A DNA stretch of 64,000 nt from Dehalococcoidia bacterium (GTDB lineage: Bacteria; Chloroflexota; Dehalococcoidia; GIF9; AB-539-J10): NCBI GenBank assembly GCA_030612025.1, contig JAUWOR010000002.1, positions 1 through 64,000 on the forward strand, given 5' to 3'. The notes beneath the pieces were generated by a model. That model was not told the DNA's origin. It made no database searches and saw only the letters and a list, made by a program, of their open reading frames with translations. How positions within the stretch are numbered: position 1 is the first letter of the stretch; the number at the start of each line of letters is the position of its first letter. Shown one piece after another: positions 1-64,000 of the stretch. Position numbers and translations under genes: made by a program.

Positions 1-612
1 AAGGGTATTCCTAATATGCTGCACCACATTAAGACCATCAGAACGTCAGGCATCAATCCTGTGGTGTGCATCAATAGCTTCCATACCGATACCAAGGAAG
101 AGATCGCTATGGTGCGAAAGGCAGCCGAGGCGGCTGGAGCAAGCTGTGCCGTGTCTACCCACTGGGCCAATGGCGGCGACGGTGCCCTGGAACTAGCTGA
201 GGCGGTTAAGGGAGCTTGCGAAGCTAAGACCGATTTCAAGTTCCTGTACCCCTTGGAAATGAAACTGCGGGAGCGGGTGGACAAGATCGCCAAGGTGGTC
301 TACGGAGCCGATGGAGCGTCGTGGACTTCTGATGCTGAGGCCAAGGCTAAGATGCTTGAAGCTGACCCCAAATATGATGAGTACGCTACTATGATGGTGA
401 AGACCCACCTGAGCCTGACACATGACCCAGCCATTAAGGGTGTCCCCAAGGGGTGGACTCTGCCAATCCGCGACGTGTTGATTTATTCCGGAGCGAAATT
501 CCTCTGTCCCTGCGCCGGGACTATCAGCTTGATGCCAGGGACCAGCTCTAACCCTGCCTTTAGGAAGGTAGATATCGATACAAAGACCGGTAAAGTACAG
601 GGGCTCTTCTAA
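1..612 (+). CDS. fhs: Formate--tetrahydrofolate ligase, C-terminal part (gene starts before the window)
   Basis: Frame open from base 1; typical Fhs C-terminal motifs ([41 protein letters not shown]); first gene of a Wood-Ljungdahl cluster. Confidence 0.93.
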
Positions 613-665
613 GGGAAGAAAAGCTTAGCTTGAGAGGATAAAACTTCGGTGCTATAGTTGTCAAT

Positions 666-1346
666 TTGATGGTAAAAACGAAGAGTATTTCTTTAACCAT
701 CGATGGTAAAGAAATAACTGCCACCGAAGATGAGAAGATATTATGGGCGGCATTGGATAATGGCCTTTATATACCCAATCTCTGCGCTATTCGGGAAAGG
801 AGTGAGCCTATGGCCGCTTGTCGCCTTTGCTTTGTGGAAGTAGAAGGCACAGCTATGCCAGTTACCGCCTGCACTGCACCGGTAAAGGAGAATATGGTAA
901 TTAATACCAAGGGGGCAAAGGCCCTAAGGTTGGCTCGCACCGCCTTTGAGTTGCTTTTATCCAACCATTCCGTAGATTGTGCTAATTGCCCCAAAAATGG
1001 CTCTTGCGAGCTTCAGAAGATCGCCAAACACCTTGGTATAAAACTTAAGACAAAGAGGTTCAGGAAAGTTCTGCCGGCTCTACCAATAGATTCCAGCGGC
1101 CCCGTATTTATCTATGACCCCAATAAGTGTGTCCTCTGCGGCAGATGTGTCTGGGTATGCCAGGAAAAGCTGGGCATAGGAGCTATTGGCTTTGCTTACC
1201 GTGGCTTCCGAAGAATGGTCACCACCTTCGCCGGTGAGCTCATTGGTAAATCCAGTTGTCAGGGCTGCGGCGAATGTGTTACCATCTGCCCTACTGGTGC
1301 TTTAGTATTCAAGAACGCTAAAGGAGGTAAGACATGGTTATCATAG
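666..1346 (+). CDS. HoxU/NuoG-N-like Fe-S protein ([2Fe-2S], His-ligated [4Fe-4S], 2x[4Fe-4S]); no catalytic domain
   Basis: YIPNLC...ACRLC...PVTAC, HSVDCANCPKNGSC, CVLCGRCVWVC, CQGCGECVTICP; 226 aa with no H-cluster or Mo-bisPGD domain; start may be ATG 669. Confidence 0.85.
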   Translation: MMVKTKSISLTIDGKEITATEDEKILWAALDNGLYIPNLCAIRERSEPMAACRLCFVEVEGTAMPVTACTAPVKENMVINTKGAKALRLARTAFELLLSNHSVDCANCPKNGSCELQKIAKHLGIKLKTKRFRKVLPALPIDSSGPVFIYDPNKCVLCGRCVWVCQEKLGIGAIGFAYRGFRRMVTTFAGELIGKSSCQGCGECVTICPTGALVFKNAKGGKTWLS

Positions 1347-2221
1347 GTGAGAGCATACATGTTATAGCCAAAGCAGTCTCCACAGCAATAAAAGAGAGGG
1401 ATGCCAAGGCAATTCAGGATTTAGCTAAAGCTCAAGCTGATAGTGGGGCTGATTATATAGACTTAAACGTTGGTTTCTTAAGAAAAGACACCGAGGAAAC
1501 CATGCAATGGGTAGTAAATACAGTTCAAGAGGTTACTGATTTGCCTCTTTCTCTGGATACTATGAACCCTGTGGCTATGAAGGCCGGCCTCAAGGTTTGC
1601 AAGAAAAGGACTTTGCTTAATTCCGCCTCGGGGAAGACAGATTCAAAGGAACAAATGCTTCCCTTAGCCAAGAAATATAACTGTGATGTAGTCATTTCAG
1701 TTTTTACTGATAAAGGTATGCCTTCAGAGGCCGAATCGAAGATAGAGAGCATTATGGACACAGTGGCCTATGCCAATGAGCTTGGAATCCCTAATGAGGA
1801 TATCTGGGTTGACCCCATAGTCCTCCCCGTGAGCACTGCCGGTGAAGGGCAGAAGCTTGCTGTCTCAAATATAGAATTTATGAAGATAATCGAGGATGTC
1901 TTACCAGGAATTAAATCAACGGTGGGACTTTCCAATGTATCTAACGGGGTACCGACAGAGCTAAGGCCAATCCTCAACCGCACTTACCTCATGATGCTGG
2001 CAAGGTATGGGCTTTACTCCGCCATTATTGACGTCCTGGATAAGGAGCTCATGGGCATATGTAAAGGTGAGAGGCCAAATATCGTCGACCTTATCTATAG
2101 GACCATGGATGGAGAGGAGATAGACTTCTCTTCTTTATCGCAAGAAGAAATCGACTATGTGAAGACAACCAAGGTTCTTACCGCGGAGACCCTATATTCT
2201 GATGCTTGGCTTGAAAGTTAA
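1334..2221 (+). CDS. acsE: Methyltetrahydrofolate:corrinoid/Fe-S protein methyltransferase (pterin-binding fold)
   Basis: IIGESI, ADYIDLN, PLSLDT, VDPIVLPV, GLSNVSNG motifs; position in CODH/ACS cluster. Confidence 0.88.
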   Translation: MVIIGESIHVIAKAVSTAIKERDAKAIQDLAKAQADSGADYIDLNVGFLRKDTEETMQWVVNTVQEVTDLPLSLDTMNPVAMKAGLKVCKKRTLLNSASGKTDSKEQMLPLAKKYNCDVVISVFTDKGMPSEAESKIESIMDTVAYANELGIPNEDIWVDPIVLPVSTAGEGQKLAVSNIEFMKIIEDVLPGIKSTVGLSNVSNGVPTELRPILNRTYLMMLARYGLYSAIIDVLDKELMGICKGERPNIVDLIYRTMDGEEIDFSSLSQEEIDYVKTTKVLTAETLYSDAWLES

Positions 2222-2230
2222 TGCTTATTT

Positions 2231-2318
2231 TGTCACCCTGAGCAATGGCGAAGGGGCTAGATTCTTTGCGGAGTCTGTCCTGAGCAGTATGAGATTCTTC
2301 GCTACGCTCAGAATGGCA
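2231..2318. repeat. Palindromic intergenic repeat (TGTCAYYCTGAGC...AGATTCTTCGCT...GCTCAGAATGRCA family)
   Basis: Inverted ends tgtcaccctgagc / gctcagaatggca; related copies at 42176, 47570 and 50221. Confidence 0.8.
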
Positions 2319-2361
2319 GGTGGACTTGCTAAACAATCTTTGAAACTTAAGGAGGCAAAGT

Positions 2362-3279
2362 ATGGAGTATAAAGCACCAATTGAGTCCTATACTGGAGTA
2401 GTTAGGGAAATAACAATCGGGAAAGGGGAAAAAGCTGTAAAGATAGGAGGGGAGAATATTCTCCCCTTCCATTTTTTTGATGAAGGTTCACTGCCTAATC
2501 CGCCGAGTTTCGCTTTAGAGGTTTGGGATATGGAGCCAACAGATTGGCCAGAGTGGTTGCTTGAGCCTTTTAAAGATGTTGCCTCTGATCCAGCAAAATG
2601 GGCCAGGAAATGCCAGGAACTCGGTGCTAATGCAATCTCCCTTTACCTTACAAGCACTGATCCTGCAGTGAAGGATAGCCCCGCTGGTGAGGCAGCAGCC
2701 CTGACAAAAAACGTAGCCGAGGCAATAACCATTCCTCTGATTGTCTATGGCTCTGGGGATGATAAGAAAGATGCCGAGGTTCTCCCCAAGGTTGCCGAGG
2801 TATGCGATGGAATGAACCTCCTCATAGGTCCAGTGCTTAAAGAAAACTATGAAGTGGTGGGAAAGGCAATTTTGGCTCATGGACATTTAGCTATTGCCCA
2901 AACCCCCCTGGATATCAACTTGCTGAAGGAGTTAAATGTAAAGCTCTGCCACTTTTTCCCTGCCGAGAGGATTGTGATCGACCCCTTATCCTCAGCATTA
3001 GGCTATGGTATGGAATATAGTTTTACTCTAATAGAAAGAGTGAAGCAGATTGGAATAATCGTTAAGGATAGTATGACACAGATGCCTATGATTGCTAATC
3101 TTGGAGGTGAATGTTGGAAAACGAAGCAAGCTAAGGAGAGCAAAGAACAAGGTTTGCTCTGGGAAGGGATAACAGCTCTTTCCCTTCTTTTAGCCGGAGC
3201 AAACATCCTTATTTTAAGGCACCCGGAGGCTCTAAGGTTAATAAAAGAAACGATTGGAGGCGAAATATGGCAGAAGTAA
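2362..3279 (+). CDS. cdhD: Corrinoid iron-sulfur protein small subunit (delta)
   Basis: YTGVVREITIG..IGGENILPF, IDPLSSALGYGMEYS, WKTKQA, ILRHP motifs. Confidence 0.92.
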   Translation: MEYKAPIESYTGVVREITIGKGEKAVKIGGENILPFHFFDEGSLPNPPSFALEVWDMEPTDWPEWLLEPFKDVASDPAKWARKCQELGANAISLYLTSTDPAVKDSPAGEAAALTKNVAEAITIPLIVYGSGDDKKDAEVLPKVAEVCDGMNLLIGPVLKENYEVVGKAILAHGHLAIAQTPLDINLLKELNVKLCHFFPAERIVIDPLSSALGYGMEYSFTLIERVKQIGIIVKDSMTQMPMIANLGGECWKTKQAKESKEQGLLWEGITALSLLLAGANILILRHPEALRLIKETIGGEIWQK

Positions 3280-5573
3280 AGGCAATAACAAGGAAACAAG
3301 AGGAAGTTAGGCAGCTGATAAAAGCGGAGATTCCCTGGGAGCCAGTTGGCCCTACTCCGATGCCAGAAATCCCAGACCTTAGATCATGGGATATGAGGCT
3401 CCTCAAGACTTATAAGCCTTGGTATGCTCCCTTCTGCGACCTTTGCTGCCTCTGTACTTACGGTAAATGCGACCTTACTCAAGGAAGAAGAGGGGCTTGT
3501 GGACTCGATATAGCCACTCAGCAGGCAAGGATAATACTTCTCGCTTGCTTGATGGGATGCTCGGCTCACGCCGGGCATGCCGGGCACATCCTTGAATTCT
3601 TGATCGAGAAGCATGGTCCCGATAAAAAGATTGATATGGGCACATTTATCGAGCTTGAGGCTCCAAATATACGCACTGTCACCGGTCTAAAGCCTGAAAC
3701 TTTAGGCGACCTCAAGACAGTTATAGAGTATGTCTACAAGGAGATCACCCATCTCCTTGATTCTACCCACTTTGGGCAGGAGGGAAGCTATCTCGATTAT
3801 GAATCGAAAGCTCTCCACGCTAGCATGCTGGATCATGTCGGTATGGAGGTGGCCGATATCGCCCAGATTGTGGGATTTGATTTCCCCACCTCTGTAGCCG
3901 ACACTCCTATGATAGACATGGGTTGGGAGGCGGTGGATAAATCTAAGCCGGTGATTCTGCTAGTGGGACATAATCCGGCTACTTCATGTACTCTCATCGA
4001 TTACCTGCGAGAGAATAACCTTTATGATAAGGTTGAGGTGGCCGGCATTTGCTGCACTGCTCTCGAGACAACAAGATATTCCGATAGGGCAAAAATTGTG
4101 GGGCCTCTCTCAAGGCAGCTTTTCTTTATTAGATCTGGCATCGCCGATGTCATTATGACCGATGAGCAATGCATTAGAACTGATATGCCCATAGAGGCAG
4201 ACAAGGTTAGCTCACGAGTTATCGCCTGTTTGGATAAGGTCATGTATGGACTCGAAGATGCCACTGATTGGGACATGGAAGAGATAGTGAAGCAAATGGT
4301 GGAGGATAAAAAGCACTTCGCTATCCTTGATCCCGAAAAAGCTGCTGAGGTGGCAGCACAAGTTGCTTTGAAAATTTCCCCCAGAAGGAAGAAGGAATGG
4401 ATAAGTGAGGAGGAGGCTAAGGAGCTTGCCGGGAAGTGCACTCAATGTGACATGTGTGAGAGAGTATGCCCTAATCTGCTTGGACTTGGCAAGGCAATGA
4501 AGGATATCTCCGAGGGGAATTTTGATGAGCCCCAGAAGCTATTTAATAAATGTATTGGCTGTGGCAAGTGCGACCAAGAGTGCCCGCAACACATTCCTAT
4601 CCTCAGGGTAATGCAGGTGGTAGCAAGCAAGGAGACCTGGAGAATAAGGGCTGGGCGTGGCGCTATTATGGATACCGAGATAAGAAATGTCGGGGCGCCG
4701 CTAACTCTGGGCACAATCCCTGGAGTCCTTGCCTTTGTGGGCTGCTCCAACTTCCCCGATATAGATGATGTTGCCGATATGGTTTATGAATTTGCTAAAA
4801 GGAAGTATATCGTAGTCCTCACCGGCTGCGCCGCTATAGTGGCTGGGATGAAGAAGTTTCAGGATGGAAAAACTGTTTATGAGCTATTTCCGCCTGATTT
4901 CGACGCTGGAGGCGTGGTAAATGTTGGCTCTTGCGTATCAAATGCTCATATTACTGGAGCGGCGATAAAGATAGCCAACATTTTCGCTGCCTTGCCATTA
5001 CGAGCAAATTATGAAGTAATGGCTGACTACGTCCTTAACCGTGTAGGCGCCTGTGGGGTAGCCTGGGGAGCGATGTCCCAGAAGGCAGCTTCCATTGGCA
5101 CAGGATGTAATAGGCTGGGCATTCCCGTAGTTTTGGGTCCTCATTCCTCCAAATATAGAAGGCTCTATCTTTCGAGGAAAGAGGAAGACGATTGGCGGGT
5201 TATGGATGCCAGGAAGAGGGAAATTGTGGATACCGGGGAGCCCTCACCTGAGCACATAGCTTATGTATGTGAGACTAAGGAGAAAGCCATGGTGATGATC
5301 CCCAAACTATGCATAAGGAAAAATGATACCCCTCAAGGAAGGTCAATAAAACTAAATCATTATATTTCCTTATATAAGAAATACATGGGAGGTGGGCTTC
5401 CTGAAGACCTCCATCTCTTTGTTAGGAGAGATGCTGATATTCCTCTTGTCTATAAGAAAGAAGTAAGGGTACATCTAAAGGAAATTGGCTGGCAGCCTAA
5501 GGAACCTGTAGGGCTCCCCACCTTCATCGGAACCTATCCCACTAAGGTTCCTCTAGAGGCAGTTATACATTAA
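3267..5573 (+). CDS. cdhA: Archaeal-type CO dehydrogenase alpha subunit
   Basis: VGPTPMP..DLRSWD, CDLCCLCTYGKC, HAGHAGH, GICCT, DEQC, inserted 2x[4Fe-4S] domain (CTQCDMCERVCP/CIGCGKCDQECP), GSCVSN. Confidence 0.95.
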   Translation: MAEVKAITRKQEEVRQLIKAEIPWEPVGPTPMPEIPDLRSWDMRLLKTYKPWYAPFCDLCCLCTYGKCDLTQGRRGACGLDIATQQARIILLACLMGCSAHAGHAGHILEFLIEKHGPDKKIDMGTFIELEAPNIRTVTGLKPETLGDLKTVIEYVYKEITHLLDSTHFGQEGSYLDYESKALHASMLDHVGMEVADIAQIVGFDFPTSVADTPMIDMGWEAVDKSKPVILLVGHNPATSCTLIDYLRENNLYDKVEVAGICCTALETTRYSDRAKIVGPLSRQLFFIRSGIADVIMTDEQCIRTDMPIEADKVSSRVIACLDKVMYGLEDATDWDMEEIVKQMVEDKKHFAILDPEKAAEVAAQVALKISPRRKKEWISEEEAKELAGKCTQCDMCERVCPNLLGLGKAMKDISEGNFDEPQKLFNKCIGCGKCDQECPQHIPILRVMQVVASKETWRIRAGRGAIMDTEIRNVGAPLTLGTIPGVLAFVGCSNFPDIDDVADMVYEFAKRKYIVVLTGCAAIVAGMKKFQDGKTVYELFPPDFDAGGVVNVGSCVSNAHITGAAIKIANIFAALPLRANYEVMADYVLNRVGACGVAWGAMSQKAASIGTGCNRLGIPVVLGPHSSKYRRLYLSRKEEDDWRVMDARKREIVDTGEPSPEHIAYVCETKEKAMVMIPKLCIRKNDTPQGRSIKLNHYISLYKKYMGGGLPEDLHLFVRRDADIPLVYKKEVRVHLKEIGWQPKEPVGLPTFIGTYPTKVPLEAVIH

Positions 5574-5585
5574 GAAGGAGGAAAA

Positions 5586-6140
5586 GTGAGCACAATGATA
5601 CCGTTTCACCGTGTAAATGTTTTAACCGGGATAAAGTCAGCTAGGCTGATAGAGGATGCTGCAGAATATGCTAATTTGATTCAGAAAGCGAAAAGACCCC
5701 TATTGGTGCTTGGTCCTCTGCTATCTGAATGGTCGTTTGATGGAAAGCTGCTTATCGAGTACGCCCTGGAGATTGCCAAGATTGCCAATATCCCTATATG
5801 TGCTACAGATATAGTTAAGGGGAAAATGGTGCAACTGGGGACGAAACCAGATAGCGTTTATGATGCCGTGGAGATAGTAAACCACCTCAAAGATCCTGAC
5901 TGGAAAGGGGTTAAGAAGGAGGGGAATCACGACTTGGTCATCTTCTTTGGCATAAGGAGCGATCTCGAAGAGCAATGCCTTTCCGTCCTAAAGCATTTTG
6001 CCTTCAATCACTTAAAAACTATGACCTTGGATAAATATTACTTTCCACATGCCAATTACTCTCTTCCCAACTTCAGGAAGGATGAGCAGTGGAAGGCATT
6101 TTTAGAAGACTTAATCAGTGAATTAAAGAAAGGAGGATAA
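5586..6140 (+). CDS. cdhB: CODH/ACS complex epsilon subunit
   Basis: KAKRPLLVLG, LKDPDWKG..HDLVIFFG, LSVLKHF, TLDKYYFPHANYS; directly after cdhA. Confidence 0.9.
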   Translation: MSTMIPFHRVNVLTGIKSARLIEDAAEYANLIQKAKRPLLVLGPLLSEWSFDGKLLIEYALEIAKIANIPICATDIVKGKMVQLGTKPDSVYDAVEIVNHLKDPDWKGVKKEGNHDLVIFFGIRSDLEEQCLSVLKHFAFNHLKTMTLDKYYFPHANYSLPNFRKDEQWKAFLEDLISELKKGG

Positions 6141-6143
6141 GGA

Positions 6144-7385
6144 ATGGAATTTCATGTAGACCTTGGTCCACAATATGAAGGGGAGGTGATAAGAAAGGAA
6201 GACCTCTATATGGAATTTGGAGGGCCCAAAGTAGCCCACAAGTTTGAGCTGGCAACCTTGAAAAGGCCGGAGGAAATTGAGAATGAGAAAGTGGAGCTTA
6301 TCGGCCCTGATATAAGTGAATTGGAACCTTACGATGAGGTCAAAGGTGGTGGGAGTTACCCTATAGCCGTTCTAGTTGATATTGCCGGTGAAGAGCTAGA
6401 TAAGGATGCTGAGTCAATCATTGAAAGAAAGATTCATATGTATACCAACTATACCGAAGGTTGGTATCACATGAATCAGCGCGATGCTATGTGGATGAGG
6501 GTGAACAAGGACTGCGCTAAAAAGGGCTTCAACTCCCTAAAGGAATTGGGCGAAATCTATAACTTCCTCTTCACCTCAGAGATGGCAATTATTGAAAAGA
6601 TCCAAACCACCATTATCACCGACGAGGAAAAGATAGCGAAACTTCTACCACAAGCTTTAGAGATTTATAAGGCAAGGGATAACAGAGCCTTGACTCTACG
6701 CGACGAAGACGTGGATACGTTTTATGGCTGTGTTCTGTGCCAAAGCTTCGCCCCTACCCATATTTCCATCATAGCCCCAGATAGGATTGCCAACTGTGGA
6801 GCGATAAACTGGTTTGATGGCAGAGCTGCTGCCAAGATCGACCCTGAGGGACCTATATTTGCTATACCAAAAGGGAAGCTTATAGACCCCATAAAGGGCG
6901 AATATGAAGGAGTGAATAAGGTGGAGTATGAGAAATCCCTGGCGACTTACGATAGAGTTTATCTCTACAGCGCCTTCGAACATCCACATACCTCCTGTGG
7001 CTGTTTTGAAGCTATTGTCTTCTACATCCCCGAAGTAGATGGATTTGGGCTCGTGCATAGAGATTATAAGGGCGAATGTGTAATTGGAGAGACTTTTTCT
7101 CACATGGCTGGTGAGACCTCCGGAGGCAAGCAAGTAGAAGGTAGGTTGGGAACTGGTCTGGAACAATTAAGATCGCCAAAATTTATCCAGGCTGATGGGG
7201 GCCGAAGAAGAATGGTGTGGCTGCCCAAGGAAATAAAAGAGAGGTATAGGGAAGCTTTTGAAGCAGACGGGGTATACGATAAAATACCTACAGAGGAAGA
7301 AGTTAAAAATGTCGATGAGCTCCTACCCTACTTAGAAAAGGTAGGTCATCCCTGGATAAAAGGTGAGGTAGAGCTTCCAGAGTAA
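6144..7385 (+). CDS. cdhC: Acetyl-CoA synthase beta subunit, short archaeal type
   Basis: GPQYEGEVIRK, FYGCVLCQSFAPTH, CGAINW, HTSCGCFE (A-cluster cysteines); lacks the bacterial AcsB N-terminal domain. Confidence 0.94.
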   Translation: MEFHVDLGPQYEGEVIRKEDLYMEFGGPKVAHKFELATLKRPEEIENEKVELIGPDISELEPYDEVKGGGSYPIAVLVDIAGEELDKDAESIIERKIHMYTNYTEGWYHMNQRDAMWMRVNKDCAKKGFNSLKELGEIYNFLFTSEMAIIEKIQTTIITDEEKIAKLLPQALEIYKARDNRALTLRDEDVDTFYGCVLCQSFAPTHISIIAPDRIANCGAINWFDGRAAAKIDPEGPIFAIPKGKLIDPIKGEYEGVNKVEYEKSLATYDRVYLYSAFEHPHTSCGCFEAIVFYIPEVDGFGLVHRDYKGECVIGETFSHMAGETSGGKQVEGRLGTGLEQLRSPKFIQADGGRRRMVWLPKEIKERYREAFEADGVYDKIPTEEEVKNVDELLPYLEKVGHPWIKGEVELPE

Positions 7386-7399
7386 AAGGAGGAAATACG

Positions 7400-7522
7400 A
7401 AATTCCAAGCACCAAATCCGAAACAAATTCAAATGACCAAAATCCAAAACCCAAACTGTTTTGAGTCTTTGGAATTTGAACTTGGAGATTGTTTAGAGTT
7501 TGGAGCTTAGGATTTAGAGTTT
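7400..7522 (+). repeat. Heptamer-periodic hairpin element (A/C-rich left arm, G/T-rich right arm)
   Basis: aaattccaagcaccaaatcc... / ...tttggagcttaggatttagagttt; related copies at 14083, 43650 and 57957. Confidence 0.8.
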
Positions 7523-7542
7523 AACGAAATAGGAGGTTTGTT

Positions 7543-8907
7543 ATGCCAATTTCAGGATCTCAAATTGTAAAGATGCTTCCTGGCAGGAGGCCATGTAAAG
7601 AGTGTGGTTTTCCCACTTGTTTTGCCTTTGCCATGAAGCTAGCTTCAGGTGGGGTAACCGTAGATAAGTGCCCTTATCTTTCTGAGGAGACAAAAATCAA
7701 ATTAATAGATCTTCTTGCACCGCCTATGAAGCTTGTTACCATAGGCTCAGGAGAAAATAAGCTAGAGATTGGGAATGAAGAGGTGGTATATCGGCATGAG
7801 AAGACGTTTGTCCACCCACCTGGTATTGCCCTCCTCATCTCAGATAAAGAGAGCGAAGCTAAAGTCGAGGAAAAGATAAAGAAGCTAAAGGAGCTACAGT
7901 TCCCCTGGGTGGGGCTAACCCTTAAGGCAGATCTTTTAGCCCTCTACTTTGAATCAGGGGATAAGGATAAATTTCTAGCCTTGGTCAAGAAAGTTTACCG
8001 CGAGAGCAGCGCACCAATGATCTTGATTTCAGAGGACATGGACGCCTTATTTTCTGCCCGAGATATATGTGCTGATAGGCAACCCCTCCTTTACCCCATA
8101 ACGAAGAAAAATATAGAGGCAGCAATACCGAAAATCAAAGAGAAACCCACCCCTGTAGGAATCCGAGGAGGAAGCGTAGAGGAATTAGTGCCTTTAACCA
8201 CTAAACTAAAGGAGGCTGGCATCGAAGATGTAGTTCTAGACCCAGGTTCTAAGAACTCGATGGAGGCGATCAGGGATCAAACTTTTATCAGGAGGGCAGC
8301 TATAAAGCAGGGTTTTAGGCCCCTTGGCTATCCTACTATTGCTTTCCCTTGCTTCATAACTGAAAACGGGCTAAAGGAAACTATGGCTGCCTCTATCCTC
8401 ATAAACAAATTCGCTGGAATTATTGTACTTTCCGATTTCCATCAATATTCTCTGCTGCCCACCCTAGTTCAGCGGCTCAATATTTATACCGACCCTCGCT
8501 TCCCCATGGCGGTGGAGGAGAAATACTACGAGGTATTGGAGCCGGATGAATATTCCCCGGTTCTTGTCACCTCAAACTGGGCTTTGACCTACTTCCTTGT
8601 ATCATCGGCTGTTGAGGCTACTAAAGTTCCAGCCTACGTTTGTGTTAAGGACTCAGAAGGACTTGGTGTTCTCACTGCCTGGGCAGCAGGCAAGTTCAGT
8701 GGTGATTCCGTAGGAGCATTTATCAAAAAATGTGGAGTTACAGACAGAGTGAAACACAGGAAGCTAATTATCCCGGGAAAGGTAGCCAGAATCAAAGGCG
8801 AGCTTGAAGATGCTTTAAACCTTGAGTGGGAGATTACAGTTGGTCCCAAGGAAACAACAGGGATGGGAGTTTTCCTCCCAGAGTTTGCTAAGAAGTTAAA
8901 GGGATAA
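7543..8907 (+). CDS. cdhE: Corrinoid iron-sulfur protein large subunit (gamma)
   Basis: CKECGFPTCFAFA [4Fe-4S] motif, YRHEKTF, NIYTDP, SPVLVTSNWALTYF, VLTAWAAGKF. Confidence 0.94.
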   Translation: MPISGSQIVKMLPGRRPCKECGFPTCFAFAMKLASGGVTVDKCPYLSEETKIKLIDLLAPPMKLVTIGSGENKLEIGNEEVVYRHEKTFVHPPGIALLISDKESEAKVEEKIKKLKELQFPWVGLTLKADLLALYFESGDKDKFLALVKKVYRESSAPMILISEDMDALFSARDICADRQPLLYPITKKNIEAAIPKIKEKPTPVGIRGGSVEELVPLTTKLKEAGIEDVVLDPGSKNSMEAIRDQTFIRRAAIKQGFRPLGYPTIAFPCFITENGLKETMAASILINKFAGIIVLSDFHQYSLLPTLVQRLNIYTDPRFPMAVEEKYYEVLEPDEYSPVLVTSNWALTYFLVSSAVEATKVPAYVCVKDSEGLGVLTAWAAGKFSGDSVGAFIKKCGVTDRVKHRKLIIPGKVARIKGELEDALNLEWEITVGPKETTGMGVFLPEFAKKLKG

Positions 8908-8908
8908 G

Positions 8909-9415
8909 GTGATAAGCATAAAGGAAAAAGAGCAATTAAGTGAGACCTTATCCTCATATAGCAGGGAAAAGAGAAATTTAATCCCCTTATTGCAGGAATA
9001 TCAGACGAAACTGGGGTATCTTCCCAAGGAAGTGATGCAAGAGATTGCTGCTTCCTTGGGGATTCCCGAGGTTGAGGTCTACGGGGTTGCTACCTTCTAT
9101 AACCAATTTCGCTTTGTTCCCTTAGGAAAGCACCATACTAGGGTTTGTATGGGTACTGCCTGTCATCTAGCAGGGGGTAAGCTTGTCTTAGAAGCTTTAG
9201 AGAGGGAACTCGAGATTAAGGTAGGAGAGACTAGCGAGGATGGTGAGTTCAGCCTAGAGCGAGTCGCTTGCGTTGGTTGCTGTATGCTGGCTCCAGTAAT
9301 GCTCATAGGGGACGAGGTCCGCCCTAGAATGACACCGTTTAAAGTGGAGGAGGCTTTAGTACCTTATAAACAAGAAATCCAACAAGAGGGCTCAACCAAA
9401 GGGCAAGCTTCCTGA
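8909..9415 (+). CDS. NuoE/HydC-like [2Fe-2S] subunit
   Basis: VATFYNQF, VCMGTACH, VACVGCCMLAPV. Confidence 0.9.
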   Translation: MISIKEKEQLSETLSSYSREKRNLIPLLQEYQTKLGYLPKEVMQEIAASLGIPEVEVYGVATFYNQFRFVPLGKHHTRVCMGTACHLAGGKLVLEALERELEIKVGETSEDGEFSLERVACVGCCMLAPVMLIGDEVRPRMTPFKVEEALVPYKQEIQQEGSTKGQAS

Positions 9416-9441
9416 CAAGAGAACTCCAAGGGCATTGGTGA

Positions 9442-11331
9442 GTGACGTTTCAAGAACTGCAAAATAGGGCGAAATCCGAATGGGAGACCTTGCAAAACAG
9501 CACCCATATCCTTATTGGCACGGCTACTTGTGGTAGAGCAGCCGGAGCCTTAGCCACTCTTGAAGCTCTCGAAAAAGAACTGTCACGACAGAATATTGAG
9601 GTCAAGGTCATCCAAGTTGGCTGTATGGGATTGTGCTATGCCGAGCCTTTAGTTACTATATCCAAACCTGATTCTTTCCGCGTCGTCTACCACAATGTCA
9701 CCCCGGAGCTTGTTCCCCGCCTCATAGAGGGCTACATTATGAGCGATGACCCTTGTCTTGAGCTTGCCTTGGGTATCCTCGAAGGAGGTGAGGAAGAGGC
9801 CCCTTACATCCCAGAACTCCTTAGATTTGAACATGAACTTCGCCTCGTATTGCGCCGCTGCGGCTATATCGACCCCAAAAATATAAATCACTATATCGCT
9901 AATGGTGGATATAGCGGCCTGGAGAAAGCATTAAAGCTCCAACCTGAGGAGATAATTAAGGAAGTAAGAAAATCAGGGCTTCGCGGGCGAGGTGGTGCTG
10001 GATTTCCCACTGGACAAAAGTGGGAGCTTTGCCACAATGCTAAGGGAGAACCGAAGTATGTAGTATGTAACGCCGATGAGGGAGACCCAGGTGCATTTAT
10101 GGACCGAGTTGTTTTAGAGAGCGACCCACAGCAAGTTATAGAGGGAATGATTATTGCTGGCTATGCCATATCAGCCAAGCAAGGCTATGTCTATGTTCGC
10201 GCTGAATACCCTTTGGCTATTGAGTGTCTGCAAACTGCTTTAAATCAGGCCAAAGAAATGGGTTTTTTAGGGAATAATATCCTGGGCAGTGGCTTCAGTT
10301 TTCATATCGAGATAGCAAAGGGAGCAGGTGCTTTTGTCTCTGGTGAAGAGACAGCACTGATGGCCGCTGTCGAGGGGAAGATGAGCACACCCAGGCCAAG
10401 GCCACCTTATCCTGCTCAGGCTGGTTTGTGGGGTAAGCCAACCCTGCTGAATAATGTCAAGACCTTTGCTAATGTCCCTTTGATAATTCAACGAGGAGCA
10501 GATTGGTTTTCCTCCATCGGCACAGAGGGAAGTAAAGGAACAGCAGTGTTTACCTTAGCCGGCAAGATTAACAATGCTGGATTGGCTGAAGTGCCTATGG
10601 GCACAACGCTGCGTGAGCTTATTTATGACATCGGTGGCGGAATACCTAGAGATAAGGCATTTAAAGCAGTACAAATTGGTGGTCCCTCAGGAGGCTGTCT
10701 CCCCGAGAGCTTGCTTGATACCCCCATCGATTATGACTCTCTTCGCGAGGCTGGCTCGATGATGGGCTCAGGGGGCATGATTGTCATGGATGAGGATAAC
10801 TGTATTGTTGATGCGGCACGTTTTTTCCTCGATTTCACCACAAGGGAATCCTGTGGCAAGTGCACCATGGGTCGCTTAGGAACCTTGCAAATGCACGAAG
10901 CCCTTGAGGATATTGTAGCTGGCAATGGCAAAATCGAGGATCTTGACCTTCTCCTTGAGCTAGCTGAAGATGTCAAAGCTGGTTCACTGTGCGGTTTGGG
11001 GAGAACAGCACCTAACCCTGTCTTTACTACTATGCGCTACTTCCGAGATGAATACGAAGCCCATATCCTCGAGAAGCGTTGCCCAGCACTGGTCTGCTCT
11101 GAACTCATCGCCTATTATATTCTCCCCGATAAGTGTGATAGAGGCTGTGAGCATTGTGTGCTCACTTGCCCAACAGAAGCAATTAAAGGTGAGAAGGGAG
11201 AGATAAAAGTCATCGATCAAGAGAAGTGTTCCAAGTGTGGCACTTGCCTGGAGGTCTGCCCCCCAGAGTATAATGCAGTAGTAAAGTTATCGCCAATTAG
11301 TTTGCTTCCTTCTAAGGAAAAGAGCGAGTGA
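9442..11331 (+). CDS. NuoF/HydB-like FMN/NAD-binding subunit with N-terminal thioredoxin-like Fe-S domain and C-terminal 2x[4Fe-4S]
   Basis: GLRGRGGAGFPTG, NADEGDPGAFMDR, GEETAL, GGPSGGC, ESCGKCT, SLCGLG, C-terminal ferredoxin motifs. Confidence 0.92.
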   Translation: MTFQELQNRAKSEWETLQNSTHILIGTATCGRAAGALATLEALEKELSRQNIEVKVIQVGCMGLCYAEPLVTISKPDSFRVVYHNVTPELVPRLIEGYIMSDDPCLELALGILEGGEEEAPYIPELLRFEHELRLVLRRCGYIDPKNINHYIANGGYSGLEKALKLQPEEIIKEVRKSGLRGRGGAGFPTGQKWELCHNAKGEPKYVVCNADEGDPGAFMDRVVLESDPQQVIEGMIIAGYAISAKQGYVYVRAEYPLAIECLQTALNQAKEMGFLGNNILGSGFSFHIEIAKGAGAFVSGEETALMAAVEGKMSTPRPRPPYPAQAGLWGKPTLLNNVKTFANVPLIIQRGADWFSSIGTEGSKGTAVFTLAGKINNAGLAEVPMGTTLRELIYDIGGGIPRDKAFKAVQIGGPSGGCLPESLLDTPIDYDSLREAGSMMGSGGMIVMDEDNCIVDAARFFLDFTTRESCGKCTMGRLGTLQMHEALEDIVAGNGKIEDLDLLLELAEDVKAGSLCGLGRTAPNPVFTTMRYFRDEYEAHILEKRCPALVCSELIAYYILPDKCDRGCEHCVLTCPTEAIKGEKGEIKVIDQEKCSKCGTCLEVCPPEYNAVVKLSPISLLPSKEKSE

Positions 11332-11332
11332 A

Positions 11333-12100
11333 ATGACTAAAACAATAGCCATTGCTGGGAAAGGTGGCACTGGGAAAACCATTATTGCTGCTTTGCTCAT
11401 AAAGCTCCTTTCTCAAAAAGGTATAGTTTTGGCTGTTGATGCTGACCCTAGCACTAATCTCAACCAAGCTCTAGGTTTGCCCTTAGATGAAAATAGAACT
11501 ATAGGTAAAATAAGGGAGAAAATGACCGAGGATGTGTCGCGGGGGCATCTTAGCCCTTTGATCATTAAGCAAGAATACATGTATAGTAAGATAGTGGAAT
11601 CCTTAGTGGAATCCAAAGGGTTCGACCTTTTAGCCATGGGGCGCCCAGAAGGTCCCGGGTGTTACTGTGCGCCTAATCAGTTCCTTCGGGTATCCCTCGA
11701 CCAGTTAGTAAAGTCTTATAAATATGACTATATTGTTATGGACTGCGAAGCAGGCATGGAGCATATCAGTCGCCAAACAACAAGGGATGTGGATGCCTTG
11801 CTCCTGGTATCAGACCCAACAATAAGAGGGATTACAGTAGCAACTCGGATGAAGGATCTTATTGGGGAATTAAGGACAAAAGTGGGCCAAATTTGCCTCA
11901 TAGTTAATAGGGTTAAAAATGGGTTGCCCCCAGAGATTGAAAAGGCAATCGATGATTTTGGGTTACAGCTCATTGCCACCATCCCTGAAGACCCTTATAT
12001 CGCCGACCTGGAAATAAAGGGAACACCGCTTATAGAGCTGCCTCAAGATTCCCCTCTTCAATTAAAGGTGAAAGAAGTAGCGAATAGCTTAGGGTTTTAA
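11333..12100 (+). CDS. cooC: CooC/AcsF nickel-insertion ATPase
   Basis: GKGGTGKT, DADP, MGRPEGPGCYC, DCEAGMEHISR. Confidence 0.9.
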   Translation: MTKTIAIAGKGGTGKTIIAALLIKLLSQKGIVLAVDADPSTNLNQALGLPLDENRTIGKIREKMTEDVSRGHLSPLIIKQEYMYSKIVESLVESKGFDLLAMGRPEGPGCYCAPNQFLRVSLDQLVKSYKYDYIVMDCEAGMEHISRQTTRDVDALLLVSDPTIRGITVATRMKDLIGELRTKVGQICLIVNRVKNGLPPEIEKAIDDFGLQLIATIPEDPYIADLEIKGTPLIELPQDSPLQLKVKEVANSLGF

Positions 12101-12102
12101 AA

Positions 12103-12744
12103 ATGGGATCCCATTCATCATCTCGTAATATCCAAGAGCAAGCTTATGAGCTTGCTTATAAGCTTGCTTGCGAACAACTGGTAAGTATAGATATAGAAGA
12201 GATATGCGGCAAAACTGGCGCACAGCGTATGGATTCCAACAAAATAATCATTAAATATTTAAACCAACCATATCTAATCACTCTCCCCGATGTTGAGATT
12301 TCGCTGAGGGATAGCGAGGAAGAAGCCCCGCTAAAAGACAGAATCCTAATACTTCATTATTTAACTTTGGCCAAAGGCACCCCTGCCACTAATAGATTGA
12401 TCACCTTCAAGCAACTGCCAGGAGGTGCTAGCTACTTTCCAGCGTTTTCCCAAAGGGCAATAAAACCCCTTTTAAACCACTTTGGGAAAGAGCCTGAACT
12501 GCTAACAGATGCCGCGGCAAAGCTAGGAGGCTATAAGGCAAATTATGGTGATGTAGCTATAACCATTAACGCTTTTCCACGAGTACCTATAACCTTCGCC
12601 CTATGGCGAGGTGATGACGAGTTTCCCCCCAGGGGAGGTATAATGTTTGACGCTAGCATTTCCGATTACCTCTCCACTGAGGATATAACTGTGCTTTGTG
12701 AAACTATTATTTGGAGATTAGTTAAATCTCTAAGAGGGCTCTAA
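12103..12744 (+). CDS. DUF3786 family protein
   Basis: ILILHYL, F.QLPGG..Y, FPRVP...W.GDDEFP, LSTED; family recurrent near corrinoid/WLP genes. Confidence 0.8.
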   Translation: MGSHSSSRNIQEQAYELAYKLACEQLVSIDIEEICGKTGAQRMDSNKIIIKYLNQPYLITLPDVEISLRDSEEEAPLKDRILILHYLTLAKGTPATNRLITFKQLPGGASYFPAFSQRAIKPLLNHFGKEPELLTDAAAKLGGYKANYGDVAITINAFPRVPITFALWRGDDEFPPRGGIMFDASISDYLSTEDITVLCETIIWRLVKSLRGL

Positions 12745-13033
12745 GAGCTTTTACCCTACTGCCAGTATTTCAATTACTTTCTGTAGATTTATAGCAAGGG
12801 CTTACATCGCTATGGAGGCTGCGTGGCAGCTTTAGCCAACATCATTGGTGGATTCTAAACTTCGAGAAAGCCTCTTGGTCGGAGGACAAGTATACTTTTT
12901 AGAGATAGTGGTGGAAGATATGCTAGGCTTTAAGGAGTAAACACCATGAGAAATACCAAAATGATGGAAAGGTTTAGATTGTTATGGAAATCTTAAACCG
13001 TTCTGGAAAAATTTGGTATAAGGTCAGCAAAAC

Positions 13034-14050
13034 ATGAAAATCTTGGGTATTGAAACCTCCTGTGATGAAACCGCCGCGGCGGTTGTTGAGGATGGTACCA
13101 GAATCGTTTCCAACATCGTGGCCTCACAAATAGATATTCATGCTCGCTACGGTGGCATAGTCCCTGAAGTCGCCTCAAGGCAACATCTCCTTACTATCAT
13201 TCCTGTTGTGAATAAAGCGCTATCTGAACCTAAGCTCGCTTGGCAAGCTATTGAGGGCATCGCTGTGACCTTTGGGCCAGGGCTAGCTGGCTCATTGCTA
13301 GTGGGAGTTAATGTAGCTAAGGCAATTGCCTTAGCTACACGATTGCCTATTACCGGGGTTAACCATCTTGAAGGACATATCTATGCCAATTGGCTGACCT
13401 CACCCTTTCCCTCTCCACTTGGTGGAGAGGGCAGGGTGAGGTTCCCCTGTCTTTGCCTCATCATTTCCGGAGGGCATAGCGATTTGGTGCTAATGAAGGA
13501 GCATGGGCAATTTGAGAAACTGGGGCGAACTCGTGATGACGCCTCCGGTGAAGCTTTTGATAAGGCCGCCCGAATCTTGGGATTAGGTTACCCCGGGGGG
13601 CCAGCTATTGAGCAGGCAGCCAAATCTGGAACGCCTTGCTTGTCTCTTCCACGAGCTTGGCTTAGGGACAGCCATGACTTCAGCTTCAGTGGCTTGAAAA
13701 CAGCTCTATGGCATCTTGTTCAAAAAGAAGAAATTCTGGCTAACCCTTCCAGAGTGGCTGACGCTGCAGCAAGCTTCCAATGCGCTGTGGTAGACGTTTT
13801 AGTCACCAAAACCATCGAGGCAGCAAAAGAATTAGGAGTGAAGCAAATTTTGCTTAGCGGCGGTGTGGCAGCCAATAAGCTGTTAACCGAGCGCTTCCTC
13901 AGTTCCTCGCCAATCCCTGTCCTTGTTCCTCCTCCTCACCTATGTACTGATAATGCCGCCATGGTAGCTGCTTGTGGCTATTATCATTTCCAGGCTGGCA
14001 AAATAAGCAGCTACGACCTGGATGTAGTGCCCAGTCTCAGCCTTGGTTAA
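13034..14050 (+). CDS. tsaD: tRNA threonylcarbamoyltransferase TsaD
   Basis: [46 protein letters not shown]. Confidence 0.97.
13397..13442. repeat. CCCTCTCC...GGAGAGGG palindromic repeat inside tsaD
   Basis: acctcaccct..ccctctccac-ttg-gtggagaggg.agggtgaggt hairpin; intergenic relatives near 20029 and 23220. Confidence 0.8.
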
Positions 14051-14082
14051 CTAAGCAAAAGCACTTGCTTAATAAAATGTGG

Positions 14083-14240
14083 AAAATTCCAAATCCCAAG
14101 CACAATATCAAAATTACAATTCAAAATGCAAGAAATTCATTTTTAAATTTTGCCTTGTCATTTTGCATTTTTACTTTTGCTCTTTTATCGTTTCGGTCAT
14201 TTGAATTTGTTTAGAGTTTCGCATTTAGAATTTAGGATTT
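14083..14240 (+). repeat. Heptamer-periodic hairpin element
   Basis: aaattccaaatcccaagcac... / ...tttgtttagagtttcgcatttagaatttaggattt between convergent genes. Confidence 0.75.
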
Positions 14241-14268
14241 CCCCACTCCCTTACCGAATATTGAGTAG

Positions 14269-15588
14269 TTACACCAAGGGGCATTGGGCGCACCTCCCCT
14301 CCCGACAATAGTTTCTAAAGATATGAATCAAGCCTTGTTGCTGGCAAGCAGTAAAATTAGCCGTGTCCTCAAGGCAAAGTTGCCTTACCATATGGGATGT
14401 TAGCTCATTTTCCGCTAGTTTAGGATAGTGAACATAAAGTTCAATAGCCTTTTCCTTTAGCCCCACTTCGCTAGCTATTTCTCCCCAGGAGAAAGCAAAG
14501 GGCAATATAACGTTAATGATAATTTCAGCTGCCTTGCCATGTCCCAAAAGAGCTGATTCCCTTGTTTTCGATCTGGTATCAAAATCAAAGTGGTCTTGCC
14601 AGTAGCCATCGCCAAACACAATCAAGCTATCTTCCAGCCAGCGATACCCCGCTATCAGAGATGCTTCCTTCACTAGCTGCAATATTCCCCTCAGCAATCC
14701 TGTTTCACGATAGCGCTGAAGGAGATAGCTTTGAGCTACAATGCGTCGCACAGGAGAATTATTAGGATATATATGCCAGAGGTTCCAATTATTTTCACTC
14801 ATGGTTTTAGCTTTCTTGGCAATCAATTGCCATATTTGCTCCAATTCCTGGACTTCTCCTTCCTTTAGAAATCCTCCGTGTAGCCGCTGAGAAGGTAATA
14901 GGCCAGCTGTGCCTAATAACCAGGCCTGCTTCAGAACTAAACTTTCTCTTAGCTCCATCCCCTCTATAAAACCGAGGGGTACTCTATGAGCAAGCTCCTC
15001 GAAGGGCTTCATGTTTTTAGAATAACCTAAAGCTCTCATCATGCCTTGGAAAAGCACCTGCCCTGCTTCTTCCTGTTGGCAGACTGCTTGAAGAAGAGAT
15101 GCCTTTTGCCTAAACCTCTCTTCTCCAGCAATACCCAAAAGTTCCATCAGCGCTTGTCTATCTCTACGCTTCGTGAGCTGAAAACAAGGAAGCCGGTAAT
15201 AAGGTATCAAATAGGCTTGATAACATAATTCATATGGTAAACATAGTACTGGAACCAGTTTGCCATTTTGCGCCACGGTAGTTGAGTTACTATCGTGCCT
15301 CGTTACTACATGAAGAATTACATTATTATATTTAGAATCAAAATGATGACCATGGTTATACCAATCGCTGGACTTAACATGAATTTCCACATCCCCCTTC
15401 ACTAAATTAGACTCATCAATAGTGATGATCGCATCCCGGAAATCGGGGCCACTATCACCATTAACTCTGCCAGGATAGATTAGCTTGATTCGCTCACCTC
15501 CTTCGGTGATCAACTCCCTTCCTAGCAGCTGTGGCCACATCAAGGCTATTAACTTCTCAGAAATTTTTATCCGCTTCCGTGTAAACAT
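14269..15588 (-). CDS. DUF2851 family protein
   Basis: GPDF...GDVEIH.SSDW..HGH...YNNVILHVV, LGYSKN..PF, C-terminal QGL...YC....C..C. Confidence 0.85.
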   Translation of the reverse strand: MFTRKRIKISEKLIALMWPQLLGRELITEGGERIKLIYPGRVNGDSGPDFRDAIITIDESNLVKGDVEIHVKSSDWYNHGHHFDSKYNNVILHVVTRHDSNSTTVAQNGKLVPVLCLPYELCYQAYLIPYYRLPCFQLTKRRDRQALMELLGIAGEERFRQKASLLQAVCQQEEAGQVLFQGMMRALGYSKNMKPFEELAHRVPLGFIEGMELRESLVLKQAWLLGTAGLLPSQRLHGGFLKEGEVQELEQIWQLIAKKAKTMSENNWNLWHIYPNNSPVRRIVAQSYLLQRYRETGLLRGILQLVKEASLIAGYRWLEDSLIVFGDGYWQDHFDFDTRSKTRESALLGHGKAAEIIINVILPFAFSWGEIASEVGLKEKAIELYVHYPKLAENELTSHMVRQLCLEDTANFTACQQQGLIHIFRNYCREGRCAQCPLV

Positions 15589-15605
15589 GGCAAAAAAATT
15601 AACTC

Positions 15606-16319
15606 CTACTTGCTCTTTATCAATCCGATAAACTTTAAGGCATCTTCATACATAGTTATATTGTTGAATAGAACATAAGCATCGCTACCACTCAATTCCC
15701 AGAGCCTTGCCAATTCATCATCAATATATTGGTGACGATAGTTGCGTCCCCCATGTAAGCGAAAGTATCTTGTTTCCCCAGATAGAGCTCTTCTTTCCAA
15801 AGGGTTGACGCAATGAATAAGATCCAATTCTTGGCATAATGCTGTAATAACGTTATCGCTCCACCCACCTCGGGGCTCCCAGACAAAGATAAAATCATCC
15901 CTACCTATATTAGTAAAGAAATATCTCATATTCCCGATGTTTTCCGCACTCGAAGTGAATTTCGCTGGACACTGAAAGACGATAACTTTAGCTTTAAGAA
16001 ATTGAGCAATATCCCGAGTTTTCGCCCATGCCGCAAAGACTTCCTCAGCAGGCTTGAAGAAACCATAATTGCTCTCCTTACCAGCAGGAATTTGTAAGCC
16101 AGCTTTGCGGTAGGTTGGGCTTGTTGATGGATGTGTTATCAATTGCCACGCTTTTAAACTAAATTCAAAACCTTCAGGAGCTTCCCCACGCCACTTTTTA
16201 ATAGTCCCAAAGGAAGGAGGTTTGTAGAAAATCTGCTGTATCTCTACCAGCCTGAATTTCTGGAAATACTTTTTCTTCCCCCTGGGAAAACCACAGCACC
16301 CCACTTTAATGCGCATCAT
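15606..16319 (-). CDS. DUF72 family protein
   Basis: IKVGCCGF, VEIQQIFY, FSLKAWQLITH, FQCP, WEPRG, YFRLHG, YVLFNN; start reassigned to ATG 16319. Confidence 0.88.
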   Translation of the reverse strand: MMRIKVGCCGFPRGKKKYFQKFRLVEIQQIFYKPPSFGTIKKWRGEAPEGFEFSLKAWQLITHPSTSPTYRKAGLQIPAGKESNYGFFKPAEEVFAAWAKTRDIAQFLKAKVIVFQCPAKFTSSAENIGNMRYFFTNIGRDDFIFVWEPRGGWSDNVITALCQELDLIHCVNPLERRALSGETRYFRLHGGRNYRHQYIDDELARLWELSGSDAYVLFNNITMYEDALKFIGLIKSK

Positions 16320-16539
16320 GCTTTTCCTTAGCCTTATAGTCGAACCCGCTACGCTCAGCAATAATGCTGAGCAAGGTGGCTGAAGTTCCCCGAGGCTGGT
16401 ACATCCCTATCTCCCATTCGCTAATCGTTTGTTGTCGCGTGCCTAATTCCTCAGCTAGCTTTGTTTGAGTTAGCCCTAAATGTTGCCTCAAAGCCCGAAC
16501 GCGCTTTCTATCCCATTGCCTTCTTTTCCGCTGTCTCAT
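16306..16539 (-). CDS. XRE-family helix-turn-helix protein
   Basis: VRALRQHLGLTQTKLAEELGTRQQTISEWEIG; start reassigned to ATG 16539. Confidence 0.85.
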   Translation of the reverse strand: MRQRKRRQWDRKRVRALRQHLGLTQTKLAEELGTRQQTISEWEIGMYQPRGTSATLLSIIAERSGFDYKAKEKHDAH

Positions 16540-16610
16540 TAAAATTAAATTATACACGGTTTAGTGTAGAAAAACAAGGGCAAATTCTGTAAAAATTCGG
16601 GTAAAATTTG

Positions 16611-16638
16611 TTGCACTTTAAATTTTTTGTGTTATAAT
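16611..16638 (+). promoter_or_regulatory. Sigma70-type promoter of groES-groEL
   Basis: TTGCAC (16611-16) -16 nt- TATAAT (16633-38) with extended -10 TG. Confidence 0.75.
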
Positions 16639-16640
16639 AA

Positions 16641-16667
16641 TTAGCAGTCTTAGCATTAGAGTGCTAA
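16641..16667 (+). promoter_or_regulatory. CIRCE element (HrcA operator)
   Basis: TTAGCAGTC-N9-GAGTGCTAA, one mismatch to TTAGCACTC-N9-GAGTGCTAA, between promoter and groES. Confidence 0.93.
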
Positions 16668-16692
16668 AATAGTTATTAAAAAGGGAGGTAGT

Positions 16693-16986
16693 ATGGCAGC
16701 AAAGATTGAACCTTTGGGAGATAGAGTGGTAATCAAACCTCTTCCTAAAGAAGAAGTAAGCAAAGGGGGGATTGTCTTGCCCGACACAGCTAAGGAGAAA
16801 CCTCAAGAGGGTAAAATCATTGCTGTGGGTCCAGGCAAGTTATCCGAAGATGGCAAACGAATAGCCATGGAGGTAAAAGTAGGAGATAAGGTGATTTATT
16901 CCAAATACGCTGGCACTGAATTTAAGCTAGATGATGAGGAAGTGGTTATTATGCGTGAGAGCGATATTTTAGCTAAGAGAAGTTAA
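16693..16986 (+). CDS. groES: Co-chaperonin GroES
   Basis: [31 protein letters not shown]. Confidence 0.98.
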
Positions 16987-17012
16987 TAAAAATATAGAAA
17001 GGAGGAAAACAA

Positions 17013-18623
17013 ATGGCAAAGCAATTACTTTTTGCTGAGGGAGCAAGAAAATCATTAAAAACGGGTATAGATACCTTAGCCCAGGCAATCAGGGTGACTC
17101 TGGGACCACGTGGGCGCCCGGTGGCATTGGACAAGAAATTTGGTGCCCCTACTGTCATAAATGATGGTGTATCCATTGCCAAGGAAATAGATCTGCCCGA
17201 TCCCTTTGAGAACATGGGGGCTCAATTAGTGAAAGAGGCAGCAACAAAAACCAATGACCAATGTGGTGATGGCACAAGCACATCCGTTATCCTGGCTCAA
17301 AGTATTGTTAGCGAAGGCTTTAAGAATATCGCTGCTGGTGCTGACTCACAGGCTTTAAAGCGCGGCATTGAGAAGGGGGTGGAGGTTGTAGTTGATGAGC
17401 TGAAGAAAATGTCCATTCCTGTAGCTGGTAAAGAACAAGTAGCCCAAGTAGCTGCTCTATCAGCGGTTGATCAGGAAATTGGGAATTTGGTTGCCGACGT
17501 GATGGAAAAGGTAGGCAAAGACGGCGTTATCACTGTTGAAGAGGGCAAAGGGCTGAAGTTTGAAACTGAGTATGTCGAGGGCATGAAATTCGATCGCGGC
17601 TATATCAGCCCTTATTTCATCACTAACCTCGAACAGATGAGAGTAGAGCTGGAAGACCCCTATATCCTTATCACTGATAAGAAAATTTCCGCCCTGAACG
17701 ATATTCTGCCCACCTTGGAAAAAATCGTCCAAACTTCCAAGAACATTGTGATTATTGCCGAAGATGTGGAGGGTGAACCTTTAGCCACCTTAGTGGTCAA
17801 TAAACTAAGGGGCACTTTGTCCCCTCTGGCAGTAAAAGCGCCTGGCTTTGGTGATCGTAGGAAGGCAATGCTTCAGGATATAGCTGTTCTCACCGGGGGC
17901 AAGGTCATATCTGAGGAAATCGGTAGGAAATTAGATTCAGTGACCATAGAGGACTTGGGGCGAGCCAGAAGAATAGTCGCAGATAAAGATAATACCACCA
18001 TCGTTGAAGGGAAAGGTTCAAGTGAGGCTATTGAGGCTCGAATCAAGCAAATCAGATCCGAGATCGATATCAGTACCTCTGACTATGATAAGGAAAAATT
18101 ACAGGAGAGGTTAGCCAAATTGGCTGGCGGCGTGGCAGTAATTAAGGTAGGTGCTGGTACTGAAGTAGAGCTAAAAGAGAAGAAGCATCGTGTAGAGGAT
18201 GCCTTATCAGCTACGAGAGCTGCTGTAGAAGAGGGCATCTTGCCCGGCGGCGGCGTTGCCCTGCTCAACTCGATACCAGCCTTGGCTAAGCTTGATGTCA
18301 AGGGCGATGAAGCCACAGGTATCGCTATATTGAAAAGAGCTTTGGAAGAGCCTATCCGCTGTATTGCTACCAATAGCGGCAGAGAGGCTTCAGTAATAGC
18401 GAATAGGGTAAAGGAAAGCAAGCCTGGTATAGGCTATGACGCACTTAAAGATGAAATAGATGTCGATATGGTGAAAAGAGGCATTGTGGATCCCCTTAAA
18501 GTTACTAGATCTGCTTTGGAGAACGGTGCTAGCATTGCTAATATGATCTTGACCACTGAATCCTTAGTAACTGACATCCCTGAGAAGGAAAAGGCAATGC
18601 CAGCTTACCCACCGGAATATTAA
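17013..18623 (+). CDS. groEL: Chaperonin GroEL
   Basis: [40 protein letters not shown]. Confidence 0.98.
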
Positions 18624-18626
18624 AGG

Positions 18627-18654
18627 ATAAGGGGGGCTAGCTAGCCCCCCTTAT
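18627..18654. terminator. Probable bidirectional intrinsic terminator
   Basis: Perfect 28-bp palindrome ATAAGGGGGGCTAG-CTAGCCCCCCTTAT between convergent groEL and M16 peptidase. Confidence 0.8.
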
Positions 18655-19913
18655 AACTTAAGCAATTCCATTAAAGGCTCTTCCTTCTCAACAGGACCCA
18701 CTACAGCTAAGTTAAGTTTCTCACCAATTAGAAGCTCCTGAGCGACCTGCTCCAAATCATCGATGGTGATAGCATCAATGATAGAAATGACCTCGTCTAT
18801 ATCAAGAATTTGCTGCCTTAATAACTCTTGGCTACCTAGCCACAAAGCCACATTTTGACTATCCTCAAGCCGCAATTGTAGCCTTCCCTTCGACAGTTCC
18901 TTAGCCCTGGTAAGCTCGCTTGGTGTAATTCCTTGTCTCAGTTTGGATATTTCCTCCATAACGGCCGCAATGGCAGTTTCTAGTTTCTTAGGATCAACAC
19001 CAGCATAGATAGTAAACGATCCTGAATTTAAAAAATGCTCCACGTAACTGTGAATATCATAGGCTAGCCCCTTTTTCTCCCGAATCTCGGTAAATAGCCG
19101 ACTACTCATCCCGCCACCCAATACTGTGTTAAGTAAATCGAGGGTAAAACGCTGCCGGTGGAGGCGAGAAAACCCGTGAACAGCAAGGCAAAGGTGCGCC
19201 TGCTCCACATTCCTGGACTCAATACGCAGCCTGGGCTCCGTTTGCTTATCATTACCGACATAGCCAGTCGTTAGCTCGCCAGCAGACCATTTGCCAAACA
19301 GCGGCTCAATTTGAGCCACTGCTCGCTTATGTCGTATATCCCCGGCAACGCTAACTACAACATTACTGGGCACATACCTGCGAGCGATATAGTTTAATAT
19401 CTGCCCTCTGGTTATGGAGGACACAGTCTCTTTAGTCCCAATAACTTCCCGCCCTAGAGGCTGCCCTGGCCATAACAGCTCGTCTATAAGCATATTTACT
19501 CTTTGTTGCGGGAGGTCCAAGTTCATGTTGATTTCCTCAATGATAACCTGGCGCTCCTTCTCCATATCTCTGGCATCAAAGCGAGAATTAAACAGCAAGT
19601 CGGATAACACATCCAGAGCAACAGGAAAGTAAGCGCTAGCTACCTTACACCAAAAAACAGTTGCCTCCTTATCTGTGCCAGCATTAATTATGCCGCCAAC
19701 ACCTTCAATATCCCCGCTTATTTCCTTAGCCGTTGGTCGCCGCTGTGTTCCTTTAAAATATAGGTGCTCGGCAAAATGGGAGATACCAGCCTCCTCCCCA
19801 TCTTCGTAGCATGAACCAGTGCCCACAAGCAGAGCAAGGCATACTGAGCGGCTATGGGGCATGGTGCTGGTGATAACCCTTAGCCCATTATCAAGAACAG
19901 CCTTGTCATACAT
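18651..19913 (-). CDS. M16 family zinc metallopeptidase
   Basis: Inverted zincin HFAEH, NAGT, GGMSSRLF.EIREK.GLAY. Confidence 0.93.
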   Translation of the reverse strand: MYDKAVLDNGLRVITSTMPHSRSVCLALLVGTGSCYEDGEEAGISHFAEHLYFKGTQRRPTAKEISGDIEGVGGIINAGTDKEATVFWCKVASAYFPVALDVLSDLLFNSRFDARDMEKERQVIIEEINMNLDLPQQRVNMLIDELLWPGQPLGREVIGTKETVSSITRGQILNYIARRYVPSNVVVSVAGDIRHKRAVAQIEPLFGKWSAGELTTGYVGNDKQTEPRLRIESRNVEQAHLCLAVHGFSRLHRQRFTLDLLNTVLGGGMSSRLFTEIREKKGLAYDIHSYVEHFLNSGSFTIYAGVDPKKLETAIAAVMEEISKLRQGITPSELTRAKELSKGRLQLRLEDSQNVALWLGSQELLRQQILDIDEVISIIDAITIDDLEQVAQELLIGEKLNLAVVGPVEKEEPLMELLKL

Positions 19914-19982
19914 TGTCAGGAATTCTACTTCGATTACCCCTGCCGGTCAACCATCGTTCCTGGAGCAACCGGTGAGAGATAT

Positions 19983-20064
19983 TGCCTTCTCACCGTCATT
20001 GCGAGGGGCGTTAGCCCCGAAGCAATCTCCTCTCCCTTGAAGGGAGGGGTTTAAGGTGAGGGTG
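19983..20064. repeat. Composite repeat: GTCATTGCGAG...GCAATCT unit nested in a CTCACC/CCTCTCCC...GGGAGGGG...GGTGAGGG unit
   Basis: Direct reading; both parts recur at 23033-23256, 26131 and 34067. Confidence 0.75.
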
Positions 20065-20092
20065 CCACATCATATGAAACGAGCATAAGAGC

Positions 20093-20121
20093 TTGACGCT
20101 TACAGCTTGCCAGGCTAGACT
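20093..20121 (+). promoter_or_regulatory. Putative sigma70 promoter of pyk
   Basis: TTGACG-17 nt-TAGACT. Confidence 0.6.
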
Positions 20122-20182
20122 CTACCCAACGAATTGGGGGTAGTCACCATTCAGGTGTTAGGTAATGGAGGGCCGTAACTAG

Positions 20183-21619
20183 ATGATTTCAGACCCGAAC
20201 TTATTTAGAAAAACCAAGATAGTCTGCACCATCGGGCCAGCAAGTGGTTCAGCCCAGATGATAGAAAAGTTGGCTTTGGTTGGGATGAATGTAGCCCGCC
20301 TTAATTTTTCTCATGGTACCTATGAGCAGCATGCCACGCATATAGAAGCCATTCGCCGGGTTTCATCAAAGTTAAGCTTACCATTGGCCATCCTGCAAGA
20401 CCTGCCCGGCCCAAAGATTAGAACCGGTAGGCTGAAAGCAGAGACAGTATGGTTGAAGGAAGGCGACGATTTCACCCTCACCAACAAGGGGATTGTAGGT
20501 GATGAGCACATAGCATCGGTGAGCCTCGCCTCGCTACCTAACGACGTTAGCCCTGGTAACATTATATTCCTAAATGATGGCGCAATTAAGCTAGAAGTGG
20601 TAAGCACCACCAATAGCGAAATCAGGTGCAAGGTAGTCGTTGGCGGGATACTTGCTTCAAAGAGAGGCGTCAATATACCTAGCGTGAGGCTCAATGTGCC
20701 GTCCATTACTGATGAAGACTTAAGCCACTTGCTCTTTGGCCTCGAGCACGGAGTGGATTTCGTCGCTCTTTCGTTTGTCAGGGAAGTAGGCAATGTGCGA
20801 CAGGTAAGGCAGTTTTTGCAAGCAAAAGGGGCAGATGTGCCACTTATCGCCAAGATTGAGAAGCACGAGGCAGTGGGTAACATTGATGAAATCATCGCCG
20901 AGGCAGATGGTATAATGGTAGCTCGCGGTGATTTAGGAGTAGAGATACCCCTAAAAAGAGTGCCACTAGTACAGAAGGAGATCATATCCAAGTGCAACCG
21001 TGTCGGCAAGCCTGTCATTGTAGCCACCCAGATGCTGCAATCAATGATACATTCCCCATTCCCTACACGCGCCGAGGTTAGCGATGTTGCCAATGCCATT
21101 CTCGACGGCACAGATGCAATTATGCTCTCAGGGGAAACGGCTATCGGGAAATATCCGAAAGAGGCTACTCTGATGATGAGGCAAATTGCCCTCGAGACTG
21201 AGATGGCCTTACCTTATCACCGCATCTTATCAGAGAAGACAGAAACCGTCATGCCTCAGACTGATGATGCCATAAGCTATGCTGCCTGCCATATAGCTGA
21301 GCAGCTTGGGGCAGCGGGCATCATAGCCTATACTACCTCAGGGAGCACGGCCCAGCGAGTAGCCAAGTATCGCCCCAAAGCACCCATCCTGGCCATTGCT
21401 CCAAAGGATAGCGTCAGAAAAAAACTCGCACTCTATTGGGGAGTCTACCCTTACCAAGTCCCCGAATATACCAGTGTAGAGGAAATGTTTGAAAAAGGAG
21501 CACAGCTAGCTATCAGACTGGGTTTAGCCAAGAGTGGTGATCTTGTCGTTGTGACCGCTGGCGTCCCCCTTAGAGTGCCGGGAAGCACTAACATGCTCAA
21601 GGTCCAAAAGATTGCTTGA
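20183..21619 (+). CDS. pyk: Pyruvate kinase
   Basis: TKIVCTIGPAS, ARLNFSHG, DLPGPKIR, AKIE, MVARGDLG, ATQML, MLSGETA. Confidence 0.97.
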   Translation: MISDPNLFRKTKIVCTIGPASGSAQMIEKLALVGMNVARLNFSHGTYEQHATHIEAIRRVSSKLSLPLAILQDLPGPKIRTGRLKAETVWLKEGDDFTLTNKGIVGDEHIASVSLASLPNDVSPGNIIFLNDGAIKLEVVSTTNSEIRCKVVVGGILASKRGVNIPSVRLNVPSITDEDLSHLLFGLEHGVDFVALSFVREVGNVRQVRQFLQAKGADVPLIAKIEKHEAVGNIDEIIAEADGIMVARGDLGVEIPLKRVPLVQKEIISKCNRVGKPVIVATQMLQSMIHSPFPTRAEVSDVANAILDGTDAIMLSGETAIGKYPKEATLMMRQIALETEMALPYHRILSEKTETVMPQTDDAISYAACHIAEQLGAAGIIAYTTSGSTAQRVAKYRPKAPILAIAPKDSVRKKLALYWGVYPYQVPEYTSVEEMFEKGAQLAIRLGLAKSGDLVVVTAGVPLRVPGSTNMLKVQKIA

Positions 21620-21732
21620 GGTTCCGGATTCTGCTTTGGAAATTCACCTGAGTTTTCTTATCCTAGGTATATAGAAGTCCTTACCCACCCTGGTAATGTA
21701 GAACTCCCCTTCCTTTAGGAAGTAGCGCTCGT

Positions 21733-22971
21733 CTAAGCAGAGAGCGACCTCAGTTTGTTTACCAAGATACCAAGCAAATGCACTACCATTCCAACAATCG
21801 AGCGTGTGGAAACAATAGCATTGAAACGACATGCCTCGTGGCAGCACATACATTGTATGCAGAGACTCGGATTTATCCTTGCTGTCTTGCTTGCTACTGA
21901 GATAGCACCCGCCGGACAGATTTTCTCGCACTCGCGGCATCCTGTGCACTGACTCTCTATTACCCGCGGCCTGACGGAAAGTTGACGCGTTACGAGTCTG
22001 GGCAAGAATCCAGGGGCCCTTTGTATGAACAAGTTAGTAGCGCTGACCGGAGCCTTGAAATCAGGAACGGCAATGCTTTCCAGCCTCTCTCCAACCACCT
22101 TGATATTATCAAGATTCCCAACCCCAAGACCTCTCTCATCGCAGTATCGGGTTGTGTAAATATCCATAGGCTTCAAACCAACCATCTTAGCCATCACTGC
22201 ATCAAGAGCCACCACCTCCTGACTGGCCAAGACAACCCCGAGTCTCCTCAGCCCCCCAGATGCCGGGCCTTCTCCTTCCATGGCAACAATGCCATCCATT
22301 ATCGTTAACTGTGGTCTGATAGCAGAGAAGATGTCTGTCAAAACCTGACTAAAATCCTCACTCTTCACATATTCACCGTGAAATCTTGTGCGAAGACCAC
22401 TGGGAATCATGCCATACATGTTCTTTACGCCGCCCGTAAGAACGGTGAGAGAATGCGTCTTCAATTTGGGAAGATTGATTATCACATCAGCATCCATGGC
22501 AATCTTGGACAGATATATCTTATCCAGGAAATGCCCGTTACACTCGACTTCTACAAATCCACCCTCTCTAAGATTGACCAACCTGACTCCCACTCTTTCG
22601 CACATCTGCCGAAAACCAGAGATGCTAAATCCGTCTGCGCCGTCAGACGCAATATCATCGCCTACCGTAACATTGTCACTAAACGTTTTCAGCAATCTCA
22701 AAACAGCTTCGGCAAAAACCGGATGCGTAACGATTCCTTTTTCCGGAGGAGATGGTGGCGGAAGGTGATTTATTTTGACAAAAACCCTGCTCCCGGGCTT
22801 AATCACTCTCTCCAACCCGCCTATCAGTTCAACACCTTTCTTCACCGCTTCATAAATCAGGTCGCAGTCATAATCCTGAACCTTTACTATGGACACCGTT
22901 GCATTCCTCAGCTTGGCATCCTTCAAAGAGGTAGACTCTCTCTCCTGCCTATCTACAAGCTTGTCCATCAT
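21733..22971 (-). CDS. DUF362 domain protein with C-terminal 2x[4Fe-4S] ferredoxin
   Basis: VFVKIN, THP, INLPKLKTH..LTGGVKN, DGIVAMEGEGP, CTGCRECEKICP / CIQCMCCHEAC; start approximate. Confidence 0.87.
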   Translation of the reverse strand: MMDKLVDRQERESTSLKDAKLRNATVSIVKVQDYDCDLIYEAVKKGVELIGGLERVIKPGSRVFVKINHLPPPSPPEKGIVTHPVFAEAVLRLLKTFSDNVTVGDDIASDGADGFSISGFRQMCERVGVRLVNLREGGFVEVECNGHFLDKIYLSKIAMDADVIINLPKLKTHSLTVLTGGVKNMYGMIPSGLRTRFHGEYVKSEDFSQVLTDIFSAIRPQLTIMDGIVAMEGEGPASGGLRRLGVVLASQEVVALDAVMAKMVGLKPMDIYTTRYCDERGLGVGNLDNIKVVGERLESIAVPDFKAPVSATNLFIQRAPGFLPRLVTRQLSVRPRVIESQCTGCRECEKICPAGAISVASKTARINPSLCIQCMCCHEACRFNAIVSTRSIVGMVVHLLGILVNKLRSLSA

Positions 22972-23032
22972 TTCCCTGCCACAATAGCAGTATAGCCCAT
23001 ATTTTAAGCCTTTTCCCACCCACTCTCCACCC

Positions 23033-23256
23033 TGTCATTGCCAGCCATCTCCATTCTGTCATCGCGAGCCATCCCCTTTCCGTCATTGCGAGCCATTTCC
23101 ATCACGTCAGTGCGAGCGCAGCGCGGCAATCTCACTATTCCTCTCTCCCCTGCTCCCTTCTGTCACTGCAAGCCATTTCCATCACGTCATTGCGAGCGGA
23201 GCGTGGCAATCTCAGCATTCCTCTCTCCCTGGAGGGAGAGAACTACAGTGAGGGGG
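23033..23256. repeat. Tandem degenerate GTCATTGCGAG units ending in a CCTCTCTCCC...GGGAGAG palindrome
   Basis: About six gtcattgc/gtcatcgc/gtcagtgc/gtcactgc starts in ~190 bp, two ending in gcaatct. Confidence 0.8.
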
Positions 23257-23399
23257 TATATTGTCCTCCCAGCATTGAATGCTGCATCCCTGAAAGCCAG
23301 CCATTCCATACAGCATTTTCTCTTTTTCAGGCGAAAACTTGTGACAACCTAGCTGTCATTGACATGTGCCATGCTATAATCTAATGGAAAGAGCAAGCT

Positions 23400-23903
23400 A
23401 TGGAGCAATGGCCTGATGCCTACCTTGATATAGAGACCACTGGCTTATCTCGTTTTTATGACTATATCACTGTAATCGGCATTTACCTCTGCAATAGCAG
23501 CCAGGATAAGCTCATTCAATTGGTAGGTGAACAAGTGACCACCGATAACCTTCTCAAGACTCTTGAAGGCGTAAATACGATTTATACCTATAACGGCAGC
23601 AGATTCGACCTGCCCTTCATTGATGCTTCTCTGGAGACAAACCTTGCCACTGAATTCCACCATCACGACCTGATGTACGACTGCTGGCGAAATTACCTAT
23701 ATGGCGGCTTCAAGGCGGTTGAGCAGCAATTAGGAATTCCCAGACAATTGAAAGGCATTGGTGGATTCGAGGCAGTGCTGCTATGGTGGCGATATCAGAA
23801 CGATGGTGACCAGAATGCTTTAGCTTTGCTGTTACAATATAATAAGGAGGATGTGGTAAATTTGAAGGCTCTGCGGGAGAGGCTGGATGGATGGAGAGTG
23901 TGA
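23400..23903 (+). CDS. YprB-like RNase H-fold (DEDD) exonuclease
   Basis: YLDIETTG, TYNGSRFDLPF, HHDL, GGFKAVE, YNKEDV. Confidence 0.85.
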   Translation: MEQWPDAYLDIETTGLSRFYDYITVIGIYLCNSSQDKLIQLVGEQVTTDNLLKTLEGVNTIYTYNGSRFDLPFIDASLETNLATEFHHHDLMYDCWRNYLYGGFKAVEQQLGIPRQLKGIGGFEAVLLWWRYQNDGDQNALALLLQYNKEDVVNLKALRERLDGWRV

Positions 23904-23972
23904 CAAGCTCTTGTGTCCTCCCACTCTACATCTACATCCAGCTATCCAAAAAGCAACATATCATAAGGAGGT

Positions 23973-24770
23973 TTGAATACAATGGATTATAAGGAATTAG
24001 AAAAAGGTATCAAATACTCTGAGGATAAGCGGCCGCCTAATCGGGCTTGGGAGTATACCTACCGCAGACTGAGACAGAGAGACATACAAGAGCCCGGTTA
24101 CTGGTTGCACCTCGAAAGAATGGATGTAACCCGACTAGCAACTGAAATAATTGATGGCTTCCTGAATCCTTGGAAATGCCGCCTTCCAAGACCTTGCACT
24201 GACAAGGGGTGGCAAGTCGTGATCAATCTAGAAAGGGCCGTACACCAGTTGCCTCAGTACTATGCGTCTCTGGCTACTTTTGGAATTGAGCACGTAGATT
24301 TCCAATGCCCCGTCACTCTCAAAGGCAAAAGGGAATCGATTCGGAACGTCATCGACTCGATATACTCTATCTTTCTTCAAATCGAAGGATTTGGCCCAAC
24401 GGCCGCGTCTAAGCTGATGCATATGGCTCTTCCTGATTTATTTGTCATGTGGGACGATGGCATTATTCAAAGGTATTGCATGCCAAAGCAGAAGTTACCT
24501 GGACTTAAGCAAGCCAAAAAGTCATATTTAGCCTTTCTAATTCTGATGCAGGAGAACATCCGCCATGTAATTGAGAGTTACCCACTGGCATCTGAACTCA
24601 CTGGCCCAGAAGTAGTTCAAAGTATCCAAGTAAAACACAACAATCTCTCCCTACCAAGACTACTTGATATGGCCAATATGGCAGTGCGGGATTGCGAACA
24701 AACTATCTGCATACCTTGCATGAAAAAGGCTAAAGACAAATGGGACAAGCTTGGGCTCGTGACTACCTAG
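23973..24770 (+). CDS. Hypothetical protein with HhH-like motif
   Basis: Strong RBS (AGGAGGT) before TTG; GFGPTAASKLMH..LP.LFVMWD resembles a helix-hairpin-helix followed by a conserved Asp. Confidence 0.55.
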   Translation: MNTMDYKELEKGIKYSEDKRPPNRAWEYTYRRLRQRDIQEPGYWLHLERMDVTRLATEIIDGFLNPWKCRLPRPCTDKGWQVVINLERAVHQLPQYYASLATFGIEHVDFQCPVTLKGKRESIRNVIDSIYSIFLQIEGFGPTAASKLMHMALPDLFVMWDDGIIQRYCMPKQKLPGLKQAKKSYLAFLILMQENIRHVIESYPLASELTGPEVVQSIQVKHNNLSLPRLLDMANMAVRDCEQTICIPCMKKAKDKWDKLGLVTT

Positions 24771-24850
24771 AACTTTAGTGACGAGGACTCTAATGAGTAA
24801 AGTACGGAAATGAAGCTCACCCACGATGGGTAGCCGAAACTGGAGCAACT

Positions 24851-26047
24851 ATGCCTATCTATTCTCATTCGCAGCTAAGTATGTATGAACAATGTCCCTT
24901 AAAGTACAAGCTTCGCTACCGGGACAGGATTAAACGGGACATTGAAGGCGTTGAGGGCTTCCTGGGCACGAGGGTTCATGATACTCTGAAGAAGTGTTAT
25001 GACAACCTCAGGTTTACCAGGATAAATAGCTTGAACGATTTGCGCGCCTACTATAATAAAATCTGGCAGGAGAACTGGCACGAATCAATCCTTATTATGA
25101 AGCAGGCCTTGACACGGGAAGACTACAGAGCCCTGGGTGAGAAGCTGATTAAAACTTACTATGAGCGCTATTCGCCCTTTGACTCGGATATGACCATAGG
25201 CACGGAGATGGGGCTCAATTTCTCCCTGGATGACGAGAACAAATACAGGATGACGGGCTACATAGACCGGCTGTCACGGGATAAAGATGATGTTTATCAA
25301 ATTCACGACTATAAGACATCAGCTCACCTGCCGAGCCAGGAAGACACAGACAATGACAGGCAGCTTGGCTTATACCATATTGGGATTCAGAAGAAGTGGC
25401 CAGATATTGAGAATATCAGGCTTATCTGGCACTACCTTGCTTTTGACAGAGAATTGGTTTCCTATCGTACCCCAGAAGCTATTTCAAATCTGATTCAAAA
25501 TACTAAGAGCTTAATTGACGAAATAGAGTCTGTTCGGGATTTCCCGCCATGTGAATCGCCCTTATGCGAATGGTGCGAGTATCCTGACCTCTGTCCGCTG
25601 AGAAAACATTTCATCAGGGTGGAAGCCCTACCTGTCAACGAGTATCTCAACGAGCCGGGAGTCGCGCTGGTTAACAAATATGTGGCTCTTAAGGATGAAG
25701 CGAAAAAGGTAGACCAGGAGACAGAGAAGGTAAAGGCGGCAATACTTGATTATGCTAGAAGAGAAGAGGTTGAAATCATAAAGGGCAGTGACTATAAAGC
25801 AAGGGTTAGATTTGATGAGAAACTAAGATTCCCGGGCAAGAATGATGAAGAGCGCCAGGAACTGGACGAGGTAATTAAGCAAGCAGGCAAATGGGCAGAG
25901 GTTTCCCAGCTTGATACCGCATCGCTCATCCGCGTCGTTGCGAACAATCTGTGGAACAAAGACTTAATTAATAAAGTCATGAAGTGCGGCAGAATTGAGG
26001 TGACCGATTCCATTCACATATCGAAATTAAAGGACAAGGAGAAGTAG
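24851..26047 (+). CDS. PD-(D/E)XK (RecB/Cas4-like) nuclease with probable Fe-S cysteines
   Basis: YSHSQL..YEQCP, GTRVH, GYIDRL, IHDYKT, QLGLY, CEWCEYPDLC. Confidence 0.88.
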   Translation: MPIYSHSQLSMYEQCPLKYKLRYRDRIKRDIEGVEGFLGTRVHDTLKKCYDNLRFTRINSLNDLRAYYNKIWQENWHESILIMKQALTREDYRALGEKLIKTYYERYSPFDSDMTIGTEMGLNFSLDDENKYRMTGYIDRLSRDKDDVYQIHDYKTSAHLPSQEDTDNDRQLGLYHIGIQKKWPDIENIRLIWHYLAFDRELVSYRTPEAISNLIQNTKSLIDEIESVRDFPPCESPLCEWCEYPDLCPLRKHFIRVEALPVNEYLNEPGVALVNKYVALKDEAKKVDQETEKVKAAILDYARREEVEIIKGSDYKARVRFDEKLRFPGKNDEERQELDEVIKQAGKWAEVSQLDTASLIRVVANNLWNKDLINKVMKCGRIEVTDSIHISKLKDKEK

Positions 26048-26130
26048 GGGATATAGGCTCAGGCAAGGAGCGGTGAAACCACGCAGGTTGACTGGCCCGA
26101 CAAGAGGTGTCCATCCACAGGCCTCTTCTT

Positions 26131-26596
26131 TGTCATTGCGAGCCAAAGGCGTGGCAATCTCACTTCGCAGCGGGGGTTTATCTCCGCCTGTACCTCACCA
26201 GATAAGGGGACGGGCGGACGAGGGCACCCTTTTGGTTGGGGACGAGCCCCAACCCCACAAGATTGCTTCGTCGCTTATGCTCCTCGCAATGACAGGAAGG
26301 AAGCGCTCCCCGCGATGATAGAAAGGAGGCATCCACCGCGATGACAGGAAAGGCGGCAATGATAAGAGGGAAAGCTATGTGTCATTGAGCATACGAATGA
26401 GTACACTCGCTTGCTGTGTAGGAGCTATCAGCGTAAAATCCTGCTTATAGAGGGGTAAAGAAATGGAGCAGGTGAAGTTAGAGGAACTTCCTAAGGAGAC
26501 CTTGATAGAATTGGCAAGAATGTATGCTCGAAACTGGCAAACTTTAGATGGGCTGTGGTTTCGAAACGTTGAAGCCCAATACGGGCTTGAAGCTGC
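26131..26596 (+). repeat. Direct repeat copy 1 (repeat cluster + promoter + first 45 codons of a DUF6125 gene)
   Basis: Aligns with 34067-34455 with scattered substitutions and indels; contains TTGCTG-17-TAAAAT (26411-26439). Confidence 0.9.
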
Positions 26597-27401
26597 CGAA
26601 GCTAAAATACAATCTTTCATTGAGATGCTGGGCAATGATGCCAGGCTGCTAACGGAAGGCGAAGAAATCAAGTCGCATGACCTCTTTACCCGCCTGACCT
26701 CAAAGAAAACCATCACCGGTGAAGACGAAACCGAACAGAGCGAGTTGAAGTACTTACAGGTTATCCGAAATATCCGCGATAACGAACCGCATTTATTTGA
26801 AAAGATTAAACGCCTGCCTAAAAAAGCTCGTACTGCCAGAACTAACGAAAACAAAGATAATACTCTGCTTACCTACTTCCGCAAGGGCAAGCTGCAAAAA
26901 TTCTATCTTTCACAAAATCAGTCAACTCGAGAATCAGATTTCTTCTCCACCGCCAGGCAACTCGAAGTGGATAAAGACACCCAACGCCAGTCTATCCCCC
27001 AGGATTATTACGACCTGTTAGACATGAACAAGAAAGCATTCCAATTAGCTACTACCGAAGAGGCGCCGGTGACAAAAATGAAAGGCGGCCGGGATACTGC
27101 TACCTTCGTGCTTAAATTCCTGAAGTCCAATCAAATTAAACACTTCCAGGGTTATACCGAGGGTGATGAGCTTTACATCAAACAGGTCATTAAACTCATA
27201 GAGGAGGGAGGTCTGCCTAAACAAACCACCAAAACGCTGCAAAAAGAATTGAGCGAAGAGCTAAACCCGATAAGAATACTGGGGATACTGAAAAAGAATA
27301 TTCCCTCAGAGTTTTTCAAAGAGCCCGTGGCTGAGGGTGCCGCTCAAACTTCGGGCCCCAGAGAGGTAATCCTTTCCGAATACCTCATAAGCACACAATA
27401 G
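26463..27401 (+). pseudogene. Chimeric ORF: DUF6125 N-terminus fused in frame to the C-terminal tail of a probable RM-associated helicase
   Basis: Residues 1-45 match 34322..34840; after LEAA the sequence (EAKIQSFIEMLGNDARLL...RLPKKARTAR...REVILSEYL) resembles, from memory, the tail of PLD/SNF2 helicases that precede Eco57I-like methyltransferases; no helicase motifs remain. Confidence 0.7.
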
Positions 27402-27406
27402 TAATA

Positions 27407-27895
27407 ATGAAGAAACATCAAAACAATTATGCTTTCATCGATGGACAGAATCTCAACCTATCCATACAGGAGTTGGGGTGGAAACTGGATTTCAGAAAAT
27501 TCAGAATCTATTTGAGTGAAAAATATAGTGTCGGCACAGCATACTATTTTATTGGCTTCGTTGAAGGGAACAATGACTTATATGTCTCGCTTCAATCAGC
27601 AGGATATATTCTGATTTTCAAGCCAACACTTAAATTACCAAATGAAAAAGTGAAAGGTACCGTCGATGCCGAACTGGTATTACAAGCAATGATTGATCTG
27701 AACAAATACCAACAAGCGATAATTGTAACCGGTGACGGCGACTTTGCGTGTCTGGCTGCATACCTGCGCAAGGCAGATAAACTGCAATGCGTATTAGTCC
27801 CAAACATAAATAAATATTCCGCTTTACTGAAAAAAGCGGCTCAAAAACGCATCGCCTTTATGAATGATTTAAAGAAAAAATTGGAGTATAAATGA
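27407..27895 (+). CDS. NYN (LabA/DUF88, PIN-like) domain ribonuclease
   Basis: AFIDGQNL, KGTVDAELV, IVTGDGDF, YSALL acidic-site motifs. Confidence 0.9.
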   Translation: MKKHQNNYAFIDGQNLNLSIQELGWKLDFRKFRIYLSEKYSVGTAYYFIGFVEGNNDLYVSLQSAGYILIFKPTLKLPNEKVKGTVDAELVLQAMIDLNKYQQAIIVTGDGDFACLAAYLRKADKLQCVLVPNINKYSALLKKAAQKRIAFMNDLKKKLEYK

Positions 27896-27946
27896 AAAGA
27901 ACCCTATAAGGACAGAACCTTATAGAGGTCTTTCCGTCGTGATTCT
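27896..27946 (-). ncRNA. Candidate small structured RNA convergent on the NYN gene
   Basis: Lies directly downstream of a minus-strand promoter; long stem ending in a U-run; 5' GACGGAA complementary to loop UUCUGUC; wobble pairs work only on the minus strand. Confidence 0.5.
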
Positions 27947-27952
27947 AGTATA

Positions 27953-27980
27953 AGTATAACAGATACATATATTTTGTCAA
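27953..27980 (-). promoter_or_regulatory. Near-consensus antisense sigma70 promoter
   Basis: Minus strand TTGACA (27980-75) -16 nt- TATACT (27958-53) with extended -10 TG. Confidence 0.7.
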
Positions 27981-27993
27981 ATAGGTTGTTTGC

Positions 27994-30900
27994 ATGGATA
28001 AACAAGCCGCCGCAAAAATCATCAGGGATACTTTTGAAAAACCCTTTGACAAGGGACGATTTATCACCTTTAGTAAAAACCTCGTCAATTATCTGGACGA
28101 CTCAAAGAACTTTACTTATCGAGGGAATATTATCCCCGATGCCTACGAGCCATATATCCATACCCTTGAGCGGATAGGCAAATATCAGGATGCCAATGAC
28201 AACAAGATAGACATCCTCATCGCCCAGCTCAAAAAGGAAACTTCCCTTGAGCATGCCCGCACCATGCAAAGAAATTTTATTGCCTGGTATCTCAACGGCA
28301 GCCGTGGCGGCGACCTTAAAGATGCTGCCCTTGTCGCTTTTGTCTCTCCCGATTCAGAAGACTGGCGCTTTTCCCTGGTAAAAATGGATTACCTCCTTGA
28401 AGAATCGCCCAGCGGAAAGACAAAAGTAAAAACAGAACTCACCCCTGCTCGCAGGTTTTCCTTCCTGGTCGGTGTGAATGAAAGCAGCCATACCGCACAG
28501 AGCCAATTAGTCGATATTCTGGCAGATGATAGAAATAATCCCACGCTCCCTACTTTGCAAAATGCCTTCAATATTGAGGTAGCCACCAAAGAATTCTTTA
28601 ATAGGTATCGCGACCTTCTCTACAAAGTTAATGAAGAACTTGATAAGCTAGTTGCCAGGGATAAGACTATCAGCCAGGAATTTGATGATAACGGCATAGA
28701 TACCATCAATTTCGCCAAGAAACTGCTCGGGCAGATTGTCTTCCTGTATTTCTTGCAAAAGAAAGGATGGCTTGGAGTCCCGGAAAATAAAAACTGGGGC
28801 CAAGGCGCTAGAAAATTCCTGCGGAATCTGTTTGAAAGGTGTAGACGAGAAAAGCGGAATTTCTTTAATGACTACCTGGAATTTTTATTTTATGATGCCC
28901 TAAACAGACAGGACAGAGGTGGCATTGACCCTAGTTACTATCACAGATTTGACTGCCGTATCCCATTTCTAAACGGAGGTTTGTTCAACAGCGATTACGA
29001 CTGGGTTAAAACGGACATCGTCATCCCAAATGATATTTTCTCCAACCGCAAGACTGCCAGTGATGAAGGTAGTGGCATTCTGGATATCTTTGACCTCTAC
29101 AATTTCACCGTTAAGGAAGACGAGCCGTTAGAAAAAGAAGTGGCAGTTGACCCAGAAATGCTGGGCAAGGTTTTTGAGAACCTTCTGGAGGTTAAAGCCC
29201 GTAAGTCCAAAGGTACCTATTATACCCCTCGTGAGATTGTTCATTATATGTGCCAGGAGAGCCTCATTAACTACCTGGATACCGTAATTAACACTGGCGA
29301 TGTTCCATTGGTACATACTCCTCCGCCTCAAGGAAAATTGCTCGGAAAGCCAGACCCCCAACAAGCAGCGTTGAAAACTCCTCAATACAGAGTTCTAGTC
29401 CCTCGGGAAGATATCGAAGAGTTCGTTCGTAAGGGTGAATCTACCATTGAGCATGATAGCCGAGTCGAGAGTCATGGTAAAGAAACCGAGCGCTATTCCT
29501 ACAAACTTCCCGAAAGCATCCGTCACAATGTGAAATTGGTTGACGAAGAACTAGCCAATATCCGTGTCTGCGACCCTGCAGTCGGCTCTGGGGCATTTCT
29601 AGTCGGCATGATGATGGAAGTTGTCCGCGCCAGAAATACGCTTACCACATACTTAGCAGATAAGGAAGGTAGAACCAACTACAACTTCAAGCGCCATGCT
29701 ATTCAAAATTGCCTTTACGGAGTGGACATAGACCCCGGCGCAGTAGAGATTGCCAAGCTCCGGCTCTGGCTTTCACTGGTAGTTGATGAAGAAGATATCA
29801 GGCAAATTCAGCCTTTGCCAAACCTGGACTACAAGATCGTCTGTGGCAACTCGCTTCTGGGTGTGGAGAAAAACTTATTCAATCTGGAGCTATTCAATAA
29901 CCTCGAGAATTTGAAATCACTCTACTTCAACGAAACCAACACCAAGAGGAAGCAGGAATACAGGAGCCAAATTGATGACTTAATCAGACAGATTACAAAC
30001 GACAACGAGAACTTCGATTTTGAAGTGTACTTTTCTGAAATCTTCCACGGAGATAATAAAGGCTTTGATGTGGTGATTGCCAATCCACCATATATTGAAG
30101 CACGGGGAATACAACAAAAGCATGTAGACACATATAGGAGGTTATTCAAGACTGCCGGTAATAGAGTTAACACTTTTGCTTTCTTTGTGGAAAAAGGAAT
30201 AGAACTTCTGAATAATGAGAGAATTCTTTCTTTCATCATCCATAGAAATTCAATACGTTCAAATGATTATAGGAAACTTAGGAAGTTCATACTTGATAAT
30301 ACCAAAATCAAGAACATCTTGAGTTTTAAAATCGGAGTCTTTGAGGAGGTGACTGGTGAGGTGGTAGTTTTGGTTCTACAGAAAACCAAGAATAATCAAG
30401 GAAATACAATTAAAGTGGATTTCCTGAATAATACTATTACTCAAGAATTTAACTATACACTTCTTGAGCAAGACGTGTTTAATAATCTTCCTGACTACAG
30501 ATTCAATATTTATCTGAATCGTTCACGGATACAAGTGTTAGACAATATGAATAAGCATCATAGGCTTGAAGAATTTGCTGACGTTAAGCAAGGTATTATC
30601 GTTGGTAATGAGAAGAAATATATCAAGACATATCAACAATCTTCTAAATACAAACCAATCCTTAGAGGTAAGAACGTATCTAAGTATAGGATAAATTTCC
30701 AAGGTGAATATTTATATTATGTCACTGGAACAAGAATATTAACGAGAGGTAAGACGAAGGACTTATTCGAAATTCCTGAAAAAATTCTAACGCAGCATGT
30801 ATCTTCAAAGATTGTAGCAGCATTGGATACTAACAACTATTATTATCTTCAAACAATTAATGGGATAACCAGCAAAAAGGAAACCATTACAAATAGGTAT

Positions 30901-31218
30901 TTGCTAGCCTTGTTAAACTCCACACTCATGAACTTTTATTATGAGTATACTTTTAATATAGGAGCAGAATTCACAACAGCAGTGGCAATCGAGAATCTTA
31001 ATAAATTACCTTTTAAGGAAATCTCTCGATCTGCACAACAACCATTCATTGACCTAGTTGACAAAATCCTCGCTATCACCAAAGCTGAAGACTATCTTGC
31101 CAATCCCACCAAGCAAGCCAAGGTCAAAGAATACGAACGCCAGATTGACCAGATGGTGTATCAGCTCTACGACCTCACGCCCGATGAAATTGTAGTGGTG
31201 GAGGGCTCCATAAAATAA
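27994..31218 (+). CDS. Eco57I/TaqI-like amino-methyltransferase with C-terminal target-recognition domain (type IIG-like)
   Basis: PFLNGGLF, DPEMLGKVFENLL, GTYYTPRE, DPAVGSGAF (motif I), YGVDID, DVVIANPPY (motif IV), TaqI_C-like region, IDQMVYQLYDLT tail. Confidence 0.93.
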   Translation: MDKQAAAKIIRDTFEKPFDKGRFITFSKNLVNYLDDSKNFTYRGNIIPDAYEPYIHTLERIGKYQDANDNKIDILIAQLKKETSLEHARTMQRNFIAWYLNGSRGGDLKDAALVAFVSPDSEDWRFSLVKMDYLLEESPSGKTKVKTELTPARRFSFLVGVNESSHTAQSQLVDILADDRNNPTLPTLQNAFNIEVATKEFFNRYRDLLYKVNEELDKLVARDKTISQEFDDNGIDTINFAKKLLGQIVFLYFLQKKGWLGVPENKNWGQGARKFLRNLFERCRREKRNFFNDYLEFLFYDALNRQDRGGIDPSYYHRFDCRIPFLNGGLFNSDYDWVKTDIVIPNDIFSNRKTASDEGSGILDIFDLYNFTVKEDEPLEKEVAVDPEMLGKVFENLLEVKARKSKGTYYTPREIVHYMCQESLINYLDTVINTGDVPLVHTPPPQGKLLGKPDPQQAALKTPQYRVLVPREDIEEFVRKGESTIEHDSRVESHGKETERYSYKLPESIRHNVKLVDEELANIRVCDPAVGSGAFLVGMMMEVVRARNTLTTYLADKEGRTNYNFKRHAIQNCLYGVDIDPGAVEIAKLRLWLSLVVDEEDIRQIQPLPNLDYKIVCGNSLLGVEKNLFNLELFNNLENLKSLYFNETNTKRKQEYRSQIDDLIRQITNDNENFDFEVYFSEIFHGDNKGFDVVIANPPYIEARGIQQKHVDTYRRLFKTAGNRVNTFAFFVEKGIELLNNERILSFIIHRNSIRSNDYRKLRKFILDNTKIKNILSFKIGVFEEVTGEVVVLVLQKTKNNQGNTIKVDFLNNTITQEFNYTLLEQDVFNNLPDYRFNIYLNRSRIQVLDNMNKHHRLEEFADVKQGIIVGNEKKYIKTYQQSSKYKPILRGKNVSKYRINFQGEYLYYVTGTRILTRGKTKDLFEIPEKILTQHVSSKIVAALDTNNYYYLQTINGITSKKETITNRYLLALLNSTLMNFYYEYTFNIGAEFTTAVAIENLNKLPFKEISRSAQQPFIDLVDKILAITKAEDYLANPTKQAKVKEYERQIDQMVYQLYDLTPDEIVVVEGSIK
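31133..31218 (+). repeat. Methyltransferase 3'-tail repeat, copy 1 (native gene end)
   Basis: Encodes ERQIDQMVYQLYDLTPDEIVVVEGSIK*. Confidence 0.9.
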
Positions 31219-31219
31219 C

Positions 31220-31681
31220 ATGGAAGCAAATACTTACAATAAGTACAAAATAAAAATATCTGATTTGAAATTCGTATGTATTGAAGCCAATGGAGAACAA
31301 GGAAAGGGATTCGTATACCCAGATATATCGGATAAATTGCCCAAATTATACGTCGTCAAACACCGTAAAGAAATTTACTATGTTGGAATTACTTCTCAAG
31401 ACATCAGAAAGCGCCTGAGGTATGGCTTCTCAACTCAGGGTAAGCATGGTTATCATGGATACAAATGGAAGAACAAGAATGCAGCCGATCTATTAATCTG
31501 GAGCTTTCCTGACAGCACTCAAGAACATGTGGAAGCGATAGAAGCAGAGCTGGTTTATTTTATCAGGGAAAAAACCGGTAAATGGCCAAAATACCAGATG
31601 GAAATTCACTTTCATGGAGCATCAGAAACCGAGAGACAAGTTGCCAAATCTATACTCAGCAGATGTTTAAACGGAGTTTAG
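31220..31681 (+). CDS. GIY-YIG-like nuclease
   Basis: KLYVVK...YYVGITSQDIRKRL and a later EAIEAELV; starts 1 nt after the methyltransferase stop. Confidence 0.7.
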   Translation: MEANTYNKYKIKISDLKFVCIEANGEQGKGFVYPDISDKLPKLYVVKHRKEIYYVGITSQDIRKRLRYGFSTQGKHGYHGYKWKNKNAADLLIWSFPDSTQEHVEAIEAELVYFIREKTGKWPKYQMEIHFHGASETERQVAKSILSRCLNGV

Positions 31682-31691
31682 GTTTAGAAAA

Positions 31692-32906
31692 ATGAGTAGG
31701 TCACCAGAACTCAGATTTGATATTAGTTTCTACAATGACGAACATCGAGCTATATTGATGAGACACAAGTATGCTGCCCGCATAAAGCAACTGGTGGATT
31801 CTGGCCTGAGCGTAAAAGAAAAAGAATTCCAGGTATATGCCATGTTCACCGAGCAAGATGGCCGTCCCAGGTTCCGTAATTACTCAGAACTGAAAAGAAA
31901 GGTGCCAGGCAGAATAAAGTTACTTAAGGATTACATTGACACCAAGAACGGCACCGTGCGCTCTTTAGTCCAACCCGGGAAAAACCAGGTTACCGAAAGG
32001 GTTGGTGTAGCCTCTGCATTATTAGTAATGAATAAAGTATTTGGTTTGCACCGCGCCGATTGGGAGCGTATTCCGGAAACCAGTAAACGCAAAACTATGG
32101 ATTTCCAGCTTGCTTCCGATGGCAATGACTTCATATTAGTTGAAGCCAAAGGAACTGCTTTTGAGACCGGTAATTTGCATCGGGATGCAGATTTGGAGCG
32201 ACATATTAAGGAAAAGAAAAAGGCTCATCTAGCGGAAAATGCCAACCTTACATCACTTTTTGGTGTCATCACAGGTATTCCTTGCGAATTAGAGAAAACT
32301 GCTCAATGTCTATTGTTAGACCCTCTTTTTGAGAATATCAGAATGGACGCGGCAAAATATCAGCTATTAGCTCGCTTATATTTCTATTCTCGGATACTGA
32401 GAGTAATTTCACGTGGTCAGTTGGTCAGGGCACTTCTTAATCGCATTGCTGTTTTAAAAAGAGCCAGCAACTATACTGAATTCGACAAGCTCCCATTAGT
32501 AGACATATACGGAGAGCCAATAGCCCCACCGCCTGAGAATACTTCATCAATATGGAACAAGACCGTCGTAAAAGATAAGATAATTGGGCAAATGTTCCCT
32601 GTGAGTAAAACTGATTTTGTCTATTATGCACTTGATATGGACATATATCGTCTAATGGTGGAGCAGAATTTTGAGGCTATCCGCAAGTTCAGCTCAACGC
32701 TAGACGAGCAGTTTATTGAGAATGTAACCTATGATAATGCGATAGTTGACGTTCGAGATTTGCAGGAATATGGCATTCCTTATGAATCATTTGAGAAATT
32801 TGACGAAGCAAACAAAGTCATTATCGCTCTTACTGGCAGTGTAAATTATAGTCTGTCAGGGCAAGTGATTGGTTTTTTTAGGTTGCCAGAGAGGACATTG
32901 CCATAA
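31692..32906 (+). CDS. Hypothetical protein with PD-(D/E)XK-like nuclease motif
   Basis: TE.VG...MDFQL...ILVEAKGT; no family recognised. Confidence 0.55.
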   Translation: MSRSPELRFDISFYNDEHRAILMRHKYAARIKQLVDSGLSVKEKEFQVYAMFTEQDGRPRFRNYSELKRKVPGRIKLLKDYIDTKNGTVRSLVQPGKNQVTERVGVASALLVMNKVFGLHRADWERIPETSKRKTMDFQLASDGNDFILVEAKGTAFETGNLHRDADLERHIKEKKKAHLAENANLTSLFGVITGIPCELEKTAQCLLLDPLFENIRMDAAKYQLLARLYFYSRILRVISRGQLVRALLNRIAVLKRASNYTEFDKLPLVDIYGEPIAPPPENTSSIWNKTVVKDKIIGQMFPVSKTDFVYYALDMDIYRLMVEQNFEAIRKFSSTLDEQFIENVTYDNAIVDVRDLQEYGIPYESFEKFDEANKVIIALTGSVNYSLSGQVIGFFRLPERTLP

Positions 32907-32956
32907 ATATTGGCGTTTTATTATGTTTTTCTTTGAAGTCGTAATTCTTGTTTGCC

Positions 32957-33031
32957 CAGACTGACTAGATGGTTTATAAGCTGTATGGGCTAACGCCGGA
33001 AGAGATTGCGGTAGAGGGTAAGTTGAAATAG
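32957..33031 (+). repeat. Methyltransferase 3'-tail repeat, copy 2 (degenerate)
   Basis: Translates QTD*MVYKLYGLTPEEIAVEGKLK*. Confidence 0.85.
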
Positions 33032-33057
33032 ACAATACATAAAAGATAGGAGGAGCT

Positions 33058-33624
33058 ATGCGTTATCTAAATAACTCAGAACTATCCCAGTTCCACGACG
33101 CTTTGTTGAAAATGTTCCAAAAGCACGCCACCAATGTAGGTAAAAAGGATTGGGGACATCCGCACGGGATAGACTATTGTGACACCTACTCATTCAATAC
33201 TAAATATGGTACTTTGCGTATAGGTCACGAAGATTACGTACAGGAGGAGCGCTGGTGGATACCGATAGAGTTGAAAAAACAAGTTCCCAGTGATCAATTG
33301 TCAATCGCCTTTGAAATGAACATACCAAAAACAAGGAATATGCGTCTTGCAGTTCACTACGCAATTGACGAGAATAATATCGTCCATATACTTCATAAAG
33401 GGAAATTCACGGTTGGGCATGGCAGTGTGAGTATGTCCGAGTTTTTTAATTACTACCGAAAAATTCCTAGCAAATGGCAACTCATCAATTTTTACAGCTA
33501 TGACTATTTGGAGCTTGGGAGAGTTAACCTGATTTTAACCGATACCGAGTTCGTCCAATTGCTTGACTCGCTGGCTGAATTTGCTAGATACATCCCAAAA
33601 TTTAAGAGCATTTATAGGGAATGA
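33058..33624 (+). CDS. Hypothetical protein
   Basis: 188-aa ORF with strong RBS (AGGAGG); no family recognised. Confidence 0.65.
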   Translation: MRYLNNSELSQFHDALLKMFQKHATNVGKKDWGHPHGIDYCDTYSFNTKYGTLRIGHEDYVQEERWWIPIELKKQVPSDQLSIAFEMNIPKTRNMRLAVHYAIDENNIVHILHKGKFTVGHGSVSMSEFFNYYRKIPSKWQLINFYSYDYLELGRVNLILTDTEFVQLLDSLAEFARYIPKFKSIYRE

Positions 33625-33630
33625 AATAAA

Positions 33631-33717
33631 AACGAACGCCAAATTGACCAGATGGTTTATCAGCTCTACGACTTCACGGCCGAGGAGATTGCGGTGGTGG
33701 AGGGCATGAATAAATAG
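33631..33717 (+). repeat. Methyltransferase 3'-tail repeat, copy 3
   Basis: Translates NERQIDQMVYQLYDFTAEEIAVVEGMNK*. Confidence 0.9.
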
Positions 33718-34066
33718 TAGATTCCCTCCGTTAGTGAAGGGCAGTAATTAATTCGAATTTGCGTAATCCGATAGCTTGAGATGCCTGGCCAAGGGCTTAA
33801 ACTCATCTGCAAATGAAGCATTGTCCCAGTAGTACAAAGCTATAGTCAGAGATTACTACGATACCTGGTGCTTTCTTGACACCTTACTGCACTTTTTAGC
33901 GCTCTGTGCAATCTACCGAAGAACGCCTTTGGAAGAGAATCCCACCGGCAAGCTAATCTGATCTCGTTCAGATAGATAGAGGACACTTTAAAGTATAAGG
34001 ACATCTTCTGCTCTAAACTTGGAACAGGTCCTCGCAGCTCTTTGTGTCCTTACGAACCTCCCCTAT

Positions 34067-34455
34067 TGTCATTGCGAGCCAAAGGCGCAGCAGTCCGTTC
34101 CTGAGATTGCTTCGTCGATTAGCTTCCTCGCAATGACAGGAAGGAGTGATTGGGGACGAGCCCCAACCCTACGAGATTGCTTCGTCGCTTACGCTCCTCG
34201 CAATGACAGGAAAGGCAGCAATGATAAGAAAGGAAGTTATGTGTCACTGATTATACTAATGAGTACACTCCCTTGCTGTGTAGAAGCTATCAGCGTAAAA
34301 TCTGCTTATAGGGGGTAAAAATTGAAGCAAGTGAAGCTAGAGGAACTTCCTAAGGAGACCTTGATAGAATTAGCCAGAATGTATGCTCGAAACTGGCAAA
34401 CCTTAGACGGGCTGTGGTTTCGAAACGTTGAAGCCCAATACGGGCTTGAAGCAGC
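34067..34455 (+). repeat. Direct repeat copy 2 (repeat cluster + promoter + 5' end of the intact DUF6125 gene)
   Basis: Aligns with 26131-26596; TTGCTG-17-TAAAAT at 34273-34301. Confidence 0.9.
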
Positions 34456-34840
34456 GGTCAAGCTAGATTTAAAGAATTGGGAAAGGCAATCCGTGGTAGA
34501 AGCAGAAAGGATTAAGAAAATACTTAACTTAACCAAGGGTGGGCTTCCCTCTGTTCTCAAAGTTTTAAGTCTTATGAGCTGGCAACTTGTCTCCCCAATC
34601 TTTGACCTTGAGGAGGAAAGTCCCCAGAAAATCGTCTTTTATTACCCTCGCTGCCCCGTTCAGGAAGGCAGGAAGAGGCAGGGTAAACAGGAATTTCCTT
34701 GCAAGACCATGAAACTAACCCTCCTATCCAATCTCGCCAAGGTAGTTGAACCCAAGGCAGCAGTGAAATGCCTTATATGCCCCCCCGACCCTCACCCTGA
34801 CAAGTTCTGGTGCAAATGGGAACTTACTATGAAGGAATAA
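34322..34840 (+). CDS. DUF6125 family protein (intact)
   Basis: NWQTLDGLWF..VE..YGLEAA, CPVQEGRKR.G..EFPCK, CLICPPDPHP..FWC.W. Confidence 0.8.
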   Translation: MKQVKLEELPKETLIELARMYARNWQTLDGLWFRNVEAQYGLEAAVKLDLKNWERQSVVEAERIKKILNLTKGGLPSVLKVLSLMSWQLVSPIFDLEEESPQKIVFYYPRCPVQEGRKRQGKQEFPCKTMKLTLLSNLAKVVEPKAAVKCLICPPDPHPDKFWCKWELTMKE

Positions 34841-34981
34841 AAACGTATTTGACAGGAGTAGTGTGCAGTTGTATTTTAATTTGTGTAATTGTAATAGAAA
34901 TCTGTGTCTCTCTATTGGCACTTAGCGCTAGCTAGAAGCCTGGAATGTGATGCGATATGTCTATATCAATGCGGGGTGAAG

Positions 34982-36628
34982 ATGCCTAAAAGAAAGGAGC
35001 CAGCAATTTATCGAACCACCGGACCCGCAGGCTTTGACTTAAGCCTGCAGGACATTATGGAAGGCTTAGAGGACGAACTTCTGGTCGTCGACAGTGAATA
35101 CCGGGTCAAGTCCGCCAATTCAGCCATACGACACAAGTTGCCTGAGAGCACTGAGTCACCTATTGGTAGGCACTGCTATGAGGTCTTCCATGGCAGAGAC
35201 AAACCCTGCAGCGCCCCCTTATGGGAATGCCCACTCAGAAAAGTGCTGCAAAGCAGCAGCCCAGCAACAATTATTCATCCTGACCGCAATAAGTATATCA
35301 AGGTCACCATGTGGCCGCTAAAAAACAGCCATGGCAGGATCAAGGCAGTGTTTGAGTTGAGGAAAGATATTACCGCAGAAAGAGAACTAGAGAAGGAGAT
35401 TTTGAGACGACACCACCATCTTGATGCCTTGAGTCGCATTTCCTGTGCCGTAAGTGGGTTAACGAACTTAGATGCTATCTTGAATACAGCGTTGGACATT
35501 GTGCTACAGATCTTTGCTGGTAGTGTGGGAGGAATCCTGCTTTTTGATGAACAAATCCAAAAGCTATGTTATAAAGTGCACCGCGGCCTCTCTGCCAAAT
35601 ACGCTGGAGAGATGTGCATTACCATGAACAAGGGGATAGCAGGAAAGGTGGCTCAAACGGGTGAGCCTATTTTGGTAGAAGATATCTCTAAAGACCCAGA
35701 TGCTGCTCGCCCTGATTTGATAACCACAGAAGGTCTTAAAGGATTTGTCAGCGTTCCTCTAAAAGCAAAGGATAAGATTATGGGGGTGATGAATGTCGCC
35801 AGCTATCTACCTGGTCAATTTAGCCCAGACGACATGTACCTCCTGAACTCCATCGGCTACCAGCTAGGCATAGCAATCGAGCAGGCAAAGCTATATAAAA
35901 CGATAGATGATGCCCGAGAAAGATACCAGATATTGCTGAGACAGGCACTCACTATCCAAGAAGAGGAGCGAAAAAGAGTTGCTAGAGAGCTACATGATGA
36001 AACTGGTCAAGAGCTCACTGCCTTGTCGCTTAACCTGCAGGCGCTGACTGAAATGCTGGGAATGAGCGCCGTTCCGGAAGCTGAATTTAACGAGTTGCTT
36101 GAAAAGACTCATTCTATAGCAGTTCGTGCCGGCGCTGAGTTAACCAAACTTATAAGGGAACTCCGCCCTACCTTATTAGACACATTGGGGCTACCTGCTG
36201 CTATTCGTCACCTTGCTGAGACTGCTCTCAGTTCTCAAGGCATTAACGTCTCAACAGAGTTCAAAGGGATGGAGCAGAGGTTGCCAGCGGAAATTGAATT
36301 GGCGCTTTTCCGCATTGCTCAGGAGGCTATTAGTAATGTTGTGAGGCATTCGGAGGCAAAAAATGCCTCTATTCGTGTCGAATGCAATGCCAATAAATGT
36401 GTTTTACAGGTTGGGGATGATGGCAAGGGATTTGATGTTAGCAAGATCACTAGCATCGATCAGACTGGCCGTGGCGCTGGCCTATTCGGTATGAAAGAAA
36501 GGGTAACACTCGTAGGTGGCGAGTGTGCTTATGATTCCCAGCCTGGACAGGGGACTAAAGTTATCGCCAAGGTTCCCATAATCAGGGGCACAGCCAATGC
36601 AGAAGATAAGAATGTTGGTAGTGGATGA
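34982..36628 (+). CDS. PAS-GAF sensor histidine kinase (HisKA_3)
   Basis: Cys/His-rich PAS, GAF, EEERKRVARELHDETGQ, QEAISNVVRHS, DDGKGF, GLFGMKER; start reassigned to ATG 34982. Confidence 0.92.
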   Translation: MPKRKEPAIYRTTGPAGFDLSLQDIMEGLEDELLVVDSEYRVKSANSAIRHKLPESTESPIGRHCYEVFHGRDKPCSAPLWECPLRKVLQSSSPATIIHPDRNKYIKVTMWPLKNSHGRIKAVFELRKDITAERELEKEILRRHHHLDALSRISCAVSGLTNLDAILNTALDIVLQIFAGSVGGILLFDEQIQKLCYKVHRGLSAKYAGEMCITMNKGIAGKVAQTGEPILVEDISKDPDAARPDLITTEGLKGFVSVPLKAKDKIMGVMNVASYLPGQFSPDDMYLLNSIGYQLGIAIEQAKLYKTIDDARERYQILLRQALTIQEEERKRVARELHDETGQELTALSLNLQALTEMLGMSAVPEAEFNELLEKTHSIAVRAGAELTKLIRELRPTLLDTLGLPAAIRHLAETALSSQGINVSTEFKGMEQRLPAEIELALFRIAQEAISNVVRHSEAKNASIRVECNANKCVLQVGDDGKGFDVSKITSIDQTGRGAGLFGMKERVTLVGGECAYDSQPGQGTKVIAKVPIIRGTANAEDKNVGSG

Positions 36629-37250
36629 CCACACCATTGTGCGGGATGGCATCTGCGCCTTGCTAGCTTTGGCTGCAGATATAGAGGTAGTTGGTGAAGC
36701 AGAAAATGGCAGGGAAGCAGTGGAGAAAGTAAAACAGCTTGCCCCTGATGTGGTGCTTATGGACATAGTTATGCCCATTATGGATGGCTTGGAGGCGACA
36801 CGTAGAATACGTAAGGAATTCCCAGAAACAAAGGTGCTGGTGCTGACCCAATACGATGAGGAGGAGTACATCTTCTCCATTATCGAGGCAGGAGCCAAGG
36901 GCTTCATTAGTAAGACAGCAGCATCCTCAGAGCTTGCCTCAGGTATTCGGGCTGTTCACCATGGCGCTTCCTTCCTTTCCCCCACTGCGGCTAAGGTTTT
37001 CGTTGAGGACTTCCAGCTGGGAGCTTCTATGCGGGGAAAACAAGACCCTTATCATCAACTGACAAACAGGGAAAGAGAGGTGCTCAAGCTGGTTGCTGAA
37101 GCATATACCACCAGGGAAATAGCCGACATATTAGCAGTCAGCCCCAAAACTGTAGAAGGACATAAGACCAATCTAATGGATAAACTGGATATCCACAACA
37201 AGACTGACCTTATTAAGTATGCCATACGCAAAGGCATTATAACTGTGTGA
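36597..37250 (+). CDS. NarL/LuxR family response regulator
   Basis: VVDDH, VLMDIVMP, LTNREREVLKL, SPKTVEGHKTNLMDKL. Confidence 0.95.
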   Translation: MQKIRMLVVDDHTIVRDGICALLALAADIEVVGEAENGREAVEKVKQLAPDVVLMDIVMPIMDGLEATRRIRKEFPETKVLVLTQYDEEEYIFSIIEAGAKGFISKTAASSELASGIRAVHHGASFLSPTAAKVFVEDFQLGASMRGKQDPYHQLTNREREVLKLVAEAYTTREIADILAVSPKTVEGHKTNLMDKLDIHNKTDLIKYAIRKGIITV

Positions 37251-37356
37251 CAGCATGGGCAAAATTTGCCCTTCTCCAACCTCTATTATCCCTTTCTTAG
37301 CATCTCAGATTGCTTAGCAATCCTACTTGTCATTCTGGGCATCCCTCGCTTTGATT

Positions 37357-37432
37357 GGGTTTTACACCAAAAACAGGGTTAAATCCCACAGAATTCAAGA
37401 GTTAAAACCATACATATTGAGGGAAATCCCTC
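37357..37432. promoter_or_regulatory. Array of four imperfect GGG...CCC palindromes, candidate response-regulator sites
   Basis: gggttttacacc (37357), gggttaaatccc (37376), gagttaaaacc (37399), gagggaaatccctc (37419); about 20-bp period. Confidence 0.45.
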
Positions 37433-37511
37433 TTTTGTTTCACCCTATCTCGAATTACCATATAGCTAAAGATTAAAAGAGGCAGAGTTATGTTTATGAA
37501 GGGAGAAACTA

Positions 37512-39638
37512 ATGTATCCAGCGGGCATTAGTGCCTTTAGAAATTACGACAGCGCTGCTGCTAAAGAAGCTTCCTCGGACCACACCTTTATGCCACCTTG
37601 CCAGGCTGCTTGTCCCTTGCATATGGAGATTAGAGAATACGTTGATTTGATTGCCCAAGGGCGGGTGATGGAGGCATTACAGGTCATAAGGGAAAGCAAT
37701 CCCTTCCCCTCCATCTGTGCTTATGTGTGCACCCACCCTTGTGAAGAGGTTTGCCGACGTGGCCAGGTAGACAAGCCCATTGCTATCAGGGCACTGAAAA
37801 GATTCGCAGTAGAATTTGGCGGCGATAGAATGATCCAGCTTGAAGCTGAGACGACGCACGAGGAGAAGGTAGCCATAGTGGGATCTGGCCCGGCAGGATT
37901 GTCTGCTGCTTACTACCTAAGGAAGCTAGGCTATCCCGTAACTATTTTTGAGGCCTGCTCTGAATTGGGAGGCATGCTGCGAGTGGGTATTCCCAAATAT
38001 CGCCTTCCCCGAGAGATACTCGATACCGAGGTTCAAAGGTTGATTCAAATGGGGATTGAAATTAGGACGAATACGCCAGTGATTTCCTTAGACCTGCTGT
38101 TCAAGATGGGTTATAAAGCCATCTTTGTCACCGTGGGTGCTCATCAAGGCCTTAGGCTGGGAATAGAAGGAGAGGAAAACCCAGGAGTGGTGGATGGAGC
38201 AACTTTCCTCCGCGAGGTGAACCTAGGACTTAAACCATCTATCGGCGAAAGGGTTGCTATAGTAGGAGGCGGCAATGTAGCTGTTGATGCTGCTCGCACG
38301 GCACTTCGATTGGGCGCAAGGGAGGTAAAAATCCTCTACCGCCGCAGTCGAGAAGAAATGCCAGCGGACCCCTCGGAAGTAGCGCAAGCAATAGAGGAAA
38401 AAGTGGAGGTTCTATTCTTAATGACACCAACTAAGATAGAAAGAGAGGATGGACAGTTAGGACTAACTTGCATGCGCATGAAGCTTGGCGAGCCGGATGT
38501 TAGCGGCAGACGTCGGCCAGTGCCCATCCAAGGCAGTGAGTTCAGCATAAAAGTTGACACCTTAATTACTGCTATTGGCCAGGCACCACAAATCCCCGAT
38601 AATTTCCGTCTCCGCATAGGCAGAGGCAGCACTATTCGAGTCGATCCCGTCACTCTCACCACCAATCGGGAAGGTGTTTTCGCTGGAGGCGATGCCGTCA
38701 CTGGACCAGCAACCGTAGTCCAAGCGTTGGCAACTGGGAGACAATCAGCTTTCCGCATTAACGAATATCTCCAGCACAGATATCCATTAGTGAGCAAAGA
38801 CGAAGGGGAAACCTTGACAGGTGACCTCCTCCCCAAAACCATCGAGATGATAAGAAAGCTCAAGCGCTTTGAGCCACCTATCCTTTCTCCCCAAGAAAGG
38901 GCAAAAGAGTTCGAGCCAGTAGAACTTGTTTATGACTGGGAAAGCGCTATCAATGAAGCTAGAAGATGCCTGCGCTGCGGTATGGGCGCTGAGATCTTGT
39001 TTCAAGATAAATGTGCTACCTGTCTCACCTGTTTACGGATTTGTCCTTATCATGTGCCCTACTTGGATGACAGCGGCACAGTCCAAATACCTGCTGACCA
39101 GTGCCAAGCCTGCGGCATATGTGTTGCCGAATGTCCTGCTAAGGCTATAGTTTTGCGCAAGCCACAGGATCGCCGACATATAGATGAGGAGCTTAACCAT
39201 GCCCTTAAATCTGCGGCACAATCGAAGTCAAAGCCCTTGATTTTCGGCTTCTGCTGCCAATACGGGCTTTACGGCACTGGCGCTCTGGCGAGTTTGTGGA
39301 GGGAGGCCAAAGCGGGCATTTGGATAGTGCCTGTCCTATGTGTAGCCAAAATAGAAACTGAGCACATTCTGCGTGCCTTTGAAATGGGTGCTGAGGGTGT
39401 TTTTATCGCCGGATGCGGGCAAGAGCAGTGCGCCAGGGAGGATACTGCCTTCTGGGCTCTACAGCGGATTGAAAAGGCCAGAAGGATACTTCGTCAAATT
39501 GGCTTTGAATCGCAACGCTTGCAAGCTTTCAACCTGCATGCCAATGAAGAGAATCTTGCCAATGCCTTAGATGAATTCACTGAACAAATAGGAGAGCTCT
39601 ACCTAGCTTCAGCAATAAGACAGGAGGTGAAAACTTGA
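37512..39638 (+). CDS. GltD/NfnB-like flavoprotein fused to 2x[4Fe-4S] and a C-terminal MvhD/FlpD domain
   Basis: PPCQAACP..ICAYVCTHPCE..C, GSGPAG, GGGNVA..YRRS, FAGGD, EARRCLRC, two ferredoxin motifs, FCCQY..LCVAKI..GCGQEQC. Confidence 0.85.
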   Translation: MYPAGISAFRNYDSAAAKEASSDHTFMPPCQAACPLHMEIREYVDLIAQGRVMEALQVIRESNPFPSICAYVCTHPCEEVCRRGQVDKPIAIRALKRFAVEFGGDRMIQLEAETTHEEKVAIVGSGPAGLSAAYYLRKLGYPVTIFEACSELGGMLRVGIPKYRLPREILDTEVQRLIQMGIEIRTNTPVISLDLLFKMGYKAIFVTVGAHQGLRLGIEGEENPGVVDGATFLREVNLGLKPSIGERVAIVGGGNVAVDAARTALRLGAREVKILYRRSREEMPADPSEVAQAIEEKVEVLFLMTPTKIEREDGQLGLTCMRMKLGEPDVSGRRRPVPIQGSEFSIKVDTLITAIGQAPQIPDNFRLRIGRGSTIRVDPVTLTTNREGVFAGGDAVTGPATVVQALATGRQSAFRINEYLQHRYPLVSKDEGETLTGDLLPKTIEMIRKLKRFEPPILSPQERAKEFEPVELVYDWESAINEARRCLRCGMGAEILFQDKCATCLTCLRICPYHVPYLDDSGTVQIPADQCQACGICVAECPAKAIVLRKPQDRRHIDEELNHALKSAAQSKSKPLIFGFCCQYGLYGTGALASLWREAKAGIWIVPVLCVAKIETEHILRAFEMGAEGVFIAGCGQEQCAREDTAFWALQRIEKARRILRQIGFESQRLQAFNLHANEENLANALDEFTEQIGELYLASAIRQEVKT

Positions 39639-40318
39639 TAGTCGCAGAGCAAAAGCCATTGGATGAAATAAGACGTATGATTGCCCCTTACGAGAAGATA
39701 TTAATACTTGGCTGTGGCACTTGTATGACGGTGTGTAATGCTGGTGGCGAGAAAGAGGTCTCTGTGCTCCATAGTGCATTGAGGGTGGCTCAGGCTAGAG
39801 ATGGTGATGAAACTCACAGTTTCCTGGAATATACAGTGAAACGGCAGTGCGAATTTGAATTCTTAGACATGCTCGTAGACAAAGTCAAGGAAATGGATGC
39901 CATTCTTTCGTTAGGCTGTGGGGTTGGGGTACAGGTGCTAGCCGAGCGCTTCTCAGATACACCCATTTTGCCCGGCGTAAACACGTCTTTTATGGGTGCG
40001 TCTAAGGAGTGGGGTGTTTGGGATGAGCGATGTGCTGCCTGCGGTGATTGCAGACTGGCCGAGACTGCTGGCATCTGCCCCATTACTAGATGCGCCAAGG
40101 GCATACTTAATGGTCCCTGTGCTGGTAGCAAGAACGGTAAATGCGAGGTGAATAAGGATACGGACTGCGCCTGGATACTGATTTATGAGCGCCTGGAGAG
40201 ACTAGGGCAACTGGAGAAAATGCGCCGATATTATCCCCCCAGGAACTTTCGCACCATCCCCAGGCCAAGGAGGCTCGTGAGCAAAGCTGATATTGATCTC
40301 GGAGGGAACGATGGCTAA
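39635..40318 (+). CDS. metV: MetV subunit of methylene-THF reductase
   Basis: MIVAEQKP, GCGTC..VC..GG, CAACGDC....GICPITRCAKGILNGPC, CAW. Confidence 0.9.
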   Translation: MIVAEQKPLDEIRRMIAPYEKILILGCGTCMTVCNAGGEKEVSVLHSALRVAQARDGDETHSFLEYTVKRQCEFEFLDMLVDKVKEMDAILSLGCGVGVQVLAERFSDTPILPGVNTSFMGASKEWGVWDERCAACGDCRLAETAGICPITRCAKGILNGPCAGSKNGKCEVNKDTDCAWILIYERLERLGQLEKMRRYYPPRNFRTIPRPRRLVSKADIDLGGNDG

Positions 40319-41210
40319 ATCGCTGTTTGAGGAGAAACTCAATTCCGGCAAGTTTTTGGTCACCACGGAGATCGGACCTCCCAAAGGAGCAGATACCTCA
40401 GAGATAGTTCACCATATAGAGCTACTTAAGGATAAGGTTGATGCTATTAATGTCACCGACCATCAAAGTTCTGTGATGAGGTTTCCCTCTTTGGGTGGTT
40501 GTCTATTAATCAAGGAACACGGCGGAGAGCCTATTCTCCAGATGACCACCCGTGACCGCAATCGCCTGGCGCTTCAAGCAGACCTACTTTTGGCATATTC
40601 TCGGGGCATCAGGAATGTGCTTTGCCTCACCGGCGATGCTATTGAAGTTGGGGATCATAAGGAAGCAAAACCAGTATTTGACCTGGATTCCGTGCAATTA
40701 ATAAGAATGGTCAGGACAATGGAATCAGGGAAGGATCTGGCTGGGCATGATCTTAAGGGCGCCCCAGAATTTTGCCTTGGCGCTTCGGTTCATCCGGCGG
40801 CAGATTTCATTGAGCCACAACTTATCAAATTTGACAAAAAAGTGGCTGCCGGGACGCAATTCTTCCAGACCCAGGGTATATATGACTTGGATTGTCTCCG
40901 CAGATTTATGCAGTATGCCCGCCAGTTCAACGTCAAAATTCTGGCAGGCATTATAGTCCTGGCTTCAGCAAGAATGGCTCGGTATATGAACGATAATGTT
41001 CCTGGGATAATGGTCCCCAATGCCACAATTGACGAACTAGCCAGTGTGGAGAAAGGCAAGGGACTTCAGAAGGGCATTGAAATTGCTGTGCAGTTGATAA
41101 AGACGATAAAGGAGGAAAACCTGTGCCATGGGGTTCATATTATGGCAGTAGGGAGGGAAAGCATCGTGCCTGATATCTTAGAGGCAGTAGGGGTCGGTGT
41201 GCCCGCTTAG
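40311..41210 (+). CDS. metF: Methylenetetrahydrofolate reductase
   Basis: EIGPPKG, INVTD, TTRDRNRLALQ, LCLTGD, FFQTQ, GVHIM; start reassigned to ATG 40311. Confidence 0.93.
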   Translation: MAKSLFEEKLNSGKFLVTTEIGPPKGADTSEIVHHIELLKDKVDAINVTDHQSSVMRFPSLGGCLLIKEHGGEPILQMTTRDRNRLALQADLLLAYSRGIRNVLCLTGDAIEVGDHKEAKPVFDLDSVQLIRMVRTMESGKDLAGHDLKGAPEFCLGASVHPAADFIEPQLIKFDKKVAAGTQFFQTQGIYDLDCLRRFMQYARQFNVKILAGIIVLASARMARYMNDNVPGIMVPNATIDELASVEKGKGLQKGIEIAVQLIKTIKEENLCHGVHIMAVGRESIVPDILEAVGVGVPA

Positions 41211-41284
41211 GTTTTACTAAAGATAGCCCGCGGGTCGAGCGAGCTAATAAAATCTAATAAAGGAGAGCAAGGAGGGGAGACAAA

Positions 41285-42082
41285 ATGGGAAATAACAAAA
41301 AAATCTTAATCGTAGATGATGAGCCTGAATTTCTATTAGCTTTGCAGAGGACTCTAGAAGCCAAATCCTATGAGGTGACTACTGCCAGCAACAAAACAGA
41401 GGCGCAGGAAAAAATCAGGATGAGAGAGCCCGATGTTATTATTCTGGGCACGATGACTCCCCGTGGAGAGGCATTCTCGCTACACAAATGGCTGAAACAA
41501 AATCCCCGAACTAAGGACTCGCCCATTGTGATCATTGATGCTCCACTTGAAAAACGTCTTGTTAGTGGGTGGAGCATGGATGAGGGAGTGCAAATGGAGG
41601 CTGAGGACTATCTAACCAAGCCAATTGAGCCAGCGTCACTTGTGCCTCTAATCCAAGCGCTGCTGGAGAGGGCGATCAAGCGGATAAAAGTGCTCATAGT
41701 AGATGACCACACTGTAATCCGGGATGGCATTCGTGCTGTGCTCGCGCTGCAAAAAGACATTGCGGTAGTAGGTGAGGCCATGGATGGAAAAGACGCAGTG
41801 GGGAAGACTCTCCAGCTTTTGCCTGACGTAGTAGTAATGGACATAGTCATGCCGGTAATGAATGGGCTGGAGGCTACTAAGCGGATATGCAAGGAACGCC
41901 CTCAGACTAAGGTTTTGATGCTAACACAGTATGATGACGAAGAGAATATCCTTATGGCCGAGCAGGTAGGAGCCTATGGATTTATCCCCAAGAGGGCTGC
42001 TAGTTCCCAGCTTCTAACTGGCATAAGATCTGTGTACCAGGGAGAACGACTTCAAAGGCCCACTGCAGCAATTTCTAGCTGA
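41285..42082 (+). CDS. Tandem receiver-domain protein without output domain
   Basis: REC1 (IVDDE...IILGTM...YLTKP) and REC2 (IVDDH...VMDIVMP...FIPK); ends before any HTH. Confidence 0.85.
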   Translation: MGNNKKILIVDDEPEFLLALQRTLEAKSYEVTTASNKTEAQEKIRMREPDVIILGTMTPRGEAFSLHKWLKQNPRTKDSPIVIIDAPLEKRLVSGWSMDEGVQMEAEDYLTKPIEPASLVPLIQALLERAIKRIKVLIVDDHTVIRDGIRAVLALQKDIAVVGEAMDGKDAVGKTLQLLPDVVVMDIVMPVMNGLEATKRICKERPQTKVLMLTQYDDEENILMAEQVGAYGFIPKRAASSQLLTGIRSVYQGERLQRPTAAISS

Positions 42083-42175
42083 AAGTCAATGGTAGCATAG
42101 TGCCAAGCTCCTACTTAACAAAATGCAGCTCGGGCCCTTTATAACACGTGTAGCTGTTTTTGAGATTGTTTAATG

Positions 42176-42256
42176 GTCACCCTGAGCGTTAGCGAAGGGT
42201 CTCTAGATTCTTCGCTAACCCTTCGCTTTGCTCAGGGCTTCGGTTCAGAATGACAG
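42176..42256. repeat. GTCAYCCTGAGC...AGAATGACA palindromic repeat
   Basis: Same family as 2231; internal cttcgctttgctcagggcttcgg matches 47570. Confidence 0.8.
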
Positions 42257-42322
42257 GTGAATCGCCAAATAAGCTGTTTTTCTCTTGAATTACTTAGCAT
42301 TACAAGCTACTATATCTAAAAT

Positions 42323-43648
42323 TTGAATACAAACAAAGTACCCAAACTATCCCTCTTCCCCTTAACCACCGAAATAAATAATCAAGGTCATCTTTGCGTC
42401 GGTGGCTGTGATGTCGTTGCGCTAGCTAAGGAGTACGGCACGCCACTGTATATTTTCGATGAGTTCACCCTTCACCACAAGTGCCGTGAATTTAAGGCTG
42501 AGTTCACCAAGCGCTATCCTGATACCTTGGTCATTTACGCCTCGAAAGCTTTCCTAAATAAGGCATTGGCTCTTATTTTCAAAGAGGAAGATTTAGGACT
42601 CGACGTTGTCTCCGGTGGAGAGCTCAGCATTGCTCGCTCGGCAAATTTCCCCTTAGATAAAGTTTACTTCCATGGCAACAACAAGACGCCAGAAGAACTG
42701 GAGCTGGCTCTAAATTGGGGCATCGGTCGGGTTGTGGTAGATAACTTCTATGAGCTTGAACTACTTAGCAGACTAGCTAAAGGAAAAGGGATTATTCAGG
42801 ATATTTTGCTTCGCCTTACCCCTGGAGTTGACTCTCATACTCATGAATATACTACTACAGGAACGCTAGATAGCAAATTCGGCTTCCCATTGGCTACAGG
42901 ACAAGCTGAAGAGGCGGGAAAACGAGCTCTATCAGCTTCTAACCTTAATCTTTTGGGTTTTCATTTTCACCTCGGCTCGCCTATATTTGAAACAAAGCCT
43001 TATGAGTTGGCTATAGAGCTTGTTCTTCGCTTTGCCCATGAAATCAAAGGAGAATTTAGCTTCCAACTCAGTGAATTTAGCATTGGCGGCGGCTTTGCTG
43101 TTCAATACACCTTAGACTCTAAAGTGCCCGCTATAGCTGATTATGCACAGGCCATAACCAGCAAGCTAAACAGCCTTACCTCACTTCTAGAATTAGGCCC
43201 TCCACGACTCATTATTGAGCCAGGAAGGGCAATAGTGGGGCAAGCCGGGGTAGCAGTATATGCTGTAGGAACAATTAAAGAGGTACCCAGAGTAAGAAAA
43301 TATGTCTGCGTTGATGGTGGCATAAGTGATAATATTCGCCCGGCTCTTTACGGAGCCAAATATGAAGCCCTCATAGCTAGTAAAGCTTTAGGGGCGGAAG
43401 AGGGCCCAGTCACAATTGCCGGTAAGCTCTGCGAATCAGGAGATATTCTGATAAGAGACACCAATTTGGCTTCAGTTTCCCCCGGTGATATTATTGCCAT
43501 ACCAGTTTGCGGCGCTTACTCCATCCCCATGTGGAGCAATTACAATGCCCTACCCAGACCAGCTATAGTCATGGTGGATCAAGGCGAAGCACATCTCATT
43601 CGGCGCCGAGAAAGTTATCAAGATTTGATGAGCTTAGACACAATATGA
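42323..43648 (+). CDS. lysA: Diaminopimelate decarboxylase
   Basis: YASKAF, DVVSGGE, HGNNK, SKFG, HLGS, EPGR, CESGD, GAY; candidate promoter TTGAAT-17-TACTAT at 42285-42313. Confidence 0.96.
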   Translation: MNTNKVPKLSLFPLTTEINNQGHLCVGGCDVVALAKEYGTPLYIFDEFTLHHKCREFKAEFTKRYPDTLVIYASKAFLNKALALIFKEEDLGLDVVSGGELSIARSANFPLDKVYFHGNNKTPEELELALNWGIGRVVVDNFYELELLSRLAKGKGIIQDILLRLTPGVDSHTHEYTTTGTLDSKFGFPLATGQAEEAGKRALSASNLNLLGFHFHLGSPIFETKPYELAIELVLRFAHEIKGEFSFQLSEFSIGGGFAVQYTLDSKVPAIADYAQAITSKLNSLTSLLELGPPRLIIEPGRAIVGQAGVAVYAVGTIKEVPRVRKYVCVDGGISDNIRPALYGAKYEALIASKALGAEEGPVTIAGKLCESGDILIRDTNLASVSPGDIIAIPVCGAYSIPMWSNYNALPRPAIVMVDQGEAHLIRRRESYQDLMSLDTI

Positions 43649-43649
43649 T

Positions 43650-43830
43650 AAATTCTAAGCACGAAATCTTAAATGCTAAACAATATCAAAGCACTAATAA
43701 CAAATGTTCAAAACAAAATGGGTTTCCTTATTTGAATTTTGAATTTAGAATTTGTTTAGGATTTAGATATTAGAATTTAGGATTTTACAATTGTATTTGT
43801 TTAGAATTTGGAGCTTTGATATTAGAATTT
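43650..43830 (+). repeat. Heptamer-periodic hairpin element
   Basis: aaattctaagcacgaaatc... / ...tttagaatttgtttaggatttagatattagaatttaggatttt. Confidence 0.8.
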
Positions 43831-43838
43831 TATATTAG

Positions 43839-44834
43839 ATGTGGCAGGTAATAGGACAAGATAAAATTTTGGCTTTGTTGGGTCACTGCCTTAAGGAAGA
43901 TAACGTAGCTCATGCCTACCTTTTGGTGGGACCACGCCATGTGGGCAAAAGAACCCTGGCCCTTAATTTAGCTCAAGCTCTCAATTGTGATCATCCCGAG
44001 CCACCTTGTGGCCAATGTCATTCCTGTCATCGAATCTTCGAAGGTAAGCATGCCGACGTTACTTCCCTAGGCCTTGACTCCAAAGTGGAGATTGGCATCG
44101 ATGACATTCGGCAGCTTCAGAGGTTAGCTAATTTGCCACCATATGAAGGTAAGTGCAAAGTATTTATCATTGATGAGGCTGAATATCTATCCACTGAGGC
44201 GGCTAATTCCTTACTCAAGATATTGGAAGAGCCACCACCTAAAGTAGTCTGGCTTTTGTTAGCTGCTGAGGAAAGGCGCCTCTTGCCCACGATTATTTCT
44301 CGCTGTCAACGGCTGGAATTGAAGCCCATGCCCTCAGAGCAAATACAACAAATACTTACCGCTTCCTATAATGTTGACCTTGCTAAAGCAAAGCTTCTGG
44401 CTCGCTTGTGCCACGGCTGCCTTGGCTGGGCATTATCTGCCCTAGCAGACGATGACTTGCTCCACCAGCGGTCGCAAAAAATTGATAACTTAGCCTCCTT
44501 ACTAACTGCTAGCTTGGGGCAGCGCTTCGCTTATGCTCAGGAGTTAGCCATACAATTCAGTCAAGATCGGAGGTCTGCGATGGAAGTGATGGAGACCTGG
44601 CTCAGTTGGTGGCATGACTTGATGCTTATCAAGGGTGGCTACAAGGAGGCCATCACCAATGTAGACCATGAAGTAGTCCTAGAGAAACAAGCAAATAGGA
44701 TGAGCCTAAAAGAGATTAAAGACTTCACCGCTACCCTATGCTTAACAGAAGAAGAGATTTCCAGAAACGTTAATGCTCGTTTGGCATTCGAATCACTGAT
44801 GCTTAACATGCCAAAAATTGTTAGCTACCAGTGA
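43839..44834 (+). CDS. holB: DNA polymerase III delta-prime subunit
   Basis: HAYLLVGPRHVGK, C...PCGQCHSC, AANSLLKILEEPP, LPTIISRC. Confidence 0.92.
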   Translation: MWQVIGQDKILALLGHCLKEDNVAHAYLLVGPRHVGKRTLALNLAQALNCDHPEPPCGQCHSCHRIFEGKHADVTSLGLDSKVEIGIDDIRQLQRLANLPPYEGKCKVFIIDEAEYLSTEAANSLLKILEEPPPKVVWLLLAAEERRLLPTIISRCQRLELKPMPSEQIQQILTASYNVDLAKAKLLARLCHGCLGWALSALADDDLLHQRSQKIDNLASLLTASLGQRFAYAQELAIQFSQDRRSAMEVMETWLSWWHDLMLIKGGYKEAITNVDHEVVLEKQANRMSLKEIKDFTATLCLTEEEISRNVNARLAFESLMLNMPKIVSYQ

Positions 44835-44877
44835 GCCGAAGCTCCGAGTGAAGCGAGGAGGCAGCGAAACAAATCTA

Positions 44878-45678
44878 ATGGCTGAGATAATCGGAGTTCG
44901 CTTTCAACCTAGAGGCAATCTGTTCTATTGTGACGCTGGTGACATACCGCTACAAGTTGGCAACTATGTAGTGGTGGAGACCAGCCACGGTTTGGACTTG
45001 GCTAAAGTCACCATTTCTAAAGCTCAAGTTCAAGCAAGCGACCTAACCGAACCGTTAATGACAGTGATACGTCGTGCTCAATCAGAAGACTTGGAAAAGG
45101 CCCGACAGAACAAAGAAAAGGAGGTTTTAGCTAAATGCAAAGAAATGGTGACCTCACTTGGTTTAAGAATGAAGCCCCTATCAGCTCACTATAACCTTGA
45201 TGGCAGTCACCTAACTATATTCTTTAGCGCTCGTGAAAGGGTTGATTTTCGAAATTTAGTGCGAAAATTGAGCCGCAGCTTCAAAACACGTGTGGAGTTA
45301 AGGCAAATGGGACCAAGGGATGAAGCTAAATTAGTGGGTGGTATAGGTAAGTGCGGTTATCCCTTATGCTGCCAGGGTTTTCTCACCGGCTTTACCCCTG
45401 TCTCTATTAGAATGGCTAAACAACAGAACCTAGCTTTAAATCCTGCTAAGATATCAGGCATCTGTGGGCGGCTTCTGTGCTGCCTTAGCTATGAAAGTAA
45501 ACAATATGCAACCATGAGGGAGAAAATGCCTCGGGTAGGGCAGGAAGTATCCACACCCTTTGGCAAAGCTAAGGTAGTCAGTGTGAATCCCTTGAAAGAA
45601 ACGGTAACAATCGAGCTTGATAACGTTGTTAAAGAATTGCCTCTTGATCAACTAAGTGAGAAACCAAGGCCGGACTAG
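44878..45678 (+). CDS. ricT: PSP1 domain protein (RicT/YaaT)
   Basis: RVDFRNLV, ELRQMGPRDEA, GKCGYPLCC, ISGICGRLLCCL; start reassigned to ATG 44878. Confidence 0.9.
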   Translation: MAEIIGVRFQPRGNLFYCDAGDIPLQVGNYVVVETSHGLDLAKVTISKAQVQASDLTEPLMTVIRRAQSEDLEKARQNKEKEVLAKCKEMVTSLGLRMKPLSAHYNLDGSHLTIFFSARERVDFRNLVRKLSRSFKTRVELRQMGPRDEAKLVGGIGKCGYPLCCQGFLTGFTPVSIRMAKQQNLALNPAKISGICGRLLCCLSYESKQYATMREKMPRVGQEVSTPFGKAKVVSVNPLKETVTIELDNVVKELPLDQLSEKPRPD

Positions 45679-45685
45679 AATTGCG

Positions 45686-46189
45686 CTACTGCGGCACATA
45701 TTTTCTCCACTCATCATGGCTATTGAAATAGTGATAAGGAATGTAGAAGCCATCATTACGAGGTGTGCGTGGCTGACGAAGTAATTTCATCCCAGCCTCA
45801 GCTGGTGTACGCCCACCTTTGTGACGATTGCAAACTTTGCAAGCGCTAACCACATTCTCCCAAGCATGCTCTCCACCTCGCCGCCGTGGGATAACATGGT
45901 CTAAGGTGAGTTCCTTTATCTGTCGACCACAATATTGACAGGTATATTGATCACGATTAAACACCTCGAGTTTAGTCAACTTTCTTTGACGACGAGGGCA
46001 TTTAACCATATAAACGAGGCGGATTACTGAAGGTATGGGGAAAACCTGTGTAACAGAATGAAGCTCTCCTCGGCTGTTTTCTAACACCTCGGCTTTACCG
46101 CAAAAGACTAAGACTACAGCCCGACGTACGCGACACAAATTGAGCGGCTCATAGCTTTGATTAAGAACTAAAACCGGGAAATTTATCAT
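45686..46189 (-). CDS. HNH endonuclease family protein
   Basis: VLVLNQSYEPL, RDQYTCQYCG, LTLDHVIP, WENVVSAC..CN; own promoter TTGCAA-17-TAAAAT at 46248-46220. Confidence 0.9.
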   Translation of the reverse strand: MINFPVLVLNQSYEPLNLCRVRRAVVLVFCGKAEVLENSRGELHSVTQVFPIPSVIRLVYMVKCPRRQRKLTKLEVFNRDQYTCQYCGRQIKELTLDHVIPRRRGGEHAWENVVSACKVCNRHKGGRTPAEAGMKLLRQPRTPRNDGFYIPYHYFNSHDEWRKYVPQ

Positions 46190-46259
46190 AACTGAACTCT
46201 CTGCACTAGCTATTGGCTTATTTTAGCAGTCATGTTTCCCAATTGCAATAACGTGACAC

Positions 46260-47702
46260 TCAGAGATGATGCCTCCTAGTGATACGTGGCTCAGGACGCT
46301 TAGCCATCTGGCTAGGTCTTACATCACTACGATAATCGGGAGCAATGATGTTAAATACCAGGCTCAGCCTTGCATCCGCCATTCGTGAACTGATTCGTGG
46401 CTCAATCTCGTCCAGGGAAAAGCAACTGGTAATCATGGTTGGCAACCTAGCATTATAGCGATAGTTAATTAACTGATACAGCTTCTCTTGAGCCCAAGGC
46501 GTAATTGACTGCTCACCAAAATCATCGAGTATCAGCAATGGGCATTGTTTAATCCCCTCGAAAAACTCATCGTAAGATATGTTGCTCTGGGGATTGAATG
46601 TGGAGCGCAAATGGTCAAGGAGGTCAGGAACGACCACAAAGAAAACTGCTTTGCCTTGCGTCAGGCGATAATTAGCAATAGCTGCTGCCAGATGGGTCTT
46701 GCCACAACCATTAACACCGTGAAATATTAACCAACCTTCTGGATTAGGAGCAAAATCCCTCGCTAGGTGGAAAGCTTGTTGTAAATTTTGACGCTGCTCC
46801 AAGGGGAGATTTAGTCGCTTATAGTCAAAATTATCGAAAGTCATACTTCGCAGTAGCTCCAATTGTAAGCTATCTAAGCACGCCAAAGATGACTTCTGTC
46901 CCACTATACACACTTGGCAAAATTCACTATCCCTTAGCCTACCACCTAAGCGTTCATCAAACTTCTCTAATGGCAGATCCGTAGTAATCACGGTTGCTAA
47001 CCTAGCATTGAACCTATGGTTAAGAAGTTGCTCTAGTTTTTCCTTTGCCCAGAGTGTGGTACCTTCCATACTCAAGTCATCAAGCACCAGCAAGGGGGTA
47101 TTCTTCACCTGCTCAAATAACGCATCATAGGTTATATCGCTTGTGGGGCTAAAAGCAGACCGAAGATGGTCCAGAAGATCAGCAACTCCAATATAAAAGG
47201 ACGGCTGCCCCAAGTTTAGACGGTGATTAGCAATAGCACAAGCTAGATGGGTTTTGCCACAGCCAGCAGGACCGAAGAAAACCAGCCAGCCTTTGGGATT
47301 ATCAGCAAAAACCCTGGCCATTTGGTAAACACGAGCAAAATGCTCTTGTGAAATAGCATCATCTCTCTTCCCTTTTGGAGATAAATTATCAAAGGTAAGC
47401 CGTGACAGGAAACCAAGATTGCTATATTTCTGGAGATATTGGAACTTCTCCCTCTGCAGTTCCTCCCTTTTGCACTGGCAAGGCACTACCCGACTGAAAT
47501 CAGGCCGCCCTGAATCCAAGAGAGGATGAACAAACCCAGCTCCCTTACAGATAGGGCAGGTCTCTTCCCCTTCACTTTGTTCAGGGCTTCGGCTCACTCG
47601 CGCAGAATGACAAGCAAGGTTATCTTTTGACCAAGTGTCCGTACTTGCCCCTGATGTATTTGTCGGGGTCAACTTTTTTAGTACTTTGTCTATACTTTCC
47701 AC
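46260..47702 (-). CDS. DnaC/IstB-like helicase loader with two tandem AAA+ domains
   Basis: CPICKG..PCQC Zn site; two Walker A (GPAGCGKTHL, GVNGCGKTHL) and two Walker B (LVLDD, LILDD); downstream of dnaB-dnaD. Confidence 0.85.
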   Translation of the reverse strand: MESIDKVLKKLTPTNTSGASTDTWSKDNLACHSARVSRSPEQSEGEETCPICKGAGFVHPLLDSGRPDFSRVVPCQCKREELQREKFQYLQKYSNLGFLSRLTFDNLSPKGKRDDAISQEHFARVYQMARVFADNPKGWLVFFGPAGCGKTHLACAIANHRLNLGQPSFYIGVADLLDHLRSAFSPTSDITYDALFEQVKNTPLLVLDDLSMEGTTLWAKEKLEQLLNHRFNARLATVITTDLPLEKFDERLGGRLRDSEFCQVCIVGQKSSLACLDSLQLELLRSMTFDNFDYKRLNLPLEQRQNLQQAFHLARDFAPNPEGWLIFHGVNGCGKTHLAAAIANYRLTQGKAVFFVVVPDLLDHLRSTFNPQSNISYDEFFEGIKQCPLLILDDFGEQSITPWAQEKLYQLINYRYNARLPTMITSCFSLDEIEPRISSRMADARLSLVFNIIAPDYRSDVRPSQMAKRPEPRITRRHHL

Positions 47703-48387
47703 TGTCCTTGCCCTCGCTAGCCCACCTCTCGAGAATACGGGCGATATATTTCCAACTGCGCTTATTCATTAGGACTGCTTCTCTGAAAGCCTCATTAATC
47801 CATTGCGATGGGTAGAGCCTTGCCGCTTCCTTAAGTTCTTCCACAATCATCGGAGTTATTACCCCGATATTTTGCTCATAGAGAGCGAAGATGTTAGGTA
47901 ATTGCACTGCATGTCCTATTCCTTCTTCGCTAGAGGGCTGCTCCCTAACGGAAAGTTCCCCACGCTTGATCTTAGCAATAGTCTCCCTATCGGATTCCAT
48001 ATTGGCAAAGTAGGCATCTTCCCATTTACCATCTATATTTAAGTTTAGCTGTAAAATGGTGCCGCGGCTTACGGCTAAGTGTAAAGCGTGACGAAGCACT
48101 TCCTCGTCTATCCCAGTCATTAGTGCCTCCTGAGACAGCAATTCTCCATATGTAACAAAAGGAGGCCGGGAAATGCCCACCCTACTACCCCCCTTTATCT
48201 GTCGAGGGACGTAATGGCATCCTTGCTTATGACTGAGCAGGTAAAAAATGTACATTGTTACTTTAAGCTCAGCTAAGTCTTGAATTTGAGGCATCACCTG
48301 AGCAAAGAAGACATCGGGTAAGGGAGTAAATTCCACTTCTGCTGGGAAACCGGGAAATTTTCTCTCTGGCATCTTTTTACCCTTCAA
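47620..48387 (-). CDS. DnaD domain protein
   Basis: IQDLAELKV, NIFALYEQNIG.ITP, AFREAV..NKRSWKYI..ILERW; start may be ATG 48372. Confidence 0.85.
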   Translation of the reverse strand: MKGKKMPERKFPGFPAEVEFTPLPDVFFAQVMPQIQDLAELKVTMYIFYLLSHKQGCHYVPRQIKGGSRVGISRPPFVTYGELLSQEALMTGIDEEVLRHALHLAVSRGTILQLNLNIDGKWEDAYFANMESDRETIAKIKRGELSVREQPSSEEGIGHAVQLPNIFALYEQNIGVITPMIVEELKEAARLYPSQWINEAFREAVLMNKRSWKYIARILERWASEGKDSGKYRQSTKKVDPDKYIRGKYGHLVKR

Positions 48388-49763
48388 GGAGTTGAAATTG
48401 CCTCAGTCTCCTCCACGTTGTCAAATTTAACCACTCTATTCAGGAAACGTAGCTTAATCCGCCCCAAAGGGCCATTGCGGTGCTTAGCTACAATAATATC
48501 GGCGATACCACGGGGATATGGTTCTTTACTAATATCATGCGAGCCCCCCCACTGCTCCTCAGTAAAATATAGGTCATCTCGGTAAATAAAAACAACAACA
48601 TCAGCATCCTGCTCGATGGTGCCACTTTCACGCAGGTCAGCAAGCTGAGGTATATGGGAAGCTCGCCATTCCACAGCTCGGCTGAGTTGAGACACAGCTA
48701 GCACGGGCACATCCAGCTCCCTAGCCAATATCTTTAACGAACGAGTTATTTTACTGATCTCCTGAACCCGAGTTTCATTCCTACTATCACCTTGTATTAG
48801 CTGCAAATAATCAACGATTATTAAGTCAATATCACGCTCAAAATAAAGGCGCCGTGCTTTGCTCCTTATATCTACAGCTCGGAGTTGAGGTGAATCATCA
48901 ATGTAGATCGCTGCTTCGGATAAAATTCCGCTGGCTTCCATAATTCTCGCCTCATCATTTTCACTAAAGCGCCCCAAACGGACATCCCTCGAATTCACCC
49001 CTGATTCGCTAGCCAGAAGACGCTGAACCACCGCCTCCCGAGACATCTCCAAACTGAATAGAGCCACGCAAGCTCTTTGGTTAATAGCAGCATTTCTGGC
49101 AATATTTAGAGCTAAGCTGGTTTTACCCAAGCTAGGCCTGGCAGCTAAAACAATCAAGTCAGATGGCTGCAAACCACCCAGTAAATCATCTAAACCGGCA
49201 AAACCGGTTAAAGCATGAGCTAGCTCCCTTTCCCGGAGCACAGTAGGCTGTCCAGCCTCCTCGAAGTATTGCCCTAAGGCCTCACGTATTGAAATGAAAT
49301 CTCTAGTGCCCTGTCTCCTTCTTACTTGAAAAAGGATATCCTCAGCTTTATTGAGGCTAGCCTCGATATCTGGGCCAGCCTCATAACCAATGGCGGCAAT
49401 TTGCCCTGCAGCAACGATCATTTGCCGCATCACTCCTGTCTTAGATACTATCTGAGCATAATGTTCAACATGCAGGGATGTAGGCACAACAGATATTAGA
49501 TGGGATAAATAGGCCGCGCCACCAATCTGCTCTAGCTTGTTCTGGCGCATCAGTTCATGTGCTACCGTGATCTGGTTTATAACTTCATTGCGTTGGTAAA
49601 GAGACAAGCAAGCTTGATAAATCGCTTGATTTGTTTCATCAAAAAAGTCCTCGGACTTAAGAGAAGTAGCTACTTTCAATATAGCTTCAGGATCGATAAG
49701 CAAAGAGCCAATCACTGCCTCCTCTGCTTCAATGTCGTGGGGGGGTAATTTTTCCTGTGCCAT
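48384..49763 (-). CDS. dnaB: Replicative DNA helicase
   Basis: PPHDIEAE, AARPSLGKT, FSLEM, IVDYLQL, SQLSR, LRESGTIEQDAD, KHRNGP. Confidence 0.97.
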   Translation of the reverse strand: MAQEKLPPHDIEAEEAVIGSLLIDPEAILKVATSLKSEDFFDETNQAIYQACLSLYQRNEVINQITVAHELMRQNKLEQIGGAAYLSHLISVVPTSLHVEHYAQIVSKTGVMRQMIVAAGQIAAIGYEAGPDIEASLNKAEDILFQVRRRQGTRDFISIREALGQYFEEAGQPTVLRERELAHALTGFAGLDDLLGGLQPSDLIVLAARPSLGKTSLALNIARNAAINQRACVALFSLEMSREAVVQRLLASESGVNSRDVRLGRFSENDEARIMEASGILSEAAIYIDDSPQLRAVDIRSKARRLYFERDIDLIIVDYLQLIQGDSRNETRVQEISKITRSLKILARELDVPVLAVSQLSRAVEWRASHIPQLADLRESGTIEQDADVVVFIYRDDLYFTEEQWGGSHDISKEPYPRGIADIIVAKHRNGPLGRIKLRFLNRVVKFDNVEETEAISTP

Positions 49764-49766
49764 TTT

Positions 49767-50219
49767 TTAAGCCTTCCTCGGCTCAATGACCACTGTGATT
49801 CGTGGCTCCAACCCCTTAGCTAATTTAATACTTATTTCGTAGTTACCTGCTTGGCGCAAAGGCTTGTCCAAGTCTATCTTCCTCTTATCAATAGAAGAAC
49901 CTATAACTCGACTTAATTCCTCGGCTATGCCGGCAGCGGTAATAGAGCCAAATAAACGGTCATCAGCACCCACATGGGCCTGAAAATGGATTTCTCTTCC
50001 ATCGATTTGTTCAGCTAACTTAGCTAGTTTAGCTTGGTCAAGACTTTCTTTAATCCCTTCCTTTAGAAGCTTCAGTTTGGCTTGCTTTATAGCTGCTGGC
50101 GTAGCTGCCAAGGCTAAACCCTGGGGGAAAAGGAAATTCCTAGCATAGCCCTTGGCCACCTCCGTTATCTCTCCAGCCTCTCCCTTCCCAGAAACATCCT
50201 TTAACAAAATAACTTTCAT
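49767..50219 (-). CDS. rplI: 50S ribosomal protein L9
   Basis: [24 protein letters not shown]. Confidence 0.96.
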
Positions 50220-50220
50220 A

Positions 50221-50249
50221 GAGATCCTTCGCTTCGCTCAGGATGACAT
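50221..50249. repeat. Half copy of the GTCATCCTGAGCGAAGCGAAGGATCT repeat at the trxB-rplI junction
   Basis: gagatccttcgcttcgctcaggatgaca; supplies the trxB stop codon. Confidence 0.75.
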
Positions 50250-51194
50250 TCGCCAGTTTAGAAATCTCTCTGCTGATAAAGCAGCCGTGGCACCATCACC
50301 AGCAGCAGCTATTGCCTGCCTAGCTGAGTTATAGCGAACATCTCCAGCAGCTAATACTCCAGGTATTTCCGTTTCCATCACTTCATTAGTGATTAAATAT
50401 CCTCCCTTGTCCAGAGGCAAAACTCCCTTTAAATAGCTGGTGTTAGGCTCCAATCCAATGGCAACAAAAACACCCGCTATTGGCAATGTTGATATTGTAA
50501 CATCTTTTGTCTTTTTTAGCCTGAGCTGCCTGACTGCTCCCTCACCCTCAATTTGGGCTACTAGAGTATCCCAGATAAACTCTATTTTTGGTTCAACCAT
50601 AGCTTTTTCTCGGAGTATCTTGCTAGCTCTAAGCTGATTACGGCGGTGAATGACTAAAATCTTAGAAGCAAACTTACTCAAGTAAAGAGCCTCGGTGAGG
50701 GCCGCATCCCCACCTCCTATCACAGCCACTGCTTTATCTCGGAATAAAGGCCCATCACAAGTGGCACAATAAGAGACGCCTTTGCCCAAAAGCTCGGCTT
50801 CCCCGGGCACCATTAACTTGCGGAATTGCGAGCCAGAAGCAATAATCACTGACTCAGCAACAAATTTACCTTCACTGGTGCTAACCAGCTTATGTAGTTG
50901 GTTAGGCACTAAACTAGTGACCTCAGCAAGCAAAATTTGCAATCCGTAAGCCGTAGCTTGCTGATGCATGAGTTGCCCTAACTCAATGCCAGAAATCCCC
51001 TGGGGGAAACCAGGGTAATTCTCCACCCGATCAGCGTAAGTTATTTGACCACCTATCACCCCTCTTTCAATAAGTAAAGTATTAAGCTTTGACCTAGCAC
51101 AATATAAGCCAGCGGTAAGTCCAGCAGGCCCACCACCAATGATAATTACTTGATAATTCCTGTTGGGATTGATTCGCTGCCTCGTAGCTAACAT
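50238..51194 (-). CDS. trxB: Thioredoxin reductase
   Basis: GGGPAG, VENYPGF, GVSYCATCDG, GGGDAA, HRR, AAGDV; start probably ATG 51194. Confidence 0.95.
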   Translation of the reverse strand: MLATRQRINPNRNYQVIIIGGGPAGLTAGLYCARSKLNTLLIERGVIGGQITYADRVENYPGFPQGISGIELGQLMHQQATAYGLQILLAEVTSLVPNQLHKLVSTSEGKFVAESVIIASGSQFRKLMVPGEAELLGKGVSYCATCDGPLFRDKAVAVIGGGDAALTEALYLSKFASKILVIHRRNQLRASKILREKAMVEPKIEFIWDTLVAQIEGEGAVRQLRLKKTKDVTISTLPIAGVFVAIGLEPNTSYLKGVLPLDKGGYLITNEVMETEIPGVLAAGDVRYNSARQAIAAAGDGATAALSAERFLNWRMSS

Positions 51195-51198
51195 TACT

Positions 51199-51654
51199 TT
51201 AACCTGTAGCTGCCCCTTCCCACCGGTCACAGTGTCCTCCCCACCTAGCTAGGACTTTACCATTAACCGAGATATGGAAATCCGTTTGGCTAACCTCAAA
51301 TCCTTTAAACTCTGTTTTGCAATTGTTAGTCCCCATCTCTTCATGTATTAACAAGGCAGCGCCAATAGCACCCATGCGCTCATGGTGAGGAGGGACAATA
51401 ATCTCCGTATCTAAAATCTCGCCAAGCGCCTTAATTATTCCCTGATTGAAAGCAACACCACCCTGGAATACCACTTGAGGCAGAATTTCCTTGCCTAAAG
51501 CAACGTTATTAAGATAGTTGCGCACCAATGCTTGGCATAAACCATAAAGGATGTCATCGGTTTTATGCCCCATCTGCTGCTTATGAATCATGTCTGATTC
51601 AGCAAATACAGTGCATCTTCCGGCGATGCGCACAGGCATTTTGCTCCTTAAAGC
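51199..51654 (-). pseudogene. Truncated 2-hydroxyacyl-CoA dehydratase activase (BadF/BadG/BcrA/BcrD), C-terminal remnant
   Basis: ALRSKMPVRIAGRCTVFAESD..FQGGVAFN..MGAIGAAL; preceded by an in-frame stop, with the N-terminal ATP-binding half absent. Confidence 0.75.
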
Positions 51655-51691
51655 CTATTGATAATAGAACAAGGCTCGTGGAATAGCTACT

Positions 51692-52882
51692 TTAATCATG
51701 ACCACCTCGAAATTCTTGCTTAATTTTGCCTAGCATCTCAGGCTGGCTAAGTATGTCGACAACGGTCATTGCCATCGCCTTAGCGGCATCTAACAGCCCT
51801 TTATTTCCAGCTTCAGAGGCAGCAGCGGAGGCAAACTCTGGCGTATGCACTAATATCTCAGGAGAGGCAACGGCCACCATAGGATGTATGCTGGGCACTA
51901 CTTGGCTGACATTCCCCATATCTGTGCTGCCAAAGCCAAAAGAAGGGTCAAAAACATCCACATGGCGTCCCAGCGATTCCAGATTTTGGCGAAACAGTCG
52001 AGCCAAAGTAATATTATTTCTCAGAGGAGCATAAGTTTTTTCTCCCCAGCTATATTCCAACCTAGCTCCACTGGCTAAAGATGCTCCCTTAAAGCAGTTC
52101 AAGACCTTTTCTTTCAGCTCATCAAGGTAAGCATTATCCGGGGCACGTATCAGAAATTTAGCAGCACTATGGGCAGGAACTATGTTAGGTGCTTCACCAC
52201 CGTCAGTAATTATGCCATGAATGCGTGCTCCTCCCTTTATGTGCTGCCGCAACGAATTTATGCTGGTAAAGGCTAAAATCAGAGCTTCAAGAGCATTTAT
52301 ACCTTTGTAAGGTTGGGCAGCAGCATGAGCCGGCTTGCCAAAGAATTCTACACCTAAAGAAATGCAGGCAAGCGTCTGTGAGGTTGCCAAGTTGCGTGTA
52401 TTAGGATGTACCATCATAGCCACATCTATTTCTTCAAAGATACCTGCTTTCACCATATCTATCTTACCCCCAAGAACCTCTTCTCCTGGGGTACCTAAAA
52501 CTACAATACTACCTCCCAAGCTATCAATGGCAAGCTTACTAGCTACGCCGGCACCAACTGCTGAAGCAGCTATTATGTTATGTCCACAGCCATGTCCTAT
52601 TTTAGGTAAAGCATCATACTCAGCAAGCAAGGCAATCCTTGGTTTCTCTTGACCATACGTTGTCTGAAAGGCTGTGGCTAAACCAGCAATGCATTTTTGC
52701 ACCCGGAATCCATTATCTTCAAGGTAATTGATGAGCCAAGATGATGCTTTCTCCTCCTGGAAACCTAACTCAGGGTTATCGTGGATATTGAGACTCAACT
52801 GGGTAAGCTCTCGGCATTGTGCTTCCACTTTATTTCTTACCTTCGTTTTTAACCTCTTTATTTCCAATGCCTGAACCCCCAC
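51692..52882 (-). CDS. M20 family amidohydrolase (AbgB/PM20D2-like)
   Basis: HDNPELGFQE, EYDALP..GHGCGHN, TPGEE, GSTDMGNVS. Confidence 0.9.
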   Translation of the reverse strand: MGVQALEIKRLKTKVRNKVEAQCRELTQLSLNIHDNPELGFQEEKASSWLINYLEDNGFRVQKCIAGLATAFQTTYGQEKPRIALLAEYDALPKIGHGCGHNIIAASAVGAGVASKLAIDSLGGSIVVLGTPGEEVLGGKIDMVKAGIFEEIDVAMMVHPNTRNLATSQTLACISLGVEFFGKPAHAAAQPYKGINALEALILAFTSINSLRQHIKGGARIHGIITDGGEAPNIVPAHSAAKFLIRAPDNAYLDELKEKVLNCFKGASLASGARLEYSWGEKTYAPLRNNITLARLFRQNLESLGRHVDVFDPSFGFGSTDMGNVSQVVPSIHPMVAVASPEILVHTPEFASAAASEAGNKGLLDAAKAMAMTVVDILSQPEMLGKIKQEFRGGHD

Positions 52883-53012
52883 AAATAGCTATTATACTTC
52901 GATTTCAGCCTAGATTTCTAGGCGCTGCCCCTGGCTAACCATGAGAGATTGACATATCCAGCAGTTTACCCTTTCTCTGCTTGAAGAATCATATGGCACA
53001 AAATCAACCTCC

Positions 53013-53041
53013 TTGCATGACAAGAGATGCAATGTTATGCT
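53013..53041 (+). promoter_or_regulatory. Putative ATPase-operon promoter with overlapping inverted repeat
   Basis: TTGCAT-17-TATGCT; TTGCAT-N8-ATGCAA covers the -35 and spacer. Confidence 0.5.
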
Positions 53042-53155
53042 TTTTAATATTGATGGCTTTTAATAGCTGAAATGCTTATTCGTTCACCTGCTGAAAGAAC
53101 TCATTCCCAGACACTACCTGGCAATAGCCAAAAGAATTGACTAAAGAGGTATGTT

Positions 53156-53476
53156 ATGTCAATAAAGAAAATTTCTAAGAGCGTAGAAGAGATTGAGAGC
53201 GAAGCTGAAAAAATACTTGAGGAAGCTAGAACCAAAGCTAATGAAATCATCCTTAAAGCTAAAGAGGAGGCAAAGGAAATTCTCTCTTCCCAGTTGCCAA
53301 TGGATGAAGTCAAAACAGAGTGCCAGGAGATTATACATAACGCCAAGGTAGAAGCCGATAAGAAAAGCAAGGATGCCGCGAACAAAGCTTCCGAAATTGA
53401 AATCACCTCTGATAAGAAAATAGAGGGAGTTGTCGAACGCATAGTGAATATCATCATCGGGGCGCAGTTGACGTGA
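53156..53476 (+). CDS. A/V-type ATP synthase subunit H/G (peripheral stalk)
   Basis: Charged coiled coil, first gene of the operon. Confidence 0.75.
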   Translation: MSIKKISKSVEEIESEAEKILEEARTKANEIILKAKEEAKEILSSQLPMDEVKTECQEIIHNAKVEADKKSKDAANKASEIEITSDKKIEGVVERIVNIIIGAQLT

Positions 53477-55467
53477 AGCCTATAATCCTCAATACACCTG
53501 ACCCTATGGTCAAAGTGAGGGTGATGACCGCCAAGGATTACTCCAATAAAGCCCTCAAGACTTTACACAGAGCTGGTGTGCTCCATGTTGAGGAAAGTGA
53601 AGAGTTAAAGCCCATAGACAGGGAAGCCATTGAACATGAAAGAAGAGAAGTTGCTGAGTTATTAACAGACATTGAGGATGTATTGGTTTACATACCAAAA
53701 GGAGAGAAGATATCGCTGGGGGAGGATATTGAGGTTATATACACTAGACCTTTTAGCGAAACTGATAGTGAAGTCAGGCTACTATATACCAAGCTCAGCA
53801 ACATGCACCAGAGAGCCATTAAACTCGAGCAGGAGGCTGAAGAGCTAAAAGAAGTAAAGAGATATCTCAAACCCCTGGGACAGCAAGCAAACATTAGATT
53901 AAGAGACTTAAGTTTCTCTGGAAGTTACCTTTTTTCCAAGGTTTTTGTGCTCCCAAGTGAGACATACAAAATTCTATACCACAAGCTTGGAAATTACCTA
54001 TTTTGGGGCATGGTCGCCACAATAGAAAACGACACCATTCTCCATGTAATTGCTAAGGCCGAAGACCAAAAAATTATAGAATCCACAGTCAAGGATAACG
54101 GGGGCAAAATTCTGCCGATACCAGATGAGGATTTAACCCTGAAGGAATTCATGGGAGCGGCTGAGGGCAAAATTCACCGCCTAGAAGAGGAATTGGCAAA
54201 AATCAACGAGGAAATAGAATGCAAAACGAGAGAGAACTTGGAGAAGCTCATCCTTTTCAGAGAGGCACTATCAGCAGAAAATGAAAGGCTGTCAGTTTTA
54301 GAAAAAGCTTGCGAAGCGAAGTATGTGACACTAATCGAGGGGTGGATTCCAGAGAACAATGTTGAGGCTACAGTTTCCGAACTCAAAGAGAACATAGGCT
54401 ATGTGTTTATTGACACGAGGAAGCCAGAGCAAGTAGAAGAACCTCCTACTAAGATGAGGAACTTAACCGCGCTTAAGCCATTCCAGGTTATTGTAAATCT
54501 GTTTGGCATTCCCAAGTATAGGGAGTGGGATCCCACACCAATAATAGCTTACTCTTTTGCTTTTTTCTTTGGCCTTATGTTAGGTGATGTGATTTATGCT
54601 GTATGCCTCATACTGGTGACAAAATTTGCCCTGCGACGGTTTGTCGATGATCCAGAATCCGAAGGCTTTAAGCTATTTCAGCGGATATTTTATATAAGTT
54701 GCGGTGTTGCTCTAATTGTTGGTCTGCTCACTGGGACCTATCTAGGAGATTTCCATCAGCTTTTTGGAATTGAGAGTTTAGCACTTGCCAAAGGGATTGA
54801 AAATCTGCTTGGGGATTCCTTATCCTTCATAGTATTCGGCATAATAATAGGTCTTGTCCACGTAAATATAGCTCATGTAATAGCGCTCATTAAAGGCATA
54901 AAAGCAGGAAACAAAGCAGTAATACTAGGTAAAACTGGTTTATTCATACTTCAAATCGCCGGGATACCTTGGGTCATACACTTCCTCGGTATAGATATCC
55001 TTCTACTAAATGCACAAATATATCCTATCCTATTATACATTATGCTTCTGGGTATACTATTGATTGTTATCTCTTCTATCATGCAGCAGGGTGCTTTCTT
55101 AGGTAGCATTCTTTGGCTGTTTGATGTAACTGGTCTCTTGGGAGATATTATGTCGTATTGCCGGCTAGCAGGCGTAGGCTTAGCTACATATTACCTTGCC
55201 ATGACCTTTAATATGATGTCAGGTTTGATAGCCGGGATGATGCCTGCCGGGATGATGCGACTTGTCCTCGGTACCTTAATAGCAATCGTGGTTCTGCTTT
55301 TTGGGCATGTGCTTAACTTGCTACTCAGCGCCATCTGCTGTTTTGTCCACTCCCTCAGACTGTGCTTTGTAGAGTTTCTATTTAAGTTCTACGAAGGGGG
55401 TGGCAGAGAGTATAGTCCATTCCGGCTGAGGAAGCGAGCACTTGTGCCGGTCAAGGGAAAAGCTTAA
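53473..55467 (+). CDS. atpI: A/V-type ATP synthase subunit I (a)
   Basis: IEGWIP, PPT, EWDPT, GLMLGD, SYCRL, HSLRLCFVEF..KFYEGGG. Confidence 0.93.
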   Translation: MKPIILNTPDPMVKVRVMTAKDYSNKALKTLHRAGVLHVEESEELKPIDREAIEHERREVAELLTDIEDVLVYIPKGEKISLGEDIEVIYTRPFSETDSEVRLLYTKLSNMHQRAIKLEQEAEELKEVKRYLKPLGQQANIRLRDLSFSGSYLFSKVFVLPSETYKILYHKLGNYLFWGMVATIENDTILHVIAKAEDQKIIESTVKDNGGKILPIPDEDLTLKEFMGAAEGKIHRLEEELAKINEEIECKTRENLEKLILFREALSAENERLSVLEKACEAKYVTLIEGWIPENNVEATVSELKENIGYVFIDTRKPEQVEEPPTKMRNLTALKPFQVIVNLFGIPKYREWDPTPIIAYSFAFFFGLMLGDVIYAVCLILVTKFALRRFVDDPESEGFKLFQRIFYISCGVALIVGLLTGTYLGDFHQLFGIESLALAKGIENLLGDSLSFIVFGIIIGLVHVNIAHVIALIKGIKAGNKAVILGKTGLFILQIAGIPWVIHFLGIDILLLNAQIYPILLYIMLLGILLIVISSIMQQGAFLGSILWLFDVTGLLGDIMSYCRLAGVGLATYYLAMTFNMMSGLIAGMMPAGMMRLVLGTLIAIVVLLFGHVLNLLLSAICCFVHSLRLCFVEFLFKFYEGGGREYSPFRLRKRALVPVKGKA

Positions 55468-55481
55468 AAAGGAGGGATAAA

Positions 55482-55961
55482 ATGCTAATTGAACCAACAT
55501 CGCTAGCAACTCTTGGTGGTGCCATAGCCTTAGGAGGGGGATTGATAGGGTCTTCGATAGGTATAGGCATTGCTGGGTCTGCCGCAGCAGCTACATTGAG
55601 TGAGGAGCCTGGACAGCTCAGGAATGTCATAGTGCTGGTATCTCTGCCAATGACACAAACTTTCTACGGGCTGATAATATTGATACTCATTCTAACAAGG
55701 GTGATCCCTAACCTCGCTGCTATGCCCGATGCCGGTGGCAGTGGTTTTGCTGTACTTGCTTGCGGCGTCATAGCTGCCTGTGCTGAATCATTCTCAGCAG
55801 CATATCAGGGCGTTATATGCGCTTCCGGTATTTCACTTCTGCCCATGACAAAGGGGCGAATACTAACTAACGCCGTGATGTTAGCTGTGTTTGTCGAGTT
55901 GTTAGGTGTCCTGGGACTAGTGTTTACTATAATGTCATTAACCATGTTAGGACTTTTTTAA
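55482..55961 (+). CDS. atpK: A/V-type ATP synthase subunit K (c), 4 TM helices
   Basis: GSSIG, LPMTQTFYG, YQG, single carboxylate in VFVE. Confidence 0.9.
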   Translation: MLIEPTSLATLGGAIALGGGLIGSSIGIGIAGSAAAATLSEEPGQLRNVIVLVSLPMTQTFYGLIILILILTRVIPNLAAMPDAGGSGFAVLACGVIAACAESFSAAYQGVICASGISLLPMTKGRILTNAVMLAVFVELLGVLGLVFTIMSLTMLGLF

Positions 55962-55974
55962 AGGGCTCTTAAAA

Positions 55975-56556
55975 ATGGAGAAAATAAGCGAGGCTGTTGT
56001 CAGCAAAGTAAGAATGGAGGCCCAGAATATAATAAAGGAGGCTGAGGAAAAGGCACAGGAGGAAAGAGAGAGGACCGGAAAGCAGCGAGAAGCAAAGCTA
56101 CAGGAAGAGAAGCGCAAAATGCTGGAAGAAGCTGAGGAAGAGGCTGCTAGAATCGTGGCTCAGGCTTCTATAAAAGCACGCCGGCAACTATCAAGCGCGA
56201 AAAGCGACGTAATCACTAAAATAATCGGCAAGGTAAAACAAGAGTTGTTTGAATTCTCAAGCGATGAAAACTATTTTCTGAACTTGCTTAAAGAAGCCAT
56301 AGATGGACTTGGTGCCGATAAAAGCAGGATTTACGTTTCTCCTAAAGATGTAAGCATGGTGCGCAAATTCCTTGAAAGGGATAAGGAATTAGCTAGCAAA
56401 ATAATGGAAGTCAAGGAGGATAATTTTCTAGGAGGAGTTATAGCCGAAGACATTGATGGGAAACTCCGAATAGATAATACTTATGAGACCAGGCTTGAAA
56501 TGTTACTACCAAAACTATTGCCTGAAATAAGCAAGGAGCTCTTCGAAGCAACATAG
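55975..56556 (+). CDS. atpE: A/V-type ATP synthase subunit E
   Basis: Coiled-coil N-terminus; GGVIAE..DGKLRIDNTYETRL. Confidence 0.88.
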   Translation: MEKISEAVVSKVRMEAQNIIKEAEEKAQEERERTGKQREAKLQEEKRKMLEEAEEEAARIVAQASIKARRQLSSAKSDVITKIIGKVKQELFEFSSDENYFLNLLKEAIDGLGADKSRIYVSPKDVSMVRKFLERDKELASKIMEVKEDNFLGGVIAEDIDGKLRIDNTYETRLEMLLPKLLPEISKELFEAT

Positions 56557-56564
56557 GAGGACTT

Positions 56565-57599
56565 TTGTCCTACGCAAAGTATGCCTTTATATCAGCTTAT
56601 CTAAAAGGTGAAGAACCTAAGGTTGTGACTTCTGACCATATAGATAGGATGTCGAAAGCATCCGATATTCAAGATGCATTGGAAACCATCAGAGAGACCG
56701 ATGTAGGAAGTTACCTTGAAGAATTAACTGTTAAAACCTTCGATGATGTAGATGAATACTTGTGGAGATATTTTGTAAAGCGGGTTAATTATATAGAATC
56801 ATTTAAGTTCCTGCCAGGCGATATACTGAAGGTATCGAGAGCATACATAGCAAAATACGATGTCCTAAACATTAAAGCCGCTTTACAGGGTATTTCAACG
56901 GGCAAGAAGAGTCGCATGATACCAGTGGGAATTATCCACAATAATGGCTTATTAGACGGACTTTCCACTGCTGAAAATACAGGGGACATTATTGAGTTAC
57001 TTGTCAGGTGCAAACTGGGGAATTATGTGCCGGCACTAGAAGGATATGAAGTAGCTGGAGGAGCGAAGTCAAAACTTCTAGCTGAAGCTAGATTAGACAG
57101 TGAATACTACAAAAGCATGTTAAACATGGCGAGAGGTATAAAAGATGGCTCTGTCCTTTCAAAAGCCTTTGGTCTCATTATAGACCTAACAAACTTACAA
57201 ATTGCCTCGAGGGCTATAATTGAGGGCATAGGATTAGACGCCGCCGAATGTACCATTCCCGGTGGATATATGATTACAGACAAAGCTATCAGGGACTTAT
57301 TATCCTCCAAGCTCACCGATATGCCCCAGAAAGTAGAGAATGCTCAATATCGGCGTGTGGCCGCAGAAGTATTAAATAGTTACGATAAGACTAAGAGCAT
57401 CACAGCCGTAGAGGAAATCATTGATAAGCATAAGTTCAGGGTGGTGAAGAAAATATTATCACCAAGGGTGTTATCCCCTTTGATGATGGCCTGGTATCTA
57501 ATCCTCAAAGAGTTTGAAATACGAAACTTGAGGCTAATCGTGAAAGCAATAGCTGATGATGTTCCCACAGAGGAAATAAAGATGTATTTGGCGTTCTGA
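56565..57599 (+). CDS. atpC: A/V-type ATP synthase subunit C
   Basis: YDVLNIKAAL, IDLTNL, KEFEIRNLRLI; operon position. Confidence 0.88.
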   Translation: MSYAKYAFISAYLKGEEPKVVTSDHIDRMSKASDIQDALETIRETDVGSYLEELTVKTFDDVDEYLWRYFVKRVNYIESFKFLPGDILKVSRAYIAKYDVLNIKAALQGISTGKKSRMIPVGIIHNNGLLDGLSTAENTGDIIELLVRCKLGNYVPALEGYEVAGGAKSKLLAEARLDSEYYKSMLNMARGIKDGSVLSKAFGLIIDLTNLQIASRAIIEGIGLDAAECTIPGGYMITDKAIRDLLSSKLTDMPQKVENAQYRRVAAEVLNSYDKTKSITAVEEIIDKHKFRVVKKILSPRVLSPLMMAWYLILKEFEIRNLRLIVKAIADDVPTEEIKMYLAF

Positions 57600-57601
57600 A
57601 T

Positions 57602-57955
57602 ATGATAACGGTTAAACACCTAGACATAGCTGTTATAGGAGATGAAGATCTGGTCAGTGGATTGAGGCTGGCTGGCATCGGTAGATATTTCATGATAAAA
57701 GGCAACCATGATACCGACGAAGAGGTAAGGAAGGCTCTAAGTGAGTTGATAAACGAGCCCAATATTGGTGTAGTAGTGATACAGGAGGATTATGTAGAAT
57801 ATGTTAAGGACCTAGTGGCTCACGTTAGAGAAGGGCGGAAAATAACTCCCGTAATCATCGAGGCCCCATCAAAGTTTGGGACAAAATATAAGGATGTTGT
57901 CGGATATTACAAAACATTTATTAAAGCAGCTATAGGATTTGAGGTGGAAATATGA
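57602..57955 (+). CDS. atpF: A/V-type ATP synthase subunit F
   Basis: IAVIGDEDLVSGLRLAGI, PVIIEAP, AIG. Confidence 0.9.
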   Translation: MITVKHLDIAVIGDEDLVSGLRLAGIGRYFMIKGNHDTDEEVRKALSELINEPNIGVVVIQEDYVEYVKDLVAHVREGRKITPVIIEAPSKFGTKYKDVVGYYKTFIKAAIGFEVEI

Positions 57956-57956
57956 A

Positions 57957-58022
57957 AAAGCACCAAATACCAATATCCAAATCCCAAAATATTTGGAGCT
58001 TGGAATTTAGGATTTGAGATTT
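57957..58022 (+). repeat. Short heptamer-periodic hairpin element
   Basis: aagcaccaaataccaatatccaaatccc / tttggagcttggaatttaggatttgagattt inside the ATPase operon. Confidence 0.75.
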
Positions 58023-58043
58023 AAGTTAGGGAGGTAGTGAACC

Positions 58044-59798
58044 ATGGGTAAAATATGGAGAGTTTCTGGTCCCCTAGTTATAGCTGATGACATGAAAGGC
58101 TCCCATGTTTATGAAATTGTTGAGATAGGGGAGGAAGGGCTCATAGGAGAGATAATAGGTCTGGAGGGAAATAAGGCCATAATACAAGCACATGAAGATA
58201 CTCTGGGATTAAAAACTGGCGAAGTAGTGAGAGGAACAGGAAGGATTTTGAGCGCCGAGTTAGGCCCGGGGCTGGTGGGCTCTATTTATGATGGGCTGCA
58301 AAAATCTTTGCTTACTCTGGCTGAGAGTACCGGCTCGTTTATAAAACGAGGTGCTAAAGCACTGGCACTTTCCCGGGACAAGAAGTGGCAGTTCACAGCT
58401 AAAGTCAAAGTTGGGGATACAATCAGTGAAGGGGATATAATAGGCACAGTCCCCGAGACTAACCTCATAGAACACAGAATAATGGTGCCTGTAGGAACCA
58501 AAGGCATAGTAAAGGAGATACGCACAGGCGACTATACCGTTGAGGAGCCTATAGCAAGGGTAGAGCATGATGGGGAAGTAAAAGAGCTCACGCTGATGCA
58601 AGAATGGCCAGTAAGAAAGCCCAGGCCCTATAAGCAGAGGCTCGACCCTTCAGGCTTGCTCACCACCGGCATGCGAATTCTGGATTATATGTTCCCTTTA
58701 GCTCTTGGTGGCAAAGCTTCCATACCAGGAGGCTTTGGCACTGGGAAGACCGTTGCTTTACAGCAGCTAGCGAGGTGGGCTCAGACGCATCTGAATATCT
58801 ACGTTGGCTGTGGTGAAAGAGGCAATGAGATGGCTGATGTACTTTATAGCTTTAGAAAGCTTAAGGAACCTAACACGGGAAGACTACTACAGGAGAAGGA
58901 AATATTCATAGCTAACACTTCTAACATGCCGGTTGTGGCTAGGGAAGCAAGCATCTTTGTCGGTATTACTATGGCTGAATACTTCAGAGATATGGGTTAC
59001 GATGTTTTGCTGGTTGCCGATTCAACTTCGAGATGGGCTGAAGCTATGAGGGAAATGGGCGGCAGGCTGGAGGAAATGCCAGGGGAGGAGGGTTTCCCTT
59101 CATATCTGGGTTCACGGCTTTCCTCTTTCTATGAAAGGGCAGGAATGGTTGAATGCTTAGGCAGCCCCAAAAGGAAAGGGTCGGTAACAGTAGCTGGCGC
59201 TGTAAGTCCTCCCGGGGCTGACTTCAGTGAACCAGTAACTCAGAATACGATTAGAATAATAGATGCTTTATACGCCTTAGATGTTTCCCTGGCGAACAAG
59301 AGACATTTCCCAGCGATAAGCTGGCTCACTAGCTATAGCCTCTATGTGGATGCAGTTAAAGATTGGTGGGAAAAGGTTGACCCAGGGTGGGATAATACCA
59401 GGGCTACCGCTTTGAGGATACTGCAACAAGAGGCTGAGTTGGAGGAAATTGTAAGACTTGTAGGTCCTGAAGCTTTACCTGAGGATGACAAACTATTGCT
59501 GCTTACCTCCAGGATGATACGTGAGGACTTTCTCCAGCAAAGTGCTTATCACGAAGTTGATACCTATTGCGTGCCAGCTAAGGCTGGCCTTATGCTTAAA
59601 ACCATCATAAAGTTTTATGAACTAGCTCAGGATATGTTGAATTCGGGACTAGGTATTGAGGAGGTTCGTTCATCTCCGATAGTGTATCGGATATCAAGGA
59701 TGAAAGAGATACCCAATGATACCTTTGAACAAAAAGCCAAGGAACTATGGTCCGAAATGGAAAAAAGCTTAGTAGCTCGCAAAGGAGGAATCTCATGA
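58044..59798 (+). CDS. atpA: A/V-type ATP synthase subunit A
   Basis: [45 protein letters not shown]. Confidence 0.97.
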
Positions 59799-61198
59799 AT
59801 ATCTCTTCGCTCTACGTCAAAGAGGGAAGAGCAATCAACAAGGCCAAAGGAGCTTTGATCATAGCTGAAAGCATCCCGGGCATAAAATTTAATGAGATAG
59901 TTGATGTTCAGCTTAGCAGTGGTGAGATAAAAACTGGTCAAGCAATAGACATCAGTGAGGAGGCAACTATAGTTCAGGTATTTGGTGGAGTCAGCGAAGT
60001 AGACCTTATTGGGAGCAAAGTAAGGTGCAAAGGCGAGACTCTAAAACTGCCGGTATCTATAGACATCTTAGGAAGAATCTTTAATGGGATGGGAGAACCT
60101 ATAGATGGAGCTCCACCCATAATTCCAGAAGACTACTTGGATATTAACGGACAGCCTATAAACCCTGCATCTCGCCAGCCACCATCCGAGTTTATTGAAA
60201 CAGGTATATCGGCAATAGATGGCTTAAATAGCTTGGTTAGAGGACAGAAATTGCCCATATTTAGCGGTTCAGGTCTGCCGCACAACCGAATTGCGGCTCA
60301 AATAATCAGGCAAGCCACGGTAAAAGGTGAAGAGGAAAGATTCGCTTTAGTGTTCGGAGCCATTGGTGTAAGCTATGACGATGCTTCCTTCTTCATGAGG
60401 AATCTTGAGAGGACAGGCGCTCTGGAGAGAACAGTGGCCTTCATCAACACTGCGTCAGATCCCGTTATAGAGCGAATATCAACGCCAAGGTTGGCTTTAA
60501 CCGCAGCCGCGTACCTGGCATGGAAACAAGATATGCATGTACTGGTTGTACTTACTGACATGACTAATTATTGCGAGGCTCTTCGTGAGCTCTCCTCCAT
60601 GCGTGAAGAAATACCCTCAAGAAGAGGATACCCAGGATATATGTATACCGACCTGGCTACAATGTATGAAAGAGCCGGTAGGATTTTTGGTAAAGAAGGC
60701 TCAGTAACTATAATGCCCATTCTGACCATGCCCGATGATGATATAACACATCCCATACCCGACCTTACTGGCTATATAACCGAAGGGCAAATTGTGCTTT
60801 CCCGAACTCTGGAAAGAAAGGGAATATACCCGCCGATAGATGTATTCCTGTCCCTTTCACGGATGATGAAAGAAGGAATTGGTCCCGGTAAGACCAGGGA
60901 GGATCATAACAATGTCTTCATGCAATCATATGCTGCTTATTCTGAAGGATGTTACCTCAGGGAAATATCAACCATCATAGGTGCTGAGGCGTTAGGTGAA
61001 AGGGATAAAATATATTTAGCGAATGCAGATGAGTTTGAGAGGAAATTCATATCTCAGGGCGAGTTTGAAAAAAGAAAAGTAGCAGACACCTTAGATATAG
61101 CTTGGAGGCTATTTTCGGCATTGCCTGAAGAAGACCTAAAGCTAATTAGTGAGAAATTCATCAAAGGGTATCTTCCAAAGTACTCAAGAAAGACTTAA
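59795..61198 (+). CDS. atpB: A/V-type ATP synthase subunit B
   Basis: [46 protein letters not shown]; true start ATG 59795 (ATGA overlap, GGAGG RBS). Confidence 0.97.
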
Positions 61199-61210
61199 GC
61201 GTGAGCAAAA

Positions 61211-61843
61211 ATGCCACAGCAATTAATCAAAGTTAGACCGACAAAAATTGAGCTGGTAAAACTGAAGCGCAGGCTTAAATTGGCTCAAAGAGTACAAAAA
61301 ATAGTCAAGGATAGGCTTTCAATATTAACCATGGAATTCTTGCAGACAGCGAGAGAGACAGTAGAGGCTAAAAGAAAGCTAGTTGATGCCTTCTCCGAGG
61401 CTTATAAGGCACTATCATTTGCCACTGGGTATCATGGATACATAGCGCTGGAAAAGGAATTAATAGCAACTGAAGCTGATCCTAAAGTCGCTGCTGGCTC
61501 AAGAAATATAGCCGGGGTGAGAATCCCCTCTTTTGAGCTAAGGGGCAATGGAAAGCCAATGAGAGGGTATAACCTGGTTGATACCTCTTCATGGTTAGAT
61601 CACTCAGCCCAACTAGCTGGAAAATGCCTTGAAGCTACCATAGAAATAGCTGAACTCCAGAGGAGCCTTGAATTATTGGGAATGGAAATAAAAAGGACGA
61701 AAAGGATAACCAATGCTTTAGAATATATGATAATCCCCGGGCTTCAGGCGACGATAAAATACTTGAATATGAAGTTTGAGGAAAGGGATAGAGAAGAGAA
61801 GGGACGGCTAAAACGTGTGAAGGTGCTGGTTGCGCGAGGATAG
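61211..61843 (+). CDS. atpD: A/V-type ATP synthase subunit D
   Basis: PTKIEL, NIAGVRIP, TKRITNALE, EERDREE. Confidence 0.94.
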   Translation: MPQQLIKVRPTKIELVKLKRRLKLAQRVQKIVKDRLSILTMEFLQTARETVEAKRKLVDAFSEAYKALSFATGYHGYIALEKELIATEADPKVAAGSRNIAGVRIPSFELRGNGKPMRGYNLVDTSSWLDHSAQLAGKCLEATIEIAELQRSLELLGMEIKRTKRITNALEYMIIPGLQATIKYLNMKFEERDREEKGRLKRVKVLVARG

Positions 61844-61847
61844 GAGG

Positions 61848-62285
61848 ATGCCTAATAACCTACCTTACGAAAAGATGCTTCAGGAATGCTTGAGAGGTGA
61901 GCTCAGAGTAGTAAATGCTGGACTACCACGGAGCCAGAAACCGCTATCCACTTTATTACGTGAAGAATACCCCCATGTAATATGCAGTGATGGCAGCACT
62001 CACTCCTTTAAAAGAAGAGAGCTTGAGCATCTTGCCAGCATGATAAATACTGAGGAGCAAAAAGCATTGTTATTGCCTATACTTATAGAACTGGGGCGAA
62101 ATCAAGCCGAGGCAGCCATAATATGCCAAGCAGATGTAGAGGAAAAAGTTATATCAAAAATACTTAGCATGCCCACTACACCCGAGCAAGGAAGGATTAG
62201 GATATATAAGCCACAGTTAGCCCTGCTAAGGAAAAGGCTAAAAACAACAACGCAGTACGTATTTTCTCCCAAAATCCTCAAATAA
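61848..62285 (+). CDS. DUF61 (UPF0216)-like protein
   Basis: VNAGLP..KPL..LL.EEYP...DGSTH.F...EL, LLPILIE, LR..L.TTTQY; start ATG 61848 with AGGAGG RBS. Confidence 0.7.
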   Translation: MPNNLPYEKMLQECLRGELRVVNAGLPRSQKPLSTLLREEYPHVICSDGSTHSFKRRELEHLASMINTEEQKALLLPILIELGRNQAEAAIICQADVEEKVISKILSMPTTPEQGRIRIYKPQLALLRKRLKTTTQYVFSPKILK

Positions 62286-62396
62286 CCACAATGTGCTTGA
62301 CTTAGGAGAGATAATACGTCAATATACTGTGCTAAATTTGCTTATGAAACCAGTATGACGACCTGATCGCACCGGGATTAAGGAGGTAAGTTCTAT

Positions 62397-62591
62397 ATGG
62401 CTCTGCCTAAGAAAAAAACTGCCAAGGCACGCCAAGGTAAAAGGCGTAGCCACCTTAAGCTTAATTTACCGGCCTTGGATATCTGCCCTCAGTGCCAGAG
62501 TCTTAAGTTAGCTCACCATGTTTGCCCTACTTGCGGTAGTTATAATGATAGACATGCGGTCGAGGTCAAGACACCTAAGAAAAAAGGCTAG
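62397..62591 (+). CDS. rpmF: 50S ribosomal protein L32
   Basis: MALPKKK..RRSH, CPQC..HHVCPTCGSY. Confidence 0.96.
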   Translation: MALPKKKTAKARQGKRRSHLKLNLPALDICPQCQSLKLAHHVCPTCGSYNDRHAVEVKTPKKKG

Positions 62592-62599
62592 CTAGGGGT

Positions 62600-63547
62600 A
62601 TGGCTGAGATATCTAAGACAGCCTATGTTTTTCCCGGGCAGGGGTCCCAGAGCGTTGGTATGGGGTTGGACTTATATCGCCGCTATTCTACAGCTAGGGA
62701 AGTCTTCGATGAAGCTGATGCTACTTTAGCTTTTCCCCTCTCGTGCCTATGCTTTGACGGGCCGGAAGAGGAACTAACGAGAACAGATAATGTCCAGCCA
62801 GCGATATTAGTAACCAGTATTGCTTGCCTAAGGGCAGCTCAACAAGCTAGCAATAAGGATTTGCCCACTCCCTCCTTTGTCGCTGGACATAGCTTGGGGG
62901 AATACACTGCCCTCGTGGCTGCCAATGCCCTCAGCTTGGGCGACGCCGTGCGCTTAGTTCGGGAAAGGGGGAGATTAATGTATAAAGCGGGGCAAAAAAA
63001 TGCGGGAGGCATGCTAGCCATAATAGGGCTTGATATAGACACTGTTGCAGATGTATGCCTTCGCAGCGAAAGCACTATCTCCAACATCAACTGCCCAGGA
63101 CAGATTGTAATTAGTGGCGCTACTGATGCTCTGGCTGAGGCCAGCAAATTAGCTAGAATGAAAGGTGCCCGTCGCCTTATTCCCTTAAAGGTAAGCGGTG
63201 CCTTTCATTCCCCCTTAATGGAACCGATTATAGCTGAATTCAGAGAAGGTATCTCAAATTTCACCTTTCACCCACCAGCTATTCCCTTGATAGCTAACGT
63301 AACTGCTCAGCCACTGACTAACGTTGATTCCATCAAAGAGGAGCTTCTAAAACAGCTTCGCCACTGCATCCAATGGCAGCCTTCTATTGAATATATGACG
63401 CATAACGGGGTTGCTTCCTTTTATGAGATTGGCCCCGGAAGGGTGCTCTGTGGTTTAATTAAACGAATCGATCCAAGAGTACAGACCTTCAACATTTCAG
63501 GAATTGAGGATGTCACACAGCTAGAAAGTTCAGCCACATCTAACTAA
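62600..63547 (+). CDS. fabD: Malonyl-CoA:ACP transacylase
   Basis: FPGQGSQ, GHSLGEY, VSGAFHS, EIGPG. Confidence 0.96.
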   Translation: MAEISKTAYVFPGQGSQSVGMGLDLYRRYSTAREVFDEADATLAFPLSCLCFDGPEEELTRTDNVQPAILVTSIACLRAAQQASNKDLPTPSFVAGHSLGEYTALVAANALSLGDAVRLVRERGRLMYKAGQKNAGGMLAIIGLDIDTVADVCLRSESTISNINCPGQIVISGATDALAEASKLARMKGARRLIPLKVSGAFHSPLMEPIIAEFREGISNFTFHPPAIPLIANVTAQPLTNVDSIKEELLKQLRHCIQWQPSIEYMTHNGVASFYEIGPGRVLCGLIKRIDPRVQTFNISGIEDVTQLESSATSN

Positions 63548-63549
63548 CT

Positions 63550-64000
63550 ATGGGTTTAAGGCGAAAGGCGCGATTCACTGCTCTTCAGATACTCTATGAG
63601 CTCGATTGCACAGAACATGGAGCAAAAGAAGCTTTAGCTCGTTTAGCAACTGAGAAAGCGTTACCGCAAGAGGCACTTAGCTTCAGTGAGGAACTTATAC
63701 AAGGGGTGCTGCAAAATAAATTCAAACTCGATGACATCATTAAGCGCTTTGCACCAGCTTTTCCTATAGAACAAATGTCTGCTATCGATAGAAATATCCT
63801 GCGACTTGCCATCTTTGAGATTTTATTTGATAATAACACCCCAATTAAGGTAGCTATAAATGAGGCTGTAGAGCTAGCTAAGGCTTTTGGCAGCGATTCT
63901 TCGCCAAGGCTAATTAACGGAGTGTTAGGGTCAATAGTAACTGAATATGGTGCGAAGAAACACAAGCCAGAAAACCTAACAGACCGTTCAAGACACTATT
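63550..64000 (+). CDS. nusB: Transcription antitermination factor NusB (runs off the window end; not in the ORF track)
   Basis: My translation from ATG 63550: MGLRRKARFTALQILYELD...IDRNILRLAIFE...KVAINEAVELAKAFG...INGVLG. Confidence 0.95.
   Translation, partial: MGLRRKARFTALQILYELDCTEHGAKEALARLATEKALPQEALSFSEELIQGVLQNKFKLDDIIKRFAPAFPIEQMSAIDRNILRLAIFEILFDNNTPIKVAINEAVELAKAFGSDSSPRLINGVLGSIVTEYGAKKHKPENLTDRSRHY

Follow-up and report, generated by a model that had tools for sequence, protein, structure and literature searches.

A conserved small RNA gene convergent with an NYN-domain ribonuclease gene: a possible RNA antitoxin-like module of uncultured microbes

The window analyzed here (64,000 nucleotides of the Dehalococcoidia bacterium contig JAUWOR010000002.1, positions 1 to 64,000 of the forward strand) carries an NYN-domain ribonuclease gene on the plus strand (27407..27895), whose 162-aa product is the protein half of the module described below. 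The gene is preceded on the same strand by the C-terminal remnant of a PLD/SNF2-type restriction helicase (26463..27401), whose residues 43-310 share 72% identity with residues 723-990 of the 991-aa PLDc_2/SNF2/Helicase_C protein found at a related locus (L002). Downstream, also on the plus strand, lies the gene of a 1074-aa type IIG-like restriction-modification methyltransferase (27994..31218; Pfam Eco57I, TaqI_C, and N6_Mtase; PADLOC REase_MTase_IIG, E 1.9e-262), which shares 56% identity with the gene that follows NYN at that related locus. The 162-aa protein matches both Pfam NYN PF01936 (E 4.8e-15, 56.8 bits versus a cutoff of 24.2) and PADLOC NYN PDLC01154 (E 7.4e-12), and D12, N15, D87, D110, and D112 are invariant across 14 aligned relatives; the acidic residues among them, D12, D87, D110, and D112, we take to be the catalytic ones of NYN. 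In fold, the AlphaFold model (pLDDT 90) best matches 2qip (TMq 0.76), and the NYN domain of MARF1 (PDB 5yaa, 6fdl) also matches the modeled fold, with TMq values of 0.64-0.67. By score, conserved acidic residues, and predicted NYN/PIN-like fold, the protein is thus a member of the NYN/LabA-like proteins (PF01936; VPA0982, i.e., 2qip; MARF1), and given the acidic residues and the fold match, the nuclease looks active. A literature search for a partner RNA of any NYN protein found none.

On the minus strand between 27882 and 27980, and convergent with the NYN gene, a near-consensus promoter is followed by a 5′ tail, a long hairpin, and a U-run. The promoter (27953..27980) has its -35 box at 27980..27975 and its -10 box at 27958..27953, with a 16-nt spacer that ends in TGT (extended -10), and agrees with the consensus at 11 of 12 positions, so that the minus-strand promoter which a preliminary description had placed beyond the NYN stop is indeed present. 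In a scan of 2.7 kb, six promoter-like sites were counted versus 4.4 ± 1.7 in shuffles, and the site count by itself is therefore not above chance; the score of 11/12 was unique to this promoter among the sites of the scan. Transcription is predicted, from the position of the -10 box, to start at ~27946, giving a single-stranded 5′ tail (27936..27946, minus strand) that contains AUCAC, a motif whose 5-6-nt likeness to the 3′ end of 16S rRNA may be mimicry. The tail leads into a long imperfect hairpin of outer, middle, and apical helices (27894..27935, minus strand) with a 6-nt loop, UUCUGU, at 27917..27912. This hairpin overlaps the NYN stop codon (27893-27895) and forms a terminator-like site on the minus strand, followed by a U-rich 3′ tail within the last NYN codons (27882..27893, minus strand), the probable end of an RNA of ~55 nt; transcript, ends, and abundance are all predictions from the sequence. 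The segment 27946..27890 folds with -21.3 kcal/mol on the minus strand (z -4.15) and with -17.1 kcal/mol on the plus strand (z -3.54), and the minus-strand fold has exactly two G-U pairs, both of them A-C mismatches on the plus strand. The long minus-strand stem with its U-run and the two wobbles, all noted at the outset, are confirmed. A covariance model matches the window at 27882-27947 (72.3 bits, E 3.9e-14), and the element is single-copy in the window's own genome. As for catalogued RNAs, Rfam returned no family at its gathering threshold: within the window, the best match of release 15 at E ≤ 10 was BTnc005 (23.3 bits versus a gathering threshold of 174.8), and a search of 15 diverse related loci at gathering level gave nothing but tRNAs and an FMN riboswitch, which lie elsewhere in the loci. 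No published description of this RNA was found in our literature search. A look for RNA evidence over 27000-28600 turned up no RNA data set, the entries listed being three of DNA type from a single study, with small shares. A hammerhead-like core, for which a CGAAAC-like loop on the plus strand was a candidate, was rejected, as no second core box matching the consensus was seen by eye and no Rfam ribozyme matched.

The same element recurs at the 3′ ends of NYN homologues, in keeping with the early proposal of a dedicated small RNA gene that forms a self-contained unit with NYN. Starting from the protein in genomes (57 loci, two of them not assessable; R1 model at E ≤ 1), we found the RNA directly at the NYN 3′ end, on the opposite strand, in 49 of 55 assessable loci, with six variants recognized by eye. 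In metagenomes, considering the best 80 of at least 577 relatives (E ≤ 0.001; one not assessable), R1 matched 76 of 79 assessable loci, and three variants were called by eye. Fifteen further Patescibacteria loci gave 12 model matches, two variants by eye, and one without the RNA, and an R1 match was also found on one viral contig; in all, 11 loci were called by eye, and 30 further strong Patescibacteria NYN places lie outside these RNA counts. A recognizable RNA is absent at a single locus (L202) of the ~149 assessable NYN loci. The converse searches, starting from the RNA, yielded 29 credible RNA genes, of which 19 adjoin an intact NYN gene, four a broken one, and six none, and these orphan RNA genes (NYN broken or missing) keep their promoters. 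The convergent, overlapping layout is found in 49 genome loci, in 75 of 76 metagenome loci, and wherever an intact or broken NYN gene accompanies the RNA in the RNA-first searches. At L131, a single metagenome contig, NYN is intact and the RNA gene and its promoter are flipped to the same strand, such that the RNA there cannot be antisense to NYN.

The carriers comprise Patescibacteria, genomes bearing labels of Dehalococcoidia or Chloroflexota, Bacteroidetes, and other phyla, one genome labeled as a DPANN-type archaeon, and the viral contig. Among sampled genomes, the RNA is present in 7 of 151 with a Dehalococcoidia label (the window's own class) and in 20 of 151 from Patescibacteria; in the latter, strong NYN places number 45, spread over 39 of 151 genomes with at most three in any one. 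Most Patescibacteria genomes also contain a second, weaker-scoring NYN paralogue (41-80 bits), distinct from the subfamily linked to the RNA, whose members score at least 160 bits. Plasmids carry NYN genes only at ≤34% identity, GenBank phages yielded none, and no cultured carrier was found among either. It is the conservation among relatives, rather than the window itself, that lifts the observation above chance: the unit of promoter, tail, hairpin, and U-run recurs at the NYN 3′ end in many phyla. At the level of sequence comparison, these data show the small RNA gene to be a real, conserved genetic element that is tied to one NYN subfamily and read from the minus strand.

The alignments reveal what is maintained in this RNA. 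In the independent set A4, 90.9% of cells pair versus 77.9% in shuffles, both-sided changes occur in 13 of 13 pairs, and none of 500 shuffles reaches the observed value. It should be borne in mind that A2 and A4 are alignments fitted to the structure of the model, and that related sequences inflate the counts. In two sets of loci, G-U pairs exceed A-C (50 vs 14 and 66 vs 13), and U-tails (at least 5 of 8) are found on the RNA strand in 27/50 and 58/74 rows versus 1/50 and 0/74 on the opposite strand. An equivalent promoter motif precedes the RNA in most loci (40 of 48 from genomes, 65 of 73 from metagenomes) and is seen in just 0.7% of random 52-nt windows; in two Bacteroidetes-labeled loci, it is apparently replaced by a TAnnTTTG-type box. 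The G-U excess, the strand-specific U-tails, and the conserved promoters support selection on the minus-strand RNA, as had been suggested from the two wobbles, and both covariation of the stems and conservation of the promoter are observed among homologues. The unpaired nucleotides are the most conserved part of the RNA in our alignments: over 74 distinct metagenome rows, the AUCAC positions of the tail are 85-93% conserved and the loop-closing pairs together with the loop consensus UUYYGU 93-99%. The 5′ tail is retained even in subfamilies whose hairpin top differs. Since the apical part of the hairpin varies between subfamilies, a protein contact made by the loop could not be common to all of them.

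The early proposal that the 5′ segment pairs with the loop, perhaps as a partial pseudoknot, is not supported by the comparison. A 7-nt complementarity exists in the window, but it shows no covariation in relatives: the 5′-loop helix pairs in 73.0% and 75.3% of cells in two alignments versus shuffled means of 73.2% and 75.9%, i.e., at the shuffled expectation, and conserved complementarity among homologues was not found. The 5′ segment covaries instead, at positions 20-24 (four of its positions), with the 3′ side of the outer stem.

The same data bear on the simplest explanation of the locus, an ordinary (perhaps bidirectional) NYN terminator beside a chance promoter-like sequence. The hairpin with its flanking A- and U-runs does resemble an intrinsic terminator, and the number of promoter-like sites does not exceed that of shuffles. 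However, besides the stem and U-run there are a dedicated promoter, kept at a fixed distance in the loci counted above, and a tail and loop whose sequences are conserved across phyla; the U-tail is present on the minus strand only, and the element and its promoter persist where NYN is gone. This reading is scarcely credible and, for practical purposes, is refuted by the comparative sequence data.

In related loci, NYN and the RNA form a compact unit of ~0.7 kb placed in unrelated genomic contexts, with neighbors that are mostly unrelated housekeeping genes; judged from these contexts, the pair travels as a ~0.7-kb cassette and behaves as an accessory element. In 4 of 39 loci, the unit lies between direct repeats of target DNA (exact over 18-59 nt, imperfect up to ~100 nt; units of 676-765 bp), and the copy on the viral contig adjoins a CI-like repressor, a prophage-like context. 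Many of the cassettes lie among housekeeping genes of very small genomes. The preliminary description correctly located the pair between the helicase remnant and the methyltransferase, but took this for an insertion there; of 137 related loci, 8 (including that of a near-identical strain) show the order helicase-NYN-RNA-methyltransferase, which is thus a long-standing arrangement of the lineage and not a one-off event. That order, together with the start of the methyltransferase gene only 14 nt beyond the -35 box, is what could be said for a control element of the restriction-modification operon, in which promoter and hairpin throttle read-through from helicase and NYN into the type IIG gene and the RNA is a by-product. 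Against it, 129 of 137 loci keep the RNA gene without such an operon, mostly next to unrelated housekeeping genes, and the covarying stems with the conserved tail and loop indicate selection on the RNA and not on the promoter alone. The contexts of related loci largely refute such operon control, which we regard as very improbable.

A small unit with one protein gene and a conserved 3′ hairpin in many unrelated contexts is also reminiscent of integron/CALIN cassettes. Here, however, it is the hairpin loop and a one-sided flank that are conserved and not paired boxes at the stem base (as judged by eye against the attC consensus), and the hairpin comes with a promoter of its own and with a U-tail specific to one strand. 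An attC-like site was set aside on the same by-eye comparison, and no integrase or cassette array was seen in the loci examined.

Type III toxin-antitoxin systems offer a closer comparison. According to the literature consulted, ToxIN, CptIN, and TenpIN pair an endoribonuclease with an adjacent structured non-coding RNA and have anti-phage roles (PMC8860590, PMC13682666, PMC5086642), and their antitoxins are tandem-repeat arrays upstream of the toxin on the same strand, whose units are cut by the toxin to give cyclic complexes (PMC8860590). The present locus likewise combines a protein endoribonuclease with a neighboring small structured RNA, and by analogy the logic may match, with excess RNA neutralizing the protein and RNA loss setting it free. 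In contrast to type III, the RNA here is single-copy, has its own promoter, and lies downstream of and convergent with the nuclease gene; Tandem Repeats Finder detected no ToxI-like repeats at the gene, reporting for 26000-28400 only an unrelated array at 26279-26350. The nuclease also has an NYN fold and not a ToxN/AbiQ-type one (Pfam NYN only; nearest structures 2qip and the MARF1 NYN domain), and a pseudoknot like the toxin-binding one of type III antitoxins is unsupported, as the 5′-loop helix lacks covariation. The label "type III-like" given initially is not supported by the features examined: an upstream repeat array and a ToxN-type toxin are lacking, and the RNA gene is single-copy and convergent.

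As the best explanation, which we put forward tentatively, the locus is a two-gene module in which an NYN ribonuclease is accompanied by an RNA partner that would keep the nuclease harmless, in the manner of an RNA antitoxin. The predicted convergent RNA of ~55 nt, with its own promoter and terminator-like end, combines the AUCAC tail, the covarying three-part hairpin, the UUYYGU loop, and the U-tail, and would be the obligate partner that holds NYN in check. Most likely the conserved, unpaired parts of the RNA, its tail and loop, bind the NYN protein, which would make the module akin to type III in logic without being one of its members. The strong, presumably constitutive promoter would maintain an excess of a short-lived RNA; upon a drop in RNA supply, through loss of the cassette or the shut-off of transcription during phage infection, NYN would be freed to attack RNA of the cell or the phage. 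On top of this, the small RNA may exert antisense control by pairing with NYN message that reads through the hairpin. In favor of protein binding, the 85-99% conservation of tail and loop is more than perfect cis-antisense pairing would demand, and an antidote fits better than a cofactor given that orphan RNAs are common and NYN without the RNA is nearly absent. Against a purely protein-binding RNA, the convergent overlap is retained in all but one locus, as antisense action would require.

This last point is central to a different explanation, which we consider rather unlikely: that the RNA acts solely in the manner of a type I cis-antisense RNA, by pairing with NYN message that reads through the hairpin. 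The resulting duplex of ~55 bp would lead to cleavage, decay, or lower NYN output, and convergent transcription may add interference. Convergent or 3′-overlapping antisense pairs are familiar from par/Fst of pAD1 and from txpA/RatA and bsrG/SR4 of Bacillus subtilis, and SymE/SymR and RalR/RalA are type I cases with a nuclease toxin. The likeness is considerable: the two genes converge with overlapping 3′ ends and a shared hairpin, the 3′ end of the RNA covers the NYN stop codon, and the layout is nearly universal, so that an antisense RNA overlapping the candidate toxin message is found at the gene level, with L131 as the exception. Moreover, the plus strand lacks a U-tail past the hairpin, and the NYN message should therefore read through and carry the full complement. 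The strong RNA promoter opposes an NYN promoter that is weak or absent (a promoter motif like that of the RNA precedes the NYN gene in just 2 of 56 loci), which is the usual pattern of type I systems.

Several observations are nevertheless at odds with antisense action alone. Antisense pairing is automatically perfect and needs no conservation across phyla, yet the unpaired nucleotides of the tail and loop are conserved to the extent described, which sets the RNA apart from type I. The RNA gene flipped at L131 is co-directional with an intact NYN gene, and orphan RNA genes retain their promoters where no NYN message is left to pair with. For a par-like second contact, no support was found: the tail showed no excess complementarity to the NYN start region in 74 loci (mean z -0.26; 6/74 below -2). 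Finally, the candidate toxin is a soluble enzyme of 162 aa, whereas type I toxins are usually small hydrophobic peptides (PMC6563280).

The obligate gene linkage and the conserved single-stranded 5′ tail beside a stable hairpin could be expected of a positive partner, with the RNA serving an NYN ribonucleoprotein as cofactor, specificity subunit, or guide and possibly also in spreading the ~0.7-kb cassette, which holds no other gene and yet is flanked by duplicated target DNA in the four loci noted above. We judge this improbable. The tail is the same in all lineages and so carries no variable guide, the frequency of orphan RNAs and the near absence of NYN without the RNA run counter to it, NYN domains are known as RNases and not as DNA-cutting homing enzymes, and ordinary homologous recombination could explain the flanking repeats. 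Still more doubtful is its extreme form, a minimal selfish ribonucleoprotein element in which the RNA would be an obligatory nuclease subunit and the particle would help to spread the cassette into or beside host genes with long target duplications; if true, ultra-small bacteria and archaea would harbor a mobile element of a new, RNA-dependent kind. In any case, the long target duplications raise the question of how so small a unit moves.

Returning to the preferred antitoxin-like module, a toxin-antitoxin-like or abortive-infection role, as first proposed, is plausible from the patchy distribution, the variable neighbors, the prophage-like context, and the orphan RNAs beside decayed NYN genes, although the type III membership attached to it is not upheld. 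A benign role of NYN in RNA processing, with an autoregulatory RNA, is possible in view of the cassettes among housekeeping genes of tiny genomes and the presence of the subfamily in 39 of 151 Patescibacteria genomes.

Taken over ~150 loci in very different uncultured microbes, the comparative evidence points to an undescribed enzyme-RNA pair, most likely a toxin restrained by an RNA. If this reading is right, the RNA represents a small RNA family that is widespread, not yet catalogued, and accompanied by a fixed protein partner, and NYN here would be the first RNA-controlled NYN nuclease. The module joins a gene layout typical of type I systems to a conserved, structured RNA of the sort expected in type III, which would call for a wider notion of what an RNA antitoxin is. 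It would also provide a concrete two-part module of ~650 bp, with the conserved tail and loop as obvious targets for mutation, from lineages with almost no tested toxin-antitoxin or defense biology.

In the window, a plus-strand ORF of 162 aa (27407..27895) encodes an NYN-domain protein (Pfam PF01936, E 4.8e-15), and a small RNA of ~55 nt is predicted on the minus strand, convergent with it. The promoter of this RNA lies just past the NYN stop codon; its -35 (27980..27975) and -10 (27958..27953) hexamers together agree with the consensus at 11 of 12 positions and are separated by a 16-nt spacer ending in TGT, giving an extended -10. With the start site deduced from promoter geometry, an unpaired stretch of 11 nt lies between the promoter and a long imperfect hairpin with a 6-nt loop (27935..27894, minus strand), followed by a U-rich tail reaching into the last NYN codons. 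The minus-strand RNA is predicted to fold at -21.3 kcal/mol (z -4.15), compared with -17.1 for the plus strand, and two of its G-U pairs are A-C mismatches on the plus strand. Folding and a promoter scan thus bear out the preliminary description of a promoter, hairpin, U-tail and wobble pairs at the NYN 3' end. Within the window alone, these features are weak evidence, because promoter-like sites in the region are about as numerous as in shuffled sequence (6 vs 4.4 +/- 1.7) and hairpins after genes are common.

Scanning one genome per species identified 57 loci encoding NYN relatives (37-99% identity), labelled Dehalococcoidia, many Patescibacteria groups, Bacteroidetes, Gammaproteobacteria, Kiritimatiellia, Cloacimonadota, Nitrospirota, and one Pacearchaeota archaeon. 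Reading the DNA by eye, we found a unit of promoter, tail, hairpin, and U-run after the NYN stop codon almost everywhere. A covariance model of the small RNA (R1), built from 33 of these loci, gave a match in 49 of 57 loci (E <= 1), on the strand opposite NYN and directly adjoining the 3' end of the gene. Two of the eight loci lacking a match are not judgeable, one locus ending at the gene (L028) and one holding a gene fragment (L057); in the other six, a promoter, a tail of the AUCAC or AUUAC type, a hairpin, and a U-run can be recognised by eye. Metagenome loci, which had no role in building R1, matched in 76 of 80 cases (E <= 0.001; the best 80 of at least 577 metagenome relatives), and among the remaining four, L077 ends with the gene and three are variants by eye. 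A -35/-10 motif is present within 52 nt upstream of the RNA in 40/48 genome and 65/73 metagenome loci, compared with a frequency of 0.7% among random windows taken from these loci; boxes close to the consensus remain in most of the exceptions, and two loci labelled Bacteroidetes have in the promoter's place an apparent TAnnTTTG-type box, which we take to be that group's own promoter consensus. Conservation of the element with homologous NYN genes, promoter included, is upheld by these counts, which come from related, non-independent sequences; together with two further Patescibacteria loci (below), eleven loci were judged by eye. The pair also occurs on one viral contig. R1 finds a single copy in the 1.4-Mb genome of the window itself. 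Elsewhere, a second copy of a different subtype lies nearby in tandem (L113:1977-2145 and L036:3468-3639), and one locus has two identical copies 1 kb apart (L136:1973-3077).

The same loci indicate which strand is under selection. The genome set has 50 G-U pairs against 14 A-C pairs and the metagenome set 66 against 13, and a U-tail (>= 5 of 8) follows the hairpin on the RNA strand in 27/50 genome and 58/74 metagenome rows, as against 1/50 and 0/74 on the NYN strand. Because the G-U excess, the strand-specific U-tail, and the upstream promoter all mark the minus strand, that strand would encode the functional RNA, as had been suggested from the wobble pairs of the window. In a separate metagenome alignment (A4), which is fitted to R1 and so leans towards its structure, standard pairs fill 90.9% of cells in three helices vs 77.9% in shuffles, and all 13 pairs vary on both sides; 0/500 shuffles reach the observed values. 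The best-conserved nucleotides are unpaired or loop-closing, namely the 5' AUCAC (85-93%) and, at 93-99%, the UUYYGU loop and the G-C pairs that close it; in some subfamilies, the hairpin top differs while the tail, outer stem, and U-run are kept. Sequence comparison thus establishes that the minus strand carries a conserved gene for a structured RNA, equipped with a predicted strong promoter and terminator of its own, and the reading of the element as a plain terminator is excluded for practical purposes.

The preliminary description had also proposed that the 5' end pairs with the hairpin loop, forming a pseudoknot or switch. The window has this 7-nt complementarity, as do relatives at the consensus level, but covariation does not support the pairing: in two alignments, 73.0% and 75.3% of cells pair, as expected from shuffling (73.2% and 75.9%), and 328/500 and 441/500 shuffles score at least as high. 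Four of the seven 5' positions covary instead with the 3' strand of the outer stem, the first pair of which occurs as GC 36, AU 24, and GU 13 times. The complementarity looks like a side effect of a purine-rich stem strand lying opposite a U-rich loop; neither a pseudoknot nor a switch gained support.

The partner protein looks like an active nuclease: residues D12, N15, D87, D110, and D112 are invariant among 14 aligned relatives, and its predicted structure (pLDDT 90) matches VPA0982 (2qip, TMq 0.76) and the MARF1 NYN domain. A full promoter motif precedes the NYN gene in just 2/56 loci, and in some loci an extended -10 box is visible by eye shortly before the start codon. With an NYN protein profile, 151 Patescibacteria genomes yielded 45 places of >= 160 bits in 39 genomes, with up to three intact copies per genome; a second population, scoring 41-80 bits and present in most of the sampled genomes (G151-G305), represents a distinct NYN gene, probably a core one. 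Locus L008 carries a second, longer NYN-domain gene (221 aa; 1945-2610, minus strand) upstream of the RNA-linked one and on the opposite strand.

Whole-genome R1 searches, run independently of the protein, returned 8 places in 7 of 151 Dehalococcoidia genomes and 23 places in 20 of 151 Patescibacteria genomes, the latter under strict filters that lose weak matches. Two weak places (L065, L169) resemble ordinary terminators and were rejected. That leaves 29 credible RNA genes: 19 lie against an intact, convergent NYN gene, four against a broken one (three pieces in L060, truncated in L061 and L165, split in L158), and six keep their promoter without any NYN gene (L157, L160, L162, L173, L062, and L064; near position 1501 of each locus, except 772 in L157 and 191 in L062). 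The neighbours of these orphans are unrelated, e.g., an amidase, an ABC transporter, a RelB-like gene, and a Fic/Doc gene. Conversely, 15 further Patescibacteria NYN loci gave 12 R1 matches in the right place, two variants by eye, and one without, L202, which is, among these and the preceding loci, the only assessable one of the subfamily with NYN and no recognisable RNA. The RNA appears obligately linked to the active-looking nuclease, which is almost never kept without it, and RNA genes can outlast a lost nuclease gene. Such an asymmetry, with RNA-only loci common and NYN-only loci nearly absent, is what an antidote-poison pair predicts.

The genes flanking the pair differ and are unrelated between loci, including DnaK, PheT, ValS, LepA, AlaS, ArgS, DnaE, TGT, hydrogenase subunits, and glycosyltransferases; on the viral contig, its neighbours on either side are a P63C-domain gene and a gene for a CI/LexA-like repressor. 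A role in operon control is very improbable. Direct repeats of local target DNA bracket the unit in 4 of the 39 loci tested; they are exact over 18-59 nt and extend imperfectly to ~100 nt, and the units measure 676-765 bp from one repeat start to the next. What has been duplicated is the 5' end of a GTPase-like gene (L045:2893-3687), a tRNA 3' end with terminator, the tRNA confirmed by Rfam search (L055:2896-3667), or terminator-like intergenic sequence (L003:2899-3596 and L019:2939-3721); around the window's own unit, no flanking direct repeat was found. These target repeats suggest that the unit is a small mobile cassette and that its insertion restores the host gene, and the pair behaves, on this comparative evidence, as an accessory, mobile element. 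That the RNA serves as a cofactor or in mobility itself seems improbable.

Restriction genes flank the pair in a minority of loci, the window's among them. Here, ORF 26463..27401 retains the C-terminal 268 residues of a PLD/SNF2 helicase (72% identity to the full-length 991-aa L002 protein), and the downstream gene encodes a 1074-aa type IIG-like enzyme that shares 56% identity with its equivalent at L002. The helicase-NYN-RNA-methyltransferase order recurs in 8/137 loci (L002, L090, L096, L099, L127, L130, L144, and the near-identical strain L001) and is conserved across 60-76% protein identity. Judged from this order, the predicted cassette has long been part of a restriction operon in the window's lineage, the helicase having decayed later here. 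A tandem repeat between a small ORF and the helicase remnant (26279-26350; period 26, 2.8 copies, 78% matches) is unrelated to the module. At 31220-32906, a 153-aa GIY-YIG-domain ORF, starting two bases past the type IIG gene end, and behind it a 404-aa ORF without family match may be further defence-island parts.

The pair shares its logic with type III loci and its layout with convergent type I loci such as par/Fst of pAD1 and txpA/RatA and bsrG/SR4 of Bacillus subtilis. However, a repeat scan, Pfam, and structure matching gave no repeat array, a toxin not of ToxN type, and a different gene order, so the label "type III-like" does not hold, and the peptide toxin of type I systems is absent. 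Rfam has no match for the small RNA in the window or, at the gathering threshold, in 15 related loci, and in a full-text search "type III toxin-antitoxin" and "NYN" co-occur in no paper; among the RNA-motif papers listed, none mentions NYN, and the titles and abstract openings from other searches yielded no NYN-linked small RNA.

From the conserved RNA gene, its obligate NYN link, the mobile behaviour, and RNA persistence, we infer that the RNA would neutralise the nuclease. Binding to the NYN protein is tentatively the favoured route, because conservation of the unpaired tail and loop extends across phyla, orphan RNA genes retain promoters, and in L131 (1501-2094), the only such locus, the RNA gene with its own promoter is flipped to the strand of an intact NYN gene. 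The main rival, antisense action on read-through NYN message, is consistent with the convergent overlap kept in all loci but L131, and we consider it rather unlikely as the explanation. Protein binding and antisense action could also operate together.

Follow-up and report, generated by a model that had tools for sequence, protein, structure and literature searches.

Our analysis of a 64,000-nucleotide stretch of a Dehalococcoidia bacterium contig (hereafter the window) largely supports the 3′ end of type IIG restriction-methyltransferase genes as a recurrent recombination joint. In the window, the conserved end of such a gene (tail 1) recurs twice downstream as orphan copies, in the order tail 1, GIY-YIG gene, 404-aa gene, tail 2, 188-aa gene, tail 3, and this pattern of orphan tails is found again behind related genes across many bacterial phyla. 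It is moderately probable, in our judgement, that the orphan tails were left behind by successive recombination events at the conserved 3′ end of the type IIG gene. The features of the array are as follows:

27994-31218, + strand: 1074-aa type IIG restriction-methyltransferase whose target-recognition domain is variable and whose C-terminal tail is conserved
31135-31218, + strand: tail 1, ERQIDQMVYQLYDLTPDEIVVVEGSIK*, the live C-terminus of the methyltransferase ORF
31220-31681, + strand: GIY-YIG nuclease-domain gene, 153 aa, the first cargo gene (PF01541, 4.5e-05)
31692-32906, + strand: 404-aa gene of a small uncharacterised family (32 homologues)
32957-33031, + strand: tail 2, QTD*MVYKLYGLTPEEIAVEGKLK*, a decayed orphan with an in-frame TAG and one codon lost
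33058-33624, + strand: 188-aa gene of a conserved family (79 homologues, nearly all of 186-191 aa)
33634-33717, + strand: tail 3, ERQIDQMVYQLYDFTAEEIAVVEGMNK*, an intact orphan 10 nt past the stop of the 188-aa gene

The methyltransferase joins an Eco57I-type gamma-class N6-adenine methyltransferase and a TaqI_C-type recognition domain in a single large polypeptide, as expected of type IIG. Its Pfam matches are Eco57I (1.5e-36), TaqI_C (1.3e-21) and N6_Mtase, and residues 1-840 match the PADLOC REase_MTase_IIG model PDLC03596 (1.9e-262). The coordinates and readings of the three tails, and the layout claimed for them in a preliminary description made from the sequence, were confirmed. Tails 1 and 3 share 70/84 nucleotides (84% over 88 nt in a self-comparison), and tail 2 matches tail 1 at 42/57 and tail 3 at 43/57 positions. 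Against a profile built from 67 homologous C-termini, tail 2 scored 26.9 bits (E 7.6e-08) and tail 3 40.9 bits (E 3.2e-12). When all six frames of the 1.4-Mb genome were scanned with a loose motif, the only matches were tails 1-3 and the C-terminus of a second type IIG-like gene (contig C15). Tail 1 was then mutated at random, with 8 changes over 72 nt or 15 changes over 57 nt, and in 0/2000 trials each did it retain the profile score of tail 3 or tail 2. Recent in-place duplication followed by neutral decay is thereby ruled out. Because no simulated tail kept its score, the tails are best read as the ends of different functional alleles, as had been suggested from their silent and conservative differences.

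The misassembly of several strains had been named as a possible refutation of the array. The layout is spanned by independent assembled Logan contigs of the public runs X1, X3 and X5, and is not an assembly artefact of the MAG. The X1 contig covers 31149-34201 with 0 differences, X3 contigs cover 31128-33384 and 33359-34234, and a contig from X5, a run from a different study, covers 31090-33718 at 98.3% identity. The X5 contig is also a natural variant, in which the cargo block is joined to a diverged methyltransferase with the break observed just 5′ of tail 1: identity to the window is 84% over 29245-30049, the recognition domain is not alignable, and near-identity starts at ~31090. The X1 and X3 contigs break at 31119-31149. 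No tail-to-tail link was present among the 15 joints listed, of 58, in the contig comparison.

Homologous loci (given L numbers) were screened with the profile of 67 C-termini. This yielded 19 extra matches in 81 loci, all downstream of the methyltransferase and on the strand of the gene, with 0 in 602 kb of upstream sequence and 0 on the opposite strand. After removal of two matches that were the genes' own ends, and addition of a longer profile, the count became 17-18 orphan tails in 12/65 loci with at least 1 kb of downstream sequence (the window being one of the 12), all co-oriented. Both the repeats and their one-sided distribution are thus direct observations, and the predicted enrichment of orphan tails behind type IIG methyltransferases is borne out. 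The tails were also held to delimit variable genes, and the cargo was indeed observed to differ between related loci. A 307/309-aa gene takes the first slot in L034 but the second in L039, and a PHP-ATPase is the first cargo gene in L020 and L039.

The orphan stubs keep the natural end of the gene (profile positions 120-123 of 124) and start variably at positions 58-99, so that 25-66 codons of the conserved end are all that is retained. The longer stubs (residues 971-1074 in L083, and ~66 residues in L028 and L083) would fit an origin of the orphans in full-length methyltransferase genes that once stood in tandem and then lost their bodies by deletion. We consider this highly improbable: many independent deletions would be needed, each sparing the last 25-66 codons together with the adjoining cargo, and catalytic or recognition-domain sequence is absent from all orphan stubs.

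Co-oriented direct repeats of a gene 3′ end around foreign genes are also the classic signature of attachment sites, and tandem accretion of islands at tRNA or tmRNA genes offers analogues. The tails could accordingly be attachment-site scars of small integrative or cis-mobilisable elements whose site-specific recombinase is encoded elsewhere. In 8/21 stubs the 5′ limit falls within a loose cluster at profile positions 91-95, and some site preference is therefore possible. In L017 and L059, weak matches to tyrosine recombinases, from only two query proteins, occur at a distance of 5-6 kb from the arrays. However, the stub limits spread over 40 codons with no single fixed crossover core, and a whole-genome search for PF00589 gave three matches, on contigs C16, C8 and C12, with none on the 181-kb contig of the window (C5). 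Moreover, the fetched flanks of 10/12 array loci contained no recombinase match by tblastn with the two query proteins, a search of low sensitivity, and tails 1 and 3 as DNA folded into attC-like hairpins no better than shuffled sequences on either strand (z 0.28 to 0.60 overall, with 0.40 for tail 1 and 0.60 for tail 3). Attachment scars are thus quite unlikely. Tail 2 does fold beyond shuffles on the + strand (z -3.08). The array resembles an integron in that co-oriented, promoterless-looking cassettes stand behind a fixed point and a cassette may recur in other arrays or slots, but the repeat here is the coding sequence of the anchor gene. A true integron was ruled out by a contig without integrase, the want of an attC-like fold and a crossover point that is not fixed. 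The term "integron-like", used in the preliminary description, is at most a loose analogy.

It was also proposed that the orphan tails are retained as mini-ORFs that couple translation to the cargo; a regulatory RNA would be another function in place. The reading is open and conserved in tail 3 and in most orphans of L028, L034 and L077, and the tail carries a GGAGG 16 nt ahead of the GIY-YIG start, whose ATG lies 1 nt past the methyltransferase stop. On the other hand, tail 2 has a stop and a deletion, several other orphans have internal stops (L007, L020, L039), many relatives encode L in place of the M of the mini-ORF, and the 188-aa gene is already provided with an AGGAGG. Promoter- and terminator-like sites are about as numerous as expected by chance (16 vs 14.4 and 6 vs 5.5, respectively). 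Translational coupling is not upheld, and retention for any function in place is the least probable of the readings considered here.

The claim that a tail and its downstream gene form a unit fared better. Among 22 informative metagenome loci, defined as those with at least 150 nt upstream of a homologue of the 188-aa gene, 9 have a spacing of 37-49 nt between a tail and the start of the gene (45 nt in the window), and 11 have no tail nearby. The preceding tail often terminates a full-length type IIG gene that shares only 28% identity with that of the window. The 188-aa gene is natively the neighbour of another type IIG family, and tail 2 belongs with the 188-aa gene downstream of it. Collinear units were observed elsewhere, with 13152-13947 of L034 matching 16338-17133 of L039 from the tail through the cargo. 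L082 and the window share the junctions of a block, having identical letters after the 188-aa gene and an equal left limit of the preceding tail; they differ in their methyltransferase and upstream neighbours. It is the tail plus the next gene that is co-inherited. Polarity, collinear units, the shared block and the X5 break 5′ of tail 1 together largely sustain the earlier view of the tail as a recombination anchor, with the exception of its integron-like part.

The array lies within an island whose remaining features are these:

26130-26596, + strand: left island-bounding direct repeat, of which the last 149 nt (26448-26596) are the DUF6125 start region and first 45 codons
26463-27401, + strand: fusion ORF, 312 aa, a duplicate of the DUF6125 start joined to the C-terminal end of a partner gene
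27407-27895, + strand: NYN-domain gene (NYN, 4.8e-15), between the partner-gene remnant and the methyltransferase
34066-34455, + strand: right island-bounding direct repeat, running into the intact DUF6125 gene
34322-34840: intact DUF6125 gene (DUF6125, 4.3e-43, whole profile)

The island (26597-34306, 7.7 kb) is of low GC, 0.334 at 30000-30999 within the methyltransferase, and lies between direct repeats that are 91% identical over at least 149 nt (pair D1, 26448-26596 vs 34307-34455; pairs D4, D2 and D7 are at 88%, 94% and 90%, respectively). The remaining sequence of the left copy is REP/MITE-like and of high copy number, with word depth in the thousands at 25834-26501 and 33850-34517. The first 45 codons of the fusion ORF are the duplicated DUF6125 start (DUF6125 matches residues 8-45 only). 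Residues 43-310 match the DNA directly upstream of the methyltransferase in most of 80 loci and are the C-terminal end of a PLD-nuclease/SNF2-helicase gene, which precedes the methyltransferase in most related loci and in L030 is complete at 1062 aa (PLDc_2, SNF2-rel_dom and Helicase_C). As the fusion ORF holds only this C-terminal end, the partner gene is truncated in the window. An NYN gene occupies the equivalent place in L004, L011, L055 and L078 and is cut in L041. With repeats at its borders and a truncated partner gene, the island is probably a mosaic restriction locus in partial decay. The island-bounding repeat, the truncated helicase-nuclease partner and the native type IIG neighbour of the 188-aa gene were all absent from the preliminary description.

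Such boundaries raise the alternative that each cargo block was inserted separately by "insertion with long target duplication", the tails being target duplications made in place. [quoted passage not shown] The portion of Furuta, Abe and Kobayashi 2010 considered here (PMC2853133) reports the process for restriction-modification types I-IV; the repeats there measure 46 to about 420 bp, and mobility genes are absent. As in those cases, foreign genes stand at a restriction locus between direct repeats of more than 30 bp: the whole island has a direct repeat of that sort, spans less than 20 kb and lies on a contig without integrase. However, each case in that portion of the paper is one insertion of a complete restriction system into an unrelated target, and here we find serial arrays of non-restriction cargo at a single conserved gene end. 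Moreover, in 7/9 loci with a tail 37-49 nt before the 188-aa gene none was detected after it (in L084 and L085 over well below 1.5 kb of downstream sequence), the gene simply standing behind a full-length gene, and donor-like loci with tail and 188-aa gene as a native neighbourhood have thus already been observed. The tails also differ as functional alleles rather than as decayed twins, although a similar difference could arise if the live tail were exchanged between alleles afterwards. On this evidence we regard separate insertions as unlikely.

The body of the gene is conserved, its target-recognition domain is hypervariable, and its C-terminus is a short segment conserved across alleles and type IIG families, which forms the sole patch of homology on the 3′ side of the variable domain. 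Under serial recombination, the favoured reading, DNA arriving from a second restriction locus would bring a gene end, its tail and the sequence that follows, and recombination at the tail would push the resident tail and its followers downstream. Repeated rounds would yield a co-oriented array of live gene and tail, cargo, old tail, older cargo and oldest tail. Cargo flanked by two tails could then be moved, added or lost as a block through ordinary homologous recombination between them, and a dedicated recombinase would not be required. Homologous recombination would be the agent, and stacking would be selected since the cargo aids defence. Against this, the patch of homology extends over just ~60-90 nt and its copies now share 74-84% identity, which would suit RecA poorly if donor and recipient had been no more alike when the exchange took place, and the first tail-cargo-tail unit still demands an illegitimate join. 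A bolder version, possible rather than probable, is that tail-flanked genes form a recombinase-free cassette pool, which homologous recombination on its own carries from one type IIG locus to unrelated others and from phylum to phylum; if true, the tail would be a universal docking site letting restriction genes gather and swap accessory defence genes.

The favoured reading is a displacement of the kind known from Rhs "C-terminal displacement" arrays, to which the orphan cdiA-CT/cdiI modules of CDI systems are a similar case. As with Rhs and CDI orphans, the 17-18 orphans in 12 loci lie downstream, are co-oriented and keep the natural end, and each travels with the gene behind it (at 37-49 nt in nine loci; L034 and L039). 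However, the stubs lack an alternative variable C-terminal domain and cognate partner. In the part of Jackson et al. 2009 considered here (PMC2935791), Rhs "C-terminal displacement" arrays likewise comprise a full-length gene and then co-oriented orphan 3′ fragments, each with a conserved piece and its own downstream gene, for which laterally acquired pieces, homologous recombination and circular intermediates are proposed; a variable toxin tip and immunity gene are displaced there, whereas here only the conserved tail is. Compared with Rhs, moreover, the passengers are unrelated accessory genes, often defence candidates, the host gene is a restriction-methyltransferase and many phyla are involved. 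No paper on tail relics behind type IIG genes was found in the literature searched. If true, a conserved coding gene end serving in many phyla as a recurrent, recombinase-free joint at which neighbouring genes are gained and exchanged would be a testable mechanism of defence-island growth.

Accessory defence genes inside or beside restriction-like systems are well documented; to our knowledge, the route by which they arrive is not. Defence genes "embedded" in BREX, DISARM, type I RM and Hma systems are described in a preprint (10.1101/2024.01.29.577857), and in the parts considered here these include the cargo families PDC-S02, PDC-S05 and PDC-S06 travelling with restriction-like systems. Its main text contains neither "recombination" nor "type IIG" and describes no tail repeats or accretion mechanism. 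The cargo had been put forward as candidate defence genes. This holds for other array loci, where 8/10 proteins tested are PADLOC defence candidates, with PDC-S02, PDC-S05 and PDC-S06 matches among the cargo of L007, L017 and L077, but not for the window, whose cargo has no PADLOC match.

Orphan tails are also a cheap search key to the limits of recent gene acquisitions, often of genes whose function is unknown, of which the 188-aa family and the nuclease-like 404-aa family are examples. The GIY-YIG match of the first cargo gene passes the cut-off (24.1 vs 22.6 bits), and the gene has 272 homologues of about 151 aa. The 188-aa protein has a confident model (pLDDT 91), and structure comparison gave no recognised match to its predicted fold (best Z 5.2). 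The 404-aa gene has no Pfam match and was found in 0/400 other genomes of the phylum. In structure comparison it matches PD-(D/E)XK exonucleases only weakly (Z 5.2 and 4.8, with nuclease-fold Z at most 5.5), D137, E151 and K153 are invariant in 22 sequences of the family, and its product probably has a PD-(D/E)XK nuclease core.

The array lies behind a type IIG restriction-methyltransferase and comprises three co-oriented copies of the C-terminal end of this enzyme (tails 1 to 3), with cargo genes between them. Its components, and the repeat that bounds the surrounding island, are as follows:

26130-26596 and 34066-34455: direct repeat bounding the island, including the 45-codon start of a DUF6125 gene
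27994-31218, + strand: type IIG restriction-methyltransferase, 1074 aa (Pfam Eco57I 1.5e-36, TaqI_C 1.3e-21, N6_Mtase)
from 31135, + strand: tail 1, the last 28 codons of the methyltransferase, reading ERQIDQMVYQLYDLTPDEIVVVEGSIK*
31220-31681: GIY-YIG gene, 153 aa (Pfam 4.5e-05, slightly over the cut-off)
31692-32906: 404-aa gene, no family match
32957-33031, + strand: tail 2, reading QTD*MVYKLYGLTPEEIAVEGKLK*, interrupted by a TAG in frame and one codon short
33058-33624: 188-aa gene, no Pfam, NCBIfam or PADLOC match
33634-33717, + strand: tail 3, reading ERQIDQMVYQLYDFTAEEIAVVEGMNK*, intact

Coordinates and readings were re-derived, and the preliminary description of the tails and intervening genes proved right in every detail. 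Tails 1 and 3 share 70/84 nucleotides, and tail 2 shares 42-43/57 with either of the others. Against a 34-residue profile of the C-terminal ends of 67 homologous enzymes, tail 2 scored 26.9 bits and tail 3 scored 40.9 bits. A loose motif scan of the whole 1.4-Mb genome recovered just these three tails and the C-terminus of one other type IIG-like gene (contig C15, 9687-12530, - strand). This gene is a 948-aa frame ending in a genuine tail, is 23% identical to the window enzyme over 609 residues and showed no orphan tail copies (free-standing gene ends) in the genome-wide scan.

When tail 1 was given as many random changes as were observed, it retained the profile score of tail 3 in 0/2000 trials (8 changes in 72 nt) and that of tail 2 likewise in 0/2000 (15 changes in 57 nt). 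The differences between tails are either synonymous or directed toward residues common in the family, for example K and G in YKLYGLT. Both observations fit the earlier suggestion that the tails are the ends of different alleles, and the copies appear to derive from different working alleles. Such differences alone do not discriminate between models of origin: the same picture would result if the live tail underwent allelic exchange afterwards.

Could the array be a misassembly of several strains? It is spanned by independent assemblies of public sequencing runs and is thus not an artefact. Run X1 yielded a single contig across 31149-34201 with 0 differences, and X3 yielded two (31128-33384 and 33359-34234). 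A 4540-nt contig from X5, a run of a different study, is 98.3% identical to the window over 31090-33718, that is, from 45 nt 5′ of tail 1 through tail 3. The same contig is 84% identical over 29245-30049 and, across the recognition domain in between, not alignable at 85%. There is therefore a natural breakpoint where the conserved end begins, and there the same cargo array is joined to a different enzyme allele. Contig ends or starts in X1 and X3 also fall at 31119-31149, which hints at a branch in the assembly graph. At the level of contigs, none of the 15 joints listed out of 58 ran from tail to tail, as excision or circles would. Skips of ~8 kb between 26159 and 34173 were disregarded, as their sides are just 21-35 nt long and lie in high-copy REP/MITE sequence.

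With one genome scanned per species, 590 stretches encoding relatives of the enzyme were found, of which the best 80 were taken with their flanks (40-65% identity, many phyla). The 34-residue profile matched 70 times at enzyme ends and 19 times elsewhere. All 19 of the latter were downstream on the strand of the gene, those in L068 and L076 being the genes' own ends; the profile found 0 matches in 602 kb of upstream sequence and 0 on the opposite strand. A longer profile of 124 positions, made from the last 120 residues, identified 17 orphans in 11 loci, and the short profile added one in L017. The expected enrichment of orphan tails downstream of methyltransferases was borne out: counting the window, they occur in 12/65 loci with at least 1 kb of downstream sequence, always downstream and co-oriented. 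The stubs are 25-66 codons long, start at profile positions 58-99 and always end at positions 120-123, the natural end. They contain no recognition-domain sequence and the ORFs between them belong to unrelated families, which led us to reject the idea that orphans are silent recognition-domain cassettes. In locus L015 (9390-9698) the tail and its 3′ flank stand as three tandem copies spaced 123 nt apart, and no gene intervenes; nearly empty tail units are also found in L059 and L082.

The cargo is variable, and every cargo ORF in the arrays is co-oriented with the enzyme. The following were found between tails:

L007: DUF1016/YhcG nuclease
L017: ORF6N protein
L020 and L039: PHP-plus-ATPase protein
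L028: two toxin-antitoxin-like pairs
L034 and L039: 307/309-aa protein, no assigned family
L055: HipA-like kinase and partner
L067: Fic protein
L077, 13151-18715: the longest array, with four tails; AAA_13/PDC-S06 ATPase, Hypoth_Ymh protein, AlbA_2/HATPase_c_4 protein and a small ORF

PADLOC models for defence or candidate systems were matched (E <= 1e-5) by 8/10 array cargo proteins tested, namely PDC-S02, PDC-S05, PDC-S06, Ppl, PDC-M66A, PD-Lambda-3_B and Argonaute-associated models, and by 0/3 of the window's cargo genes. The latter three genes are absent from all 80 homologous loci. A role of GIY-YIG as a homing endonuclease behind arrays in general is unsupported, the other 11 arrays holding unrelated cargo.

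Some arrays share collinear units of a tail followed by a gene. L034 (13152-13947) is collinear with L039 (16338-17133) at 71% nucleotide identity through a tail and then the 307/309-aa gene, and the distance from this gene to the next tail differs between the two. The 188-aa gene of the window belongs to a family of 79 homologues, nearly all of 186-191 aa, and therefore ends at its own stop. Tail 3 is in frame past its TGA; a fusion of the two was rejected, as homologues are nearly all tail-less and the lone 222-aa form carries an unrelated extension.

A metagenome scan for this family gave 27 loci, 22 of which extend 150 nt or more upstream of the gene. In 9/22 a tail ends 37-49 nt 5′ of the gene (the window's distance is 45 nt), in 2/22 a tail lies 318-370 nt upstream and in 11/22 there is none. 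A type IIG gene only ~28% identical to that of the window supplies the preceding tail in L086 and L087 (both full length), L081, L089 and L092. The 188-aa gene is thus native to the position 3′ of another type IIG family, and tail 2 together with this gene is a fragment of a locus of that kind. The gene also occurs in L083, behind a stub of 104 codons (residues 971-1074; 50% identity to the window enzyme), which itself sits 3′ of a different full-length enzyme.

Among the metagenome loci, only L082 also has a tail 3′ of the 188-aa gene. Here the junction letters are identical to those of the window (33622-33717 and L082 6559-6654): the stop codon, ten bases and a tail beginning from the same codon. 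The left limit of the preceding tail is also the same in both. The 188-aa proteins are 65% identical, so that the junction is better conserved than the gene itself, and the anchoring enzymes are only ~28% identical. To the left of the shared block lies the 404-aa gene in the window versus an empty tail unit in L082. With common junctions but differing anchors and left flanks, a single tail-gene-tail block has come to lie in both arrays, and either it moved or the sequence 5′ of it was replaced throughout.

We propose that the arrays arise by serial displacement at a conserved gene end. The tail is the sole homology 3′ of the hypervariable domain, so that exchanges between alleles or families would resolve at the tail. 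Incoming DNA bringing its own downstream neighbour would shift the resident tail and its neighbour along, and blocks flanked by two tails could then be gained, lost or moved through homologous recombination. The polarity of the repeats, the varying cargo, the collinearity of units, the shared block and the natural breakpoint are all observed; which enzymes act, what form the intermediates take and selection for defence are inferred. The proposal is close to the model outlined for Rhs in PMC2935791, in which homologous recombination with circular intermediates produces arrays of dissociated tips.

The preliminary description had likened the array to an integron, and this comparison holds only loosely. 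A search for tyrosine recombinases returned three matches genome-wide and 0 on the window's contig, single-stranded DNA folding of tails 1 and 3 was no better than that of shuffled sequences, and the 5′ limits of stubs are scattered across 40 codons. A tblastn search with two of these three tyrosine-recombinase matches, of low sensitivity, gave matches in 6/81 loci; among array loci these were only in L017 and L059, 5-6 kb off.

Our literature search returned no account of arrays of this kind at type IIG genes, although supplements of PMC2853133 (Figure S7 cases) and of a 2024 preprint on the embedding of defence genes within immune systems (10.1101/2024.01.29.577857) could contain such cases. 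The main text of the latter contains neither 'recombination' nor 'type IIG'. The interest lies in the general tail-array pattern and not in this particular decayed locus.

The island around the array spans ~7.7 kb and has a GC content of 0.33-0.46 versus 0.46-0.50 in its flanks. The 45-codon DUF6125 start and its preceding sequence recur at 34307-34455 as the start of the intact DUF6125 gene. In the left repeat these 45 codons are joined in frame to a helicase-nuclease gene remnant (fusion ORF 26463-27401). In most of the 80 loci the enzyme is immediately preceded by a gene whose end matches residues 43-310 of this ORF. The L030 copy of this partner gene encodes a 1062-aa protein that combines PLD-nuclease, SNF2 and helicase-C domains; only the last ~270 codons are left in the window. 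The methyltransferase ORF is intact and matches PADLOC REase_MTase_IIG at 1.9e-262 (residues 1-840). Given the truncated partner, the restriction arm is probably dead and the system may methylate only. The recognition-domain part of the gene (30000-30999) has the island's minimum GC, 0.334, against 0.44-0.46 in the remainder, in keeping with a separately acquired domain.

Long direct repeats around restriction systems are described in PMC2853133 as a signature of 'insertion with long target duplication', and the 7.7-kb island as a whole, with its bounding repeat, bears this signature. In four metagenome runs, word depth is in the thousands at 25834-26501 and 33850-34517; these are high-copy REP/MITE-type repeats and overlap the direct repeat. 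A promoter and terminator scan gave results at chance level.

As for the remaining cargo, the 404-aa gene was not found among 400 other genomes of the phylum searched, and for its protein Foldseek gave nothing at E <= 0.001, with Z reaching 5.5 at most. The 188-aa protein is confidently predicted (pLDDT 91, pTM 0.88) as a helix, a long curved sheet and a helix, with no match to the PDB by Foldseek at E <= 0.001 and a best Z of 5.2 in a wide VIA-align search. Lastly, locus L100 (6061-7147) retains the C-terminal part of a 188-aa homologue and, ~150 nt on, an ORF that resembles the GIY-YIG protein of the window over its first ~30 residues. No methyltransferase or tail is nearby, and this is probably the decayed remnant of a similar island.
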